DNA of 64,000 nucleotides from Pristiophorus japonicus. Lineage: Eukaryota. The notes below the pieces were generated by a model that ran no database searches, was not told the DNA's origin, and saw only the letters and a list, made by a program, of their open reading frames with translations. Positions 1 to 64,000 of the stretch are shown one piece after another; the first letter of the stretch is position 1; every line of letters starts with the position of its first letter. A program made the translations under genes and the position numbers. Where the stretch lies: positions 22,940,001 to 23,004,000 of the forward strand of contig NC_091999.1 in NCBI RefSeq assembly GCF_044704955.1. The letters run 5' to 3'.

Positions 1-11
1 CTCTTTGTTTT

Positions 12-29
12 GTTCCTTCGTGGTCGCCA
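12..29 (-). promoter_or_regulatory. Retroviral primer-binding site complementary to tRNA-Arg(UCG) 3' end
   Basis: Minus strand reads TGGCGACCACGAAGGAAC, 2 nt after a …AACTACA LTR-like end. Plus strand GTTCCTTCGTGGTCGCCA differs at one position from the vertebrate tRNA-Arg-TCG 3' end as I recall it (GTCCCTTCGTGGTCG+CCA). Confidence 0.7.
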
Positions 30-31
30 GA

Positions 32-641
32 TGTAGTTTTTAACCAATGAGCAGCTTTTTGCCGCTTTGCTAACGATAGCAATTCAGCTATTTCCAGGGT
101 ATATACTTAATTCAAACTGGGAGACTCTTGTTCAGATCATACCAAATACTTTTAATACAGGTATAGTGAGTAAAAACAGTGTTTTATCAAGTAAATTACA
201 TTCTGTTACAAAAAGTAATACTTAACAAATTATAGTCACAGTCTAATTCTCGATAGCGTCCTCTCGAGCTGACCGTGGTGCCGACTCCTTATCTCCTGTT
301 CGCTTGATTCGCACTGCCTTCTGAGTAGAAGAGCTGTTACTTTATACCATTTTTCTCCCATTCAAAAGCTGTGAAAATTTACACCTGTTGTAGCCTTACA
401 GTAGGTCATATTATCTACTGCCTTTGACTTTCTATGTTATCTCTATCTCCCTCCCTCTCTGTGGCAGGAATCACTTCTCTGAGAACAATTATACTGACCA
501 TGGTCACATAGAATTCATTACTGAGCTTGGCTTTACAAAAATATGACAAGAACTGGTACGCAATGTACACCTTTATGTTATTGATTAATAATTTTGGCCT
601 TGATCTTTCTATTTCTAAATGATGCTTTATCCGCAGTTACA
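32..641 (-). mobile_element. Probable 5' LTR of an endogenous retrovirus/LTR element; internal region lies beyond the window start
   Basis: Minus strand shows TGTA…TACA termini (641 to 32), TATAAA at ~341-346, ATTAAA at ~151-156 and an adjacent PBS. The 641 boundary is inferred. Confidence 0.55.
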
Positions 642-684
642 AAAATGGATAAAATAATAATGACTCAATTTTAAAATTATGCTT

Positions 685-1455
685 TGTTCATGTTTGTAAA
701 TGTATATATGTGGTTATGTCGAAATGTTTGTTTATGTTGAGGTGTAAGTGTGTGTGAGTTTTCGTGTAACATTGTGTTCACATGTAAGTGTGTGTGTGTG
801 TGTGTTTTGTGTTAGTTTGTGTTTGGATTTATAGGCATGTCCATGCTTGTGTAATTGTGTTGAGGTATGTGTTTTCCTGTAAGTGTATGGTTATGTCTCA
901 ATGTTGTTCATGTTTGGTGAGTGTTTGTGTGTGTATGTTTCGTGTGAGTGTGTGTTTTGATGTGTGCGTATAATTGCAATAGTGTGTTTGCATGTAAGCG
1001 TGTGAGTGTTTTGTGTAAATCTGTATTTGATTTGATGCGTTTGTTTACGAGTGTGTGTGTGTTTTGTGCAAGTCTGTGTGTGGATTGACGTGTGTATTTA
1101 CCTGTGTGTAAGTCTGTTTATGTGTTTTGTGTAAGTGTGTGTGTGGATTGATGTGTGTGTAAGTGTGTTTTTGCAAGTGTGTGTGTGGGTAGATGTGTGT
1201 GTTTATGTGTGTGTAAGTGTGTATAAATGTGTTTTGTGTAAGTGTGTGTGTGTGGATTGATGTGTGTGTTTATGTGTGTGTAAGAGTGTGTGTGCTTTGT
1301 GTAAATGTGTGTGTAGATTGATGTATGTGTTGATATGTGTGTAAATGTGTGTAAGTGTGTTTTGTGTATGCGTGTCTGGATTGATATGTGTGTCTATGCT
1401 TGTGTAAGTGTGTATAAGTTTCCGTTGTGTTAGTGTACGTTTCGATTGACGTGTA
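685..1455. repeat. Degenerate (GT)-rich minisatellite/low-complexity tract
   Basis: Recurrent gtgtgtgttttgtgtaagtgtgtgtgtggattgatgtgtg variants. The C/V-rich ORF at 788 is an artefact of the repeat. Confidence 0.9.
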
Positions 1456-2349
1456 TTATTGTTTTGTTCAAAGTTTCAGAGAGTACCAATAACTGGATTT
1501 GACAATGATGGTTTTCATTATATTCTAGTCATGTATAATATTATGTTTCAGGTTGTTAGTATGTCTTTATATGTAAGTCTTTGTGTGCTCATGTTTAATT
1601 GTGCACTTACACAAAAACACAAACTTATACAAAATCATCAAAACACTTACATGTGAACACACACAAACTCACTTTCACATGTATTCTCCTCCGCTCTGTG
1701 TAAATGTGTTCTGTGTGAGGCGCAATGTGACATCAGCCGAACGATTGCAACAATTCAACCGATGGGCTTCAGCAACATCAGGGACACAACTGTGAGAAAC
1801 CCGCAGAGGATTCAGTCACCAGTTTAGACATGGCCCATTAGAATTCAACATGTTAGTTTACAATTAACAGGGACTGTTGCACCCCCAACCCTATTTAAAA
1901 ATATTACGTGGCATAAATAGTTATTTCAGAATATAATACTCATATGGCAAGTTTAATATTTTTAGATCATGGGTTAGAATGTACGATGGCAACTTAGTGC
2001 ATTAAAAACAGAGTGGTTCACTTCCCATCTCGCTGCGGGAGGGGCAGTGGGGGTTACATGAATTACACGTTTCCCTTTCTCCTCTCGCTGGTGCGTGTGA
2101 GAGGTACAGTGAGTTAAAATTACCCTTTACTCCCTCTCAGCTGAAGTTACCTTCAGGAAACCTGTAATGAGAGAACTCCACCCAGTTTCTAACTCATGCT
2201 GTATCTGAGCTGGGAGCGCTGGCTGTACAAGCCTTGGGACCAAGATCCGCAAACACCCTACTTCAGATAAACAGCCCTCTCATTGGCCAAAATAGGAAAC
2301 ATAATTAATTGAGTGGCTGTGTGTTTAACTCACGATGGAAGAAAAGCCC

Positions 2350-2365
2350 TTTATTGTTTTTTATT
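2350..2365 (-). terminator. Tandem AATAAA poly(A) signals of secretory IgM mRNA
   Basis: Two TTTATT hexamers on the plus strand, 30-45 nt downstream of the tailpiece stop codon. Confidence 0.7.
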
Positions 2366-2393
2366 TAAGAACTGAAATGCAATCGAGACATTC

Positions 2394-2407
2394 TCATTGA
2401 CAAGAAT
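2394..2407 (-). pseudogene. IGHM: Distal end of the IgM secretory tailpiece ((N)SCQ*)
   Basis: Minus strand AT TCT TGT CAA TGA. Joined to 32758 it restores ATG GAC GCC TTC AAT TCT TGT CAA TGA (MDAFNSCQ*), the shark mu tail with its penultimate Cys. Confidence 0.85.
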
Positions 2408-3629
2408 GACTAAGAAAGCAATAAAGAAAGGAAAGATAGATTACAAAGGTAATCTTGCGCAAAACATGATTACGGATAGTAAAAGCTTTTACTGATATGT
2501 AAAACGAAAAAGAATGACTAAAGTAAATGTTGGTCCCTTAGAAGATGAGAAGGGGGATTTAATAATGGGAAATGTGGAAATTGCTGAGAGCTTAAACAAT
2601 TATTTTGCTTCGGTCTTCACAGTGGAAGACACAAAAACCATGCCAGAAATTGCTGGTCAAAGGAATGTGGGAAGGAGGACCTTGAGACAATCACTATCAC
2701 TCGGGGGGTAGTGCTGGACAGGCTATTGGGACTCAAGGTAGAAAAGTCCCCCGGTCCTGATGAAATGCATCGCAGGGATAAAGAGATGGCGGAAGTTATA
2801 GCAGATGCATTCGTTAAAATCCACCAAAACTCTCTGGACTCTGGGGAGGTACCAGCGGATTGGAAAGCATCTAATGTAACACCTCTGTTTAAAAAAGAGG
2901 GCAGGCAAAAGGCAGGTAACTATAGGCCGGTTAGTTTAACATCTGTAGTGGGGAAAATGCTTGAAACTATCATTAAGGAAGAAAGAGCGGGATGTCTAGA
3001 TTGGAATAGTGCAATCAAGCAGACGCAGCATGGATTCATGAAGGGGAAATCATGTTTAACTAATTTACTGGAATTCTTTGAGGATATAACGAGCATGGTG
3101 GATACAGGTGTACCGATGGATGTGCTGTATTTAGATTTTCAAAAGGCATTCGATTAAGTGCCACACAAAAGGTTACTGCAGAAGATAAAGGCACGTGGAG
3201 TCAGAGGAAAATTATTAGCATGGATGGAGAATTGGCTGGCTAACAGAAAGCAGAGAGTCGCGATAAATGGGTCCTTTTTGGGTTGGAAATCGGTGGTTAG
3301 TATGTGTGCCACAGGGATCGGGGCTGGGACTACAACTGTTTACAATATATATAGATGACCTGGAAGGGGGGACAGAGTATAGTGTAACAAAATTTTAGAT
3401 GACACAAAGATTAGTGGGAAAACGGGTTGTGCAGAGGACACAGAGAGGCTGCAAAGAAATTTAGATAGGTTAGAGAATGGGCTAAGATTTTGCAGATGGA
3501 ATACAATGTCGGAAAGTGTGAGGTCGTCCACCTTGAGGGAAAAAAAACAGCAAAAGGGAATATTATTTGAATGGGGAGAAATTATAACATGCTGCGATGC
3601 AGAGGGACCTGGGGGTCCTTGTGCATGAA
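2408..3629 (+). mobile_element. CR1 LINE, 5'-truncated, ORF2/RT part, frameshifted; left half of the host element
   Basis: Encodes KSPGPD…NYRPVSLTS…QHGFMKGKSCLTNLLEFFE…YLDFQKAFD and ends at DLGVLVHE, where the Tx1 array begins. Confidence 0.95.
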
Positions 3630-3809
3630 ACTCTTTTAGGAGCAAACAAAAAACATTAAGCCCTGCCCCCCGATCTGGGGGAAACACCAACATTTACAAG
3701 GTTTATTTTTGGCACAAAAACATTTTTTTTCTCCATGTGGCCCCTATAAAAGGGGAGGGGGACACTAAAAGCACCGGCAATTAAAACAAATTAACTTAAA
3801 AATATGAAA

Positions 3810-6800
3810 TCAAGTTAAAATTTGGTTGCCGGGCGTGATGATGCACTCCAGTCCCTCCGGTGCCCACCTCTTGCGGAAGGCCACGAGCGTACCGGTGGAC
3901 ACCACATGCTCCATCTCCAGGGACACCCTTGACCGGATGTATGCGCGGAAGAGAGGCAGGCAGTCTGGCTGAACGACCCCCTCGACCGCCTGCTGCCTGG
4001 ACCGGCTGAGGGCCCCCTTGGCCGTGCCCAGGAGCAGTCCTACGAGGAGGCCCTCGGACCTACCCGCTCCCCTCCGCACAGGGTGCCCGAAGATCAGGAG
4101 TGTGGGACTGAAGTGCAGCCAGAATTTCAGGAGCAGCCCCTTTAAATAACAAAACAGGGGCTGCAACCTCGTGCACTCAATAAAAACATGGAACACGGAC
4201 TCTTCCAGACCGCAGAAATTGCAGGCGGCCTGGGAGCCCGTGCACCGGCTTAAAAATTTATTGCACGGCACTGCTCCGTGCATCACCCTCCAGGCCAAGT
4301 CCCCGGCAAATAGTGGGAGGACCCCTGCGTAGAGTGCCCTCCATCGGGGTCCCCCGCCTCCTCTGGACGGCAAGATGGTACGCCATGGCGTGTCCAGACG
4401 GCAGCCAAGGATGGCAAAGTTGAGAGTGTGTAGGAGCAGCCCGTACAGGAAACCCCTCCGCGCATAACTGAAAGGCACGGAGGGGATTTCCCCGAGGCGG
4501 CTCAAGTTGTGAGGCGCCGGCCCCCGAGGGAGGTTCCGGGGTTTGGCGCCGATGAGGAATTCCGTCCGGACGGGGGTCAGTTCGGATGGGATCTCCCCGC
4601 ATGCTTGAGCCTCCTCGATGCACCTAATGGAGTCGGGGCCCAGAGCTGTTTTTAGCGACTCAATGGCATCAGCCGTGCGGCGGACGTTGGCGGAATTTAG
4701 GCGCCGCGCCAGCGTGTCTGGCGCCATCCAAGCCGCTCCTCCGCCATCGAGCAGGTCCCTGACCCTGGTCACCTCATCAGCCAAAGCCCTCTCATCCGAC
4801 CGCCACCTAAAACCTCGGTCGTGGAGGTACGGATTCCCGAGCAGCGGCTCCTGCAGGACGGCCGCCACTCCAGCCGGTGGAGAGCTCCGCTTGGTGGAGA
4901 CTTTGTTCCAGACCCTGATGAGTTCCTTGTAAAAGACAGGCAGCTCCCGGAGGGCGGTCCTGATGCCCCCCACACTCACAAACAGGAGCTGCGTGTCGTA
5001 GTTGGGTCCGTGCTGCTGGCGGTAGAAATACATCGCCAGAGCACGCCACCTAGGAGGGGGCTCGACGTAAAGGTATCTCTGCAGGGTCTGAAGATGGAAA
5101 GTAGCAAGCTGGGCACTGACGCACACCAACGACTGACCGCCCTCCCCAAGCGGGAGACTCAAGACCGCGGCAGAGACCCAGTGCTTCCTGTTGTTCCAGA
5201 AGAAGTCCACCAGCTTCTTCTATATCTTGGCGACAAACGCAGGTGGAGGGGTCAAAGTGACCAGCCGGTACCACAACATGGCGGCCACAAGCTGGTTTAT
5301 GACTAGCGCTCGAGCCCTGCAGGACAGCACTCGGAGCAGTCCTGTCCAGCGCCCTAGGCGAGCGGCGACCTTGGCCTCCAGCTCCTGCCAGTTCGCCACC
5401 CACACTTCCTCGTCGGGGCTAAGGTAGACTCCCAGATAGAGGAGATGGGTCGTGCTCCAGGCAAAAGGCCTGAGCTCCTCCGGCAGGGAGTCCACCCGCC
5501 ACTGACCCACCAGGAGTCCGGAACATTTCTCCCAGTTGATTCTGGTGGAGGATACGGCTGAGTAAATCTCCTGGCACTCACACATCCTCCGCAGGTCAGC
5601 GGGATCCTCTACCGTGAGGAGCACGTCATCGGCGTAAGCCGAGAGGACGACCTCCACGCCCGGCCCTTGCAGAGCCAGTCCCGTCAACCTCGTCCGCAGG
5701 AGGCGCAGGAAAGGCTCCACACAGACGGCATATAAATGGCCGGACATGGGGCATCCCTGGCGCAACCCTCTCCCAAAGCGAAGGGGCGCCGTCAAGGACC
5801 CATTAACATTAATCAGACTCTCCGCGGCGGTGTACAAAAGTCGGATCCGGGCGACGAAATGCGTCCCGAACCCAAAAGCGCGCAGAGTTCCGAGCAGATA
5901 GTCGTCATCCACCCTGTCGAACGCCTTCTCTTGGTCGAGAGATAGGAAGGCGACCGGCAGACCAGCCTCCTGGGAATAATGGATGAGGTCCCGGACCAGA
6001 TGGATGTTATCGTGGATTGTCCGGCCCGGGACCGTGTAGGACTGGTCGGGGTGGATCATGTGGTCCAGCACGGCACAAAGGCAAGCAGACATCGCCCTGG
6101 CGAAGATTTTGTAGTCCGTGCTGAGGAGGGAGACCGGGCGCCAGTTGTTAAGGAGGCGGAGATCGTCCTTCTTAGGCAGCAGGACGATGACTGCCCTGCG
6201 CCAAGAGAGGGGCATCTCCCCGGTCGCCAGACTTTCCCCCAGGACCCGCGCATAGTCGCCCCCCAGGACGTCCCAGAACACCCTGTGGAACTCCACGGTC
6301 AGCCCGTCCAGCCCCGGGGATTTTCCCCTCGAGAGCCGGTCGAGGGCGCCGGTCAGCTCCGCCAGGCTTAGCGGAGCTTCCAGATTTTCGGCGCCCTCCG
6401 GGCTGACCTTCGGCAGGTCCTCCGACAAAACTCTACGCGCTTCCTCACTGGACGGCTCCGGAGAGAACAGGGCCCCGTAATATTCACGGGCCCTGTTGTT
6501 GACGCCCTCCGGATCCAAGACGAGAGAGCCGTCGTCGGCTAGCAGCGTCAAGAGCTGCTTACGGACACTCTGCCTTTTTTCCAGCGAGTAGAAGAAGGGG
6601 GAGCCGCGGTCCAGATCCCGCAGGAACCGGATCCGTGACCTCACGAACGCGCCTCAGGACCCGACGAGCTGCAGGTCCTTCAGCGCGGCCTTCTTCGCTT
6701 TGTACACCGTCCGCAGGGCCGGGTCCCCGACGACTTGACCGAGACGGGACTCCAGTTCGAGCACCTCTTTTTCTTGACGCCCGACCCTGGCCGCCCGCCT

Positions 6801-7710
6801 CTTGGTCGAACCCCTCGCGTACTCTTGATAGAAGACGCTGACGTGAGCCTTGCCCACGTCCCACCATATCCTCAAGGAGGGGAAGCCCCCCCTGCTTCCT
6901 TCTCCAGTCGGCCCAGAAACGACGGAACGAGTCCTGGAACCGCACGTCCTCCAGCAGCTGGTTGTTAAAATGCCACTATGCGGACCCCGTCCTCGCGCGG
7001 AGCGAAGTGAGCTCCGCCCACACCAGGTGGTGGTCCGAACACGGCACCGGCCGCATGGAGGCCGCCGGGACACATGAAACGTACGCCCGAGACACGTAAA
7101 GGCGGTCGACTCTAGACCATCCAACTCCAGGCCTCACCCAAGTAAAGGCGCTGGGGTCGGGGTGGAGATTTCGCCAGACGTCCACCAAGTCGAAGGACCC
7201 GACCAGGTCCCACAACTTCTCCATCGCCGTTATGCACTGCGGGGCACCGGAGCCGTCCCTCGCCTCGAGGGTGCAGTTAAAATCCCCCCCGAGGACAATG
7301 CAGTCGCCGACCTCGACGGAGCCAAGAAGAGCGGACACCTCTTCGAAGAAGCGCGTTTGCTGCGGGCCGGGCTGAGGGGCGTACACGTTCACGAGATGGA
7401 GCGGCACGTCCCCCAGGCGAACCGTTACGTGCATCAAGCGGCCTGGCACGGGCTCCTCGACCCCCAAGATCTCCGGCTGAAAATGAGGGGGCAGCAAGAT
7501 GGCCACCCCACTAGAAGTGGCAGTGAGGTGGCTCATGCGGACCTCTCCTTGCCATTCCAGGAGCCACGAGTCTTCGTCTCCCGGAACGGTGTGGGTTTCT
7601 TGCAGGAAGCACGACACATATTTCCCCTCCCGCAGGAGCGAAAAATTGTTAAATCTACGGCGTGCCTCTCTGCTGCCGTTGATGTTGAGGCTGGCTATGG
7701 TTATCTTCAT
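3810..7710 (-). pseudogene. Tx1 ORF2 (APE endonuclease, RT, zf-RVT), disrupted by stops
   Basis: Motifs MKITIASLNING…FLQETH…GGDFN…SDH; GKSPGLDG…WRPVSLL…LDQEKAFD…RQGCP…AYADD; CNFCGLEESVFHVFIEC. Split into several ORFs. Confidence 0.92.
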
Positions 7711-7734
7711 GACAAAAGCATAGTGCAACCTCTA

Positions 7735-9841
7735 CCTAACCTATTGTGGGTGGGGGGAATGGAGTCGTTTGTTGACCTCCACTCATTCAGCAGCCCAGCG
7801 AGGAACCTTTTGAGCCGGCGCAGCTCAAGGCCTTGCGCCTTTAATAAGGGCCTGCCCGCGGCCATGGTTTTAGCGGCGGCGCGGACGGAAGCGATGAGCA
7901 GCCCCGGCTCGGATCATCTTTCCCGGGCCAGATGGGTTCGGTTGCGGCGACCCTGGCTCTGGACCAAAAAGTCCCAGAGTTCCTCTACGGGAATGACGGG
8001 GGAATCAGCGGCGGTCACGAGGAGATCCACCGCCTCACTGGCGATGGACTCGAGATCTTCACCCGCGTCCCCCACCGAGTCCCCGTCCTCCTCCGGGAGG
8101 TCGCCGTCAGCAGCCGGCCCGTCGACCGCACGAGGTACGGCAAACGGCCCGGCCGCTCCATCTGGCCCCGGCTCTGCCCCGATCCCACCCCCAGGATCGT
8201 CGGCAGAGGAGTCCCCACTGGGCTCTTGTAAAATTGGTACTGGGTCGGGAAGCGACAGCGGAAGGGGTTCCTCCTCCGCCCCAGGAACCGGGGAAGACGG
8301 AGAGACCTGGTCAAAGTAAAGTTCCAGGTCCTCCAAGTACCCCAGCTCCAAAGTAGGTGGCGAAGGTTGCTGTTCTTCCCCCTCCCCGCCGCCACCCCCC
8401 GGCCCAGCGTGTACAGAATCGTTAAAATTAATCCATTTTCAGTTTCTTCCGGGCCGAGCGACTCTAGGGGGCAGATAATTAATAGCTGGGCGGGCTCAGG
8501 TTCGGCCTGTTCGGCCCCGCCTGCCTCTGTCCCGGGGACACTCGACCCGGCGGCTACGCATTCCACCGCTGGCCCCACGCCCCCCACGACAGGCAGATCA
8601 TTCACGCCATCCCCGGGAGGCAGAGGCCGGGCAGCCTCGACTGCCTCACCCTCCCCGGGGACAGATTCCTCCCGCCTACAGCGCAATTTGGGGGCGCTGG
8701 TGGGGGACGCGGGACAGGCGGCGGGCACCGACTCCTCCGCGGAGGTATGTTGTTCCCCCTCCGCCTCATTGGAGCGGCGCCTCCTTTTGTTCCTGGGAGG
8801 GCGTGGAGGCAGGGAGACCTTCATGTCTGCCGAGGCCTCCCGCTCCACCCCCCCCTTTTTCTTTTCTTGCCCGCGCCCGAGCGCCTCTGTGATACTGGTC
8901 AAGGGCTCGGGCACGGGCTCAGGGCACCCCGCGCTTGCCGGTGACGGGGTTGGCCCGAGCGCGGTAAACAGATTGTCTGGCGCACTGAGGGGTCCCGCCT
9001 CTAGATGTTTCGTCTTCTTCCGTGCCTTCTTTCTGGTTGGACGCTCTCCCTCCCCCCCGCCGGAGGCCGTGAAAACAATGGCCTCCGACGATGCCCGCCC
9101 ACCTACAGCTTCCGGCACGTGGATGCTACTTGGGGGAGGGGTGGCGGCGGCGCCAGCCTTGGCCACCCTCGGTGGTTTGGCGGCTTTGGAGGCGGGGCAG
9201 TTCTTGCGAATGTGCCCCACCTCCCTGTAGGCATGGCACCGCACGCCGTTCGACGTCCAGAAGACGCGGTAGGCAGTGCCCTCATGCACCACATTAAAAC
9301 TTCCCTCCGTCGTCTCCTCCCGCGTCAGCCGGACAAAGAGCTGATGGCGGAAGGAGAACACATGGCGCAGGCTGTTCTTCCTGAGGCCGAGCGGTATGGG
9401 GTTGATCCCCGACCTTACCTCCCCCAGTTGGTGTAGGTGAGGGAAGAGGAGCTCAGCGGAAACAAAGGGCGGGACGTTTGAAATGATGACCCTCTGCGCA
9501 ATGGCCTCGAGAGTGTCCACCGGCAGGAAGGTGCCGCCCACCGTGAGCCCCTTTTCAATGGCCAGGGACACCGCCCGCTCCGACCCCAGGAAGAACACGG
9601 CCTTCCCAGACATCTTGGAGGCTGCGACAATGGCCGAGTGGCCGACTACACCAGCCATCGCCCGCACGCACTCCTCAATGCTCATTGTGGGGGGAGTGTA
9701 GCTCTTGAACCCGTGTTTCTTGGCTATAAGTCTGAATTGTGGCAGGGCAGCAGGAGGCACAGGAAGTGCCGTGGAAGCGGTTGCCAGCTGCACATATGTC
9801 ATCGCTGGCCCTGCCACCGGCGTGGATGGGGTCGCCATCAC
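7735..9841 (-). pseudogene. Tx1 ORF1 (gag-like), frameshifted, zinc knuckle mutated
   Basis: RVIISNVPPFV motif. The knuckle reads CHAYREVGHIRKNC (second Cys to Tyr). Long Pro/Ala/Glu-rich C-terminus. Confidence 0.85.
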
Positions 9842-10792
9842 GGGGTCCCTTTAAGGGCTACACCCACCCCAAAGTCACAGGCCTTAATGGTCTTAAATGG
9901 CCTCGTTTAAGTATTTGAAGAGAGGAAGCTCTGAAAGAGGCACTCCTCTCCCCTAGTTGGCAATTGGGGAGGGGCCTTGCTCCCTCTGCTCAGTTGTCTT
10001 AATTGTTCTTGTTTTTGTTCACTTGTGAGGAAAGGGCTCTCAGAGAGAGAGGGGAGAGACAGAGAAAGAGTGAAAGAGCCAGGCGGGGTGGGAAAGAGGG
10101 AAGCTGCGAGGGCTGGTCTCCCCTCACAGCGATGGGTGGGTGCACTCCCCAGATGTCAAACAAAACAGTCTTTGGGGTAGTCTTCGGATGGGTGGAGAAG
10201 ATGTTTTCACCTGGGGCAGCTGGAGCCACACAGGTACACACTCCCAACGATGTTATTTAGGGTGATTGAGTTTCTTCAGCCAGGTAGCTCCAGCTATCCT
10301 AGGCTAGGCAATGGGGGAGGGGTGCTTCAGTGGTGTGTGGGCCTAGCTGTAGGCAAGACCCACACACACACTTCAACACACACACACACACACACCCCGC
10401 GATGTTCCGGCCCTCGATTGGTCTTCTTTCCTCCCCCCCCCCCCACCGATACAACAAAGTATTTTTGGGGAATGCACCAAAACACACCCACCTCTGGTTG
10501 AAGAAGTCTTTCCCTCCTTCCACACTGGTAAGTTGTTGTTCTTTTTTTTTCCCCTCTCTCGAACTCTTCGTAGGAATAATAATGGTGTTGCAGTCTTCTG
10601 CTCTCCTCCTCTCACTCTGGATAAATGGTAATGAAGCTCCTTCCTTCCTCCTCCTATTCCTGGTCTGTTCTCAGGGCTCAGTCAAGGCCTCCCAGACAGG
10701 AGCAAAGCAGGGAGTTCCTTCTCTCTCAGCAGCACAGCTCCAAGTGAAGAGGCCACGCCTCCAAAGCTCCACCATTGGTCCTTGTGCATCAA

Positions 10793-13700
10793 ACTCTTTT
10801 AGGAGTAAACAAAAGAATTAAACCGTGCCCCCCGATCTGTGGGAAACACCAACATTTACAAGTCCCTTTTTTTAATTTTTGGTTTTTTTTTGGGGCACAG
10901 AATCAATTTTTTTTCCAAGTGCCCCCTATAAAAGGGAAGGGGGACACTAAAAGCACCGGCAAATAAAACAAATTAACTTAAAAATATAAAATCAAGTTAA
11001 AATTTGGTTGCCGGGCGTGATGATGCACTCCAGTCCCTCCGGTGCCCACCTCTCGCGGAAGGCCGCGAGCGTACCGGTGGACGCCGCGTGCTCCATCTCC
11101 AAGGACACCCTAGACCGGGTGTATGCGCAGAAGAGAGGCAGGATGTCTGGCTGAACGAACCCCTCGACCGCCTGCTGCCAGGACCGGCTGATGGCCCCCT
11201 TGGCCGTGCCCAGGAGCAATCCTACGAGGAGGCCCTCGGACCTACGCGCTCCCCTCCGCACAGGGTGCCCGAAGATCAGGAGTGTGGGACTGAAGTGCAG
11301 CCAGAATTTCAGGAGCAGCCCCTTTAAATAACAGAACAGGGGCTGCAACCACGTGCACTCAATAAAAACATAGAACACGGACTCTTCCAGACCGTAGAAA
11401 TTGCAGGCGGCCTGGGAGCCCGTGAACCGGCTTAAAAATTTATTGCACGGCACTGCTCCGTGCACCACCCTCCAGGCCAATTCCCCGACAAATAGTGGGA
11501 GGACCCCTGCGTAGAGTGCCCTCCATCGAGGACCCCCGCCTCCTCCGCACGGCAAGATGGTACGCCATGGCGTGTAAGGACGGCAGGCGAGGATGGCAAA
11601 GTTGATAGTGTGTAGGAGCAGCCCGTACAGGAAACCCCTCCGCGCGGAACTGAAAGGCATGGAGGAGATTTCCTCGAGGCGGCACAAGTTGTGAGGCGCC
11701 TGCTCCCGAGGGAGGTTCCGTGGTTTGGCGCCAATGAGGAATTCCGTCCAGACGGGGGTCAGTTCAGACGGGATCTCCCCACGTGCTTGAGCCTCCTCGA
11801 TGCACCTAAAGGAGTCGGGGCCCAGAGCTGTTTTTCGCGACTCGATGGCATCGGCTGCGTAGCGGGCGTTGGCAGAATTTAGGCGCCGCGCCAGCGTATC
11901 TGGCGCCATCCAGCCCGATCCTCCGCCATCGAGCAGGTCCCTCACCCTGGTCACCTCACCAGCCACAGCCCTCTCGTCCGACCGCCACTTAAAACCTTGG
12001 TCGTGGAGGTACGGATTCCCGAGCAGCGGCTCCTGCAGGACGGCCGCCACTCCAGCTGGTGGAGAGCTGCGCTTGGTGGAGACTTTGTTCCAGACACTGA
12101 TGAGTTCCTTGTAAAAGACAGGCAGCTCCCGGCGGGCTGTCCTGACGCCCCCCACACTCACAAACAGGAGCTGCGTGTCGTAGTTGAGGCCGTGCTGCTC
12201 GCGGAAGAAATACGTCACCAGAGAATGCCACCGAGGAGTGGGATCAAAGTAAAGGTATCTCTGCAGGGTCTGAAGATGGAAAGTCGCGAGCTGGGCGCTG
12301 ACGCACACCAACGACTGACCGCCCTCCCCAAGCGGTAGACTCAAGACCGCGGCAGAGACCCAGTGCTTCCTGTTGTTCCAGAAGAAGTCAACCAGTTTCT
12401 TCTGGATCTTGGTGACAAACGCAGGGGGAGGGGTCAAAGTGACCAGCCGGTACCACAGCATTGCGGCCACCAGCTGGTTTATGACCAGCGCTCGAACCCT
12501 GTAGGAAAGCACTCGGAGCAGTCCTGTCCAGCGCCCTAGGCGAGCGGCGACCTTGGCCTACAGCTCCTGCCAGTTCGCCGGCCAGGCTCCCTCGTCGGGG
12601 CTAAGGTAGACTCCCCAATAGAGGAGATGGGTCGTGCTCCAGGCAAAAGGCCTGAGCTCCTCCGGCAGGGAGTCCACCCGCCACTGACCCACCAGGAGTC
12701 AGGAATATTTCTCCCAGTTGATTCTGGCGGAGGATGCAGCCGAGTAAATCTCTTGGCACTCACGCATCCTCCGCAGGTCAGCGGGATCCTCTACCGCGAG
12801 GAGCACATCATCGGCGTAAGCCGAGAGGACGACTTCCACGCCCGGCCCTTGCAGAGCCAGTCCCGTCAACCTCGTCCGGAAGAGGCGCAGGAAAGGCTCC
12901 ACGCAGACGGCATATAACTTGCCGGACATGGGGCATCCCTGTCGCACCCCTCTCCTAAAGCGAAGGGGCGCCGTCAAGGACCCGTTAACCTTAATCAGAC
13001 ACTCCACGGCGGCGTACAAAAGTCGGATCCGGGTGACGAAATGAGTCCCGAAGCCGAAAGCGCGCAGAGTTCCGAGCAGATAGTTGTGATCCACCCTGTC
13101 GAACGCCTTCTCTTGGTCAGGGGATAGGAAGGCGACCGACAGACCAGCCTCCTGGGAACAATGGATGAGGTCCCGGACCAGATGGATGTTATCTTTGATT
13201 GTCCGGCCCGGGACCGTGTAGGACTGGTCGGGGTGGATCATGTTGTCCAGCACGGCACCAAGGCGAGCAGACATCGCCCTGGCAAAGATTTTGTTGTCCG
13301 TGCTGAGGAGGGAGACCGGGCGCCAGTTCTTAAGGAGGTGGAGATCGCCCTTCTTAGGCAGCAGGACGATGACTGCCCTGCGCCAAGAGATGGGGCATCT
13401 CCCCGGTCGCCAGACTTTCCCCCAGGACGCGCGCGTGGTCGCTCCCCAGGACGTCCCAGAATGCCCTGTGGAACTCCACGGTCAGCCCGTCCAGCCCCGG
13501 GGATATTCCCATCGAGAGCCGGTCGAGGGCACCGGTCAGCTCCGCCAGGCTTAGCGGAGCTTCCAGATTTTCGGCGCCCTCCGGGCTGACCTTCGGCAGG
13601 TCCTCCCACAAAACTCTATGCACTTCCTCGCTAGACGGATCCGGAGAGAACAGAGCCCCGTAATATTCACGTGCCCTGTTGTTGACGCCCTCCGGATCCG

Positions 13701-16700
13701 AGAGAGAAGCCGTCGTCGGCCAGCAGCGTCAAGATCTGCTTCCGGACACCCTCTCTTTTTTCCAGCGAGTAGAAGAAAGGCGGAGCCGCGGTCCAGATCC
13801 CGCAGGAACCGGATCCGCGACCTCACGAACGCGCCTCGGGACCCGACGAGCTGCAGGTCCTACAGAGCGGCCGTCTTCGCTTTGTACACCGTCCGCAGGG
13901 CCGGGGAACCAACGACTTGACCGAGACGGGACTCCAGTTCGAGCACCTCTTTTTCTAGGCGCCCGACCCTGGCCGCCCGCCTCTTGGTCGACCCCCCTCG
14001 CGTACTCTTGACAGAAGACGCGGACGTGAGCCTTGCCCACGTCCCACCATAGCCTCAAGGAGGGGAAGCCCCCCTGCTTCCTTCTCCTGTCGGCCCAGAA
14101 ACGATGGAACGAGTCCTGGAACCGTACGTCCTCCAGCAGCTGGTTGATAAAATACCACTATGCAGACCCCTTCCTCGCGCGGAGAGAAGCGAGCTCCGCC
14201 CACACCAGTTGGTGGTCCGAACACGGCACCGGCAGCATGGAGGCCGCCGGGACGCAGGAAACGTACGCCCGAGACACGTAAAGGCGGTCGACTCTGGACC
14301 ATCCTACTCCAGGCCTCACCCAAGTAAAGGCGCTGGAGTCGGGGTGGAGATTTCGCCAGACGTCCACCAAGTCGAAGGACCCGATCAGGTCCCTAAACTT
14401 CTCCATCGCCGTCATGCTCTGCGGGGCACCGGAGTGGTCCCTCGCCTCGAGGGTGCAGTTAAAATCCCTCCCGAGGACAATGCAGTCGCTGACGTCGACG
14501 GAGCCAAGAAGAGCGGACACCTATTCGAAGAAGCGCGTTTGCTGCGGGCCGGGCTGAGGGGCGTACACGTTCACGAGATGGAGCTGCACGTCCCCCAGGC
14601 GAACCGTTACGTGCAGCAAGTGGCCTGGCACGGGCTCCTCGACCCCCAAGATCTCCGGCTGAAAACGCGGGGCCAGCAAGATGGCCACCCCACTAGAAGT
14701 GGCGGTGAGGTGGCTCATGCGGACCTCTCCTTGCCATTCCAGGAGCCACGTGGCTTTGTCTCCCAGAACGGTGTGGGTTCCTTGCAGGAAGCACGCCACA
14801 TATTTCCCCTCCGGCAGGAGCGAAAAATTGTTAAATCTACGGCGTGCCTCTCTGCCGCCGTTGATGTTGAGGCTGGCTATGGTTATTTTCATGACTAGAG
14901 CATAGTGCAACCTCTATCTAACTTATTGTGGGAGGGGGAGTGGAGTCGTTTGTTGACCTCCACTCCTTCAGCAGCGCAGCGAGGAACTTTTGGAGCCGGT
15001 GCAGCTCAAGGCCTTGAGCCTTTGATAAGGGCCCGCCCGCGGCCATGGTTTTAGCGGCGGCGCGGACGGACGCGACGAGCAGCCCCGTCTCGGACCATCT
15101 TTCCAGGGCCAGACGGGCTTGGTCGCGGTTTTCCCGGCACTGGACGAAAAAGTCCCGAGTTCCTTTGCAGGAATGAGGAGGGTCTCAGCGGCGGCCGCGA
15201 GCAGATCCGCCGCCTCACTGGCTTTGGACTCTAGATCTTCTCCCGCGTCCTCCACCGAGTCCCCGTCCCCCTCCGGGAGGTTGCCGCTAGCAGCTGGCCC
15301 GTCGACCGCACGAGATGCGGCAAAGGGCCCGGCCGCTCCATCTGGCCCTGGCTCTGCCCCAATCCCACCCCCAGGATCTTCGGCAGAGGAATGCCCACTG
15401 GGCTCTTCTAAAATTGGTGCTGGGTCGGGAAGCTTCAGCGGAAGGGGTTCCTCCTCCGCCCCAGGATCCGGGGAACATGGAGAGAACTGGTTTAGGAAAT
15501 TCTCCAGGTCCATCAAGTCCCTCAGCTCCAAAGTAGGGGGCGAGGGTTGTTTTTCTTCCCCCTCCCCACCGCCACCCCCCGGCCCAGCGTGTGGCTGGAT
15601 ATTACAGTTGTCTGCAGTGTCAGTTTCTGCCGAGTCGAGCAAATCCCGGGGGAAGTTGGGTATTGGCTCGGCGGGCTCAGGTTTGGCCTTTTCGGCCCCG
15701 CCCGCCTCAGTCCCCGGGACGCTCGACCCAGCGGCTACACATTCTTCCGCTGGCCCCACGCCCCCCACGACAGGCAGATCTTTCACGCCATCCCCGGGAG
15801 GCAGCGGCTGGGCAGCCTCGACTGTCTCACCCTCCCCGGGGACAGACTCCTCTCGCCTACAGCGCAGCTTGGGGGCGCTGGTGGGGGACGCGGGACACGC
15901 GGCGGGCACCGACTTCTCCATGGAGGGATTTTGTTCGCCCTCCGCCTCATTGGAGCAGCGCCTCCTTTTGTTCCTGGGAGTGAGCGGAGGCAAGGAGACC
16001 CCCATGTCTGCCGAGGCCTCCTGCTCCACTCCCCACTTTTACTTATCATGCCCGCGCCCGAACCCCTCTGCGGTATTGATCGAGGGCTCGGGCACGGGCT
16101 CAGGGCACCCCGCGCTCGCCGGTGACGGGGTTGGGCTGAGCGCGATAAACAGATTGTCTGGCGCACCGAAGGGACCCGCCTCGAGATGTTTCGTCTTCTT
16201 CCGCGCCTTCCTTCCGGCCGGACGCTCTCCCTCCCCCCCCGCCGGAGGCCGTGAAAACAAAGGCCCCCGACGATGCCCGCGCACCGACGGCTTCCGGCAC
16301 GCGAACGCAACTAGGGGGAGGGGTGGTGGCGGCGCCAGCCTTGGCCGCTTTCGGTGGTTTGGCGGCTTTGGAGGCGGGGCAGTTCTTGCGAACGTGTCCT
16401 ACCTCCCTACAGGCATGGCACCGCACGCCGTCCGACGTCCAGAAGACGCGGTAGGCAGTCCCCTCGTGCACCACATTAAAATTGCACTCCATCATCTCCT
16501 CCCGCGCCAGCCGGACAAAGAGCTGGCGGCGGAAGGAGAACACATGGCGCAGGCTGTTCTCCCTGAGGCCGAGTGGCATGGGGTTGATCCCCGACCTTAC
16601 CTCCCCCAGTTGGTGTAGGTGAGGGAGGAGGAGCTCAGCGGGAACAAAGGGCACACACACTTCCACACACACACACACCCTCCGCGATTTTCCGGCCCTC

Positions 16701-17040
16701 GATAGGTCTTCTTTCCTCCCCCCACCGATACAACAAAGTCTATTGGGGAATGCACCAATACACACCCACCTCTGGTTGAAGAATCTTTCCCTCCTTCCAC
16801 ACAGTTGTTTTTTCCCCCTTTCTGCAACTCTTTGTAGAATTAATCAAGTTGTTGCAGTCTTCTGCTCTCCTCCTATCCCTCTGGATGAATGGTAATATAG
16901 CCCCTTCCTTCATCCTCCTATTCCTGGGCTGGTCTCAGGGCTCACTCAAGGCCTCCCAGACAGGAGCAAAGCAGGGAGTTCCTTCTCTCTCAGCAGCACA
17001 GCTCCAAGTGAATAGGCCACGCCTCCAAAGCGCCACCATT
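10793..17040 (-). mobile_element. Tx1 unit 2 (~6.25 kb) with a ~0.9-kb internal deletion removing the ORF1 N-terminus
   Basis: Colinear with units 1 and 3. At ~16652 ORF1 sequence (gggaacaaagggc) joins directly to the 5'UTR CA-tract. Confidence 0.9.
10992..14892 (-). pseudogene. Tx1 ORF2, unit 2, disrupted
   Basis: Same APE/RT/zinc-finger motifs in fragmented ORFs. Confidence 0.9.
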
Positions 17041-17223
17041 GTTCCTTGTGCATAAACTCCTTTAGGAGTAAACAAAAAACATTAAACCGTGCCCCCGATC
17101 TGGGGGAAACACCAACATTTACAATGTCCTTTTTTTTTTGGGCACAGAATTGAATTTTTATCCAAGTGCCCCCTACAAAAGGGGAGGGGGACATGAAAAG
17201 CACCGGCAATTAAACACATAAAG

Positions 17224-20200
17224 TCAAATTAAATCTTGGTTGCCAGCCGTGATGCTGCACTCCAGTTCCTCCGGTGCCCACCTCTCGTGGAAGGCCGCGA
17301 GCGTACCAGTGGACACCGCGTGCTCCATCTCCAAGGACAGCCTGGACTGGATGTATGCGCGGAAGAGAGGCAGGCAGTCTGGCTGAACGACCCCCACGAC
17401 CGCCCGCTGCCTGGACCGGCTGATGGCCCCCTTGGCCGTGCCCAGGAGCCGTCCTACGAGGAGGCCCTCGGACCTACCCGCTCCCCTCCGCACAGGGTGC
17501 CCGAAGATCAGGAGTGTGGGACTGAAGTGCAGCCAGAATTTCAGGAGCTGCCCCTTTAAATAACAAAACGGGACTGCAACCTCGTGCACTCAATAAAAAC
17601 ATGGAAGACGGACTCTTCTAGACCGCAGAAATTGCAAGCGGTCTGGGAGCCCGTGAACCGGCTTAAAAATTTATTGCACGGGACTGCTCCGTGCACCACC
17701 CTCCAGGCCAAGTCCCTGATAAATACTGGGAGGACGCCTACGTAGAGTGCCCTCCATCGGTGACCCCCGCCTCCTCCGGACGGCAAGATGGTACGCCATT
17801 GCGTGTCCGGACGGCAGGCGAGGTTGGCAAAGTTGAGAGTGTGCAGGAGCAGCCCGTACAGGAAATCCCTCCGCGCGGAACTGAAAGGCACGGAGGGGAT
17901 TTCCCCGAGGCGGCTCAAGTTGGGAGGCGCCTGCTCCCGAGGGAGGTTCCGGGGTTTGGCGCCAATGAGGAATTCCGTCCGGACGGGGGTCAGTTCGGAC
18001 GGGTTCTCCCCACGTGCTTGAGCCTCCTCGATGCACCAAACGGAGTCGGGGCCCAGAGCTCTTTTTAGCGACTCGATGGCATCGGCCGCGTTGCAGACGT
18101 TGGCAGAATTTAGGCGCCGCGCCAGCGGTCTGGTGCCATCCAGCCCGCTCCTCCACCATCGAGCAGGTCCCGGACCCTGGTCACCTCATCAGCCACAGCC
18201 TTCTCGTCTGACCGCCACAAAAAATCTCGGTCGTGGAGGTACGGATTCCCGAGCAGCGGCTCCTGCAGGACGGCCGCCACTCCAGCCGCTGCAGAGCTGG
18301 GCTTGCTGGAGACATTGTTCCAGACCCTGATGAGTTCCTTGTAAAAGACAGGCAGCTGCCGGAGGGCGGTCCTGACGCCCCCCACACTCACAAACAGGAG
18401 CTGCGTGTCGTAGTTGGGGCCGTGCTTCTGGCGAAAGAAATACATTGCCAGAGCACGACACCTAGGAGGAGGCTCGACGTAAAGATATCTCTGCAGGGTC
18501 TGAAGATGGAAAGTGGCGAGCTGGGCGCTGACGCACACCAACGACTGACCGCCCTCCCCAAGCGGGAGACTCAAGACCGCGGCAGAGATCCAGTGCTTCC
18601 TGTTGTTCCAGAAGAAGTCCACCAGCTTCTTCTGTATCTTGGCGACAAACGTAGGGGGATGGGTCAAAGTGACCAGCCGGTACCATAACATGGCGGCCAC
18701 CAGCTGGTTTATGACTGGCGCTCGACCCCTGTAGGACAGCACTCGGAGCAGTCCTGTCCAGCGGCCTAGGCGAGCGGCGACCTTGGCCTCCAGCTCCTGC
18801 CAGTTCGCCACCAACACTTCCTCGTCGGGGCTAAGGTAGACTCCCAGATAGAGGAGATGGGTCGTGCTCCAGGCAAAAGGCCTGAGCTCCTCCGGCAGGG
18901 AGTCCACCCGCCACTGACCCACCAGGAGTCCGGAACATTTCTCCCATTTGATTCTGGCGGAGGATGCAGCCGAGTAAATCTCTTGGCACTCACGCATCCT
19001 CCGCAGGTCAGCGGGATGCTCTACCGCGAGGAGCACATCATCGGCGTAAGCCGAGAGGGCGACTTCCACGCCCGGCCCTTGCAGAGCCAGTCCCGTCAAC
19101 CTCGTCCGCAAGAGGCGCAGGAAAGGCTCCACGCAGATGGCATATAACTTGCCGGACATGGGGCATCCCTGTCGCACCCCTCTCCTAAAGCGAAGGGGCG
19201 CCGTCAAGGACCCGTTAACCTTAATCAGACACTCCACGGCGGCGTGACGATATGAGTCCCGAAGCCGAAAGCGCGCAGAGTTCCGAGCAGATAGTTGTGA
19301 TCCACCCTGTCGAACGCCTTCTCTTGGTCAAGGGATAGGAAGGCGATCGACAGACCAGCCTCCTGGGAATGATGGATGAAGTCCCGGACCAGATGGATGT
19401 TATCGTGGATTGTCCGGCCCGGGACCGTGTAGGACTGGTCGGGGTGGATCATGTTGTCCAGCACGGCACCAAGGCGAGCAGACATCGCCCTGGCAAAGAT
19501 TTTGTTGTCCGTGCTGAGGAGGGAGACCGGGCGCCAGTTCTTAAGGAGGTGGAGATCGCCCTTCTTAGGCAGCAGGACGATGACTGCCCTGCGCCAAGAG
19601 ATGGGGCATCTCCCCGGTCGCCAGACTTTCCCCCAGGACGCGCGCGTGGTCGCTCCCCAGGACGTCCCAGAACGCCCTGTGGAACTCCACGGTCAGCCCG
19701 TCCAGCCCCGGGGATATTCCCCTCGAGAGCCGGTCGAGGGCACCGGTCAGCTCCGCCAGGCTTAGCGGAGCTTCCAGATTTTCGGCGCCCTCCGGGCTGA
19801 CCTTCGGCAGGTCCTCCCACAAAACTCTATGCACTTCCTCGCTAGATGGATCCGGAGAGAACAGAGCCCCGTAATATTCACGGGCCCTGTTGTTGAGGCC
19901 CTCCGGATCCGAGAGAGAGAGCCGTCGTCGGCCAGCAGCGTCAAGATCTGCTTACGGACACCCTCTCTTTTTTCCAGCGAGTAGAAGAAAGGCGGAGCCG
20001 CGGTCCAGATCCCGCAGGAACCGGATCCGCGACCTCACGAACGCGCCTCGGGACCCGACGAGCTGCAGGTCCTACAGAGCGGCCGTCTTCGCTTTGTACA
20101 CCGTCCGCAGGGCCGGGGAACCAACGACTTGACCGAGACTGGACTCCAGTTCGAGCACCTCTTTTTCTAGGCGCCCGACCCTGGCCGCCCGCCTCTTGGT

Positions 20201-21102
20201 CGACCCCCTCGCGTGCTCTTGACAGAAGACGCGGACGTGAGCCTTGCCCACATCCCACCATAGCCTCAAGGAGGGGAAGCCCCCCTGCTTCCTTCTCCTG
20301 TCGGCCCAGAAACGATGGAACGAGTCCTGGAACCGTACGTCCTCCAGCAGCTGGTTGATAAAATACCACGATGCGGACCCCGTCCTCGCGCGGAGCGAAG
20401 CGAGCTCCGCCCACACCAGTTGGTGGTCCGAACACGGCACCGGCCGCATGGAGGCCGCCGGGACGCAGGAAACGTACGCCCGAGACACGTAAAGGCGGTC
20501 GACTCTGGACCATCCTACTCCAGGCCTCACCCAAGTAAAGGCGCTGGAGTCGGGGTGGAGATTTCGCCAGACGTCCACCAAGTCGAAGGACCCGATCAGG
20601 TCCCTAAACTTCTCCATCGCCGTCATGCTCTGCGGGGCACCGGAGTGGTCCCTCGCCTCGAGGGGGCAGTTAAATCCCCCCCGAGGACAATGCAGTCGCT
20701 GACGTCGACGGAGCCAAGAAGAGCGGACACCTATTAGAAGAAGCGCGTTTGCTGCGGGCCGGGCTGAGGGGCGTACACGTTCACGAGATGGAGCTGCACG
20801 TCCCCCAGGCGAACCGTTACGTGCAGCAAGTGGCCTGGCACGGGCTCCTCGACCCCCAAGATCTGCGGCTGAAAACGCGGGGCCAGCAAGATGACCACCC
20901 CACTAGAAGTGGCGGTGAGGTGGCTCATGCGGACCTCTCCTTGCCATTCCAGGAGCCACTTGGCTTCGTCTCCCAGAACGGTGTGGGTTCCTTGCAGGAA
21001 GCACGCCACATATTTCCCCTCCCGCAGGAGCGAAAAATTGTTAAATCTACGGCGTGCCTCTCTGCCGCCGATAATGTTGAGGCTGGCTATGGTTATCTTC
21101 AT
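17224..21102 (-). pseudogene. Tx1 ORF2, unit 3, disrupted
   Basis: APE/RT/zinc-finger motifs with several frameshifts and stops. Confidence 0.9.
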
Positions 21103-21127
21103 GACTAGAGCATAGTGCAACCTCTAC

Positions 21128-23233
21128 CTAACTTATTGTGGGAGGGGGAGTGGAGTCGTTTGTTGACCTCCACTCCTTCAGCAGACCAGCGAGGAACTTT
21201 TGGAGCCGGCGCAGCTCAAGGCCTTGAGCCTTTGATAAGGGCCCGCCCGCGGCCATGGTTTTAGCGGCGGTGCGGACGGACGCGACGAGCAGCCCCGGCT
21301 CCGACCATCTTTCCAGGGCCAGACGGGCTTGGTCGCGGTGACCCCGGCACTGGACGAAAAAGTCCCAGAGTTCCTTTGCAGGAATGAGGAGGGTCTCAGC
21401 GGCGGCCGCGAGCAGATCCACCGCCTCACTGGCTTTGGACTCTAGATCTTCTCCCGCGTCCTCCACCGAGTCCCCGTCCCCCTCCGGGAGGTTGCCGCTA
21501 GCAGCTGGCCCGTCGACCGCACGAGATACGGCAAACGGCCCGGCCGCTCCATCTGGCCCTGGCTCTGCCCCAATCCCACCCCCAGGATCGTCGGCAGAGG
21601 TGTCCCCACTGGGCTCTTCTAAAATTGGTGCTGGGTTGGGAAGCTTTAGCGGAAGGGGTTCCTCCTCCGCCCCAGGATCCGGGGAACATGGAGAGACCTG
21701 GTTTAGGAAATTCTCCAGGTCCATCAAGTCCCTCAGCTCCAAAGTAGGGGGCGAGGGTTGTTTTTCTTCCCCCTCCCCACCGCCACCCCCCGGCCCAGCG
21801 TGTGGATTGATATTACAGTTGTCTGCAGTGTCAGTTTCTGCCGAGTCGAGCAAATCCCGGCGGAAGTTGGGTATTGGCTGGGCGGGCTCAGGTTTGGCCT
21901 TTTCGGCCCCGCCCGCCTCAGTCCCCGGGACGCTCGACCCAGCGGCTACACATTCTTCCGCTGGCCCCACGCCCCCCACGACAGGCAGTTCTTTCACGCC
22001 ATCCCCGGGAGGCAGCGGCTGGGCAGCCTCGACTGTCTCACCCTCCCCGGGGACAGACTCCTCTCGCCTACAGCGCAGCTTGGGGGCGCTGGTGGGGGAC
22101 GCGGGACACGCGGTTGGCACCGACTTCTCCATGGAGGGATGTTGTTCCCCCTCCGCCTCATTGGAGCAGCGCCTCCTTTTGTTCCTGGGAGTGAGCGGAG
22201 ACAAGGAGACCCCCATGTCTGCCGAGGCCTCCTGCTCCACTCCCCCCTTTTCCTTATCATGCCCGCGCCCGAACCCCTCTGCGATATTGATCGAGGGCTC
22301 GGGCACGGGCTCAGGGCACCCCGTGCTCGCCGGTGACGGGGTTGGGCTGGGCGCGATAAACAGGTTGTCTGGCGCACCGAAGGGACCCGCCTCGAGATGT
22401 TTCGTCTTCTTCCGCGCCTTCCTTCCGGCCGGACGCTCTCCCTCCCCCCCGCCGGAGGCCGTGAAAACAAAGGCCCCCGACGATGCCCGCGCACCGACGG
22501 CTTCCGGCACGCGAACGCAACTAGGGGGAGGGGTGGTGGCGGCGCCAGCCTTGGCCGCTTTCGGTGGTTTGGCGGCTTTGGAGGCGGGGCAGTTCTTGCG
22601 AACGTGTCCCACCTCCCTACAGGCATGGCACCGCACGCCGTCCGACGTCCAGAAGACGCGGTAGGCAGTCCCCTCGTGCACCACATTAAAATTGCACTCC
22701 ATCATCTCCTCCCGCGCCAGCCGGACAAAGAGCTGGCGGCGGAAGGAGAACACATGGCGCAGGCTGTTCTCCCTGAGGCCGAGCGGCATGGGGTTGATCC
22801 CCGACCTTACCTCCCCCAGTTGGTGTAGGTGAGGGAGGAGGAGCTCAGCGGGAACAAAGGGCGGGACGTTCGATAGAATGACCCTCTGCGCGGTGGCCTC
22901 GAGAGAGACCACCGGCAGGAACGTCCTGCCCACCGTGAGCCCCTTTTCAAGGGCCAGGGACACCGGTCGCTCCGACCCCAGGAAGAACACGGCCTTCCCA
23001 GACATCTTGGAGGCTGCGACAATGGTCGAGGTGCCGACTACCCCAGCCATCGCCCGCACGCACTCCTCAATGCTCATTGTGGGGTGAGTGTAGCTCTTGA
23101 CCCCGTGTTTTTTAGTTATCAGTCTGAATGGTGGCAGGGCAGCAGGAGGCGCAGGAGGTGCCGTGGATGTGGACACCGCCTGCGCATATGCCCTAGCAGG
23201 CCCTGCCACCGGCGTGGATGCGGTCGCCATCAC
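21128..23233 (-). CDS. Tx1 ORF1p, intact ~700-aa gag-like protein with a CCHC zinc knuckle
   Basis: Uninterrupted ORF. CHACREVGHVRKNC fits C-x2-C-x4-H-x4-C. Basic NLS-like RKARKKTK and RNKRRR. Confidence 0.85.
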   Translation of the reverse strand: MMATASTPVAGPARAYAQAVSTSTAPPAPPAALPPFRLITKKHGVKSYTHPTMSIEECVRAMAGVVGTSTIVAASKMSGKAVFFLGSERPVSLALEKGLTVGRTFLPVVSLEATAQRVILSNVPPFVPAELLLPHLHQLGEVRSGINPMPLGLRENSLRHVFSFRRQLFVRLAREEMMECNFNVVHEGTAYRVFWTSDGVRCHACREVGHVRKNCPASKAAKPPKAAKAGAATTPPPSCVRVPEAVGARASSGAFVFTASGGGEGERPAGRKARKKTKHLEAGPFGAPDNLFIAPSPTPSPASTGCPEPVPEPSINIAEGFGRGHDKEKGGVEQEASADMGVSLSPLTPRNKRRRCSNEAEGEQHPSMEKSVPTACPASPTSAPKLRCRREESVPGEGETVEAAQPLPPGDGVKELPVVGGVGPAEECVAAGSSVPGTEAGGAEKAKPEPAQPIPNFRRDLLDSAETDTADNCNINPHAGPGGGGGEGEEKQPSPPTLELRDLMDLENFLNQVSPCSPDPGAEEEPLPLKLPNPAPILEEPSGDTSADDPGGGIGAEPGPDGAAGPFAVSRAVDGPAASGNLPEGDGDSVEDAGEDLESKASEAVDLLAAAAETLLIPAKELWDFFVQCRGHRDQARLALERWSEPGLLVASVRTAAKTMAAGGPLSKAQGLELRRLQKFLAGLLKEWRSTNDSTPPPTIS

Positions 23234-24162
23234 GGGGTCCCTTTAAGGGCTACACCCACCCCAAAGTCACAGGCCTTAATGGATTTAAATGGCCTCGTTT
23301 AAATATTTGAACAGAGGGAGCTCTGAAAGAGGCACACCTCTCCCCTAGTTGGCAATTGGGGAGGGGCCTTGCTCCCTCTGCTCAGTTGTCTTAATTGTTT
23401 GTTTTTTTTTAATTAGGAGGAAAGGGCTCTCAGAGAGAGAGGGGAGAGACAGAGTGAGAGGGATAGAGGAAGAGTGGGGATGGGAAAGAGGGAAGCTGCG
23501 AGGGCAGTTCTCCCCTCACAGTAATGGGTGGCTGCACTCCCAGATGTCAAACAAAACAGTCTTTGGGGTGGTCTTCGGGTGGGTGGAGAAGATGTCTTCA
23601 ACTGGGGCAGCTGGAGCCACACAGGTACACACTCCCAACCATGTTAATTAGGGTGATTGAGTTTCTTCAGCCTGGTAGCTCCAGCTATACCAGGCTAGGC
23701 AATGGGGGAGGGGTGCTTCAGTGGAGTGTGGGCCTAGCTGTAGGCAAGACCCCCACACACACTTCCACACACACACACACACACCCTCCGCGATGTTCCG
23801 GCCCTCGATAGGTCTTCTTTCCTCCCCCCACCGATACAACAAAGTCTATTGGGGAATGCACCAAAACACACCCACCTCTGGTTGAAGAAGTCTTTCCCTC
23901 CTTCCACACAGTTGTTTTTTCCCCCTTTCTCCAACTCTTTGTAGAATTAATCAAGTTGTTGCAGTCTTCTTCTCTCCTCCTATCCCTCTGGATGAATGGT
24001 ATTATAGCCCCTTCCTTCATCCTCCTATTCCTGGGCTGGTCTCAGGGCTCACTCAAGGCCTCCCAGACAGGAGCAAAGCAGGGAGTTCCTTCTCTCTCAG
24101 CAGCACAGCTCCAAGTGAATAGGCCACGCCTCCAAAGCGCCACCATTGTTCCTTGTGCATAA

Positions 24163-26803
24163 ACTCCTTTAGGAGTAAACAAAAAACATTAAACCGTGCC
24201 CCCGATCTGGGGGAAACACCAACATTTACAACGTCCTTTTTTTTTTGGGCACAGAATTGAATTTTTATCCAAGTGCCCCCTACAAAAGGGGAGGGGGACA
24301 TGAAAAGCACCGGCAATTAAACACATAAAGTCAAATTAAAACTTGGTTGCCAGCCGTGATGATTCCATCCAGTTCCTCCGGTGCCCACCTCTCGTGGAAG
24401 GCCGCGAGCGTACCAGTGGACACTGCGTGCTCCATCTCCAAGGACAGCCTGGACTGGATGTATGCGCGGAAGAGAGGCAGGCAGTCTGGCTGAACGACCC
24501 CCACCACCGCCCGCTGCCTGGACCGGCTGATGGCCCCCTTGGCCGTGCCCAGGAGCCGTCCTACGAGGAGGACCTCGGACCTACCCGCTCCCCTCCGCAC
24601 AGGGTGCCCGAAGGTCAGGAGTGTGGGACTGAAGTGCAGCCAGAATTTCAGGAGCAGCCATTTTAAATAACAAAACGGGACTGCTACCTCGTGCACTCAA
24701 TAAAAACATGGAAGACGGACTCTTCTAGACCGCAGAAATTGCAAGCGGCCTGGGAGCCCGTGAACCGGCTTAAAAATTTATTGCACGGGACTGCTCCGTG
24801 CACCACCCTCCAGGCCAAGTCCCTGATAAATACTGGGAGGACGCCTGCGTAGAGTGCCCTCCATCGGTGACCCCCGCCTCCTCCGGACGGCAAGATGGTA
24901 CGCCATGGCGTGTCCGGACGGCAGGCGAGGTTGGCAAAGTTGAGAGTGTGCAGGAGCAGCCCGTACAGGAAATCCCTCCGCGCGGAACTGAAAGGCACGG
25001 AGGGGATTTCCCCGGGGCGGCTCAAGTTGGGAGGCGCCTGCTCCCGAGGGAGGTTCCGGGGTTTGGCGCCAATGCGGAATTCCGTCCGGACGGGGGTCAT
25101 TTCGGACGGGATCTCCCCACGTGCTTGAGCCTCCTCGATGCACCAAACGGAGTCGGGGCCCAGAGCTCTTTTTAGCGACTCGATGGCATCGGCCGCGTTG
25201 CAGACGTTGGCAGAATTTAGGCGCCGCGCCAGCGGTCTGGTGCCATCCAGCCCGCTCCTCCACCATCGAGCAGGTCCCGGACCCTGGTCACCTCACCAGC
25301 CACAGCCTTCTCGTCTGACCGCCACAAAAAATCTCGGTCGTGGAGGTACGGATTCCCGTGCAGCGGCTCCTGCAGGACGGCCGCCACTCCAGCCGCTGCA
25401 GAGCTGGGCTTGCTGGAGACTTTGTTCCAGACCCTGATGAGTTCCTTGTAAAAGACAGGCAGCTGCCGGAGGGCGGTCCTGACGCCCCCCACACTCACAA
25501 ACAGGAGCTGCGTGTCGTAGTTAGGGCCGTGCTTCTGGCGAAAGAAATACATTGCCAGAGCACGACACCTAGGAGAAGGCTCGACGTAAAGATATCTCTG
25601 CAGGGTCTGAAGATGGAAAGTCGCGAGCTGGGCGCTGACGCACACCAACGACTGACCGCCCTCCCCACCGGGAGACTCAAGACCGCGGCAGAGATCCAGT
25701 GCTTCCTGTTGTTCCAGAAGAAGTCCACCAGCTTCTTCTGTATCTTGGCGACAAACGTAGGGGGATGGGTCAAAGTGACCAGCCGGTACCACAACATGGC
25801 GGCCACCAGCTGGTTTATGACCAGCGCTCGACCCCTGTAGGAAAGCACTCGGAGCAGTCCTGTCCAGCGGCCTAGGCGAGCGGCGACCTTGGCCTCCAGC
25901 TCCTGCCAGTTCGCCACCCACACTTCCTCGTCGGGGCTAAGGTAGACTCCCAGATAGAGGAGATGGGTCGTGCTCCAGGCAAAAGGCCTGAGCTCCTCCG
26001 ACAGGGAGTCCACCCGCCACTGACCCACCAGGAGTCAGGAATATTTCTCCCATTTGATTCTGGCGGAGGATGCAGCCGAGTAAATCTCTTGGCACTCACG
26101 CATCCTTCGCAGGTCAGCGGGATCCTCTACCGCGAGGAGCACATCATCGGCGTAAGCCGAGAGGACGACTTCCACGCCCGGCCCTTGCAGAGCCAGTCCC
26201 GTCAACCTCGTCCGCAAGAGGCGCAGGAAAGGCTCCACGCAGACGGCATATAACTTGCCGGACATGGGGCATCCCTGTCGCACCCCTCTCCTAAAGCGAA
26301 GGGGCGCCGTCAAGGACCCGTTAACCTTAATCAGACACTCCACGGCGGCGTGACGAAATGAGTCCCGAAGCCGAAAGCGCGCAGAGTTCCGAGCAGATAG
26401 TTGTGATCCACCCTGTCGAACGCCTTCTCTTGGTCAAGGGATAGGAATGCGACTCACAGACCAGCCTCCTGGGAATGATGGATGAGGTCCCGGACCAGAT
26501 GGATGTTATCGTGGATTGTCCGGCCCGGGACCGTGTAGGACTGGTCGGGGTGGATCATGTTGTCCAGCACGGCACCAAGGCGAGCAGACATCGCCCTGGC
26601 AAAGATTTTGTTGTCCGTGCTGAGGAGGGAGACCGGGCGCCAGTTCTTAAGGAGGTGGAGATCGCCCTTCTTATGCAGCAGGACGATGACTGCCCTGCGC
26701 CAAGAGATGGGGCATCTCCCCGGTCGCCAGACTTTTCCGCAGGACGCGCGCGTGGTCGCTCCCCAGGACGTCCCAGAACGTCCTGTGGAACTCCACGGTC
26801 AGC
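24163..26803 (-). mobile_element. Tx1 unit 4a (3' part only; near-duplicate of the unit 3 3' part)
   Basis: Shares the junction variant, the tacaaaagg variant and the ~20-bp deletion at 26350 with unit 3. Confidence 0.85.
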
Positions 26804-29800
26804 CGCGAGGAGCACGTCATCGGCGGAAGCCGAGAGGACGACCTCCACGCCCGGCCCTTGCAGAGCCAGTCCCGCCAAACTCATCCGCAGGAGGTGCAGG
26901 AAAGGCTCCACGCAGATGGCATATAGTTGGCTGGACATGGGGCATCCCTGGTGCACCCCTCTCCCAAAGCGAAGGGGCGCCATCAAGGACCCGTTTACCT
27001 GAATCAGACACTCCACGGCAGCGTACAATAGTCAGATCTGGGCGACGAAATGCATCCCGAACCCGAAAGCGCGCAGAGTTCCGAGCAGATAGTCGTGATC
27101 CACCCTGTCGAACGCCTTGTCTTGGTCGAGGGATAGGAAGGAGACCGACAGACCAGCCTCCTGGGAATGATGGATGAGGTCCCGGACCAGATGGATGTTA
27201 TCGTGGATTGTCCGGCCCGGGACCGTGTAGGACTGGTCGGGGTGGATCATGTGGTCCAGCACGGCACCAAGGCGAGCAGACATCGCCCTGGCGAAGATTT
27301 TGTAGTCTGTGCTGAGGAGGGAGACCGGGCGTCAGTTCTTAAGGAGGCGGAGATCGCCCTTCTTAGGCAGCAGGACGATGACTGCCCTGCGCCAAGAGTG
27401 GTGCATCTCCCCGGTCACCAGACTTTCCCCCAGGACCCGCGCGTAGTCACCCCCCAGGACGTCCCAGAACGCCCTGTGGAACTCCACGGTCAGCCCGTCC
27501 AGCCCCGGGGCTTTTCCCCTCGAGAGCCGGTCGGCACCGGTCAGCTCTGCCAGGCTTAGCGGAGCTTCCAGATTTTCGGCGCCTTCCGGGATGACCTTTG
27601 GCAGGTCCTCCCACAAAACTCTATGCGCTTCCTCGCTGGACGGCTCCGGAGATAACAGAGCCCCGTAATGTTCACGGACCCTGTTGCTGACGCCCTCCGG
27701 ATCCGAGACGAGAGAGCCGTCATCGGCCAGCAGCGTCAAGAGCTGCTTACGGACACCCTGTCTTTTTTCCAGTGAGTAGAAGAAGGGGGAGCCGCAGTCC
27801 AGATCCCGCAGGAATCGGATCCGCGACCTTACGAATTGGACTCGGGACCCGACGAGCTGCAGGTGCTTCAGCGCGGCCTTCTTCGCTTTTTACACCGTCC
27901 GCAGGGCCGAGTCCCCGACGACTTGACTGAGATGGGACTCTAGGTCGAGCACCTCTTTTTCTAGGCGCCCAACCCTGGCCGCCCGCCTCTTGGTCGACCC
28001 CCTCGCGTACTCTTGACAGAAGACACGGACGTGAGCCTTGCCCACGTCCCACCATAGCCTCAAGGAGGGGAAGCTCCCCTGCTTCCTTCTCCAGTCGGCC
28101 CAGAAACGACGGAACGAGTCCTGGAACCGCACGTCCTCCAGCAGCCGGGAGTTAAAATGCCAGTACGCGGACCCCGTTCTCGTGCGGAGCGAAGCGAGCT
28201 CCGCCCACACCAGGTGCTGGTCCGAACACGGCACCGGCCGCATGGAGGCCGCCAGGACGCAGGAAACGTATGCCCGAGACACGTAAACGCGGTCGACTGT
28301 GGACCATCCTACTCCAGGCCTCACCCAAGTAAAGGCGCTGGAGTCGGGATGGAGATTTCGCCAGACGTCCACCAAGTCGAAGGACCCGACCAGGTCCCTC
28401 AACTTCCCCATCACCGTCATGCTCTGCGGGGCACTGGAGCGGTCCATCGCCTCGAGGGTGCAGTTAAAATTCCCCCCCCAGGGCAATGCAGTCGCCGACG
28501 TCGACGGAGCCAAGAAGAGCGAACACTTCTTCGAAGAAGCGCACTTGCTGCGGGCCGGGCTGAGGGGCGTACACGTTCACGAGATGGATTGGCACGTCCC
28601 CCAGGCGAACCGTTACGTGCAGCAAGCGGCCTGGAAGGGGATCCTCGACCCCCAAGATCTCCGGCTGAAAATGCGGGGCCAACAAGATGGCCACCCCACT
28701 AGAAGTGGTAGTGAGGTGCCTCATGCGGACCTCTCCTTGCCATTCCAGGAGCCACGTGGCTTCATCTCCCGGAACGGTGTAGGTTTCTTGCAGGAAGCAC
28801 ACCGCATATTTCCCCTCCCACATGAGCGAAAAATTGTCAAATCTACGGCGTGCCTCTCTGCCGCCGTTGATGTTGATGCTGGCTATGGTTATCTTCATGA
28901 CAAAAGCATAGTGCAACCTCTACCTAACCTATTGTGGGGGGGGGAGTGGAGTCGTTTGTTGACCTTCACTCCTTCAGCAGCCCAGTGAGGAATCCGTTGA
29001 CCCGGCGCAGCTCAAGCCCTTGCGCCCTTGATAAGGGCCCGCCCGCGGCCATGGTTTTAGCTGCGGCGTGGACGGAAGCGACGAGCAACACTGGCTCAGA
29101 CCATCTTTCCCGGGCCAGACGGGCTTGGTCGCGGCGACCGCGGCACTGGACCAAAAAGTCCCGGAGTTTCTTTACAGGAATGAGGAGGGTCTCAGCGGCG
29201 GCCGCGAGCAGATCCACCGCCTCACTGGCGATGGTCTCTAGATCTTCTCCTGCGTCCCCCACCGAGTCTCCGTCCCCCTCCGGGAGGTCGCCGCCAGCAG
29301 CCGGCCCGTCGACCGCACGGGGTACGGCAATAGACCCGGCCGCTCCATCCGGCCCTGGCTCTGCCCCGATCCCACCCCCACGATTGTCGGCAGAGGAGTC
29401 CCCACTGAGCTCTTTTAAAAGTGGTGCTGGGTCGGGAGGCGACAGCGGAAGGGGGTCCTCCCCCGCCCCAGGAGCCGGGGAACACGGAGAGACCTGGTTA
29501 AGGAAATTCTCCAGGTCCACCAAGTCCCTCAGCTCCAAAGTAGGGGGCGAGGGTTGTTGTTCATCCCCCTCCCGCCGCCACCCCCCGGCCCAGCGTATGG
29601 ATGTATATTACAGTTGTCTGCAGTGTCAGCTTCTGCCGAGTCGAGCAAATCCCGGGGGAAGTTGGGTATTGGCTGGGCGGGCTCAGGTTCGGCCTTTTCG
29701 GCCTCGCCCGCCTCAGTCCCCGGGACGCTCGACCCGGCGGCTACGGATTCTTCCGCTGGCCCCACGCCCCCCACGACAGGCAGATCTTCCACGTCATCCC

Positions 29801-31865
29801 CGGGAGGCAGCGGCTGGGCAGCCTCGACTGCTTCACCCTCCCCGGGGACAGATTCCTCACGCCTACAGCGCAGCTTGGGGGCGCTGGTGGGGGACGCGGG
29901 ACACTCGGCGGGCACCGCCTCCTCCACGGAGGGATGTTGTTCTCCCTCCACCTCATTGGAGCGGCGCCTCCTTTTTTTCCTGGGGGTGCGCGGAGGCAGG
30001 GAGACCCCCATATCTGCCGAGGCCTCCCGCTCCACTCCCCCCTTTTTCTTGTCTTGCCCACGCCCGAACCCCTCTGTGATACTAGTCAAGGGCTCGGGCA
30101 CGGGCTCAGGGCACACCGCGCTCGCCGGTGACGGGGTTTGGCCGAGTGCGGTAAACAAGTTGTTTGGCGCAGCGAGGGGATGCTTCGCCTTCTTCCGCGC
30201 CTTCTTTCCGGCCGTGAAAACAAAGGCCTCCGGCGATGCCCGCGCAACGACGGCTCCCGGCAAGCGGACGCTACTAGGGGGAGGGGTGGCGGCGGCGCCA
30301 GCCTTGGACGCCCTCGGTGCTTTGGCAGCCTTGTTGGCGGGGCAGTTCTTGCGAACATGCACCACCTCGCTGCAGGCAGTCCCCTCGTGCACCACATTAA
30401 CATTGCCCTCCGTCGTCTCCTCCCGCGCCTGCCGGACAAAGAGCTGGCGGCGGAAGGAGAGCACATGGCGCAGGCTGTTCTCCCTGAGGCCGAGCGGTAT
30501 GGGGTTGATCCCCGACCTTACCTCCCCCAGTTGTTGTAGGTGAGGGAGGAGGAGCTCAGCGGGTACAAAGGGCGGGACGTTTGAAATGATGACCCTCTGC
30601 GCGGTGGCCTAAGAGGGTCCACTGGCAGGAACGTCCCGCCCACCGTGAGCCCCTTTTCAAGGGCCAGGGACACCGGTCGCTCCGACCCCAGGAAGAACAC
30701 GGCCTTCCCAGACATCTTGGAGGCTGCGACAATGGCCGAGGGGCCGACTACCCCAGCCATCGCCCGCGCGCACTCCTCAATGCTCATTGTGGGGTGAGTG
30801 TAGCCCTTGACCCCGTGTTTTTTAGTTATCAGTCTGAATGGTGGCAGGGCAGCAGGAGGCGCAGGAGGCGCCGTGGATGTGGACGCCGCCTGCGCATAAT
30901 TCCTAGCTGGCCCTGCCACCGGCGTGGATGGAGTCGCCATCACGGGGTCCATTTAAGGGCGACACCCACCCCAAAGTCACATGCCTTAATGGTCTTAACT
31001 TGCCTCGTTTAAGTATTTAACAGCGGGAGCTCTGAAAGAGGCACTCCTCTCCCCTAGTTTGCAATTGGGGAGGGGCCTTGCTCCCTCTGCTCAGTTGTCT
31101 TAATTGTTCTTGTCTTTTTTTTCCAATTGGGAGGAAAGGCTCTCAGAGAGAGAGGGGGGAGACAGAGAGAGAGACTGAGTGATGGGGTGTGGGAAAGAGG
31201 GAGGCTGCAAGGGCAGGTCTCCCCTCACAGTAATGGGTGGGTGCACTCCCCAGATGGCAAACAAAACAGTCTTTGGGGTGATCTTCGGGTGGGGGGAGAA
31301 GATGTCTTCACCTGGGGTAGCTGGAGCCACACAGGTACACACTCCCAACGATGTTAATTAGGGTGATTCAGTTTCTTCAGCCTGGTAGCTCCAGCTATCC
31401 CAGGCTAGGCAATTGGGTGAGGGGTGCTTCAGTGGTGTGTGGGCCTAGCTGTAGGCAAGACCCCCACACACACTTCCACACACACACACAACCCCCCGCG
31501 ATGTTCTGGCCCTCGATTGGTCTTCTTTCCTCCCCCCACCGATACAACAAAGTCTTTTTGGTGAATGCACCAAAACACACCCACCTTTGGCTGAAGAAGT
31601 CTTTCCCTCCTTCCACACTGGTAAGTTGTTGTTCTTTTTTCCAAATCTTTCCAACTCTTTGTTGAAATAATGAAGGTGTTGCAGTCTTCTGCTCTCCTCC
31701 TCTTACTCTAGATTAATGGTAATGAAGCCCCTTCCTATCTCCTGTTCCTGGGCTGGTCTCAGGGCTCACTCCAGGCCTTCCAGACAGAAGCTAAAGCAGG
31801 GAGTTCCTTCTCTCACAGCAGCCAGGCTCCAAGTGCATAGGCTACGCCTCCAAAGCTCCATCATT
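26804..31865 (-). mobile_element. Tx1 unit 4b (5' part of a different copy, fused to 4a with ~0.7 kb of RT repeated)
   Basis: At 26800-26810 the sequence jumps from cacggtcagcc back to gcgaggagcacgtc. ORF1 has a frameshift and a deletion through the knuckle (HEGTACSEVVHVRKNC). Confidence 0.85.
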
Positions 31866-31881
31866 GGTCCTTGTGCGTGAA

Positions 31882-32070
31882 ACTCTTTTTGGGAGTAAAC
31901 AAAAAACATTAAACCGTACCCCCCCCCGATCTGGGGGAAACACCAAACATTTACAGGCCCTTTTATTTTTTGTGGTATTTTTTGGGGTGTTTTTTGGGGC
32001 AAAAAACATATTTTTTCTCCAAGTGCCCCCTATAAAAGGGGAGGGGGACACTAAAAGCACCGGCAATTAA
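31882..32070 (-). mobile_element. Tx1 unit 5: 189-bp 5'-truncated copy (3'UTR only)
   Basis: Matches the 3'UTR at 3630-3784 and 10793-10966, then joins CR1. Confidence 0.85.
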
Positions 32071-32757
32071 TGTTAGTTTGCAGGTGCAACAGGTAATCAG
32101 CAAGGCGAATGGAATGTTGGCCTTCATTGCCAGAGAGTTGGAGTACAAAAGCAGGGAGGTCCTTCTGCAACTATATAGGGTATTGGTGAGGCCGCACCTG
32201 GAGTACTGCGTGCAGTTTTGGTCACCTTACTTAAGGAAGGATATACTAGCTTTGGAGGGGGTACAGAGACGATTCACGAGGCTGATTCAGGAGATGAGAG
32301 GGTTACCTTATGATGATAGATTGACTCGACTGGGTCTTTACTCGTTGGAGTTCAGAAGGATGAGGGGTGATCGATAGAAACATTTAAAACAATGAAAGGC
32401 ATAGACAAGATAGAGCAGAGAAGTTGTTTCCACTGCTCGGGGAGACTAGAACTAGAGGGCACAGCCTCAGGGGAGCCAATTTAAAACCGAGTTGAGAAGG
32501 AATTTCTTCTCCCACAGAGTTGTGAATCTGTGGAATTATCTGCAAAGGGGAGGAATTGAGGATAGCTCATTGAATGTATTCAATTCACAGAAAGATAGAT
32601 TTTTAAACAATAAGGGAATTAAGTGTTATGGGGAGCGGGCGGGTAAGTGGAGCTGAGTCCACGGCCAGATCAGCCATGATCTTGTTGAATGGCGGCGCAG
32701 GCTCGAGAGGCTAGATGGCCTACACCTGTTCCTAATTCTTATGTTCTTATGTTCTTA
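32071..32757 (+). mobile_element. CR1 LINE 3' end; right half of the host element, with (TTCTTATG)n tail
   Basis: Encodes VSLQVQQVISKANGMLAFI…LVRPHLEYCVQFWSP, continuing the frame interrupted at 3629. Octamer-repeat tail at 32736-32759. Confidence 0.95.
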
Positions 32758-33118
32758 TGAAGGCGTCCATCAGAACAAGGGAAATGCTTTACCACTGGAT
32801 TTATTGACGGTTCTGTTGGTGATTATCAATGGGATCGCTTCATGTCCCACCACACAGGAGTGAGAGGCGCCGCTGGCCCATTCCTCGGCTGCAATGGATA
32901 GCAGGCTGTACATGAAGTAGGAGCTGCTACCGTTCTCCGCCATCACCTCGGTGTTCTTGTAGTTGCCGTAATCCACCAGTTTGTTATTGATGGTCTTTTT
33001 GACGAAGATTTTTCGGGGGGAGAACCTATCACTAAACAGGTGAGGCTGACCAACCTCTGAGCAGAGACTTCTGCTGAGGGCAGGAGGACAGACACGGCTG
33101 GTTCCCGCGGATCTTTCG
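32758..33118 (-). pseudogene. IGHM: IgM Cmu4 exon plus proximal secretory tail
   Basis: Acceptor ctacag at 33119. Encodes [13 protein letters not shown]…LTCLV…[11 protein letters not shown]…[27 protein letters not shown]…RTVNKSS|GK. Carries a 1-nt frameshift, has lost the conserved Trp and has a deletion of the PSFVN part of the tail. The internal TM donor is at 32792. Confidence 0.92.
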
Positions 33119-33729
33119 CTGTAGAACAGTTACAACAAAGGCCAATGAACTGGATAGTTCCAGAGACAATGGGGGGATTTCAACCCAATACAGCGGGCGG
33201 GTTTTGGGCGTGGAGGTTGTTAAATTGGTAAAAATTTGAATCCCTACCTCAACTCGCCTACTTCCAGTTGTAATATTATATTTGAGTAATATATTTAAAT
33301 GAGACTTGAATCCTCTATTATAACCACCATTTGGTGTTTAACAGTCGCTGGTCCGGTTTGACACACTGTGTAAATCTCAGCAGTTACAGCAAGGTGGGGA
33401 TTGCTGCTCCCAGGTGGTAATTGCCCTTAAACCTACCTCCTGGATCCAGGGTCCCTGCCTAACCCACCCCCCGCGATCCGCGACCTCCTCACTCGGCTTC
33501 CAATCCTCCCGTTTTCACTGGTGGCCTGTGAGACCAATGCCCACAACTCGCCTTCCTCATTTAAATTCAGCCAATTTCCGGTGGTGAGATGTGAGAGAAA
33601 TGGACACAGCGTTGAATTTTGACGCTTTCCTTTTCCCCTCTGTTGCCTCTCTGGTTTTCCATCCCTTATCCGAGGGAACGTAATCTTTCTCTCTGAAATC
33701 TTGAAGCATTGGACTGGAAAATGACAAAG

Positions 33730-33885
33730 AATTTAATGCACAGAACGAGGAGATTTGGCTAACTGGTCTATGCCGGTGTTTATGATCCACACAAGCCTCC
33801 TCCGAGCCCACTTCATCTAAACCTAATAATATACCCTTCTATTTCTTTCTCGCTCATGGACTTATCCAGTTTCCCCTAAAATACA
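33730..33885 (-). mobile_element. Degenerate CR1 3'-end fragment
   Basis: Resembles the reverse complement of a CR1 3'UTR (cacagaacgaggagatttggc…). Confidence 0.5.
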
Positions 33886-34034
33886 TAATGTCAGGTCCCA
33901 GAGTGCTGAGTTGGTGGAAATACCAACCTGAATGATCAGAGTAGCCATTAAACACTTTATATAATCAATTGGCCCTTGCACACGCATCGAAATTGTCGCA
34001 GTGTCTCACTTATTGCAACAGTCTCCCCGCTCAC

Positions 34035-34342
34035 CCTTTTCCTTGTGGATGGAATCTCTGAGAGGAGTCGGCATATCCTGATGGCTCACCACGCAGTAGA
34101 ACTTATCCCCACTCAGCCAGTCTTGTGTCGAGATGTTTAAGTTGCTGATCACCATGTTGGGATCCTCTCCGGGTTGGACGGCAATCTCTGATTTCAAAGT
34201 CTCGTTTTTTCGGGTCCAGGTCACGGTGAGCCCATAAGGAGCGTCAGACACAACGCACGTTAAGGTCACCGTCGCCTCCAGTAAAACCTGTTCCAGTGAC
34301 GGTGGGCGAAGAGTGATTTTTAATCGCTGCATGGGACATCCA
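34035..34342 (-). pseudogene. IGHM: IgM Cmu3 exon
   Basis: Acceptor tttcgcag and donor gtgagc. Encodes [27 protein letters not shown]…W…[22 protein letters not shown], with a 1-nt frameshift just after DVPCSD. Confidence 0.93.
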
Positions 34343-35039
34343 CTGCGAAACAGGAATGAAAGTCAGGAAAAGCCGAATCTTCAGAATCAGGACACCAATA
34401 ATTAGCCTTAACTCTTTCAAGGGGAATAACTCACTTTTGAGATATCAACCTCTCGCTATTGCTTGAACACCATCGTTATGGAAGGACAATGAATTGGCAA
34501 CGATTCCGGGAGGTCTGTAATATTTCCTGTGTATTTGAGCAGAGCCACCTGTAATGGGCTGTGAAGAAAATACCTGGCGTAAAATGGGAATACATTGGGA
34601 CACAATTGTGATAGGCACTGAATAGCGCTCTTCCTGAAATCCCTTGCTCCTTTATGCCTGTCTATAGATTCTTGCACCCAAGTGCATCTCCACTGGTTAT
34701 AATAGCTGAAGCCCGAATAGCCCCAAGTTCAAGAGGTCTACACCAGCATTATACTGATTCAAAACCAGTGTCAAATTAATTTCAGGATTTATGGGACAAC
34801 AGGAAACAAAGTTAAGTTTCTAGTCTTTTGCTGCTATTTTTGTTGCGATGAAAATGTGCAGGAACCAGTCACAAACCCCGTCAGAGGAGAAGTGCAAGGT
34901 CCGGAGAATGGAGTTACAAGGAATCTTTTGTGGTGGGGCATCATTTATAATGATGTGAGGTAGTTTGTTAATATCTGTAATTACTGAACATTTATCATGT
35001 CTGGTGAGAGAGATTCAGAAAGCACTATGACCTCAGGGC

Positions 35040-35565
35040 ATTAATAGCAACATAGGAACAGGAGAAGGCCATTCAGCCCATCCATCCTGTCCCGCCATCC
35101 AGTTAGATCATGGCTGATCAACACTCAACACCATCTTCACGCCTTGGTTATGTAACCCATGATAACCTTGCCGAACAAAAATCTATCAATTTCAGTTTTC
35201 AACTTTTCAATTGAAAGCAAGTGTCAGCAGCTTTTGGGGAGGTAAATCCCGAATTGCAATATTCTTCCTGTTAGAAAATCCTTTCTTACATCACCTCTGC
35301 ACGGCCTAACTCTAATGTTAAGGTTCTGCTACTTGTTCTGGACTCTCCCATCAAACTAAATAAATGTTTCTATATCTACTCGATACAATTCCATTTATCA
35401 ACTTAAACACGTCAATTGGACCATCTCTTAACGTTCTATTCTCACCACCTGATCATTTTACATTATTAGCCCCGGTATAATACGGGTAAACCTGCAGTTT
35501 AGCACCTCCACGTATATCCTTCCTCAGGTGCGGAGCCCAGAATTCGGCTCAGTACTCTGAATAGG
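35040..35565 (-). mobile_element. Degenerate CR1 3' fragment
   Basis: aacataggaacaggagaaggccattcagccc is the reverse complement of a CR1 3' stem-loop/tail. ORF2 C-terminal remnants follow. Confidence 0.7.
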
Positions 35566-35749
35566 GTAGATGCCCATTCTTGCAGTGGGTTCCTGGACAG
35601 TTCGCAGTGAAGGATTCCAGACTCCTATTGCCATTCCGTATGATCAGCTAACTCAGGATATACCTGAGACTAAGGACACTTCACTCACTGCCTGACACCA
35701 GAACAAGGGAAAGCTTCTTTGGCGAGGTTAATAAATCCTGAGCAATGAG

Positions 35750-36180
35750 GAATCCTGAACCAAAAGATCGTGGGTTGAAGTCCCACTCCAGATATGTGAT
35801 CACAATATGTAAGCTGAGTCTCTCAGTGCAGTACTGGGGGCGTGGTGCATTGTCGGAGGTGCCGTATTTCGGATCATGTGTTAAAACAAGAATCCGTCTA
35901 GCCTCTCAGGTGGAGGTAAAAGTTCCCCTGGAAATATTTCAATGAAAAGCAGAGGAGTTCTCCCTGGTGGCCTGGGAATATTAATCCCTCAAGAAATAAC
36001 ACTAAACAAAAAAAATGGTCGTTATCACACTGCTGTTTGTGGGAGCTTGTTGAGCACTAAATGACTGCCGCACTTTGTACATTACAAATGTGACCACATT
36101 TCACAACTTAATTCATTGCCTGGCAAGCGCTTTGGTTCAGTCTGTGACCGCTGAAGGCGCTGTATAAAGGCAAAATTTTA
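35750..36180 (+). mobile_element. DeuSINE-type (SacSINE1-like) SINE
   Basis: B-box-like gggttgaagtccc, Deu-domain-like caggtggaggtaaaagttccc…gcagaggagttctccctggtg…gctgtttgtgggagcttg, and a 3' aaggcgctgtataaa. Confidence 0.7.
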
Positions 36181-36310
36181 TCACAAGAATACACAAACTG
36201 CATGATTGGGAATTAGGAATATTCTTCTGCTTTCTACAAATTTCAATCAAAGTTCTGACTGAGATCAGCGCTCAGAATGGTCTGGAACTTCGCTGGATTG
36301 TGCCTCTAAC

Positions 36311-36633
36311 CCTGAGATCTGGTGAAGTTACGGCTTTGTGTGCCCCCTTCATGAGTGACCTGGCAGGTGTAGACCGAGCCGGTGAACCATTCCCTGTCGG
36401 GGAGTGGCAGACGACTGGCCGTCAAAACGTTTCCGTTCATCTAATAGGCGGGAGAGGTGATGAAGCCCGAATCCAGGAGTTGTCCACTCTTCAGCCAATT
36501 CACGGTCAGTGACTTTGGCCTTAATTCGATATTTGAACACATGGCGCTTGCATATCTGCTGCAGATGATTTGTTCAGTGGAGCTTAGCAAGAGGAGAACA
36601 ATTGGAGGAACGATGATCCGTTCAGGACGTTCA
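36311..36633 (-). pseudogene. IGHM: IgM Cmu2 exon
   Basis: Encodes PPIVLLLLSSTEQI…AMCS…LTVNWLKSGQLLDSGFITSP…[27 protein letters not shown], with an in-frame TAG at 36441-36443. Donor gttaga. Confidence 0.88.
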
Positions 36634-36780
36634 CTAGAAGGCATTTTATTGACATTGCTTGCAAAATAAATGATTAAGAAAGGCAAAGTGTCCTTATATT
36701 TTAACAAGTTCTTTGCTGTCAGATCCGCACTAACCTGGCATTTGCAGAGAGCAAAATTGTGCGCAGTATACTCAGTGTAA

Positions 36781-37050
36781 TATGCAGACCAGAACTGTGC
36801 ATAATATTGTAAGTGCGATATGGGGACCAGAACCATGCACAGTATTCTAAGTGTGATATGGAGAGCAGAGCTGTGCATATTATTCTAAGTATGATATGGA
36901 GAACAGAACTTTACACAGTATTCTAAGTATGAGATGGAAACCAGAATTGTAAACAAGATCCTAAATGTGATAAGGAAACTAGAACTGTGCACAGTATTCT
37001 AAGTATTATATGGAGACCAGAACTATGCACAGTACTCTAAGTGTTGTCTA
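36781..37050. repeat. 38-bp minisatellite (~7 copies) derived from a minus-strand CR1 segment
   Basis: The unit tatggagaccagaactgtgcacagtattctaagtgtga is the reverse complement of the CR1 LEYCVQFWSP-coding stretch, and the array runs on into single-copy CR1 sequence. Confidence 0.85.
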
Positions 37051-37122
37051 ACCAAGTTTCTATACAAGTTGAACATAAATTCTCACCTTATCACAGTTTG
37101 CCCTGTATCCCACATCATTAAC

Positions 37123-37421
37123 CTGACATTGTGATGTTCCACAGCGACCCACCACGTCGAACTTCGCAGCAGATTGTGCTGCTCCCCACCTCGGACTCGG
37201 TGATGGTTAACTGGCTGCTCAGGGTGTTGGTTCAATTCTTTTTGAGCAATGACGGGTAGGTCTTCAATCCAGTGGTGATCGGCTCTTTATCTTCCTCCCA
37301 GAAAAGGCTGATGATGTCACAGGAGTCGCCCATCACCAAACAGCCCTACGTGATGGAGCCATCGGTGCTGGGTTGTTCACAGGAGGAGAGCAGGGCGCAG
37401 AGGATGGGGGAGACGGTGTTA
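37123..37421 (-). pseudogene. IGHM: IgM Cmu1 exon
   Basis: Acceptor ccttcccag and donor gttaat. Encodes TPSP…SCEQPSTDGSIT*GCLVM…[15 protein letters not shown]…[25 protein letters not shown], with two stops and frameshifts. Confidence 0.9.
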
Positions 37422-38194
37422 CTGGGAAGGAATGGCCCATTGAACAAGTTAGACTCTGTAATCCGTGCTTATAATATAAATAAACAAATCGAAATTTGAC
37501 TGCAGAATAAACTAATTCCACCATTTCTCCATCAAAGGCTACACGGGCATTTGAGCTTCTGTCAGTTCTATCGTAAGCACCTGTCAATGCGCTGGTCAGC
37601 AACGCACCACTCTATCACCGAGCTCTATCACATTACACAACAAGAACCTTTACACAACTCGTCAATAAAGAAGCCTTCATTGGATCATGCAATAGCAGAA
37701 CAGAGACGTGTTCCTGTTATTTCGGCCTGCATTTATTTCTCAATGAGCACCATTTCTTGTCCTTTATTTAATTGCAGTTTGGGGAAATTTGCTCTGTGCA
37801 CATTGCCTGTGGTGTATCCCTACAAAACAACAGTGACTGCACTTCAAAGGAGCAGCGGAATTCCTGCTTAGGACGTTAGCAAAATACCCTTCAAACTTGC
37901 CTACCACATAATTCAACAGGTAGCATTTCCATAGTCTAGTTTCTAAGATGCAAGTTGTAAATGAACCGCGATTGAGTCGAATGTCTTCCTTATTTTCTCA
38001 GCATTTGAGTGAGAGCGATGTCCTTCAGCGCACTGTGATATGAGCTCTATTCCATCCAATTATATGCATGTCTCTTGAGTAGCCTGCTTCCTGCCACTCA
38101 ATTAATAATCCGAATAAAATACCATTCCAAAATCCGGTTAATTTGAAGTTTACTTCTTAAATGGCCCGTTTAAATTCCCATTGTTGTTCATGTT

Positions 38195-39095
38195 ATATAA
38201 CAATGACATGGACTTGGTTACAGGGAATACAATTTCGAAGTTCAAAAATGATGCAAAACCTGGCAACGCAGCCAATAGTGAGCATGATAGCAGCAGAGTC
38301 CATGAGGAGACAGATGGACCAGTAAAATAGGCTGGGACATGGCAATTGCAATTAAATGCGAATCATTGAGAAGCGATACACATTGGGTGGAAGTTGGAGA
38401 GGCAGTATTATCTAAATAGTATTGTTTTGAGGGGATGCACGAATAGAGAGATCTGGATGTACATATTCACAAATCTTTGAAGAGGGCAGGGCAAACTGGT
38501 AAGGCTGTTAGGAAAGCTTATGGGATACTTGACTTTGTAAATGGGGCATTGACTACAAAAACAAGGCGGTTATGCTAAGCTTACAGATCACGTGTTAGGC
38601 CTCAGCTGGACTATTGCGTACAATTTTGTCACCACAATGTAGGAAGGATGTCAAGCCCTTGGGGAGCGTAGAGGGGAGACTTTTACCTGGATGATGCCAG
38701 GGATGGGTTCTTCAGTTATGTGGAGAGATTGGAGAAGCTAGAATATTCTCCTTAGAGCAGAGGTTAAGAGGAGACCTAAGAGAGATATTCAACATTATGT
38801 CAGGTTTTGATATACTAAGTCGGGAGAAATTGTTCCGCTGGAAAGTAGGTGGGTTACCAAATGTCGCCGTTTTAAAATAATTGTGAAAAGATCAGAAGGT
38901 GAAATTAAGGTGATTTTTTTCACACAGAGGGTTGGTAATTTCAGGAATGCACAAGGCAGTATCTCCAGAAGGTCAGGAGGACTCATTTGCACGTTTACAA
39001 TGTAAACTCTGGGGAGTTGGACTAAATTGGACAGCCTTTCAGAGCCGGCACAGGCACGATGCCTGAATGGCCTCTTCCAATGCTGTGAGATGCTA
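38195..39095 (+). mobile_element. Old degenerate CR1 3' fragment in the J-C intron
   Basis: Remnants of tgttaggcctcagctggactattgcgtacaatttt (RPQLEYCVQF) and a 3' gaatggcctcttcc motif. Confidence 0.75.
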
Positions 39096-39824
39096 TCAGT
39101 CTACACGAGTCAGTGGGAATAGTTCTTCTAGATTTCATGGAAGGAAACACTTCATATTTTGGACACCTATACCAGATCTATTTTTATTGTTCGTTATAAT
39201 AAAAGAGGATATTTAAAATAAAGGGATCTTATAAATCTGACGCAAATTAGTCAATCACATGCTATTAGAAAGGCTTAAATTCATTGCGAATGACGACTTA
39301 TTGCAGGTTGACTCTCTCTCTTTAAATGTTTCACAGAATTGCAGCTCAGTGACTGTGTGCCTTGTGTTGTGACCCAGGCCAATAGCTGCATCTCGTCACA
39401 GTTTGTCCCTGCCTTTAACCTTCTCAGGAAGAATTGGACAACATAATCTTTCTAAACATGAGGTCCCCATGACGGTTATTTGAAGTGGGAGTCTCGATAT
39501 TCTCTATTTTAATTGTGGAAATAACTTGTAACCTCCCATCAGATCAGAACAGGCGCTGCTTTCTGGAGCGTTATTCACTTCCTGAACCTGTTTGTTCTGA
39601 AAGTGAGCTGAGGATCAGGCCAATCATGTTCATTAGTAATCTGATGCTCAAAATGTTCAAACATTAATAACTCATTAAAAATTGGGCATTTTTTCAGAAA
39701 GAATATAAACATCAAAGAATGTGCGCTTTTTAATCTGGGCAATGGGACGAATTATTGTATATATCTGGCACGAGCAGTTTATCTGCTATCTGTTCGTCGC
39801 AGATAACGATGCCGAGAACACTGC

Positions 39825-40335
39825 CTGACCAAGCACTCTCAGGTCAGATACATCACGGATAAGAGAGCAAAGCTCCCGCTATGCTGCCGTGTGGGTCAGG
39901 ACAGGTATAGCAAGTGTTGCACACAGAGTAATATGTTATCTATACTATCCCGTCAAACATTCCCAGCTCAAGTACTGCAGAGATGTGCTACGAAATGTCT
40001 TCCCTTAAAATGCGTTATCAAATTGACCGATTAATTAAGCACAATTATGACGAGTACAATGAAAAGCTTCCAATACACTGTCCCATTAAAGCGCACCACC
40101 CCTCCAAAGCTCTGATTAAATAGAAGATCATTCTATATTGAAGGACCCAATTAAGTTCCACGTCCTTGTAAAGAAAAGGTTAAAGACTGATTAAAGCTAT
40201 CTCTGCAATGTCCCATCAAGCATTGCCAGAAAAGATAACGCACGGGTTAGTTGCAGAGTAAAGCTGTCATATCAAACACTGTCAGGGCAGGTACAACCGG
40301 GTTAGAAACTGATTAAAGCTCCTTCGACTGTCTCC
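39825..40335 (+). repeat. Degenerate ~65-bp tandem repeat (agagtaaagctccctctacactgtcccatcaaacactcccagggcaggtacagcacgggttag type)
   Basis: Recurring taaagctcc…gtcccatcaaaca…caggtaca. Same family as 52704-53052. Confidence 0.75.
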
Positions 40336-41829
40336 CCGTGGTGTTTCAGAACTGCTCCTTCTGACTGTCACAAAGTGGATTACTGATCTCATCTCTACGG
40401 CGACTCCTCAACCTTAAAGTCAATCTTTCCCGTTTCTCACATATACCAGTTTCTTAAATAACTGAATTAAGTGACACTGCCCGCAATACAGGATCACAAC
40501 CCAGAAGGTTTACAACCCGTGAGGAGGACTCCTGATTCTCACCCAGTGAGCAGGCGCACAGAAACAGAACAGACACAAACGGTGCAACAAGGGTGCTCTA
40601 GGCAGAGAGAGACCAGTTCAATCTGTTAATTTCAATGAAGCTGTTTGATTTCTAGTTTATTTCTTGTCAATTTCCAACCACCTCAACGCTGCAGATTCTT
40701 TGAAATTAATCTGATATTAATTTGAGAGACTCTTCAACATCCAGCCATTTCCCCATCTCTGTCAACTATCTTGTAAACCGTGTAAAGATTAACTTCCCTG
40801 AAAGCAAGTATCTGTAAATAATTCACATTCCACGGGAATTTTCTGCCTGTCACACGGGTCTCGGTGACAGAGAAAGAATGTCACAATCCAGGAGACATAT
40901 CCAGTGATACCTAATCACCCACTGATTTTATATGTTTTCATCAGTAAATATAAACTGTAAAATCATCGTGGCAAAACAGGAAATTAATTCACTAAAATCT
41001 GCAGCGACACCTTGTCGAACTCAGCACAGCCGAGTTATCAATGCATTGTTTTCTAAATTAATTTATGAATGAATTAAACATTATCTCCAACGCATGAAAT
41101 TTTGCAATAATTGTAATACTGACCAGTATGCAACACAATTGTAAGGGCTCGCTTATGTTTTAATGAATTAGCACTGATGTTACATTCTAATTTAATGTTC
41201 ATGTTAGCTGAATATTGAAAATAATCTGAGTGCCAGTCTGGCCCTTCCTCCTCAGAAGCATACCTACCTGGAACTTTTGAAATTAAATTAATGTGCTTGA
41301 ATTTCAGCCATACAAATACAAGTAATTATTAATAATTCTAAAACCTTTTCTGCCTGATAACTTGTGATATATTATGGTTTACTTAACTTACCATAACAAT
41401 TAATCAATATTAAAATATTAAGCAGCATATTAATACATAGCTACTCAGAAATATACCTTATTTTTACTTAAATGGAATCAAACTTGAATAATTGACAATA
41501 ATCACGCAGTTCAACTATTGTCCCGCTCTCGACCGACACCTTTTTAAAATCTGCATGTTTCTAATATAGCATAAACTGCGTCTATTCGCAGAGAACATTT
41601 CACATGATGGATTTGGGGGTGGACTAATTTAAATAGTTCTCTGTCCAGCCGGGGTCACAACTCCGATGGGCTGTAAACCGCTTGTTTACTAATGCTGGAA
41701 TCTCGAGCTGAAATATTCTCCTCAATCTTAAACCCCAAAAATGGTTTTATTAATTAAAATCCATCCTTGCAGTTTGCAGTCAGTAGTAGAGCCTCCGCTA
41801 CTTAATAACACAGACAATCTTTTAAAGTT

Positions 41830-41915
41830 CATAGAAACATAGAAAGTAGCTGCAGGAGTAGGCCATTCGGCCCTTCGCGCCTCCACCGCCATTCAATGAG
41901 TTCATGGCTGAACAC
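41830..41915 (-). mobile_element. Very short CR1 3' tail insertion
   Basis: catagaaacatagaaa…gcaggagtaggccattcggccc…gccattcaatgagttcatggctgaac mirrors 60647-60741. Confidence 0.8.
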
Positions 41916-43970
41916 TCCAGTTATTCACAAAATGCCCATAAGTTAATGATTATATATATTCTGCTACTTCTTGAAAATAGTTTCCAGAATGGTCAGTGTA
42001 AAACTAGAGGATAACAATTCATTCAGACCATCTGGGGCACTGAAACTGAATGAGCAAATGGAGGAGAGACATTGTTCATCAATTTAATATTAATAAGAAT
42101 TAAACATAGCTCTCAGATATGATTTGTGCTTTGTCTACCGTTCTATTCCGCATACAGCAGCGTTTTGGGAGATAGGATTTTGTTTTAAATTCAAAATGAG
42201 ATGAACCTTTTGTAAGTAAATTAATCTGCTTGAATTTCAATGGATTATTTGCTGTCTCCAGCCATACGCAGTCGGAACCTGCCTTGAATTTCAATATAAT
42301 TACATGAACAATTCTTTGACTGCCAGCGACGCCTGTCTCTCAGCTTTTGTTCTTGCAAAGTGTTCAAGATTAACTTAGTGATAATTCTATCAAACAACAC
42401 ACAATATTGATTCAATAACAAATTTCTGCTACACAGTGAGAATGTCATACCTCGGCAGATATATTAAATTGACAAAATGGAATTTGCAACACGGCTTTAA
42501 GTTATAATTAATTGCACTCAGTCATTCATCTGTGTAAACAGGAGGTAGCAAGTAATTGAACTCCCGACTCAAACTGAACACAGCGGTGGAATCAGTATGT
42601 TGTTAATGAAATAATTGCAGGCATAATTAATAACTGTATCCAGCCTCTAAAAGTTTCTGCTTCCCTTAATGGTGCCCAGTGTAGAGCAGGATTTTTGAAG
42701 GCGAATAATATTAAGTAAATGAACATTGGACTTATAGCATATTTGAATAACATTCAGAGATATTATTGCATTATAATCGGTTGGTTAATAGTAATTTAAT
42801 CCAACGACAACCTGAATAAGTTAATTATGTAGATGGCAACTAGTTACATTTCACATATTAATATACCAGCATCGTCAACATAGATTAATAGTTGAATATA
42901 TAATTATCACTTCAATAATTGTGATGTTAAAATACTTTTCAATAATTTCTGATGTCTAAACCCGTCCTGTTCTTTGCCTACCGACTGTTTTCAAACAGTT
43001 TCAAAATACATATCGTATTTGGATTCGATCAGAAACCTGCTGCTCTCACCGATATTAAACATTGTAGAAACGCCAAACAGTTTCACAAATTCTAGGTATT
43101 CTGAGTAACACAGGCACAAACTCTCCTCAGCAGATCAACACTAAATCACATCGCTGAGGGGCGGAATCCCTCGACAGAACCTTTCATGGAGCAGATCCGT
43201 AATTCTATAAACCCTTTCAGCAGAATCAAATGTATCATTGCAAAAAATCTCATTACACAATCACCAAACCCGCCTAACACTGAAATAACGAAAGATTGAA
43301 TTCAACAGAAATATAAAATACTGACAGAGAATTGTGATTGGACGGATCATGTTAAATACATTAATTTTAATATTATAGCGTATTTCAATAATAATTGGTG
43401 ATGTTACTACGCTATAATAATGTTAATTAAAATGTGTTCCAGCTGGAAATATGTTAATTTTTCAGTTCTTAATTACAACTCACGTATTGAATCTGATCAT
43501 TCGGGAACATTCGGTCAGTAGATGACAATGTAATTTTCATGAAAAAACTTAAAAGACCTTAAGGTTATTTACTGACCTCGAAGCTTTCTGTTTTGTGCCT
43601 ACAATGTTCTTTTAAACACATTCAAACACAATGTTTGCATTCGATCAGAAAAACTGCAGCAATCAGAGGTCACCAAGATTAAACTTTGCAGAAACGTCAA
43701 ACAGTGTAATAATCATAAGGTATTTAAAGTAACCTCGACACACAGTCTCATCAGCAAATAAATACCAAATCACATCAACAACATTTTCTGTGGAGAAACA
43801 GTTGAATTCTATAATCACTTTGCAGCAGAATCACATTGATAATTGCAAAAAATCTCAAAACAAAATCCACCGGACCCAAGTTTCAGTGAACGAAATAATT
43901 ATTAAAATAAACAGAAATATAAAATAAAGACACAAATACAAGTGTTACTGAATCAGTGAATGCTCCTTAC

Positions 43971-44020
43971 CTGCAGTCACCGTCACCATGGCCCCTTGTC
44001 CCCAGTAGCCAATTGCGTAA
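43971..44020 (-). pseudogene. IGHJ: JH segment, probably germline-joined D2-J
   Basis: Encodes YAIGYWGQGAMVTVTA with donor G|gtaagg. Confidence 0.92.
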
Positions 44021-44048
44021 CAGAGTGAGACACGTTGTGTCAAATACT
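44021..44048 (+). promoter_or_regulatory. 12-bp-spacer RSS in front of (D)J, heptamer mutated
   Basis: CAGAGTG + 12 nt + TCAAATACT (6/9 match to ACAAAAACC). There is no nonamer at 22/23 spacing. Confidence 0.6.
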
Positions 44049-44256
44049 CCGGCGGACTGTTAACTGTAAAATACAGAGATTAAATTCCACCCAGCTCTAA
44101 AAACCCGATTCCGACTATCGTAAGAGTGAATCAGCGAGATATTTCATTTTGTACCGTTCATTATATTTACAAAAATGATTGGAATACTTCTGAAGCATCT
44201 GTGCATGTTCAACATGGCAATCAATAGTAATAAAGAAGAAAACAGTTATACATTTA

Positions 44257-44282
44257 AATATATATATATATATATATATATA
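44257..44282. repeat. (AT)n microsatellite
   Basis: Direct reading of the sequence. Confidence 0.95.
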
Positions 44283-44373
44283 ACTTATTTCTAATTATTT
44301 TTATTTAAGCCTCAGTTCCTTCGACGCTCCAGGCGTGGTAATGGTCGCAGGTTTGAGCAAACTCCCTGTATGG

Positions 44374-44411
44374 GGTTTTTGTATGGAGAGCTCGCTCTGT
44401 ATTGCACTGTG
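44374..44411 (-). promoter_or_regulatory. Perfect RSS with 22-bp spacer, 3' of VD
   Basis: CACAGTG (44411-44405) + 22 nt + ACAAAAACC (44382-44374). Confidence 0.95.
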
Positions 44412-44430
44412 ACCCACTCCCGTAGTCCTT
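44412..44430 (-). other. D1-like segment fused directly to VH
   Basis: 19 nt AAGGACTACGGGAGTGGGT lie between YYCAR and the heptamer. The ACTAC…GTGGGT core resembles shark IgM D1 as I recall it. Confidence 0.7.
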
Positions 44431-44731
44431 CCTTGCACAGTAATAGATGGCGGTGTCTTCGCTCCTCATGTTCTTCATGTCCAACGTGAAGATGTTGTTT
44501 GAAGTGTCTTTGGATGCAGTAAATAGGCTCTCAATCCCTGGGACGTTATTGTTGCTCGCTGGAATGTAGTAGTAAACCAGCCACTCCAGCTGCTGTGCGG
44601 GAACCTGGCGGACCCAGTTCATGCCATAGCCGCGAAGATCGAACCCGCTGTTTTACAGGTCAGTCTCAGGGAGCCTCAGGAAATCCTGGTCTTTGCCTCG
44701 GGCTGAGTCAACACCACATCCGACTGGACAC
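44431..44731 (-). pseudogene. IGHV: IgM-type VH exon (pseudogene)
   Basis: Encodes VQSDVVLTQPEA…[14 protein letters not shown]…MNWVRQVP…LEWLV…[18 protein letters not shown]…[13 protein letters not shown] at 44676-44678 and a 1-nt deletion after CKT. Confidence 0.95.
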
Positions 44732-44858
44732 CTGTAAAAATAATCAAAATACCCCGAGGATCAATCCTCGAGAAATGATTCCTGACTCTGTAAAATTCCA
44801 TAGAGAGACTATCACTGAGACAGTAACAATGAGAGAATTGGACAAAAAAAATAATCAC

Positions 44859-44904
44859 GGGAAAGTAAAGCCAGCAACAGAACGAAAGCAATCGCCGACC
44901 TCAT
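44859..44904 (-). pseudogene. IGHV: VH leader exon
   Basis: 46 nt encoding MRSAIAFVLLLALLS(R). Donor gtgatt and a 127-bp intron give a phase-1 join to RVQS|DVVLTQ. Confidence 0.92.
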
Positions 44905-44994
44905 CCTCCTGGCAATGTGTGGTGACTGGTTCCGGCAAGAACTCACAGAGCAAACCCACTCCCAGACTGTTGTATTGCGCTCCCAGTGGCCGGC

Positions 44995-45082
44995 AGCTAA
45001 ATACCCGGGAGATGGGGGCGAGGTTAAAGGCGCCACCCATTGATTCCCTGATAGAAGCGGTTTCTGGATCCACGTCACTCTT
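44995..45082 (-). promoter_or_regulatory. Octamer-less VH promoter with a CRE/decamer-like motif, CAAT and TATA-like box
   Basis: AGTGACGTGG (45079-45070), TCAAT (~45043-45039) and TATTTA (~45003-44998). No ATGCAAAT upstream of the ATG. Confidence 0.6.
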
Positions 45083-46635
45083 TCCACATCACCAACAGAA
45101 TGGACTCACATCTGGACTGTAAATTAAATCCCTTTATTCCTCACTCTTTCACAGGGGATGTAAATCTTTGAGATTGAATTACATTATCAGGATCTAAAGA
45201 CACGGCCAGTTTGTGCTTTTACATCTCCCGCTATCTATCCATGCAACTGTACCAGTAAAGTATCCCCTATAATCTGAATTGATATCACTCTATGTACCCG
45301 AGTGCGGTAGATGGGTAATGTGATTCGATTTACAGTGTACTTGGCTGAAGCTACACTTTTGTTCTGGAGATGAGATCATACTCCTCACATTATACAATTG
45401 TCTCTCACTGCATTTCACTAACTGCCCCTGAGTCTGTGACTCGAAGACAGCCGTTTGTAAATTTAGCTGTAAAATAAGTCCGCTTGTCTGATGATTAAGG
45501 AGTGAGTTGACGAAGACACATAAGAAATTGGGGCCCGCCCGCTTCAGACCAGCGTTTTATGAGAGAAGCTGGTGAATCAGAATCGATAATGTGATCAGCA
45601 AACCTCGACATCCAAATCCTTGCAGCTAACTTTAATAGCGACAGAATGTGTAACAGACACGGGTAACAGGAACACGGTCTATCAGGACATAGTGATATGT
45701 TACAGAATATCACAGGAATAAATGCTTCATCTCCAGCAGAAACAGATCACAATCTGGGCCTTTCACCACCCACTGGTAGCCGGGCTGTGAGAGGGCTTGT
45801 TCAGCGATCCAAATCAGTTCAAATTACACTGCACACTGCGCGGCTACTAATCACGAATAATGGAGACATTAGTTTAGACCAGGCGCAGAATTCTGTGAGA
45901 ATATTAAAGACGTGCAGCTGGCACTTCTCTGTGAGAATATTCAAGGCACTTCAACCTGTTTTAGTTACTTTACGAATCCCACTCATCACATTACAGTGTG
46001 GGGTGAGGCCATTAAACCTCTCTCCAGCACTTCATGCTGTACTGAATAAATCGACTGAAAGATTTAGAATGGTCTTTATTTGGAAATAGTTTTCATTAGG
46101 TACCGTGTGGATCAATTCAATATTTTTCCGATCCTGTTTTTTAATATTTTGAGCATGCAATTTACGTAAAATCATTCTTGAGATGTTATACTATGTAAAA
46201 TGTTTCTTATTTTAAAAGTTCGACTGAATAATGTAATATTTAAATAGTTAAATACCATCTTTCTCTCATTCTTGTTCACGCTAATCTGACCCGCACAATA
46301 TTTGGCAGTAACCCAACCGACTGCCGTCAGCGAGCCTCGAACACCAGTGTCATTTTTAGGAAGCATCTGGGGTTCTGTGCACTCCATCAAAGGTCAGTTT
46401 TCTCTCTACTGACCGCATGCCTGGAAGCCAACTTCAAAACATTTACGTTGTGAAAAGACCTATTTATATACACATCTACCCAATAACAGAACTGGTGTTA
46501 AGTAAAAATTTTTCGTTGTGTAAATGTGTGTAACTATTCACATATTGCAGGAAAGGAAATATATCCAAAGTCTCAGACATCATGTCATTAGCAGCAGTCA
46601 GCTGGAGTATCAGTACTGCACATAACCCTGTAATA

Positions 46636-46887
46636 NNNNNNNNNNNNNNNNNNNNNNNNNNNNNNNNNNNNNNNNNNNNNNNNNNNNNNNNNNNNNNNNN
46701 NNNNNNNNNNNNNNNNNNNNNNNNNNNNNNNNNNNNNNNNNNNNNNNNNNNNNNNNNNNNNNNNNNNNNNNNNNNNNNNNNNNNNNNNNNNNNNNNNNNN
46801 NNNNNNNNNNNNNNNNNNNNNNNNNNNNNNNNNNNNNNNNNNNNNNNNNNNNNNNNNNNNNNNNNNNNNNNNNNNNNNNNNNNNNNN
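46636..46887. other. Assembly gap (Ns)
   Basis: Run of N. Confidence 1.
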
Positions 46888-47510
46888 AAAGGTCAGTGCT
46901 GGGTCCACTATTGTTCACAACTTATATTAACAATTTAGATTTTGGAGTCAAACACACAATATCTAAATTTTACCAATGCAATTGGGGCGGGCGGGTCGGC
47001 GTGTAAATACTGTGGAACTAATTAAATACTGCAACTAATTAAAAGAATACACGAACTGACTCATTAATTTCAACACAGACAAGTATGATTTATTACAGTT
47101 TGGTGAGAAAAATAAGGAGGTCACTTATCACGTTTAACATAAGAATCTATGTGGGATGGAGGAACACAGGTCTCTGAGAATGCAAATACACACATCACTA
47201 AAGGTAGCGACGCAGGTTAATAATGCTATAAAAAGAAGAACATCTACACTCGGGTTTATTTCTGGAGGGATAGAATTGAAACGTGCAATAGTTATGCTAA
47301 ACATGGTTAGACCACACTTGACGTACTTTGTATAATTGACCAATCCCCCGCCATTTCCCTGAAGCCCTGCATATGTTTCCATTACGATATGTGGATAGTG
47401 CAGGGAAGGGGAGTTGAGGTAGAAGAGCAGCCATGATCCCGTTGAATGACGGAACAGGCTCGCTGAATCATATGGCCTACTCCTGCTCCCAATTCTTATG
47501 TTGTTATGTT
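46888..47510 (+). mobile_element. Degenerate CR1 RT/3' fragment
   Basis: ggtcagtgctgggtccactattgttc (GSVLGPLLF) through to a tggcctactcctgctcccaattcttatg tail. Confidence 0.8.
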
Positions 47511-47529
47511 GTGATTTCCGAGGAAATAT

Positions 47530-48325
47530 GGACATTAAATACTCAATCTCTCCTGATAGAACAGCCTCACGCCCCCGCCGCCGTCCCAGGAATCAGATCA
47601 GTCTGATGAACCTGAGATGCACTCCCTCCAAGGCAAGTGCATCCTTCCTTAGATAAGGAGAACAAAACTGTACACGATACACAAGGTGTAGTCTCAGCAG
47701 AGCCCTATATAAGTGCATGAAGGCTTCTTTTTTCTAATACTCCAATCCCTTTGCAATAAAATGTTGCTTACCATTTGCTTTCCTAATTGCTCACTTTGGC
47801 TCCATGTTAGCTTTCTGTGATTCGTGTACAAGGCCATCCAGGTCTTTCTGAATAACAATATTACCCAGTTTCTCAGCATTCAAAAAATTTTCTGCGTCTC
47901 TATTTGTCCTACCAAAGTGCGTAACTTCACAATTCTCCACATTATACTCAATCTGCCATGTTCATGCCCACTCACTTAACCTGTCAATATCCCTTTGCAG
48001 CCTCCTTACTTCTTCCTCACTGTTTACTGTCCCATCTACCTTTGTATTTTAAAGTACGCTAATTTAAGTCATCTTTCTATACACGTGTAGAAGCTCTAAC
48101 AATCTGTTTGTAGATTTTGATAGCTTATTTAATTTTATATTTTCTCCCATATTATCAGTTGCATGTGCATCTTTTGCAGAATTCCAAAATCTTCCCAATT
48201 TTCTTGCTTACTACTCTTTTTGTCAACATTCCATGGCTGTTAATTTAATCTAATACTATCTTTAACTTCCCTTGTTAGCCACGGTTGCACCATTTTTCCT
48301 GTGAGGTTTTTATTCATGATGGAAG
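47530..48325 (-). mobile_element. Degenerate CR1 fragments
   Basis: caaaactgtacacgatac and ccatttgctttcctaattgc are reverse complements of the YCVQF and RKANG coding sequences. Confidence 0.75.
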
Positions 48326-48739
48326 TTTATCTAATCTGACGGCTCTGTATGATGAGCTGAAGGTGAATTTGCAATAATAATTTTGTAATTCCGCCCTTGA
48401 CACTTCCTGATCCTCTGCACCTCTTGTGGTTTGTTCTAAAAAAAAATCCTCTGGGTAAACGTTCAAGCAAGTTATTGTTGTGGGTGTTATGAATCATGTT
48501 TGAAGTAAGCTCTGGAGCTTGCAGTAGATGTCGTTTATCAGCACGTGGCGACAATGATCATATTGATACATGAGTCATGTGGAGACGGATGTTGCTGAGC
48601 ATTTCAGTCACCGTCCATTTTGTCAAAACAAGTAAAACAATATAATTAATGCTTCTCAGTCAGTCAAATTTGAAGGGAGCATGTATCCTTAGAAATAATC
48701 TGAAGGGCAAATAAAGATTGAATTTTTTTCAATCCAAAT

Positions 48740-49130
48740 TTTAAGAAGATTGTCGGGCTCTTGTCGAGGATGCAGAGGAGATTGGTGCAAGGCATGAGGG
48801 ATTTCAGTTTTCTGGAGACGAGAGAGGATTCGTTTATTCTTATTATAGCAGGGAATGCTTAGGGGAGAATTAACAGATGTTTTCAAAATTGTGAAGGGGT
48901 TTCATTGAGTTGATAGTAAGGTGGGGATTCTATCGGCAGGTCTATCGGTAACCAGAACACAAAGATTAAGATGAATGAAAAAATAAATCCAGACGGGAGA
49001 TAAGGAGATTTTTTATGCAGCGAGTTGTAATAACCTGGAATGTAGTGTCTGAAAGGGTGATGGCAGCAAATTTAATTATAACTTTCAAATAGGGAAATCA
49101 ATATATATTTGAAAAGGAAAGATGATCTGG
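48740..49130 (+). mobile_element. Degenerate CR1 ORF2 C-terminal fragment
   Basis: Remnants such as tttttatgcagcgagttgtaataacctggaat (FF.QRVV..WN). Confidence 0.65.
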
Positions 49131-51388
49131 TGTAATAAAAAGAGAGACAGTGTCGAAGATAATATAAACATGCTTGGCGTATTATAAGAAGAGACAGGGT
49201 CTCGCGTGATATAAACTGAGACAGTGTCTATTGGAATATAAACAGAGACAGATTCTAGTGTAATACAAACAAAGATAGGGTCTAGTGTAATATAAACAAG
49301 GATAGTGTCAGAAAGAATATAAACAAAGATAGTGTCTGGTGTAATATAAACAGAGACATGGTCTAGTGTAATATAAACAGAGAGAGGGTCTAGTGTAATA
49401 TAAACAGAGACAGATTCTAATGTAGTATAAACAGAGACAGTGTCTAGTATATTGTAAACAGAGACAGGGTCTAGTGTATTATAAACAGAGACAGCGTCTA
49501 GTGTAATATAAACAGGGATAGTGTCTGGAAGAATATAAACAGAGACAGGGTCTTGTGTGATATGAACAGAGACCGGGTCCAGTGTAATATAAATAGAGAC
49601 AGGGTCTGGAGTAAAATAAACAGAGACAGGGTATATTATATTATAAACAGAGACAAGGTCGAGTGTAATATAAACAGGGATAGTGTCTGGAAGAATAAAA
49701 ACAGAGACAGGGTCTAGTGTAATATAAACAGAGACAGGGTCTTGTGTAATACAAACAGAGACAGGGTCTAGTGTAATATAAACAGGGATAGTGTCAGAAA
49801 GAATATAACAGAGGAAGTGTCTGGTGTAATATAAACAGAGACATGGTCTAGTGTAATATAAACAGAGACAGGGTCTAGTGTAATACAAACAGAGACAGGG
49901 TCTAGTATAACATAAACAGGGATAGTGTCAGAAAGAATATAAACAGAGGCAGTGTCTGGTGTAATATAAACAGAGATATGGTCTAGTGTAATATAAACAG
50001 AGACAGGGTCTAGTTTAATATAAACAGAGACAGGGTTGAGTCCAATATAAACAGGGATAGTGTTAAGAAGAATATAGAGAGACAGTGTCTAGTGTAATAT
50101 AAACAGAGGCAGGGTCTAGTGTATTATAAACAGAGACAGGGTCTAGTTTAATATAAACAGGGATAGTGTCTGGAAGAATATAAACAAAGACTGGGTCTAA
50201 TGTAATATAAACAGAGACAGAGTCTAGTGTAATACAAACAGAGACAGGGTCTAGTGTAATATAAACAGGGATAGTGTCAGAAAGAATATAAACAGTGGCA
50301 GTGTCTGGTGTAATATAAACAGAGACATGGTCTAGTGTAACAAAAACAGAGACAGGGTCTAGTTTAATATAAGCAGAGACAGGGTCGAGTCCAATATAAA
50401 CAGGGATAGCGTTAAGAAGAATATAGTCACAGACAGTGTCTAGTGTAATATAAACAGAGACAGGGTCTAGTTTAATATAAACGGAGACAGGGTCTAGTGT
50501 AATATGAAGAGAGACAGGGTCTAGTGTAAAATAAACAGAGACAGGAGCTAGTTTAATATAAACAGAGACAGGGTCCAGTATAATATGAACTGGAAGAGGG
50601 TCTAGTGTAATGTAAACAGAGGCAGGGTCTAGTGTAATATAAACAGAGACAGTGTCTAGTACAATATAAACAGAGACAGGGTCTAGTGTAATATAAACAG
50701 AGACAGAGTCTAGTGTAATATAAACAGGGATAGTGTCTGGAACAATATAAACAGAGACAGGGTCTAGTGTAATATAAGCAGAGACAGGGTCTAGTTTAAT
50801 ATAAACAGAAACATGGTCCAGTGTAATATAAACAGAGACAGGGTCTAGTCGAATATAAACAGAGACAGGGTCTAGACTAATATAAACAGAGACAGTCTCT
50901 AGTGTAATATGAATTGGGAGTGGGTCTCATGTAATGTAAACAGAGGCAGGGTCTAGTGAAATATAAACAGAGACAGGGTCTAGTACAATATAAACAGAGA
51001 CAGTGTCTAGTGTAATATAAACTGGGACAGGGTCTAGTGTAATATAAACAGAGACAGGGTCCTGTGTAATAAAAACAGAGACAGAGCCTGCTGTAATATA
51101 AACAGAGGCAGGATCTAGTGCAATATAAACTGGGACAGGGTCCAGTATAATATAAACACCGACAGGGTCCATTATAATATAAACAGAGACAGGGTCGAGA
51201 CTAATATAAAAAGAGACAGTGTCTAGTGTAATATAAACTGGGACAGAGTCTAGTGCAATATAAACAGAGACAGGGTCTGGTACAATATAAACAGAGACAG
51301 GGACACGGGTAATATAAACAGAGACAGGGTCTCGTGTAATATTAACAGGGACAGGGTCTTAAGAGAGCCAGGTTCTAGTGTAATATTA
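49131..51388 (+). repeat. 27-bp minisatellite array (gtgtaatataaacagagacagggtcta)n
   Basis: Direct reading. The reverse-strand ORFs repeat the 9-aa YITLDPVSV. Confidence 0.97.
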
Positions 51389-51492
51389 GATAGAAGTACA
51401 GATAGATGGATAGAAGTACGAATCGACGGACGGACGGAGAGACGAATGGACCGACCGACCGAACGACAGACAGATAGACAGTCAGACAGACA
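51389..51492. repeat. Mixed GATA/GACG/GACC/GACA tetranucleotide tract
   Basis: Direct reading of the sequence. Confidence 0.85.
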
Positions 51493-51549
51493 TGAAGATT
51501 CGCATGGCTGGAATGTTACCATCAAATTATTCCAGGCATTCTATATGTT

Positions 51550-52470
51550 TAAATTACTCTGGACCCTGTTTAATTATAACTACACTCGATCATCTCTCTT
51601 TTCGAATTGCACAAGGCCCTGTCTCAGTTATTACTGCACAAGTCTCGGGATCAATTTTATTACTGTGGATACTGTCTCAGTTACACTGCACTAGACCGTG
51701 TCTCTGTTTATATTATGCTCGGCTCTGTATCAGTTATCACAGTACTGGACCCTCCGTTATAATACATTAGACCCATTCTCAGTTACTACTGAACTAGACG
51801 CTGTCTCTGTTTATATGACCGTACACCATGTTTCTGTCAATATTTCACTAGTTCCTGTCTCTCTTTATATTACACTCGATATGTCTCCGTTTATATTGCA
51901 CTAGAAAATGTCAATGTTTCTACTACAATAGCTCATGTATTAGTTAGTATTAGAGCACGTTATCCTTTGTTATATTATGTTGGACCCTGTCACTATTTAT
52001 ATTATACTATCCCCTGTCTCTTTATAATAGATTGGTCCTGTCTCTGGTTATATTACACTAGACCCTGTCTCTATTTATATTACACTCGACCCTGTCTCTA
52101 TTTATATTACACTAGGCCCTGTCTCTGTTTATATTATACTAGACTCTGTATTTTTTACATTACACTAGACACTGTCTCTGTTTATATTACACTAGACACT
52201 GTCTCTGTTTATAGTACACTAGACCCTGCAATTTTTATATTACACTAGATATCGTCTCTGTTTATATTACACTAGCCCCTTTATTTTCTATATTACACTA
52301 GACACTGTCTCTGTTTATATTACACTAGGCCCTGTCTCTGTTTATATTACACTAGACGCTGTGTCTTTATATTTTACACTGGTCCCTGTCATTGTAGATA
52401 TTACACTATATCCTCTCTCTGTCTATGTTACACTTGGACGTGTCTCGGTTATTACTGCACTAGACCCTGG
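51550..52470 (-). repeat. Inverted, more degenerate array of the same 27-bp minisatellite
   Basis: Units of tagaccctgtctctgtttatattacac. Confidence 0.92.
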
Positions 52471-52559
52471 GGTATAGATGTGTCTATATAGGTCAAATCG
52501 AGCAACCCATTTGGCTGAGGGTCAGACGTCGCACCGATGAAGCTATGGCGACCAAATCA

Positions 52560-52703
52560 CGTTGATGACGCTGCTTTGTTGTAAACAATGACGTCACACA
52601 TTGTTTACGTGTTGCTGACGTGATGATGTCAAAGAGGTAAACACGAAATGCAATATACAGGAAGTTGCACTGACAAAAACAATTTTCTGCGATAGTGATG
52701 TCA
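52560..52703. promoter_or_regulatory. Candidate enhancer: CRE, forkhead and ETS motif cluster
   Basis: TGACGTCA (52589-52596) sits between inverted GTAAACAATG and CATTGTTTAC. Also TGACGTGA, TGATGTCA, GTAAACA, CAGGAAGT and AGTGATGTCA. Confidence 0.45.
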
Positions 52704-53052
52704 CACTGTGCCATCAAACATTCCCAGGGCAGGGACAGCGCGGGTCTATGCAAAGAAAAGCTCCCTCGATGCTGTCCCATCAAACACTCCCAGCTCAGGT
52801 ACAGCACGATTCGAAAAACAATAAAGCTCCCTCTACACAGTCACATCAAACGCTCCCAGGGCAGGTACAGCACGGGTAAGCTATAGAGTAAAGCCCCCTC
52901 TACACCGTCCCATCAAACTCTTCCAGAGCAGGTACATCACTGGTCTATGCAGAGAAAAGCTCCCTCGAAACGGTCCCATTAAACACTCGCAGGGCAGGTA
53001 CCGCACGTAGTTAGATGCAGAGTAAAGTTCCCACTACAGAGTCACATCAAAC
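52704..53052 (+). repeat. ~65-bp tandem repeat, ~5 copies
   Basis: Repeats of …aaagctccctctacacagtcacatcaaacgctcccagggcaggtacagcacggg…. Confidence 0.88.
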
Positions 53053-53874
53053 ATCCAAGATCATTGAGTTCACACGACATATTTTATTATAAAGCTGCCT
53101 CTCCGCACACCCACCAATTTGGTTTGAGGCCTGGAAATAGACCTTAGAGAATATTTTTGTTTAACATTGACTTCTTATTGTGAAGTAAAAATAATGACGC
53201 ATTCTTTAGAGGCAAGGCAAAAGGTGGGGATAGTAGAGAGAGGCAGAGAGGGAGGGGATACAGGGAATTGCCACGAATACATTTGAGCTGTCACTATATA
53301 CGGTGACTAGAATCTTTCCCTATTCTGGCCGCGGAAAACATCGTTGATTTGTTCACCAATAACTGAAAATAAATATCCCAAACATCAACTGTTGCTGGAA
53401 TCCGTTGAGACATTAGCGTTTCTTTCTCTGTTTATTTCTATTCTGTCGTTCACTATTCTAATCTGGGACTTCTATTTCTGCGTTTATTTACATAAACACC
53501 TCACAGGTTTCCATGAAGTGTTCATGGCAGCAAAAGCAGATCCACAAAGTCATTTACTGATTAGTTTTAACTCACAGCACGGGTTTATTTTATGAATATT
53601 GGTAGTTGGTACAAAGAAATGGAAATATCTCCAGCTGTGACATCGGTTTTTGGTTTGTTCAATTAGAAGAGATGTGATTTATATCAAAGGGAACATATTA
53701 AAATTAATAATTCAATTCTGAAAATTCTGCTACCAATGTCATTGGAACCTCGCTGAACAGATCAGTAATTCACTGGATGTCCATTTAGCGTAAGATTCCA
53801 GCCACTTAAACTAAACAAGTTAAAACAGCGAACAGAGGAGTCACCCATTGCAACGTGTATTTTAAATGTTGACG

Positions 53875-54325
53875 TTTAGAAATAACTTTCACGACTTTCA
53901 CGTCCTCAGAATGTCCAAAAGTGCTTTATAATGAAGTACGTTTGAAGTGTAGTCACTTTTGTAATGCAGGAAACGTGGAGTCAAATTGCACACAGAAAGC
54001 TCCCACAAACATAATGTGATAATAACCACAGAATCTGTTCTTTAGCGATGCTGGTTAATGGATAAGTATGTGTAATGGACTTCGGGGTGAACTCCCCTGC
54101 TATTTAAAATTGTGCCATTCAATCTCTTACATCCAACTGTAAGCGAAGACTCAGCAGATGTAACGTCTCATCCGAAAGACTGCTCCACCGTCAATATAGC
54201 CCCCCCTCCCCTTCTCCTTCGGTACTGGTACCGGGAGTGCCAGCCGAGATTATGTGCTCAGTCTGTGGAGAGGGGTTGAGAACCCACAGCCTTCTCACTC
54301 AGAGGTGAGAGTGATCCCATTGTAC
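53875..54325 (-). mobile_element. DeuSINE-type SINE
   Basis: Reverse-complement similarity to 35750-36180 (gctcccacaaaca, gaactcccctgct, ctcatccgaaagac, aacccacagccttct). Confidence 0.7.
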
Positions 54326-54696
54326 CGGGGCTTTAGCACGTCACAGCTTAATTTTTTAGATGTTGTCATTTAGTTCAGAGTGTCCAAAGTTCATTGCCTG
54401 AGACGAGTCTTACACAATCGGTTTAATTCCCGGGGATAATGCTCTTATCTTGCCTGGGATGATATTCTGGCACTGTTGTAAAATGGGATCAAATCTTAGC
54501 GAATCCTCATCTGGATGTTCATGAGGTGCATCAGTAGAACAGCTGGAAACTGGGACGGTGCTCCTTATATCCGAGAATGTTAAGGCAGATTTAATAGTGG
54601 CGATCAAAATTATGAGGAGTTTTAATCAAGTAAATAGTTAGAAAACTTTACCACTGGTAAGACGGACAGTAACCACAAGCCAGAGATTGAAAATGT

Positions 54697-54812
54697 ATTA
54701 CTGCACTAGACCCTGTCTCTGCTGAGATTACACTAGACCCTGTCCCTACTTACATTGCACTAGACCCTGTCTCTGTTTACATTACACGAGACCCTGTCTC
54801 TATTTATATTAC
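54697..54812 (-). repeat. Outlying copies (~4) of the 27-bp minisatellite
   Basis: cactagaccctgtctct units. Confidence 0.85.
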
Positions 54813-54814
54813 AG

Positions 54815-56075
54815 TCGCTTAAACAAAGGGGACTACAGTGGGATGATGGCAGAGTTGTCTAAAGTAGACTGGAAACGCAGACTAAACGGTGGCACAATTG
54901 AGGAACAGTGGAGGACGTTTAAGGAGCTATTTCATAGTGCTCAACAAAAATATATTCCAATGAAAAAGAAGGGCGGTTAGAGAAGGGATAACCAGCCGTG
55001 GATAACCAAGGAAATAAAGGAGAGTATCAAATTAAAAACCAATGCGTATAAGGTGGCCAATGTTAGTGGGAAACTAGAAGATTGGGAAAATTTTAATCGA
55101 CAGCAAAGAATAATTAAGAGAACAATAAAGAAAGGAAAGATAGATTACGAAAGTAAATTTGCGCAACACATAAAAACAGATAGTAAAAGCTTTTACCGAT
55201 ATATAAAACGGAAAAGAGTGACTAAAGTAAATGTTGGTCCCTCAGAAGATGAGAAGGGGGATTTAATACAGGGAAATGTGGAAATGGCTGAGACCCTAAA
55301 CAATTATTTTGCTTCGGTCTTCACAATGGAAGACACAAAAACCATTGCAGAAATTGGGCTGGTCACGGGAATGTGAGAAGGGAGGACCTTGAGATAATCA
55401 CTATCACAACGGGGGTAGTGCTGGATAGGCTAATGGGACTCAAGGTAGACAAGTCCCCTGGTCCTGATGAAATGCATCCCAGGGTATTAAAAGAGATGGC
55501 AGAAGTTATAGCAGATGCATTCGTTATAATCTACCAAAATTCTCTGGACTCTGGGGAGGTCCAGCGGATTGGAAAGCAGCTAATGTAACGCCTCTGTTTA
55601 ACAAAGGGGGCAGACAAAAGGCAAGTAACTATAGGCCGGTTAGTTTAACATCTGTAGTGGGGAAAATGCTTGAAGCTCTCATTAAGGAAGGAATAGCGGG
55701 ACATCTAGATAGGAATAGTGCAATAAAGCAGACGCAACATGGATTCATGAAGGGGAAATCAAGTTTAACTAATTTACTGGAATTCTTTGAGGATATAATG
55801 AGCATGGTGAATACCGATGAATGTGGTGTATTTAGATTTCCAAAAGGCATTCGATAAGGTGCCACACAAAAGGTTACTGCAGAAGATAAAGGTACGTGGA
55901 GTCAGAGAAAATGTATTAGCATGGATTGAGAATTGGCTGGCTAACAGAAAGCAGAGAGTCGGGATAAATGGGTCCTTTTCGGGTTGGAAACCGGTGGTTA
56001 GTGGTGTGACACAGGGATCGGTGCTGGGACCACAATTGTTTACAATATGCATAGATGACCTGGAAGAGGGGACAG
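54815..56075 (+). mobile_element. CR1 ORF2 internal fragment, same family as the host CR1 at 2408
   Basis: 55106-56075 is near-colinear with 2402-3375. Truncated at both ends. Confidence 0.92.
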
Positions 56076-56489
56076 ATTCAATCAAGTTAGTCAGATATGA
56101 CCTTCCCTGAACAAATTCGTGCGGACTGTTCCTGATTAATCCATGTCTTTCCAAATAAAGATTTATCCTGTCATTCAGGATTTTTCCAAAAAAAATTCCC
56201 ACCACTGAGGTTCGGCTGACTGGCCTTTAATAAATCGATCTATCCTTGTCTCCCTTTTTAAACAACGGTTAAATATCAGACGTCCTTCAGTCCTCTGGCA
56301 CCACACCTGTAGCCAGTGTGGATTGGAAAATGATGGTCAGAGCCTCTGCTATTTCCTCTTTTGCTTCGCTTAACAGCCTGAAATACTTTTCATCTGGGCC
56401 TGGGATTTATCCACTTTCAAAGCTGCTAAGTCCCTTAATACTTCTTCTCCAACTATGTTTACCTCGTCCAATATTTCACACTCCTCCCT
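56076..56489 (-). mobile_element. Older CR1 fragment interrupted by the full-length CR1; continues at 60742
   Basis: ORFs [35 protein letters not shown] and EVLRDLAALKVDKS. Confidence 0.8.
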
Positions 56490-56709
56490 CAGTCGAGGAG
56501 GCGGGAGCTCGGAGCAGCGCGAGTCCGGGGTCGGCGAGAGGCGTACCGGTGCAGCTACAGGGAGAAGGCAAAAAAACAAAGGTGACGTCACAGCCTAGGG
56601 GGTAAGTGATTGGCTGGTGATTGGTGAGTAGTTTTTCTTTTACTTCTTATATTGGTCAGTAACTTTTAACATTGTTATTACCAGTTTAAGTGTATCTAAG
56701 GGTTAAGTC

Positions 56710-57657
56710 ATGGCAGGAGAGCTCGGTCGGGTGTTATGCTCCTCCTGTACCATGTGGGAACTCAGGGACGCTTCCGGTGTCCCTGACGACCACGTGTGTG
56801 AGAAGTGTATCCGCCTCCAGCTCCTGACGGTCCGCGTTGCGGAATTGGAGCTGAGGGTGGATTCACTCTGGAGCATCCACGATGCTGAGAATGACGTGAG
56901 TATCACGTGTAGTGAGTTGGTCTTACCGCAGGGAAAGGGTCCACAGCCAGATAGGGAATGGAAGACCAACAGGAAGAGTAGAGCAAGGAAGGTAGTGCAG
57001 GGGTCCCCTGCGGTCATCCCCCTGCAAAACAGATACACCGCTTTGGGTACTGTTGAGGGGAATGACTCATCAGGGGAGGGCAGCAGCAGCCAAGTTCATG
57101 GCACCGTGGCTGGCTCTGCTGCACAGGAGGGCAAGAAAAAGAGTGGGAGAGCGATAGTGATAGGGGATTCAATTGTGAGGGGAATAGATAGGCGTTTCTG
57201 CGGCCGCAACCGAGACTCCAGGATGGTATGTTGCCTCCCTGGTGCAAGGGTCAAGGATGTCTCGGAGCGGGTGCAGGACATTCTGAAATGGGAGGGAGAA
57301 CAGCCAGTTGTCGTGGTGCACATTGGTACCAACGACATAGGCAAAAAAAGGGATGAGGTCCTACGAAACGAATTTAAGGAGCTAGGAGCTAAATTAAAAA
57401 GTAGGACCTCAAAAGTAGTAATCTCGGGATTGCTACCAGTGCCACGTGATAGTCAGAGTAGGAATCGCAGGATAGCGCAGATGAATACGTGGCTTGAGCA
57501 GTGGTGCAGCAGGGAGGGATTCAAATTCCTGGGGCATTGGGACCGGTTCTGGGGGAGGTGGGACCAGTACAAACCGGACGGTCTGCACCTGGGAAGGACT
57601 GGAACCAATGTCCTAGGGGGAGTGTTTGCTAGTGCTGTTGGGGAGGATTTAAACTAA
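56710..57657 (+). CDS. CR1 ORF1p (zinc finger/leucine zipper plus SGNH esterase-like domain), 315 aa
   Basis: CSSC…HVCEKC, heptad leucines, and IVIGDSIVR, HIGTND and DGLHL motifs. Confidence 0.93.
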   Translation: MAGELGRVLCSSCTMWELRDASGVPDDHVCEKCIRLQLLTVRVAELELRVDSLWSIHDAENDVSITCSELVLPQGKGPQPDREWKTNRKSRARKVVQGSPAVIPLQNRYTALGTVEGNDSSGEGSSSQVHGTVAGSAAQEGKKKSGRAIVIGDSIVRGIDRRFCGRNRDSRMVCCLPGARVKDVSERVQDILKWEGEQPVVVVHIGTNDIGKKRDEVLRNEFKELGAKLKSRTSKVVISGLLPVPRDSQSRNRRIAQMNTWLEQWCSREGFKFLGHWDRFWGRWDQYKPDGLHLGRTGTNVLGGVFASAVGEDLN

Positions 57658-57734
57658 TATGGCAGGGGGATGGGAACCAATGCAGGGAGACAGAGGGAAA
57701 CAAAAAGGAGCCAAAAGCAAAAGACAGAAAGGAG

Positions 57735-60641
57735 ATGAGGAAAAGTGTAGGGCAGAGAAACCCAAGGCAAAGAACAAAAAGGGCCACTGTACAGCAAAAT
57801 TCTAAAAGGACAAAGGGTGTTAATAAAACAAGCCTGAAGGCTTTGTGTCTTAATGCAAGGAGTATCCGCAATAAGGTGGATGAATTAATTGTGCAAATAG
57901 ATGTTAACAAATATGATGTGATTGGGATTACGGAGACGTGGCTCCAGGATGATCAGGGCTGGGAACTCAACATTCAGGGGTATTCAACATTCAGGAAGGA
58001 TAGAATAAAAGGAAAAGGAGGTGGGGTAGCATTGCTGGTTAAAGAGGAGATTAATGCAATAGTTAGGAAAGACATTAGCTTGGATGATGTGGAATCTATA
58101 TGGGTAGAGCTGCAGAACACCAAAGGGCAAAAAACGTTAGTAGGAGTTGTGTACAGACCTCCAAACAATAGTAGGGATGTTGGGGAGGGCATCAAACAGG
58201 AAATTAGGGGTGCATGCAATAAAGGTGTAGCAGTTATAATGGGTGACTTTAATATGCACATAGATTGGGCTAGCCAAACTGGAAGCAATACGGTGGAGGA
58301 GGATTTCCTGGAGTGCATAAGGGATGGTTTTCTAGACCAATATGTTGAGGAACCAACTAGGGGGGAGGCCATCTTAGACTGGGTGTTGTGTAATGAGAGA
58401 GGATTAATTAGCAATCTCATTGTGCGAGGCCCCTTGGGGAAGAGTGACCATAATATGGTGGAATTCTGCATTAGGATGGAGAATGAAACAGTAATTTCAG
58501 AGACCATGGTCCAGAACTTAAAGAAGGGTAACTTTGAAGGTATGAGGCGTGAATTGGCTAGGATAGATTGGCGAATGATACTTAGGGGGTTGACTGTGGA
58601 TGGGCAATGGCAGACATTTAGAGACCGCATGGATGAAGTACAACAATTGTACATTCCTGTCTGGCGTAAAAATAAAAAGGGGAAGGTGGCTCAACCGTGG
58701 CTATCTAGGGAAATCAGGGATAGTATTAAAGCCAAGGAAGTGGCATACAAATTGGCCAGAAATAGCAGCGAACCTGGGGACTGGGAGAAATTTAGAACTC
58801 AGCAGAGGAGGACAAAGGGTTTGATTAGGACAGGGAAAATGGAGTACGAGAAGAAGCTTGCAGGGAACATTAAGGCGGATTGCAAAAGTTTCTATAGGTA
58901 TGTAAAGAGAAAAAGGTTGGTGAAGACAAACGTAGGTCCCCTGCAGTCAGAATCAGGGGAAGTCATAACGGGGAACAAAGAAATGGCGGATCAATTGAAC
59001 AAGTACTTTGGTTCGGTATTCACTAAGGAGGATACAAACAACCTTCCGGATATAAAAGGGGTCAGAGGGTCTAGTAAGGAAGAGGAACTGAGGGAAATCT
59101 TTATTAGTCGGGAAATTGTGTTGGGGAAATTGATGGGATTGAAGGCCGATAAATCCCCAGGGCCTGATGGCCTGCATCCTAGAGTACTTAAGGAGGTGGC
59201 CTTGGAAATAGCGGATGCATTGACAGTCATTGTCCAACATTCCATTGACTCTGGATCAGTTCCTATGGAGTGGAGGGTAGCCAATGTAACCCCACTTTTT
59301 AAAAAAGGAGGGAGAGAGAAAACAGGGAATTATAGACCGGTCAGCCTGACCTCAGTAGTGGGTAAAATGATGGAATCAATTATTAAAGATGTCATAGCAG
59401 TGCATCTGGAAAATGGTGACATGATAGGTCGAAGTCAGCATGGATTTGTGAAAGGGAAATCATGCTTGACAAATCTTCTGGAATTTTTTGAGGATGTTTC
59501 CAGTAAAGTGGACAAAGGAGAACCAGTTGATGTGGTATATTTGGACTTTCAGAAGGCTTTCGACAAGGTCCCACACAAGAGATTAATGTGCAAAGTTAAA
59601 GCACATGGGATTGGGGGTAGTGTGCTGACGTGGATTGAGAACTGGTTGTCAGACAGGAAGCAAAGAGTAGGAGTAAACGGGTACTTTTCAGAATGGCAGG
59701 CAGTGACTAGTGGAGTGCCGCAAGGTTCTGTGCTGGGGCCCCAGCTGTTTACATTGTACATTAATGATTTAGACGAGGGGATTAAATGCAGTATCTCCAA
59801 ATTTGCGGATGATACTAAGTTGGGTGGCAGTGTGAGCTGCGAGGAGGATGCTATTAGGCTGCAGAGTGACTTGGATAGGTTAGGTGAGTGGGCAAATGCA
59901 TGGCAGATGAAGTATAATGTGGATAAATGTGAGGTTATCCACTTTGGTGGTAAAAACAGAGAGACAGACTATTATCTGAATGGTGACAGATTAGGAAAAG
60001 GGAAGGTGCAACGAGACCTGGGTGTCATGGCACATCAGTCATTGAAGGTTGGCATGCAGGTACAGCAGGCGGTTAAGAAAGCAAATGGCATGTTGGCCTT
60101 CATAGCGAGGGGATTTGAATACAGGGGCAGGGAGGTGTTGCTACAGTTGTACAGGGCCTTGGTGAGGCCACACCTGGAGTATTGTGTACAGTTTTGGTCT
60201 CCTAACTTGAGGAAGGACATTCTTGCTATTGAGGGAGTGCAGCGAAGGTTCACCAGACTGATTCCCGGGATGGCGGGACTGACCTATCAAGAAAGATTGG
60301 ATCAATTGGGCTTGTATTCACTGGAGTTCAGAAGAATGAGAGGGGACCTCATAGAAACGTTTAAAATTCTGACGGGTTTAGACAGGTTAGATGCAGAAAG
60401 AATGTTCCCAATGTTGGGGAGGTCCAGAACCAGGGGTCACAGTCTGAGGATAAGGGGTAAGCCATTTAGGACCGAGATGAGGAGAAACTTCTTCACCCAG
60501 AGAGTGGTGAACCTGTGGAATTCTCTACCACAGAAAGTAGTTGAGGCCAATTCACTAAATATATTCAAAAGGGAGTTAGATGAAGTCCTTACTACTCGGG
60601 GGATCAAGGGTTATGGCGAGAAAGCCGGAAGGGGGTACTGA
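57735..60641 (+). CDS. CR1 ORF2p (APE endonuclease plus reverse transcriptase), 968 aa from the first ATG
   Basis: [44 protein letters not shown] and FADD motifs, with no interruptions. Confidence 0.97.
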   Translation: MRKSVGQRNPRQRTKRATVQQNSKRTKGVNKTSLKALCLNARSIRNKVDELIVQIDVNKYDVIGITETWLQDDQGWELNIQGYSTFRKDRIKGKGGGVALLVKEEINAIVRKDISLDDVESIWVELQNTKGQKTLVGVVYRPPNNSRDVGEGIKQEIRGACNKGVAVIMGDFNMHIDWASQTGSNTVEEDFLECIRDGFLDQYVEEPTRGEAILDWVLCNERGLISNLIVRGPLGKSDHNMVEFCIRMENETVISETMVQNLKKGNFEGMRRELARIDWRMILRGLTVDGQWQTFRDRMDEVQQLYIPVWRKNKKGKVAQPWLSREIRDSIKAKEVAYKLARNSSEPGDWEKFRTQQRRTKGLIRTGKMEYEKKLAGNIKADCKSFYRYVKRKRLVKTNVGPLQSESGEVITGNKEMADQLNKYFGSVFTKEDTNNLPDIKGVRGSSKEEELREIFISREIVLGKLMGLKADKSPGPDGLHPRVLKEVALEIADALTVIVQHSIDSGSVPMEWRVANVTPLFKKGGREKTGNYRPVSLTSVVGKMMESIIKDVIAVHLENGDMIGRSQHGFVKGKSCLTNLLEFFEDVSSKVDKGEPVDVVYLDFQKAFDKVPHKRLMCKVKAHGIGGSVLTWIENWLSDRKQRVGVNGYFSEWQAVTSGVPQGSVLGPQLFTLYINDLDEGIKCSISKFADDTKLGGSVSCEEDAIRLQSDLDRLGEWANAWQMKYNVDKCEVIHFGGKNRETDYYLNGDRLGKGKVQRDLGVMAHQSLKVGMQVQQAVKKANGMLAFIARGFEYRGREVLLQLYRALVRPHLEYCVQFWSPNLRKDILAIEGVQRRFTRLIPGMAGLTYQERLDQLGLYSLEFRRMRGDLIETFKILTGLDRLDAERMFPMLGRSRTRGHSLRIRGKPFRTEMRRNFFTQRVVNLWNSLPQKVVEANSLNIFKRELDEVLTTRGIKGYGEKAGRGY

Positions 60642-60741
60642 AGTTTCATGTTCAGCCATGAACTCTTTGAATGGCGGTGCAGGCTAGAAGGGCTGAATGG
60701 CCTGCTCCTGCACCTATTTTCTATGTTTCTATGTTTCTATT

Positions 60742-61605
60742 GCAAAATCTGCATCGCCCCTCTCTTTTGTGAAAACAAATGCAGGGTATTTATTAAGAAT
60801 TATATTCACATCTTCTGCTTCCACACACAGATTTCCTTTGTGGTCTCTAATAGGCCCCATTCTTTCTCTAGTTATCCTCTTAATGTATTTATAATGTCTA
60901 CCTGTCCTGAAACCTTCATGTGTCTGTGGATATGCACTCCTACGTCTCTTTATTCATCTACACTTCTCAGTATCCTTCGATTCATTGTGTATTCCCTTGC
61001 CTTGTTAGCCCACCCAAATGCAAGACCTCACACTTCCGCGGATTGAAGTCCACTTGCTACTATTCTGCCCACCTGATCAGTCCATTGACATCTTCCTGCA
61101 GTCTATAACTTTCTTCTTCATTATCAAACACAAGGCCAATTTGTGTGTCATCTGCATACTTCCTAATCATACCCTATAGATTGAAGTCCAAATTATTGAT
61201 AAAAAAGGGACCTAGGAGTGAGCCCTATGGATTCCCCACTGGAGACAGCCTTCCAGTCTCAAAAACACCCATCAACCATTAACCTTTGCTTCCTGACTCT
61301 GAGCCAATTTTGGATCCAACTTGCCACTTTGCCTCGTATCCCAATTGCTTATACTTTTGTGACCAGTCTGCCTTGTGGGACTTTATCAAAATCGCTGCTA
61401 GAATTCATATACACATATTCAAATGCACTGCCCTCATTAAATTTTTTGAGGGGCTATACAGGAGAGTCAATCGGTAGACAGACCCGGCTTTCCCTTAACA
61501 AATCCATGTTGACTGTCCTTGATTAATCCGTGTCTTCCCAAATGAAGATTTATCCTATCTCTCAGCATTTTATCCAAACATTTTCCCACCAACGAGCTGA
61601 GGCTC
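60742..61605 (-). mobile_element. Degenerate CR1 ORF2 fragments
   Basis: Reverse-strand GPIRD.KGNLCVEAED and KMLRDRINLHLGRHGLIKDSQHGFVKGK. Confidence 0.8.
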
Positions 61606-62045
61606 TCCCCAGCTTGAAGAGGATCTAGGTCCCAGTTTTGTTCAGGTGCATCCCGACTGGCTTGTCCAGGTCCCACCGCCCCCAGAAACAGTTGCAATAC
61701 CACAGGAATTTAAAGTCTTCCCTCCTGCATCGTCTCAAGCCACATATTGACCTGCTCGATCCTCCTATTTCTGTACTCACTAGCACGTGGTACTGGGAGT
61801 AATCTGGAGATTACTACATTTGATATCCTGTTTTTTAGTCTCCTTTCCAGCTCCCTTAAAACTGCCTGAAGGACGTCATCCCTCTTTCGACCTTTGTCAT
61901 TGCTGACAATATAGACCACGACTTCTGCTATTCACCTCCCTCCCCCCCGTTCCCTCACAATGTCCTGCACCCTTTCAGTGACAAACCTTGACCCTGGAAC
62001 CAGGGAGGCAATAACTATCCTGCAGTCACGTCTGCAGCCTCCAAA

Positions 62046-62196
62046 CGTCCTTATTACTAGGGGGATCAAGGGGTATGGCGAGAAAGCAGGAATGGGGTAC
62101 TGAAGTTGCATGTTCAGCCATGAACTCATTGAATGGCGGTGCAGGCTAGAAGGGCCAAATGGTCTAGTCCTGCACCTATTTTCTATGTTTCTATGT
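62046..62196 (+). mobile_element. 5'-truncated 3' end of the young CR1 family
   Basis: Near-identical to 60586-60741, including the tail. Confidence 0.9.
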
Positions 62197-62744
62197 ATGT
62201 CTATTCCCCATGTATCAAATGACCTACCACTATTGCTCTTCCACTCTTCTTCCTTCCCTTCTGTACAGCTGAGCCACCCATGGTTCCATGGACTTGGCAC
62301 TGGCTTCACTCCCCAGAGCAACCATCATGCTCCTCATTAACCAGAACTGAAAAGCGGTTAATGAGTCAGGCGATTCCTGTCCTACATGCCAGTTCCTCCT
62401 TGTCTGTCTGACGATCTTCCATTCCCTCTATGCCTGCACACTTTTAAGCTGCTGGGTGACTACCTCCTGAAATACGTTATCCTCGAAGCTCTCAGCCCCG
62501 CGGATAGACTGCATTGACGCTAGCAACTGCTCAAGCTCCGAAACCTGGTGTTCAAAATGCACCCCTATTATAAGGAATCTATATGGGTAGAGCTGCAGAA
62601 CACCAAAGGACAATACACGTTAGTGGGAGTTGTGTAGCGACATCCAGACAGTAGTAGTGATGTTGGGGAGGGCATCAAACAGGCCATTAGGGAGCTGGCG
62701 ACACTTCCCGCAACGTGGTCATCCAGATGTTCCCACATGGCCCA

Positions 62745-63062
62745 GTATGTGTATTCCATGGGACTGTGCTGCCTGACCAGGATGTACATTCCATGGGACG
62801 GTGCTGCCTGCCCAGGATGTACATTCCATGGGACTGAGCTGCCTGCCCAGGATGTACATTCCATGGGACTGAGCTGCCTGCCCAGGATGTGCATTCCATG
62901 GGACTGAGCTGCCTGCCCAGGATGTGCATTCCGTGGGATTGAGCTTCCCTGCCCAGGATGTACATTCCATGGGACTGAGCTGCCTGCCCAGGATGTGCAT
63001 TCCATGGGACTGAGCTGCCTGCCCAGGATGTGCATTCCAACCGACTGTGCTGCCTGCCCAAG
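62745..63062. repeat. 35-bp minisatellite (~9 copies)
   Basis: Unit ccatgggactgagctgcctgcccaggatgtacatt starting at 62756, 62791, 62826 and onward. Confidence 0.95.
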
Positions 63063-63119
63063 ATATAAATTCTCTGCAGACAGTTCTAGTTTCTCTGGAA
63101 CATTCTTTACTCTCTTGCT

Positions 63120-63375
63120 TATCCTAAGCTGTATAATTAGTCCACTCCACTGTTCTGCCTCATAACCCTGTAAATCTTTGCAACTCAAATATTTATCTCT
63201 TTTGCACGTAAAGGGTGAATCTGCCTCCACCACCCTTACAGGCAGTGCGTTCCAGGCCATAACATTTCGCTACTGAATGTTTTTCGCTCTTGTGGCATCT
63301 GGTTCATTTGCCAATCATGTTAAATCGGTGTCCTATGGCTACCGAGCCGTCTGACACTGAAAATGTTTTCCTTCA
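63120..63375 (-). mobile_element. Degenerate CR1 3' fragment
   Basis: Reverse-strand WNALPVRVVEADS…KRDKYL. Confidence 0.75.
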
Positions 63376-63669
63376 TTAAGAGGGTTGGTGGGCTGGAGGA
63401 GGTTACAGAGATAGGGAGTGGCGAGGTGTTGGCGGGATTTGAACAAGAGGAGGAGAATTTTAAAGGCTGAAGCTACCCGCCGTCTCCCCCAGTGCAGAAT
63501 GTGGTTCTCTATTAACAGGAAGGATTTTTGTTTCACAACTAAAGATGCATAATGAGGGGAAATCAATCTGTGTACCTTTAACTAACAGCGAAATGGAAAG
63601 AGAGAAATGGATGGCCTTTAAACACCTGGTTATCGACCCACGAAACTGTAAATTATTTCTCATTATATA

Positions 63670-63790
63670 ACCATAGAAATTTACAGCACGGAAGGAGGCC
63701 ATTTAGGCCCATCGTGTTTGCGCAGACTGATAGAGAGCTATCCAGCCTAATCCCACTTTCCAGCTCTGAGTCCGTAGCCTTGTAGCTTAC
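63670..63790 (-). mobile_element. CR1 3' tail fragment
   Basis: catagaaatttacagcacggaaggaggccatttaggccc. Confidence 0.7.
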
Positions 63791-64000
63791 AGAGGCGTGA
63801 GTTCGGTGCCATTGGGCAGCGCGGGCCAGACCACACAGTGATATGTGTGCACACTTGGTCCGTGCAACAGAGCACATCTAGGATAACCCTTGCCACTGGA
63901 ATAAGACCTAGCTCTGTCAAGCCCGTGTGGCGGCTGGTGTGTAACGGCCACCACACGTTAAAAAAATCCATGCACAAGCATCTTCCACCCGTCAGGATGT

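Follow-up and report, generated by a model that had tools for sequence, protein, structure and literature searches.

How ribosomes reach the second ORF of a LINE is an old question that has been solved for few elements (L1, SART1), in each case by reinitiation. L1 ORF2 is translated by reinitiation over a 63-nt spacer and SART1 ORF2 at a stop-start overlap, with free ORF2p made in both (PMC5972666), and the first-pass annotation of the present locus had likewise named reinitiation or coupling for these elements. L1 ORF2 is also thought to begin independently of its AUG (PMC5009743). Sites of −1 frameshifting are defined by the heptamer X_XXY_YYZ (PMC3542737); in the known systems it lies in phase near a stop, with a structural gene followed by a polymerase in the −1 frame, and a stem-loop or pseudoknot is found 5–9 nt downstream. 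For APE-type non-LTR elements, the legend of a review figure states that Dictyostelium TRE5-A and TRE3-A need a −1 frameshift for ORF2 (PMC5911963); unlike CR1, they belong to another clade and another host, and no esterase ORF1 is described in that part of the review. Drosophila R1B, again of another clade, resembles CR1 in that its ORF1 and ORF2 overlap by 14–59 bp in the −1 frame, and the pertinent excerpt gives no slippery site or mechanism (PMC2718515).

The CR1 group comprises the dominant retrotransposons of most vertebrates and makes up 22–34% of shark and ray genomes (PMC13343379). The word 'frameshift' was absent from the main text of that study and of the description of the ZfL2-1 esterase (PMC3905857), and the portions available of four other papers (PMC1965478, PMC4255032, PMC5006619, PMC5443660) contained nothing on the CR1 ORF1/ORF2 junction. 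Overall, our literature search, whose coverage did not extend to the early CR1 papers, returned no description of frameshifting for CR1. Those early papers, on chicken, turtle, pufferfish and mosquito elements, may already suggest frameshifting on the basis of the overlap of the ORFs.

The stretch of Pristiophorus japonicus DNA analysed here (64,000 nt; NC_091999.1, positions 22,940,001–23,004,000; hereafter the window) carries an intact young CR1 LINE copy, inserted into an older LINE fragment on the minus strand (Table 1). Other copies of the element are 95–98% identical to it. ORF1 has an N-terminal part that is Cys-rich by eye, followed by the esterase, and matches PDB 4C1B ('ORF1-encoded protein') in sequence with an E value of 3.6e-30. 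CR1 elements end in an 8-bp or other short tandem repeat and not in poly-A. Based on its SGNH esterase ORF1, its ORF2 with APE endonuclease and reverse transcriptase, its 3′ tandem repeat and the near identity, by eye, of its ORF1 end and junction to the published ScyCan_CR1-1a consensus, the element is an esterase-type CR1 LINE. The same plan characterizes the canonical vertebrate CR1 (SGNH esterase ORF1, APE and RT ORF2, 8-bp 3′ repeat; PMC13343379), and the ZfL2-1 esterase, which corresponds to 4C1B by sequence match, is a comparable esterase ORF1 (PMC3905857).

Table 1. Features of the CR1 element and of its ORF1/ORF2 junction (window coordinates).
Feature	Position	Strand	Basis
CR1 LINE, full-length young copy	56490..60740 (5′ end approximate)	+	ORFs, domains, 3′ 8-bp repeat
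ORF1, 315 aa	56710..57657	+	ends x-L-N-stop
SGNH/GDSL esterase, C-terminal in ORF1	about 57160–57603	+	PF13472, E 3.6e-14
ORF2 frame, open for 1002 codons between stops	57633..60641	+	−1 relative to ORF1
Predicted −1 shift site U_UUA_AAC; heptamer on the two final codons of ORF1	57648..57654	+	sequence, conservation, class swaps
Open −1 linker, 68 codons, Lys/Arg-rich; heptamer to conserved endonuclease Asn	57648..57851	+	family A frames
ORF1 stop UAA, abutting the heptamer; candidate pause	57655..57657	+	conservation in families A, B and C
Conserved G-tract GGGGG-AT-GGG, candidate stimulator	57665..57674	+	starts 10 nt past heptamer
Third and fourth G-runs, family-specific	57685..57697	+	family comparison
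In-frame AUG, possible reinitiation start in the window's family only	57735..57737	+	116/137 family A copies
APE endonuclease in ORF2	about 57876–58451	+	PF03372, E 1.1e-14
Reverse transcriptase in ORF2	about 59310–59969	+	PF00078, E 3.2e-33
3′ terminal 8-bp microsatellite, CTATGTTT x3.5	60714..60740	+	repeat read in sequence

ORF1 ends GAG GAT TTA AAC TAA, and re-reading the sequence confirmed that TTTAAAC lies in exact X_XXY_YYZ phase before the stop. Further in-phase canonical heptamers are so rare in the element (none in 313 ORF1 codon pairs, two in 1000 ORF2 pairs) that one in the last two codons of ORF1 is unlikely to have arisen by chance. Together with a −1 frame that is open from the site and conservation beyond what the protein needs, this zero-frame heptamer suggests that a −1 frameshift at the junction probably gives rise to an ORF1-ORF2 fusion in CR1. 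The junction shares with the known −1 systems the in-phase heptamer, the order of the genes, the nearby stop and the tolerance of a GUU variant, and differs in its host, a non-LTR retrotransposon, in which the site is a predicted one.

The heptamer was followed through three CR1 families of the same genome: A, to which the window's copy belongs, B and C (searches of the genome with P0012, P0095 and P0086 led again to families A and C, and 20 loci matched by P0076 were left out of the family analysis). At heptamer positions 2–7, 135–137 of the 137 family A copies were unchanged in each column, and variation was found at position 1, with G_UUA_AAC in 66/137 and A_UUA_AAC in 4/137. The GUU form is a tolerated natural shift site in equine arteritis virus (PMC3542737), which makes the family A variant one of arterivirus type, and copies with the canonical U were the youngest of the family (distance to their nearest copies 0.9% vs. 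2.8–5.7%). TTTAAAC was present in 39/49 family B copies and, in phase, in 45/66 of family C. Conservation across CR1 families, proposed at the outset as a check, was therefore found for the in-phase motif in all three, whereas the exact heptamer is not fixed in family A. The stop followed the site directly as TAA in 132/137 family A copies, as TAG in 41/49 of family B and as TAA in 53 of the 55 family C copies that have a site; in pea enation mosaic virus, a stop just 3′ of the shift site is required (PMC5009743).

The same ending extended to other vertebrates. Among 74 close ORF1 homologues, the natural end was present in 49, of which 47 ended in x-L-N (36–96% identity), including proteins named from sharks, rays, a chimaera, frogs, a snake, a lizard and a turtle. 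Residue x was of 12 kinds, and a codon ending in U was possible in 102 of 103 stored ends. In published reptile, frog, coelacanth and shark consensus sequences the in-phase heptamer before the stop was kept, with TTA AAC retained from shark to alligator and coelacanth; for the vertebrate canonical CR1, 17 published consensus sequences have the identical heptamer and stop at the end of ORF1 (17/20 motif matches in the CR1-group table, judged by eye within the initial 400 letters per table cell and found by the motif itself, with misses uncounted). Two dogfish consensus sequences also have a look-alike, TTTAAACTA, in the 5′ UTR.

A wider set comprised 150 representatives taken at 50% identity. 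Of the 101 that passed the end filter, 61 had a dipeptide end compatible with XXY_YYZ (vs. 4.9% in the background), and L, G or K preceded the final residue in 61 of the 66 ending in N (vs. 23%); the rows are related, and these counts overstate independence. K-N and G-N ends alternated within one clade (support 99 in a quick tree). The heptamers predicted for K-N and F-F-x ends are A_AAA_AAC and U_UUU_UUY, respectively. A slippery end is not universal among esterase LINEs, being absent from 40 of the 101, among them every row of two clades (8 and 11 rows). The x-L-N endings could instead have been kept because the C-terminus of ORF1p needs them to fold or bind, with the heptamer a by-product and ORF2 translated by AUG-independent reinitiation in all families. 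L314 and N315 are indeed invariant, in an alignment seeded with proteins ending in L-N, and a fixed AUG is dispensable for the start of L1 ORF2, but we consider this very unlikely: selection on the protein would not fix codons, and TTA AAC is kept although TTA accounts for 16/113 Leu and AAC for 27/59 Asn codons in the element. Nor would it explain the change of L to G or K (GGG-AAA-C in the DNA) or the third-base constraint on the preceding codon, and in teleosts the related esterase ORF1 proteins lack L-N and finish with ...RTI.

Distant relatives were found in metagenomic data, where the junction was reached in four of five loci. Two of them (L141, L142) read G_GGA_AAC_UAG, a third (L144) G_GGA_AAC_UAC_UAG and the fourth (L145) G_AAU_UUU_UAG, a site that departs from XXX at its first base. 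The −1 frame was open from the heptamer through the endonuclease, for 502 codons in L141 and 482 in L145, and the endonucleases were 33% and 30% identical to that of the window, respectively. A −1 frameshift finds its best support, in our reading of the sequences, in this swap among slippery types in distant relatives. A scan of viral contigs with three alignments found nothing, and one of prokaryote genomes gave a single weak locus that looked unrelated and was set aside.

From the heptamer, the −1 frame of the window runs for 29 codons to the ATG at 57735–57737 and stays open to 60641. The 29-codon opening pointed out by the first-pass annotation is present, but taken alone is near chance: 2977 of 5000 dinucleotide shuffles of 57658–57734 (60%) were open over the same length, and 91/2000 were open as far as the endonuclease. 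Among in-register family A copies, the linker was fully open in 104/111 in this frame vs. 2/111 and 0/111 in the other two; its shared variants comprised 4 synonymous and 14 non-synonymous changes and no stops in the −1 frame, with no synonymous excess. ORF2 was in the −1 register in 26/46 family B copies (p 0.001), whose linkers form two subfamilies of 162 and 171 nt with no shared Met, and, more noisily, in 23/48 of family C (p 0.025).

The first in-frame AUG of the window lies 78 nt past the ORF1 stop. Its place varies by family: older family A copies have, in place of AUG 57735, one ten codons earlier, 26/49 family C copies have one farther downstream, and family B and L145 lack it, the first Met of L145 being at codon 159, within the endonuclease. 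We thus found no conserved ORF2 start at or near the ORF1 stop as in SART1 or L1; these elements face the same task as CR1, the translation of ORF2 from a bicistronic LINE RNA, but the ORF1 stop of CR1 does not overlap a start codon as that of SART1 does, and the CR1 ORFs overlap where L1 has a spacer. A missing AUG is no proof of frameshifting, because the L1 start is thought to be AUG-independent (PMC5009743). Reinitiation is possible in family A, since most of its copies have an in-frame AUG (130/137, at codon 29 or 19) and about half carry G_UUA_AAC. It was weighed in a stronger form, with the shift signal ancestral and weak or vestigial in the window's family and reinitiation, at AUG 57735 or at the upstream AUG of older subfamilies, supplying most of the ORF2p, as proposed for L1 and SART1 (PMC5972666). 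The loss of the older AUG (codon 19) as the newer one (codon 29) arose, the weaker heptamer in half of the sampled copies and the overlap of AUG 57735 with the UGA of a 22-codon mini-ORF in the ORF1 frame, begun at AUG 57670, would fit such a route. Nevertheless, UUA_AAC and the stop are fixed in family A, the sole common change is the tolerated GUU type, a canonical U marks the youngest copies and the G-tract is retained; Met codons arise easily in a K/R/E-rich linker, and in family B the mini-ORF meets a stop after 3 codons. Reinitiation as the main source of ORF2p therefore appears unlikely.

Four G-runs follow the heptamer (57665–69, 57672–74, 57685–87 and 57695–97), of which the first two, 8–12 nt downstream, are the conserved part and code for G-D-G in the −1 frame. 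A tract of the form G4+/N1-4/GGG was present in 131/137 family A, 35/49 family B and 42/68 family C copies and in L141 and L142, and absent in L145; 1.3% of element positions pass the same test. Such conservation at the nucleotide level, and the look-alike in the dogfish 5′ UTRs, could point to another nucleic-acid signal (termination control, RNA packaging, splicing or transcription) or to a fusion made by RNA processing. We hold this to be very improbable, as the signal is tied to the codon phase of ORF1 and ORF2 to the −1 frame, and the swaps are confined to slippery classes. Contigs of four public runs listed no joint at this place, a weak test given that the kind of contig was unspecified and seven joints were unlisted; none of the sequencing runs listed for the element was an RNA run.

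The four-run pattern, which the first-pass annotation had taken for a G-quadruplex stimulator, was family-specific (119/135 A, 1/46 B, 15/65 C, 0/2 long metagenomic loci), and a conserved four-tract quadruplex was rejected in favour of the shorter two-run tract. The four runs were also unexceptional in this G-rich element, with a G4Hunter score of 1.4 that 6 other peaks equalled or exceeded; there was no G3-N1-7 motif, and two additional G3-N1-12 motifs lay inside ORF1. Synthetic G-quadruplexes stimulated frameshifting best with a spacer of 6–8 nt and in step with their stability (PMC3919603), compared to a spacer of 10 nt and long loops of 2/10/7 here. A local hairpin was likewise rejected, with fold z scores of −1.0 to −1.35, not above shuffles (ViennaRNA, which is blind to pseudoknots; the linker is pyrimidine-poor). 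No strong or shared downstream partner was found, and in place of the stem-loop or pseudoknot that known systems have 5–9 nt downstream, CR1 has a purine-rich linker and a short G-tract.

Under the favoured −1 frameshift, a minority of the ribosomes ending ORF1 would move one base backwards at U_UUA_AAC and continue into ORF2. Alongside free ORF1p, this would yield a protein of about 1,310 residues in which esterase, endonuclease and reverse transcriptase are fused. tRNA-Leu and tRNA-Asn may re-pair in tandem, or slippage may take place in the P site with the stop waiting in the A site. The pause would come from the adjacent stop and the G-tract 8–12 nt downstream, and not from a stem-loop, pseudoknot or four-tract quadruplex. 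A low shift rate could keep ORF1p:ORF2p high and ORF2p tied to its own RNA, and in the window's family the in-frame AUG may add reinitiation as a second route. For the gag-pol-like fusion first suggested from the window, the conserved phase, stop and −1 register and the slippery swaps are favourable, while the exact heptamer is not fixed and the quadruplex lacks support. The broader proposal, that −1 shifts driven by stop and G-tract, without a folded stem or pseudoknot, have made such fusions across jawed-vertebrate CR1 and distant relatives for hundreds of millions of years, is put forward tentatively and is open to considerable doubt. If frameshifting occurs, the CR1 reverse transcriptase would be produced fused to a membrane-binding esterase, the ORF1p:ORF2p ratio would be set as in retroviruses, and the annotated ORF2 start in CR1 libraries would need correction. 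The natural shift site would have a stimulator that is apparently neither stem-loop nor pseudoknot and, if stop and G-tract drive the shift, of a new kind.

Within ORF1, 57016–57026 is a perfect 11-nt complement of 57662–57672 (−28.9 kcal/mol, the best in the element). This pairing is left as an unproven lead, because the pyrimidine richness of the stretch has coding reasons. The family B partner lies at another place, and pairing at the same place in 14/21 family C copies was weaker and without clear compensation; in family A, 57016–57026 was the best upstream partner in 18/30 copies.

The window element is an intact, young CR1 copy of the ordinary esterase type, with APE endonuclease and RT domains in ORF2 (domain search) and an 8-bp repeat as its 3′ terminus. 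The sole PDB sequence match of its ORF1 was the 4C1B chain, an 'ORF1-encoded protein', and the nearest named ORF1 relatives came from sharks and rays. Among the 40 best-scored copies in the 5.9-Gb genome, the junction was 95–100% identical. Re-reading of the sequence bore out the first-pass annotation of a heptamer in X_XXY_YYZ phase at the ORF1 end with the stop adjoining; this was the only canonical in-phase heptamer in the 313 codon pairs of ORF1, and ORF2 had 2 in 1000. The 29-codon open −1 stretch said to lead to the ORF2 ATG was also present, but the purine-rich linker makes it uninformative by itself: 2977 of 5000 shuffled versions were likewise open.

Features of the window and junctions of the metagenomic relatives (L141–L145)
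Feature	Position	Strand	Description
ORF1	56710–57657	+	SGNH esterase; terminal codons GAG GAT TTA AAC TAA
Slippery heptamer U_UUA_AAC	57648–57654	+	Occupies the final two codons of ORF1
−1 frame (ORF2)	Opens behind TAG 57630–57632, open until 60641	+	25-nt overlap with ORF1 end
ATG of ORF2 frame	57735	+	29 codons past heptamer
Second in-phase heptamer G_GGA_AAC	57695–57701		ORF2 frame, 47 nt past the first
Mini-ORF	57670–57738		ORF1 frame, 22 codons; UGA overlaps ORF2 AUG (AUGA)
GC-rich stretch	about 3800–31000	−	GC about 0.6; several broken RT and zf-RVT ORFs
27-bp minisatellite arrays	49179–52469 and 54702–54813		Both orientations
35-bp array	62740–63072		Within minus-strand CR1 fragment
L141, L142 junction			G_GGA_AAC_UAG
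L143			Ends short of junction
L144 junction			G_GGA_AAC_UAC_UAG; contig ends just past stop
L145 junction			G_AAU_UUU_UAG

Judging from sequence comparison, the junction is likely a conserved −1 frameshift signal. Most ribosomes would terminate at the stop and release ORF1p, a pause would arise from slow termination plus a G-tract, and a minority of ribosomes would re-pair one base back on the heptamer and cross a free, basic linker into the endonuclease and RT, to make a fusion protein of ~1,310 residues. Given the anatomy and conservation of the junction, we consider this division between released ORF1p and an ORF1–ORF2 fusion probable.

Of 211 distinct loci from the P. japonicus genome, 30 were collected by likeness to the window, 110 were among the 150 rows returned by a Pfam-based esterase search, which is blind to the junction, and the remainder were obtained via protein searches; 43 additional loci were assigned to family C. 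Because of how the loci were gathered, copy ratios here are not genome-wide frequencies. In family A (n = 137), to which the window copy belongs, the heptamer was GTTAAAC in 66, TTTAAAC in 62, ATTAAAC in 4 and other in 5. GUU is listed as a known tolerated deviation at shift sites in PMC3542737. The U-type copies were the youngest, with a median distance to their three nearest of 0.9% vs. 2.8% and 5.1–5.7% in the main G-type groups. TAA directly followed the heptamer in 132 family A copies, and the endonuclease lay in the −1 register in 111/136; from the heptamer, the −1 frame was open in 104 of these 111 and the other two frames in 2 and 0. An AUG stood at 57735 in 116 copies, ten codons upstream in 19, mostly older, and at neither place in 7. 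Reinitiation at this AUG, the shift site being weak or vestigial, is an unlikely alternative; it is strongest precisely in family A, so family B and L145 are cleaner examples than the window copy.

The 49 older copies of family B carried TTTAAAC in 39 and a TAG stop in 41. Their endonuclease was in the −1 register in 26/46 (p 0.001), and the linker measured 162 or 171 nt depending on the subfamily. Of these 26, 13 were fully open, 16 had no Met, and any Met place was common to at most 2. In family C, the oldest (ORF1 identity to A about 55% over the stretch compared), 66 of 68 copies were anchorable, 45 had an in-phase TTTAAAC, and the site was not found in 11. The register to a nearby anchor, blurred because of G-run indels, was −1 in 23/48 (mode 27 nt, p 0.025), and a downstream AUG was present in 26/49. 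Shared linker variants showed no synonymous excess in any frame, a test that does not reveal pre-AUG coding, and the linker is therefore free in sequence. In one subfamily of family A (8 copies at 216 nt; loci L046, L092, L095, L116, L117 and L140), the linker end was replaced, 12 nt longer and in frame; entering a different endonuclease start, it is perhaps a recombinant between families.

At the protein level, 49 of the best 74 ORF1 homologues ended 20–32 residues past the esterase His motif: 47 in x-L-N (x, the residue before L), one in I-N, and one three residues longer. Frog, snake, lizard and turtle ORF1s also had x-L-N ends. Across the whole protein set, x was 12 different residues, and a U-ending codon was possible in 102/103, the exception being family A's G variant. 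An end filter on 150 representatives at 50% identity kept 101 and removed 49, including the E-L-N protein (the G variant); a slippery-compatible terminal dipeptide was found in 61 of the 101 (48 L-N, 11 G-N, 2 K-N) vs. a 4.9% background, and six further ones were compatible one residue upstream. A rapid tree was computed from the esterase domain, without the tail, for 101 rows, four of which were metagenomic loci. Within one of its clades (support 99), K-N and G-N ends were intermixed, and two whole clades (8 and 11 rows) had no slippery-type end. Five database proteins continued from the ORF1 tail into F-K-L onward, two reaching the endonuclease; most simply, these are copies with a one-base indel upstream, and they demonstrate an open −1 frame in rays too, not ribosome shifting. 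ORF1 relatives P0165, P0178, P0196, P0202 and P0238 end in F-F-x or F-L-G-R-V, which would be compatible with a U_UUU_UUY or U_UUU_UUA site located a few codons upstream of the stop. Two shark-type CR1 ORF1 proteins (P0007, P0108) are filed under Pseudomonas aeruginosa and Proteus mirabilis, likely through host DNA contamination of the assemblies.

One metagenome scan, targeted at the G-N group, yielded the five distant loci. L141 and L145 both had a −1 frame that was open from the heptamer to the locus end and codes for endonuclease (33% and 30% identity to window ORF2, respectively); the first Met of L145 is codon 159, within the endonuclease. In L142, the frame was open over the 11 readable codons. 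A motif search of PMC13343379 Supplementary Table 2 (first 400 letters per cell; misses uncounted) gave 20 matches, of which 17 had, as read by eye, heptamer and stop at the ORF1 end, with entries from alligator, crocodile, bullfrog, coelacanth, bowfin, elephant shark, rays, catshark, dogfish and one teleost Crack element. The dogfish consensus sequences SquAca_CR1-18 and SquAca_CR1-3 there have look-alikes, TTTAAACTA and GGGAAACTA, upstream of ORF1 in the 5′ UTR. The supposed conservation across CR1 families held for phase, stop and −1 register, with class swaps in L141, L142, L144 and L145; it did not hold for the exact heptamer in the half of sampled family A copies with GTTAAAC, and the two clades had no slippery-type end. 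The main evidence for the putative signal is that the amino acids vary exactly as the slippery rule demands, with phase, stop and −1 register unchanged. Protein-level conservation of the ORF1 end, combined with AUG-independent reinitiation as in L1, appears improbable: protein selection fails to explain the slippery-codon conservation because TTA makes up just 16/113 Leu codons in the element. Some other nucleic-acid function of the motif is a still fainter prospect.

The four-run quadruplex initially proposed as stimulator proved to be a family A trait (four G3 runs in 119/135 vs. 1/46 in B and 15/65 in C); six further peaks within the element equalled or exceeded its G4Hunter score of 1.4, and local RNA folding gave nothing above shuffles. 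What was kept is a G4+ run, 1–4 bases and GGG, starting mostly 8–12 nt past the heptamer, in 131/137 (A), 35/49 (B) and 42/68 (C) copies and in L141 and L142, not L145, vs. 1.3% of element positions. Read by eye, about 13 of the 17 published junctions had a G4+ run past the stop, the alligator entries having an identical GGGGG-AT-GGG. The tract may act as RNA (two-tier quadruplex or protein-binding G-tract) or may serve to encode G-D/E-G. In synthetic constructs, quadruplex −1 stimulation was optimal at 6–8 nt and proportional to stability (PMC3919603); the covered part of a 2016 review (PMC5009743) knew of no natural use and describes a plant virus in which shifting depends on a stop codon 3 nt downstream of the site. 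A stop immediately after the heptamer is the second constant feature here, and a pause from slow termination plus the G-tract would explain the lax first heptamer base (G also in L145). The element's best partner for the G-tract (57662–57672), a perfect 11-nt complement 640 nt upstream in ORF1 (57016–57026), showed no covariation.

The proposed shift is of the same type as viral −1 frameshifting, but the CR1 site is without the usual downstream structure. Among non-LTR elements, a −1 shift is stated for Dictyostelium TRE5-A and TRE3-A in a review legend (PMC5911963), the ORFs of Drosophila R1B overlap in −1 (PMC2718515), and L1 and SART1 rely on reinitiation or coupling (PMC5972666). No description of this site in CR1 was found in full-text searches of mostly open-access literature, and an earlier suggestion from ORF overlap may exist. 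The words frameshift, slippery, overlap and start codon are absent from the main text of the 2026 CR1-group survey, and frameshift from the esterase structure paper (PMC3905857).

Slipping at the second in-phase heptamer of the window copy would exit ORF2, and older subfamilies differ at this place. Family B is without the mini-ORF. Elsewhere in the window, the GC-rich stretch probably consists of stacked elements of a different LINE type.
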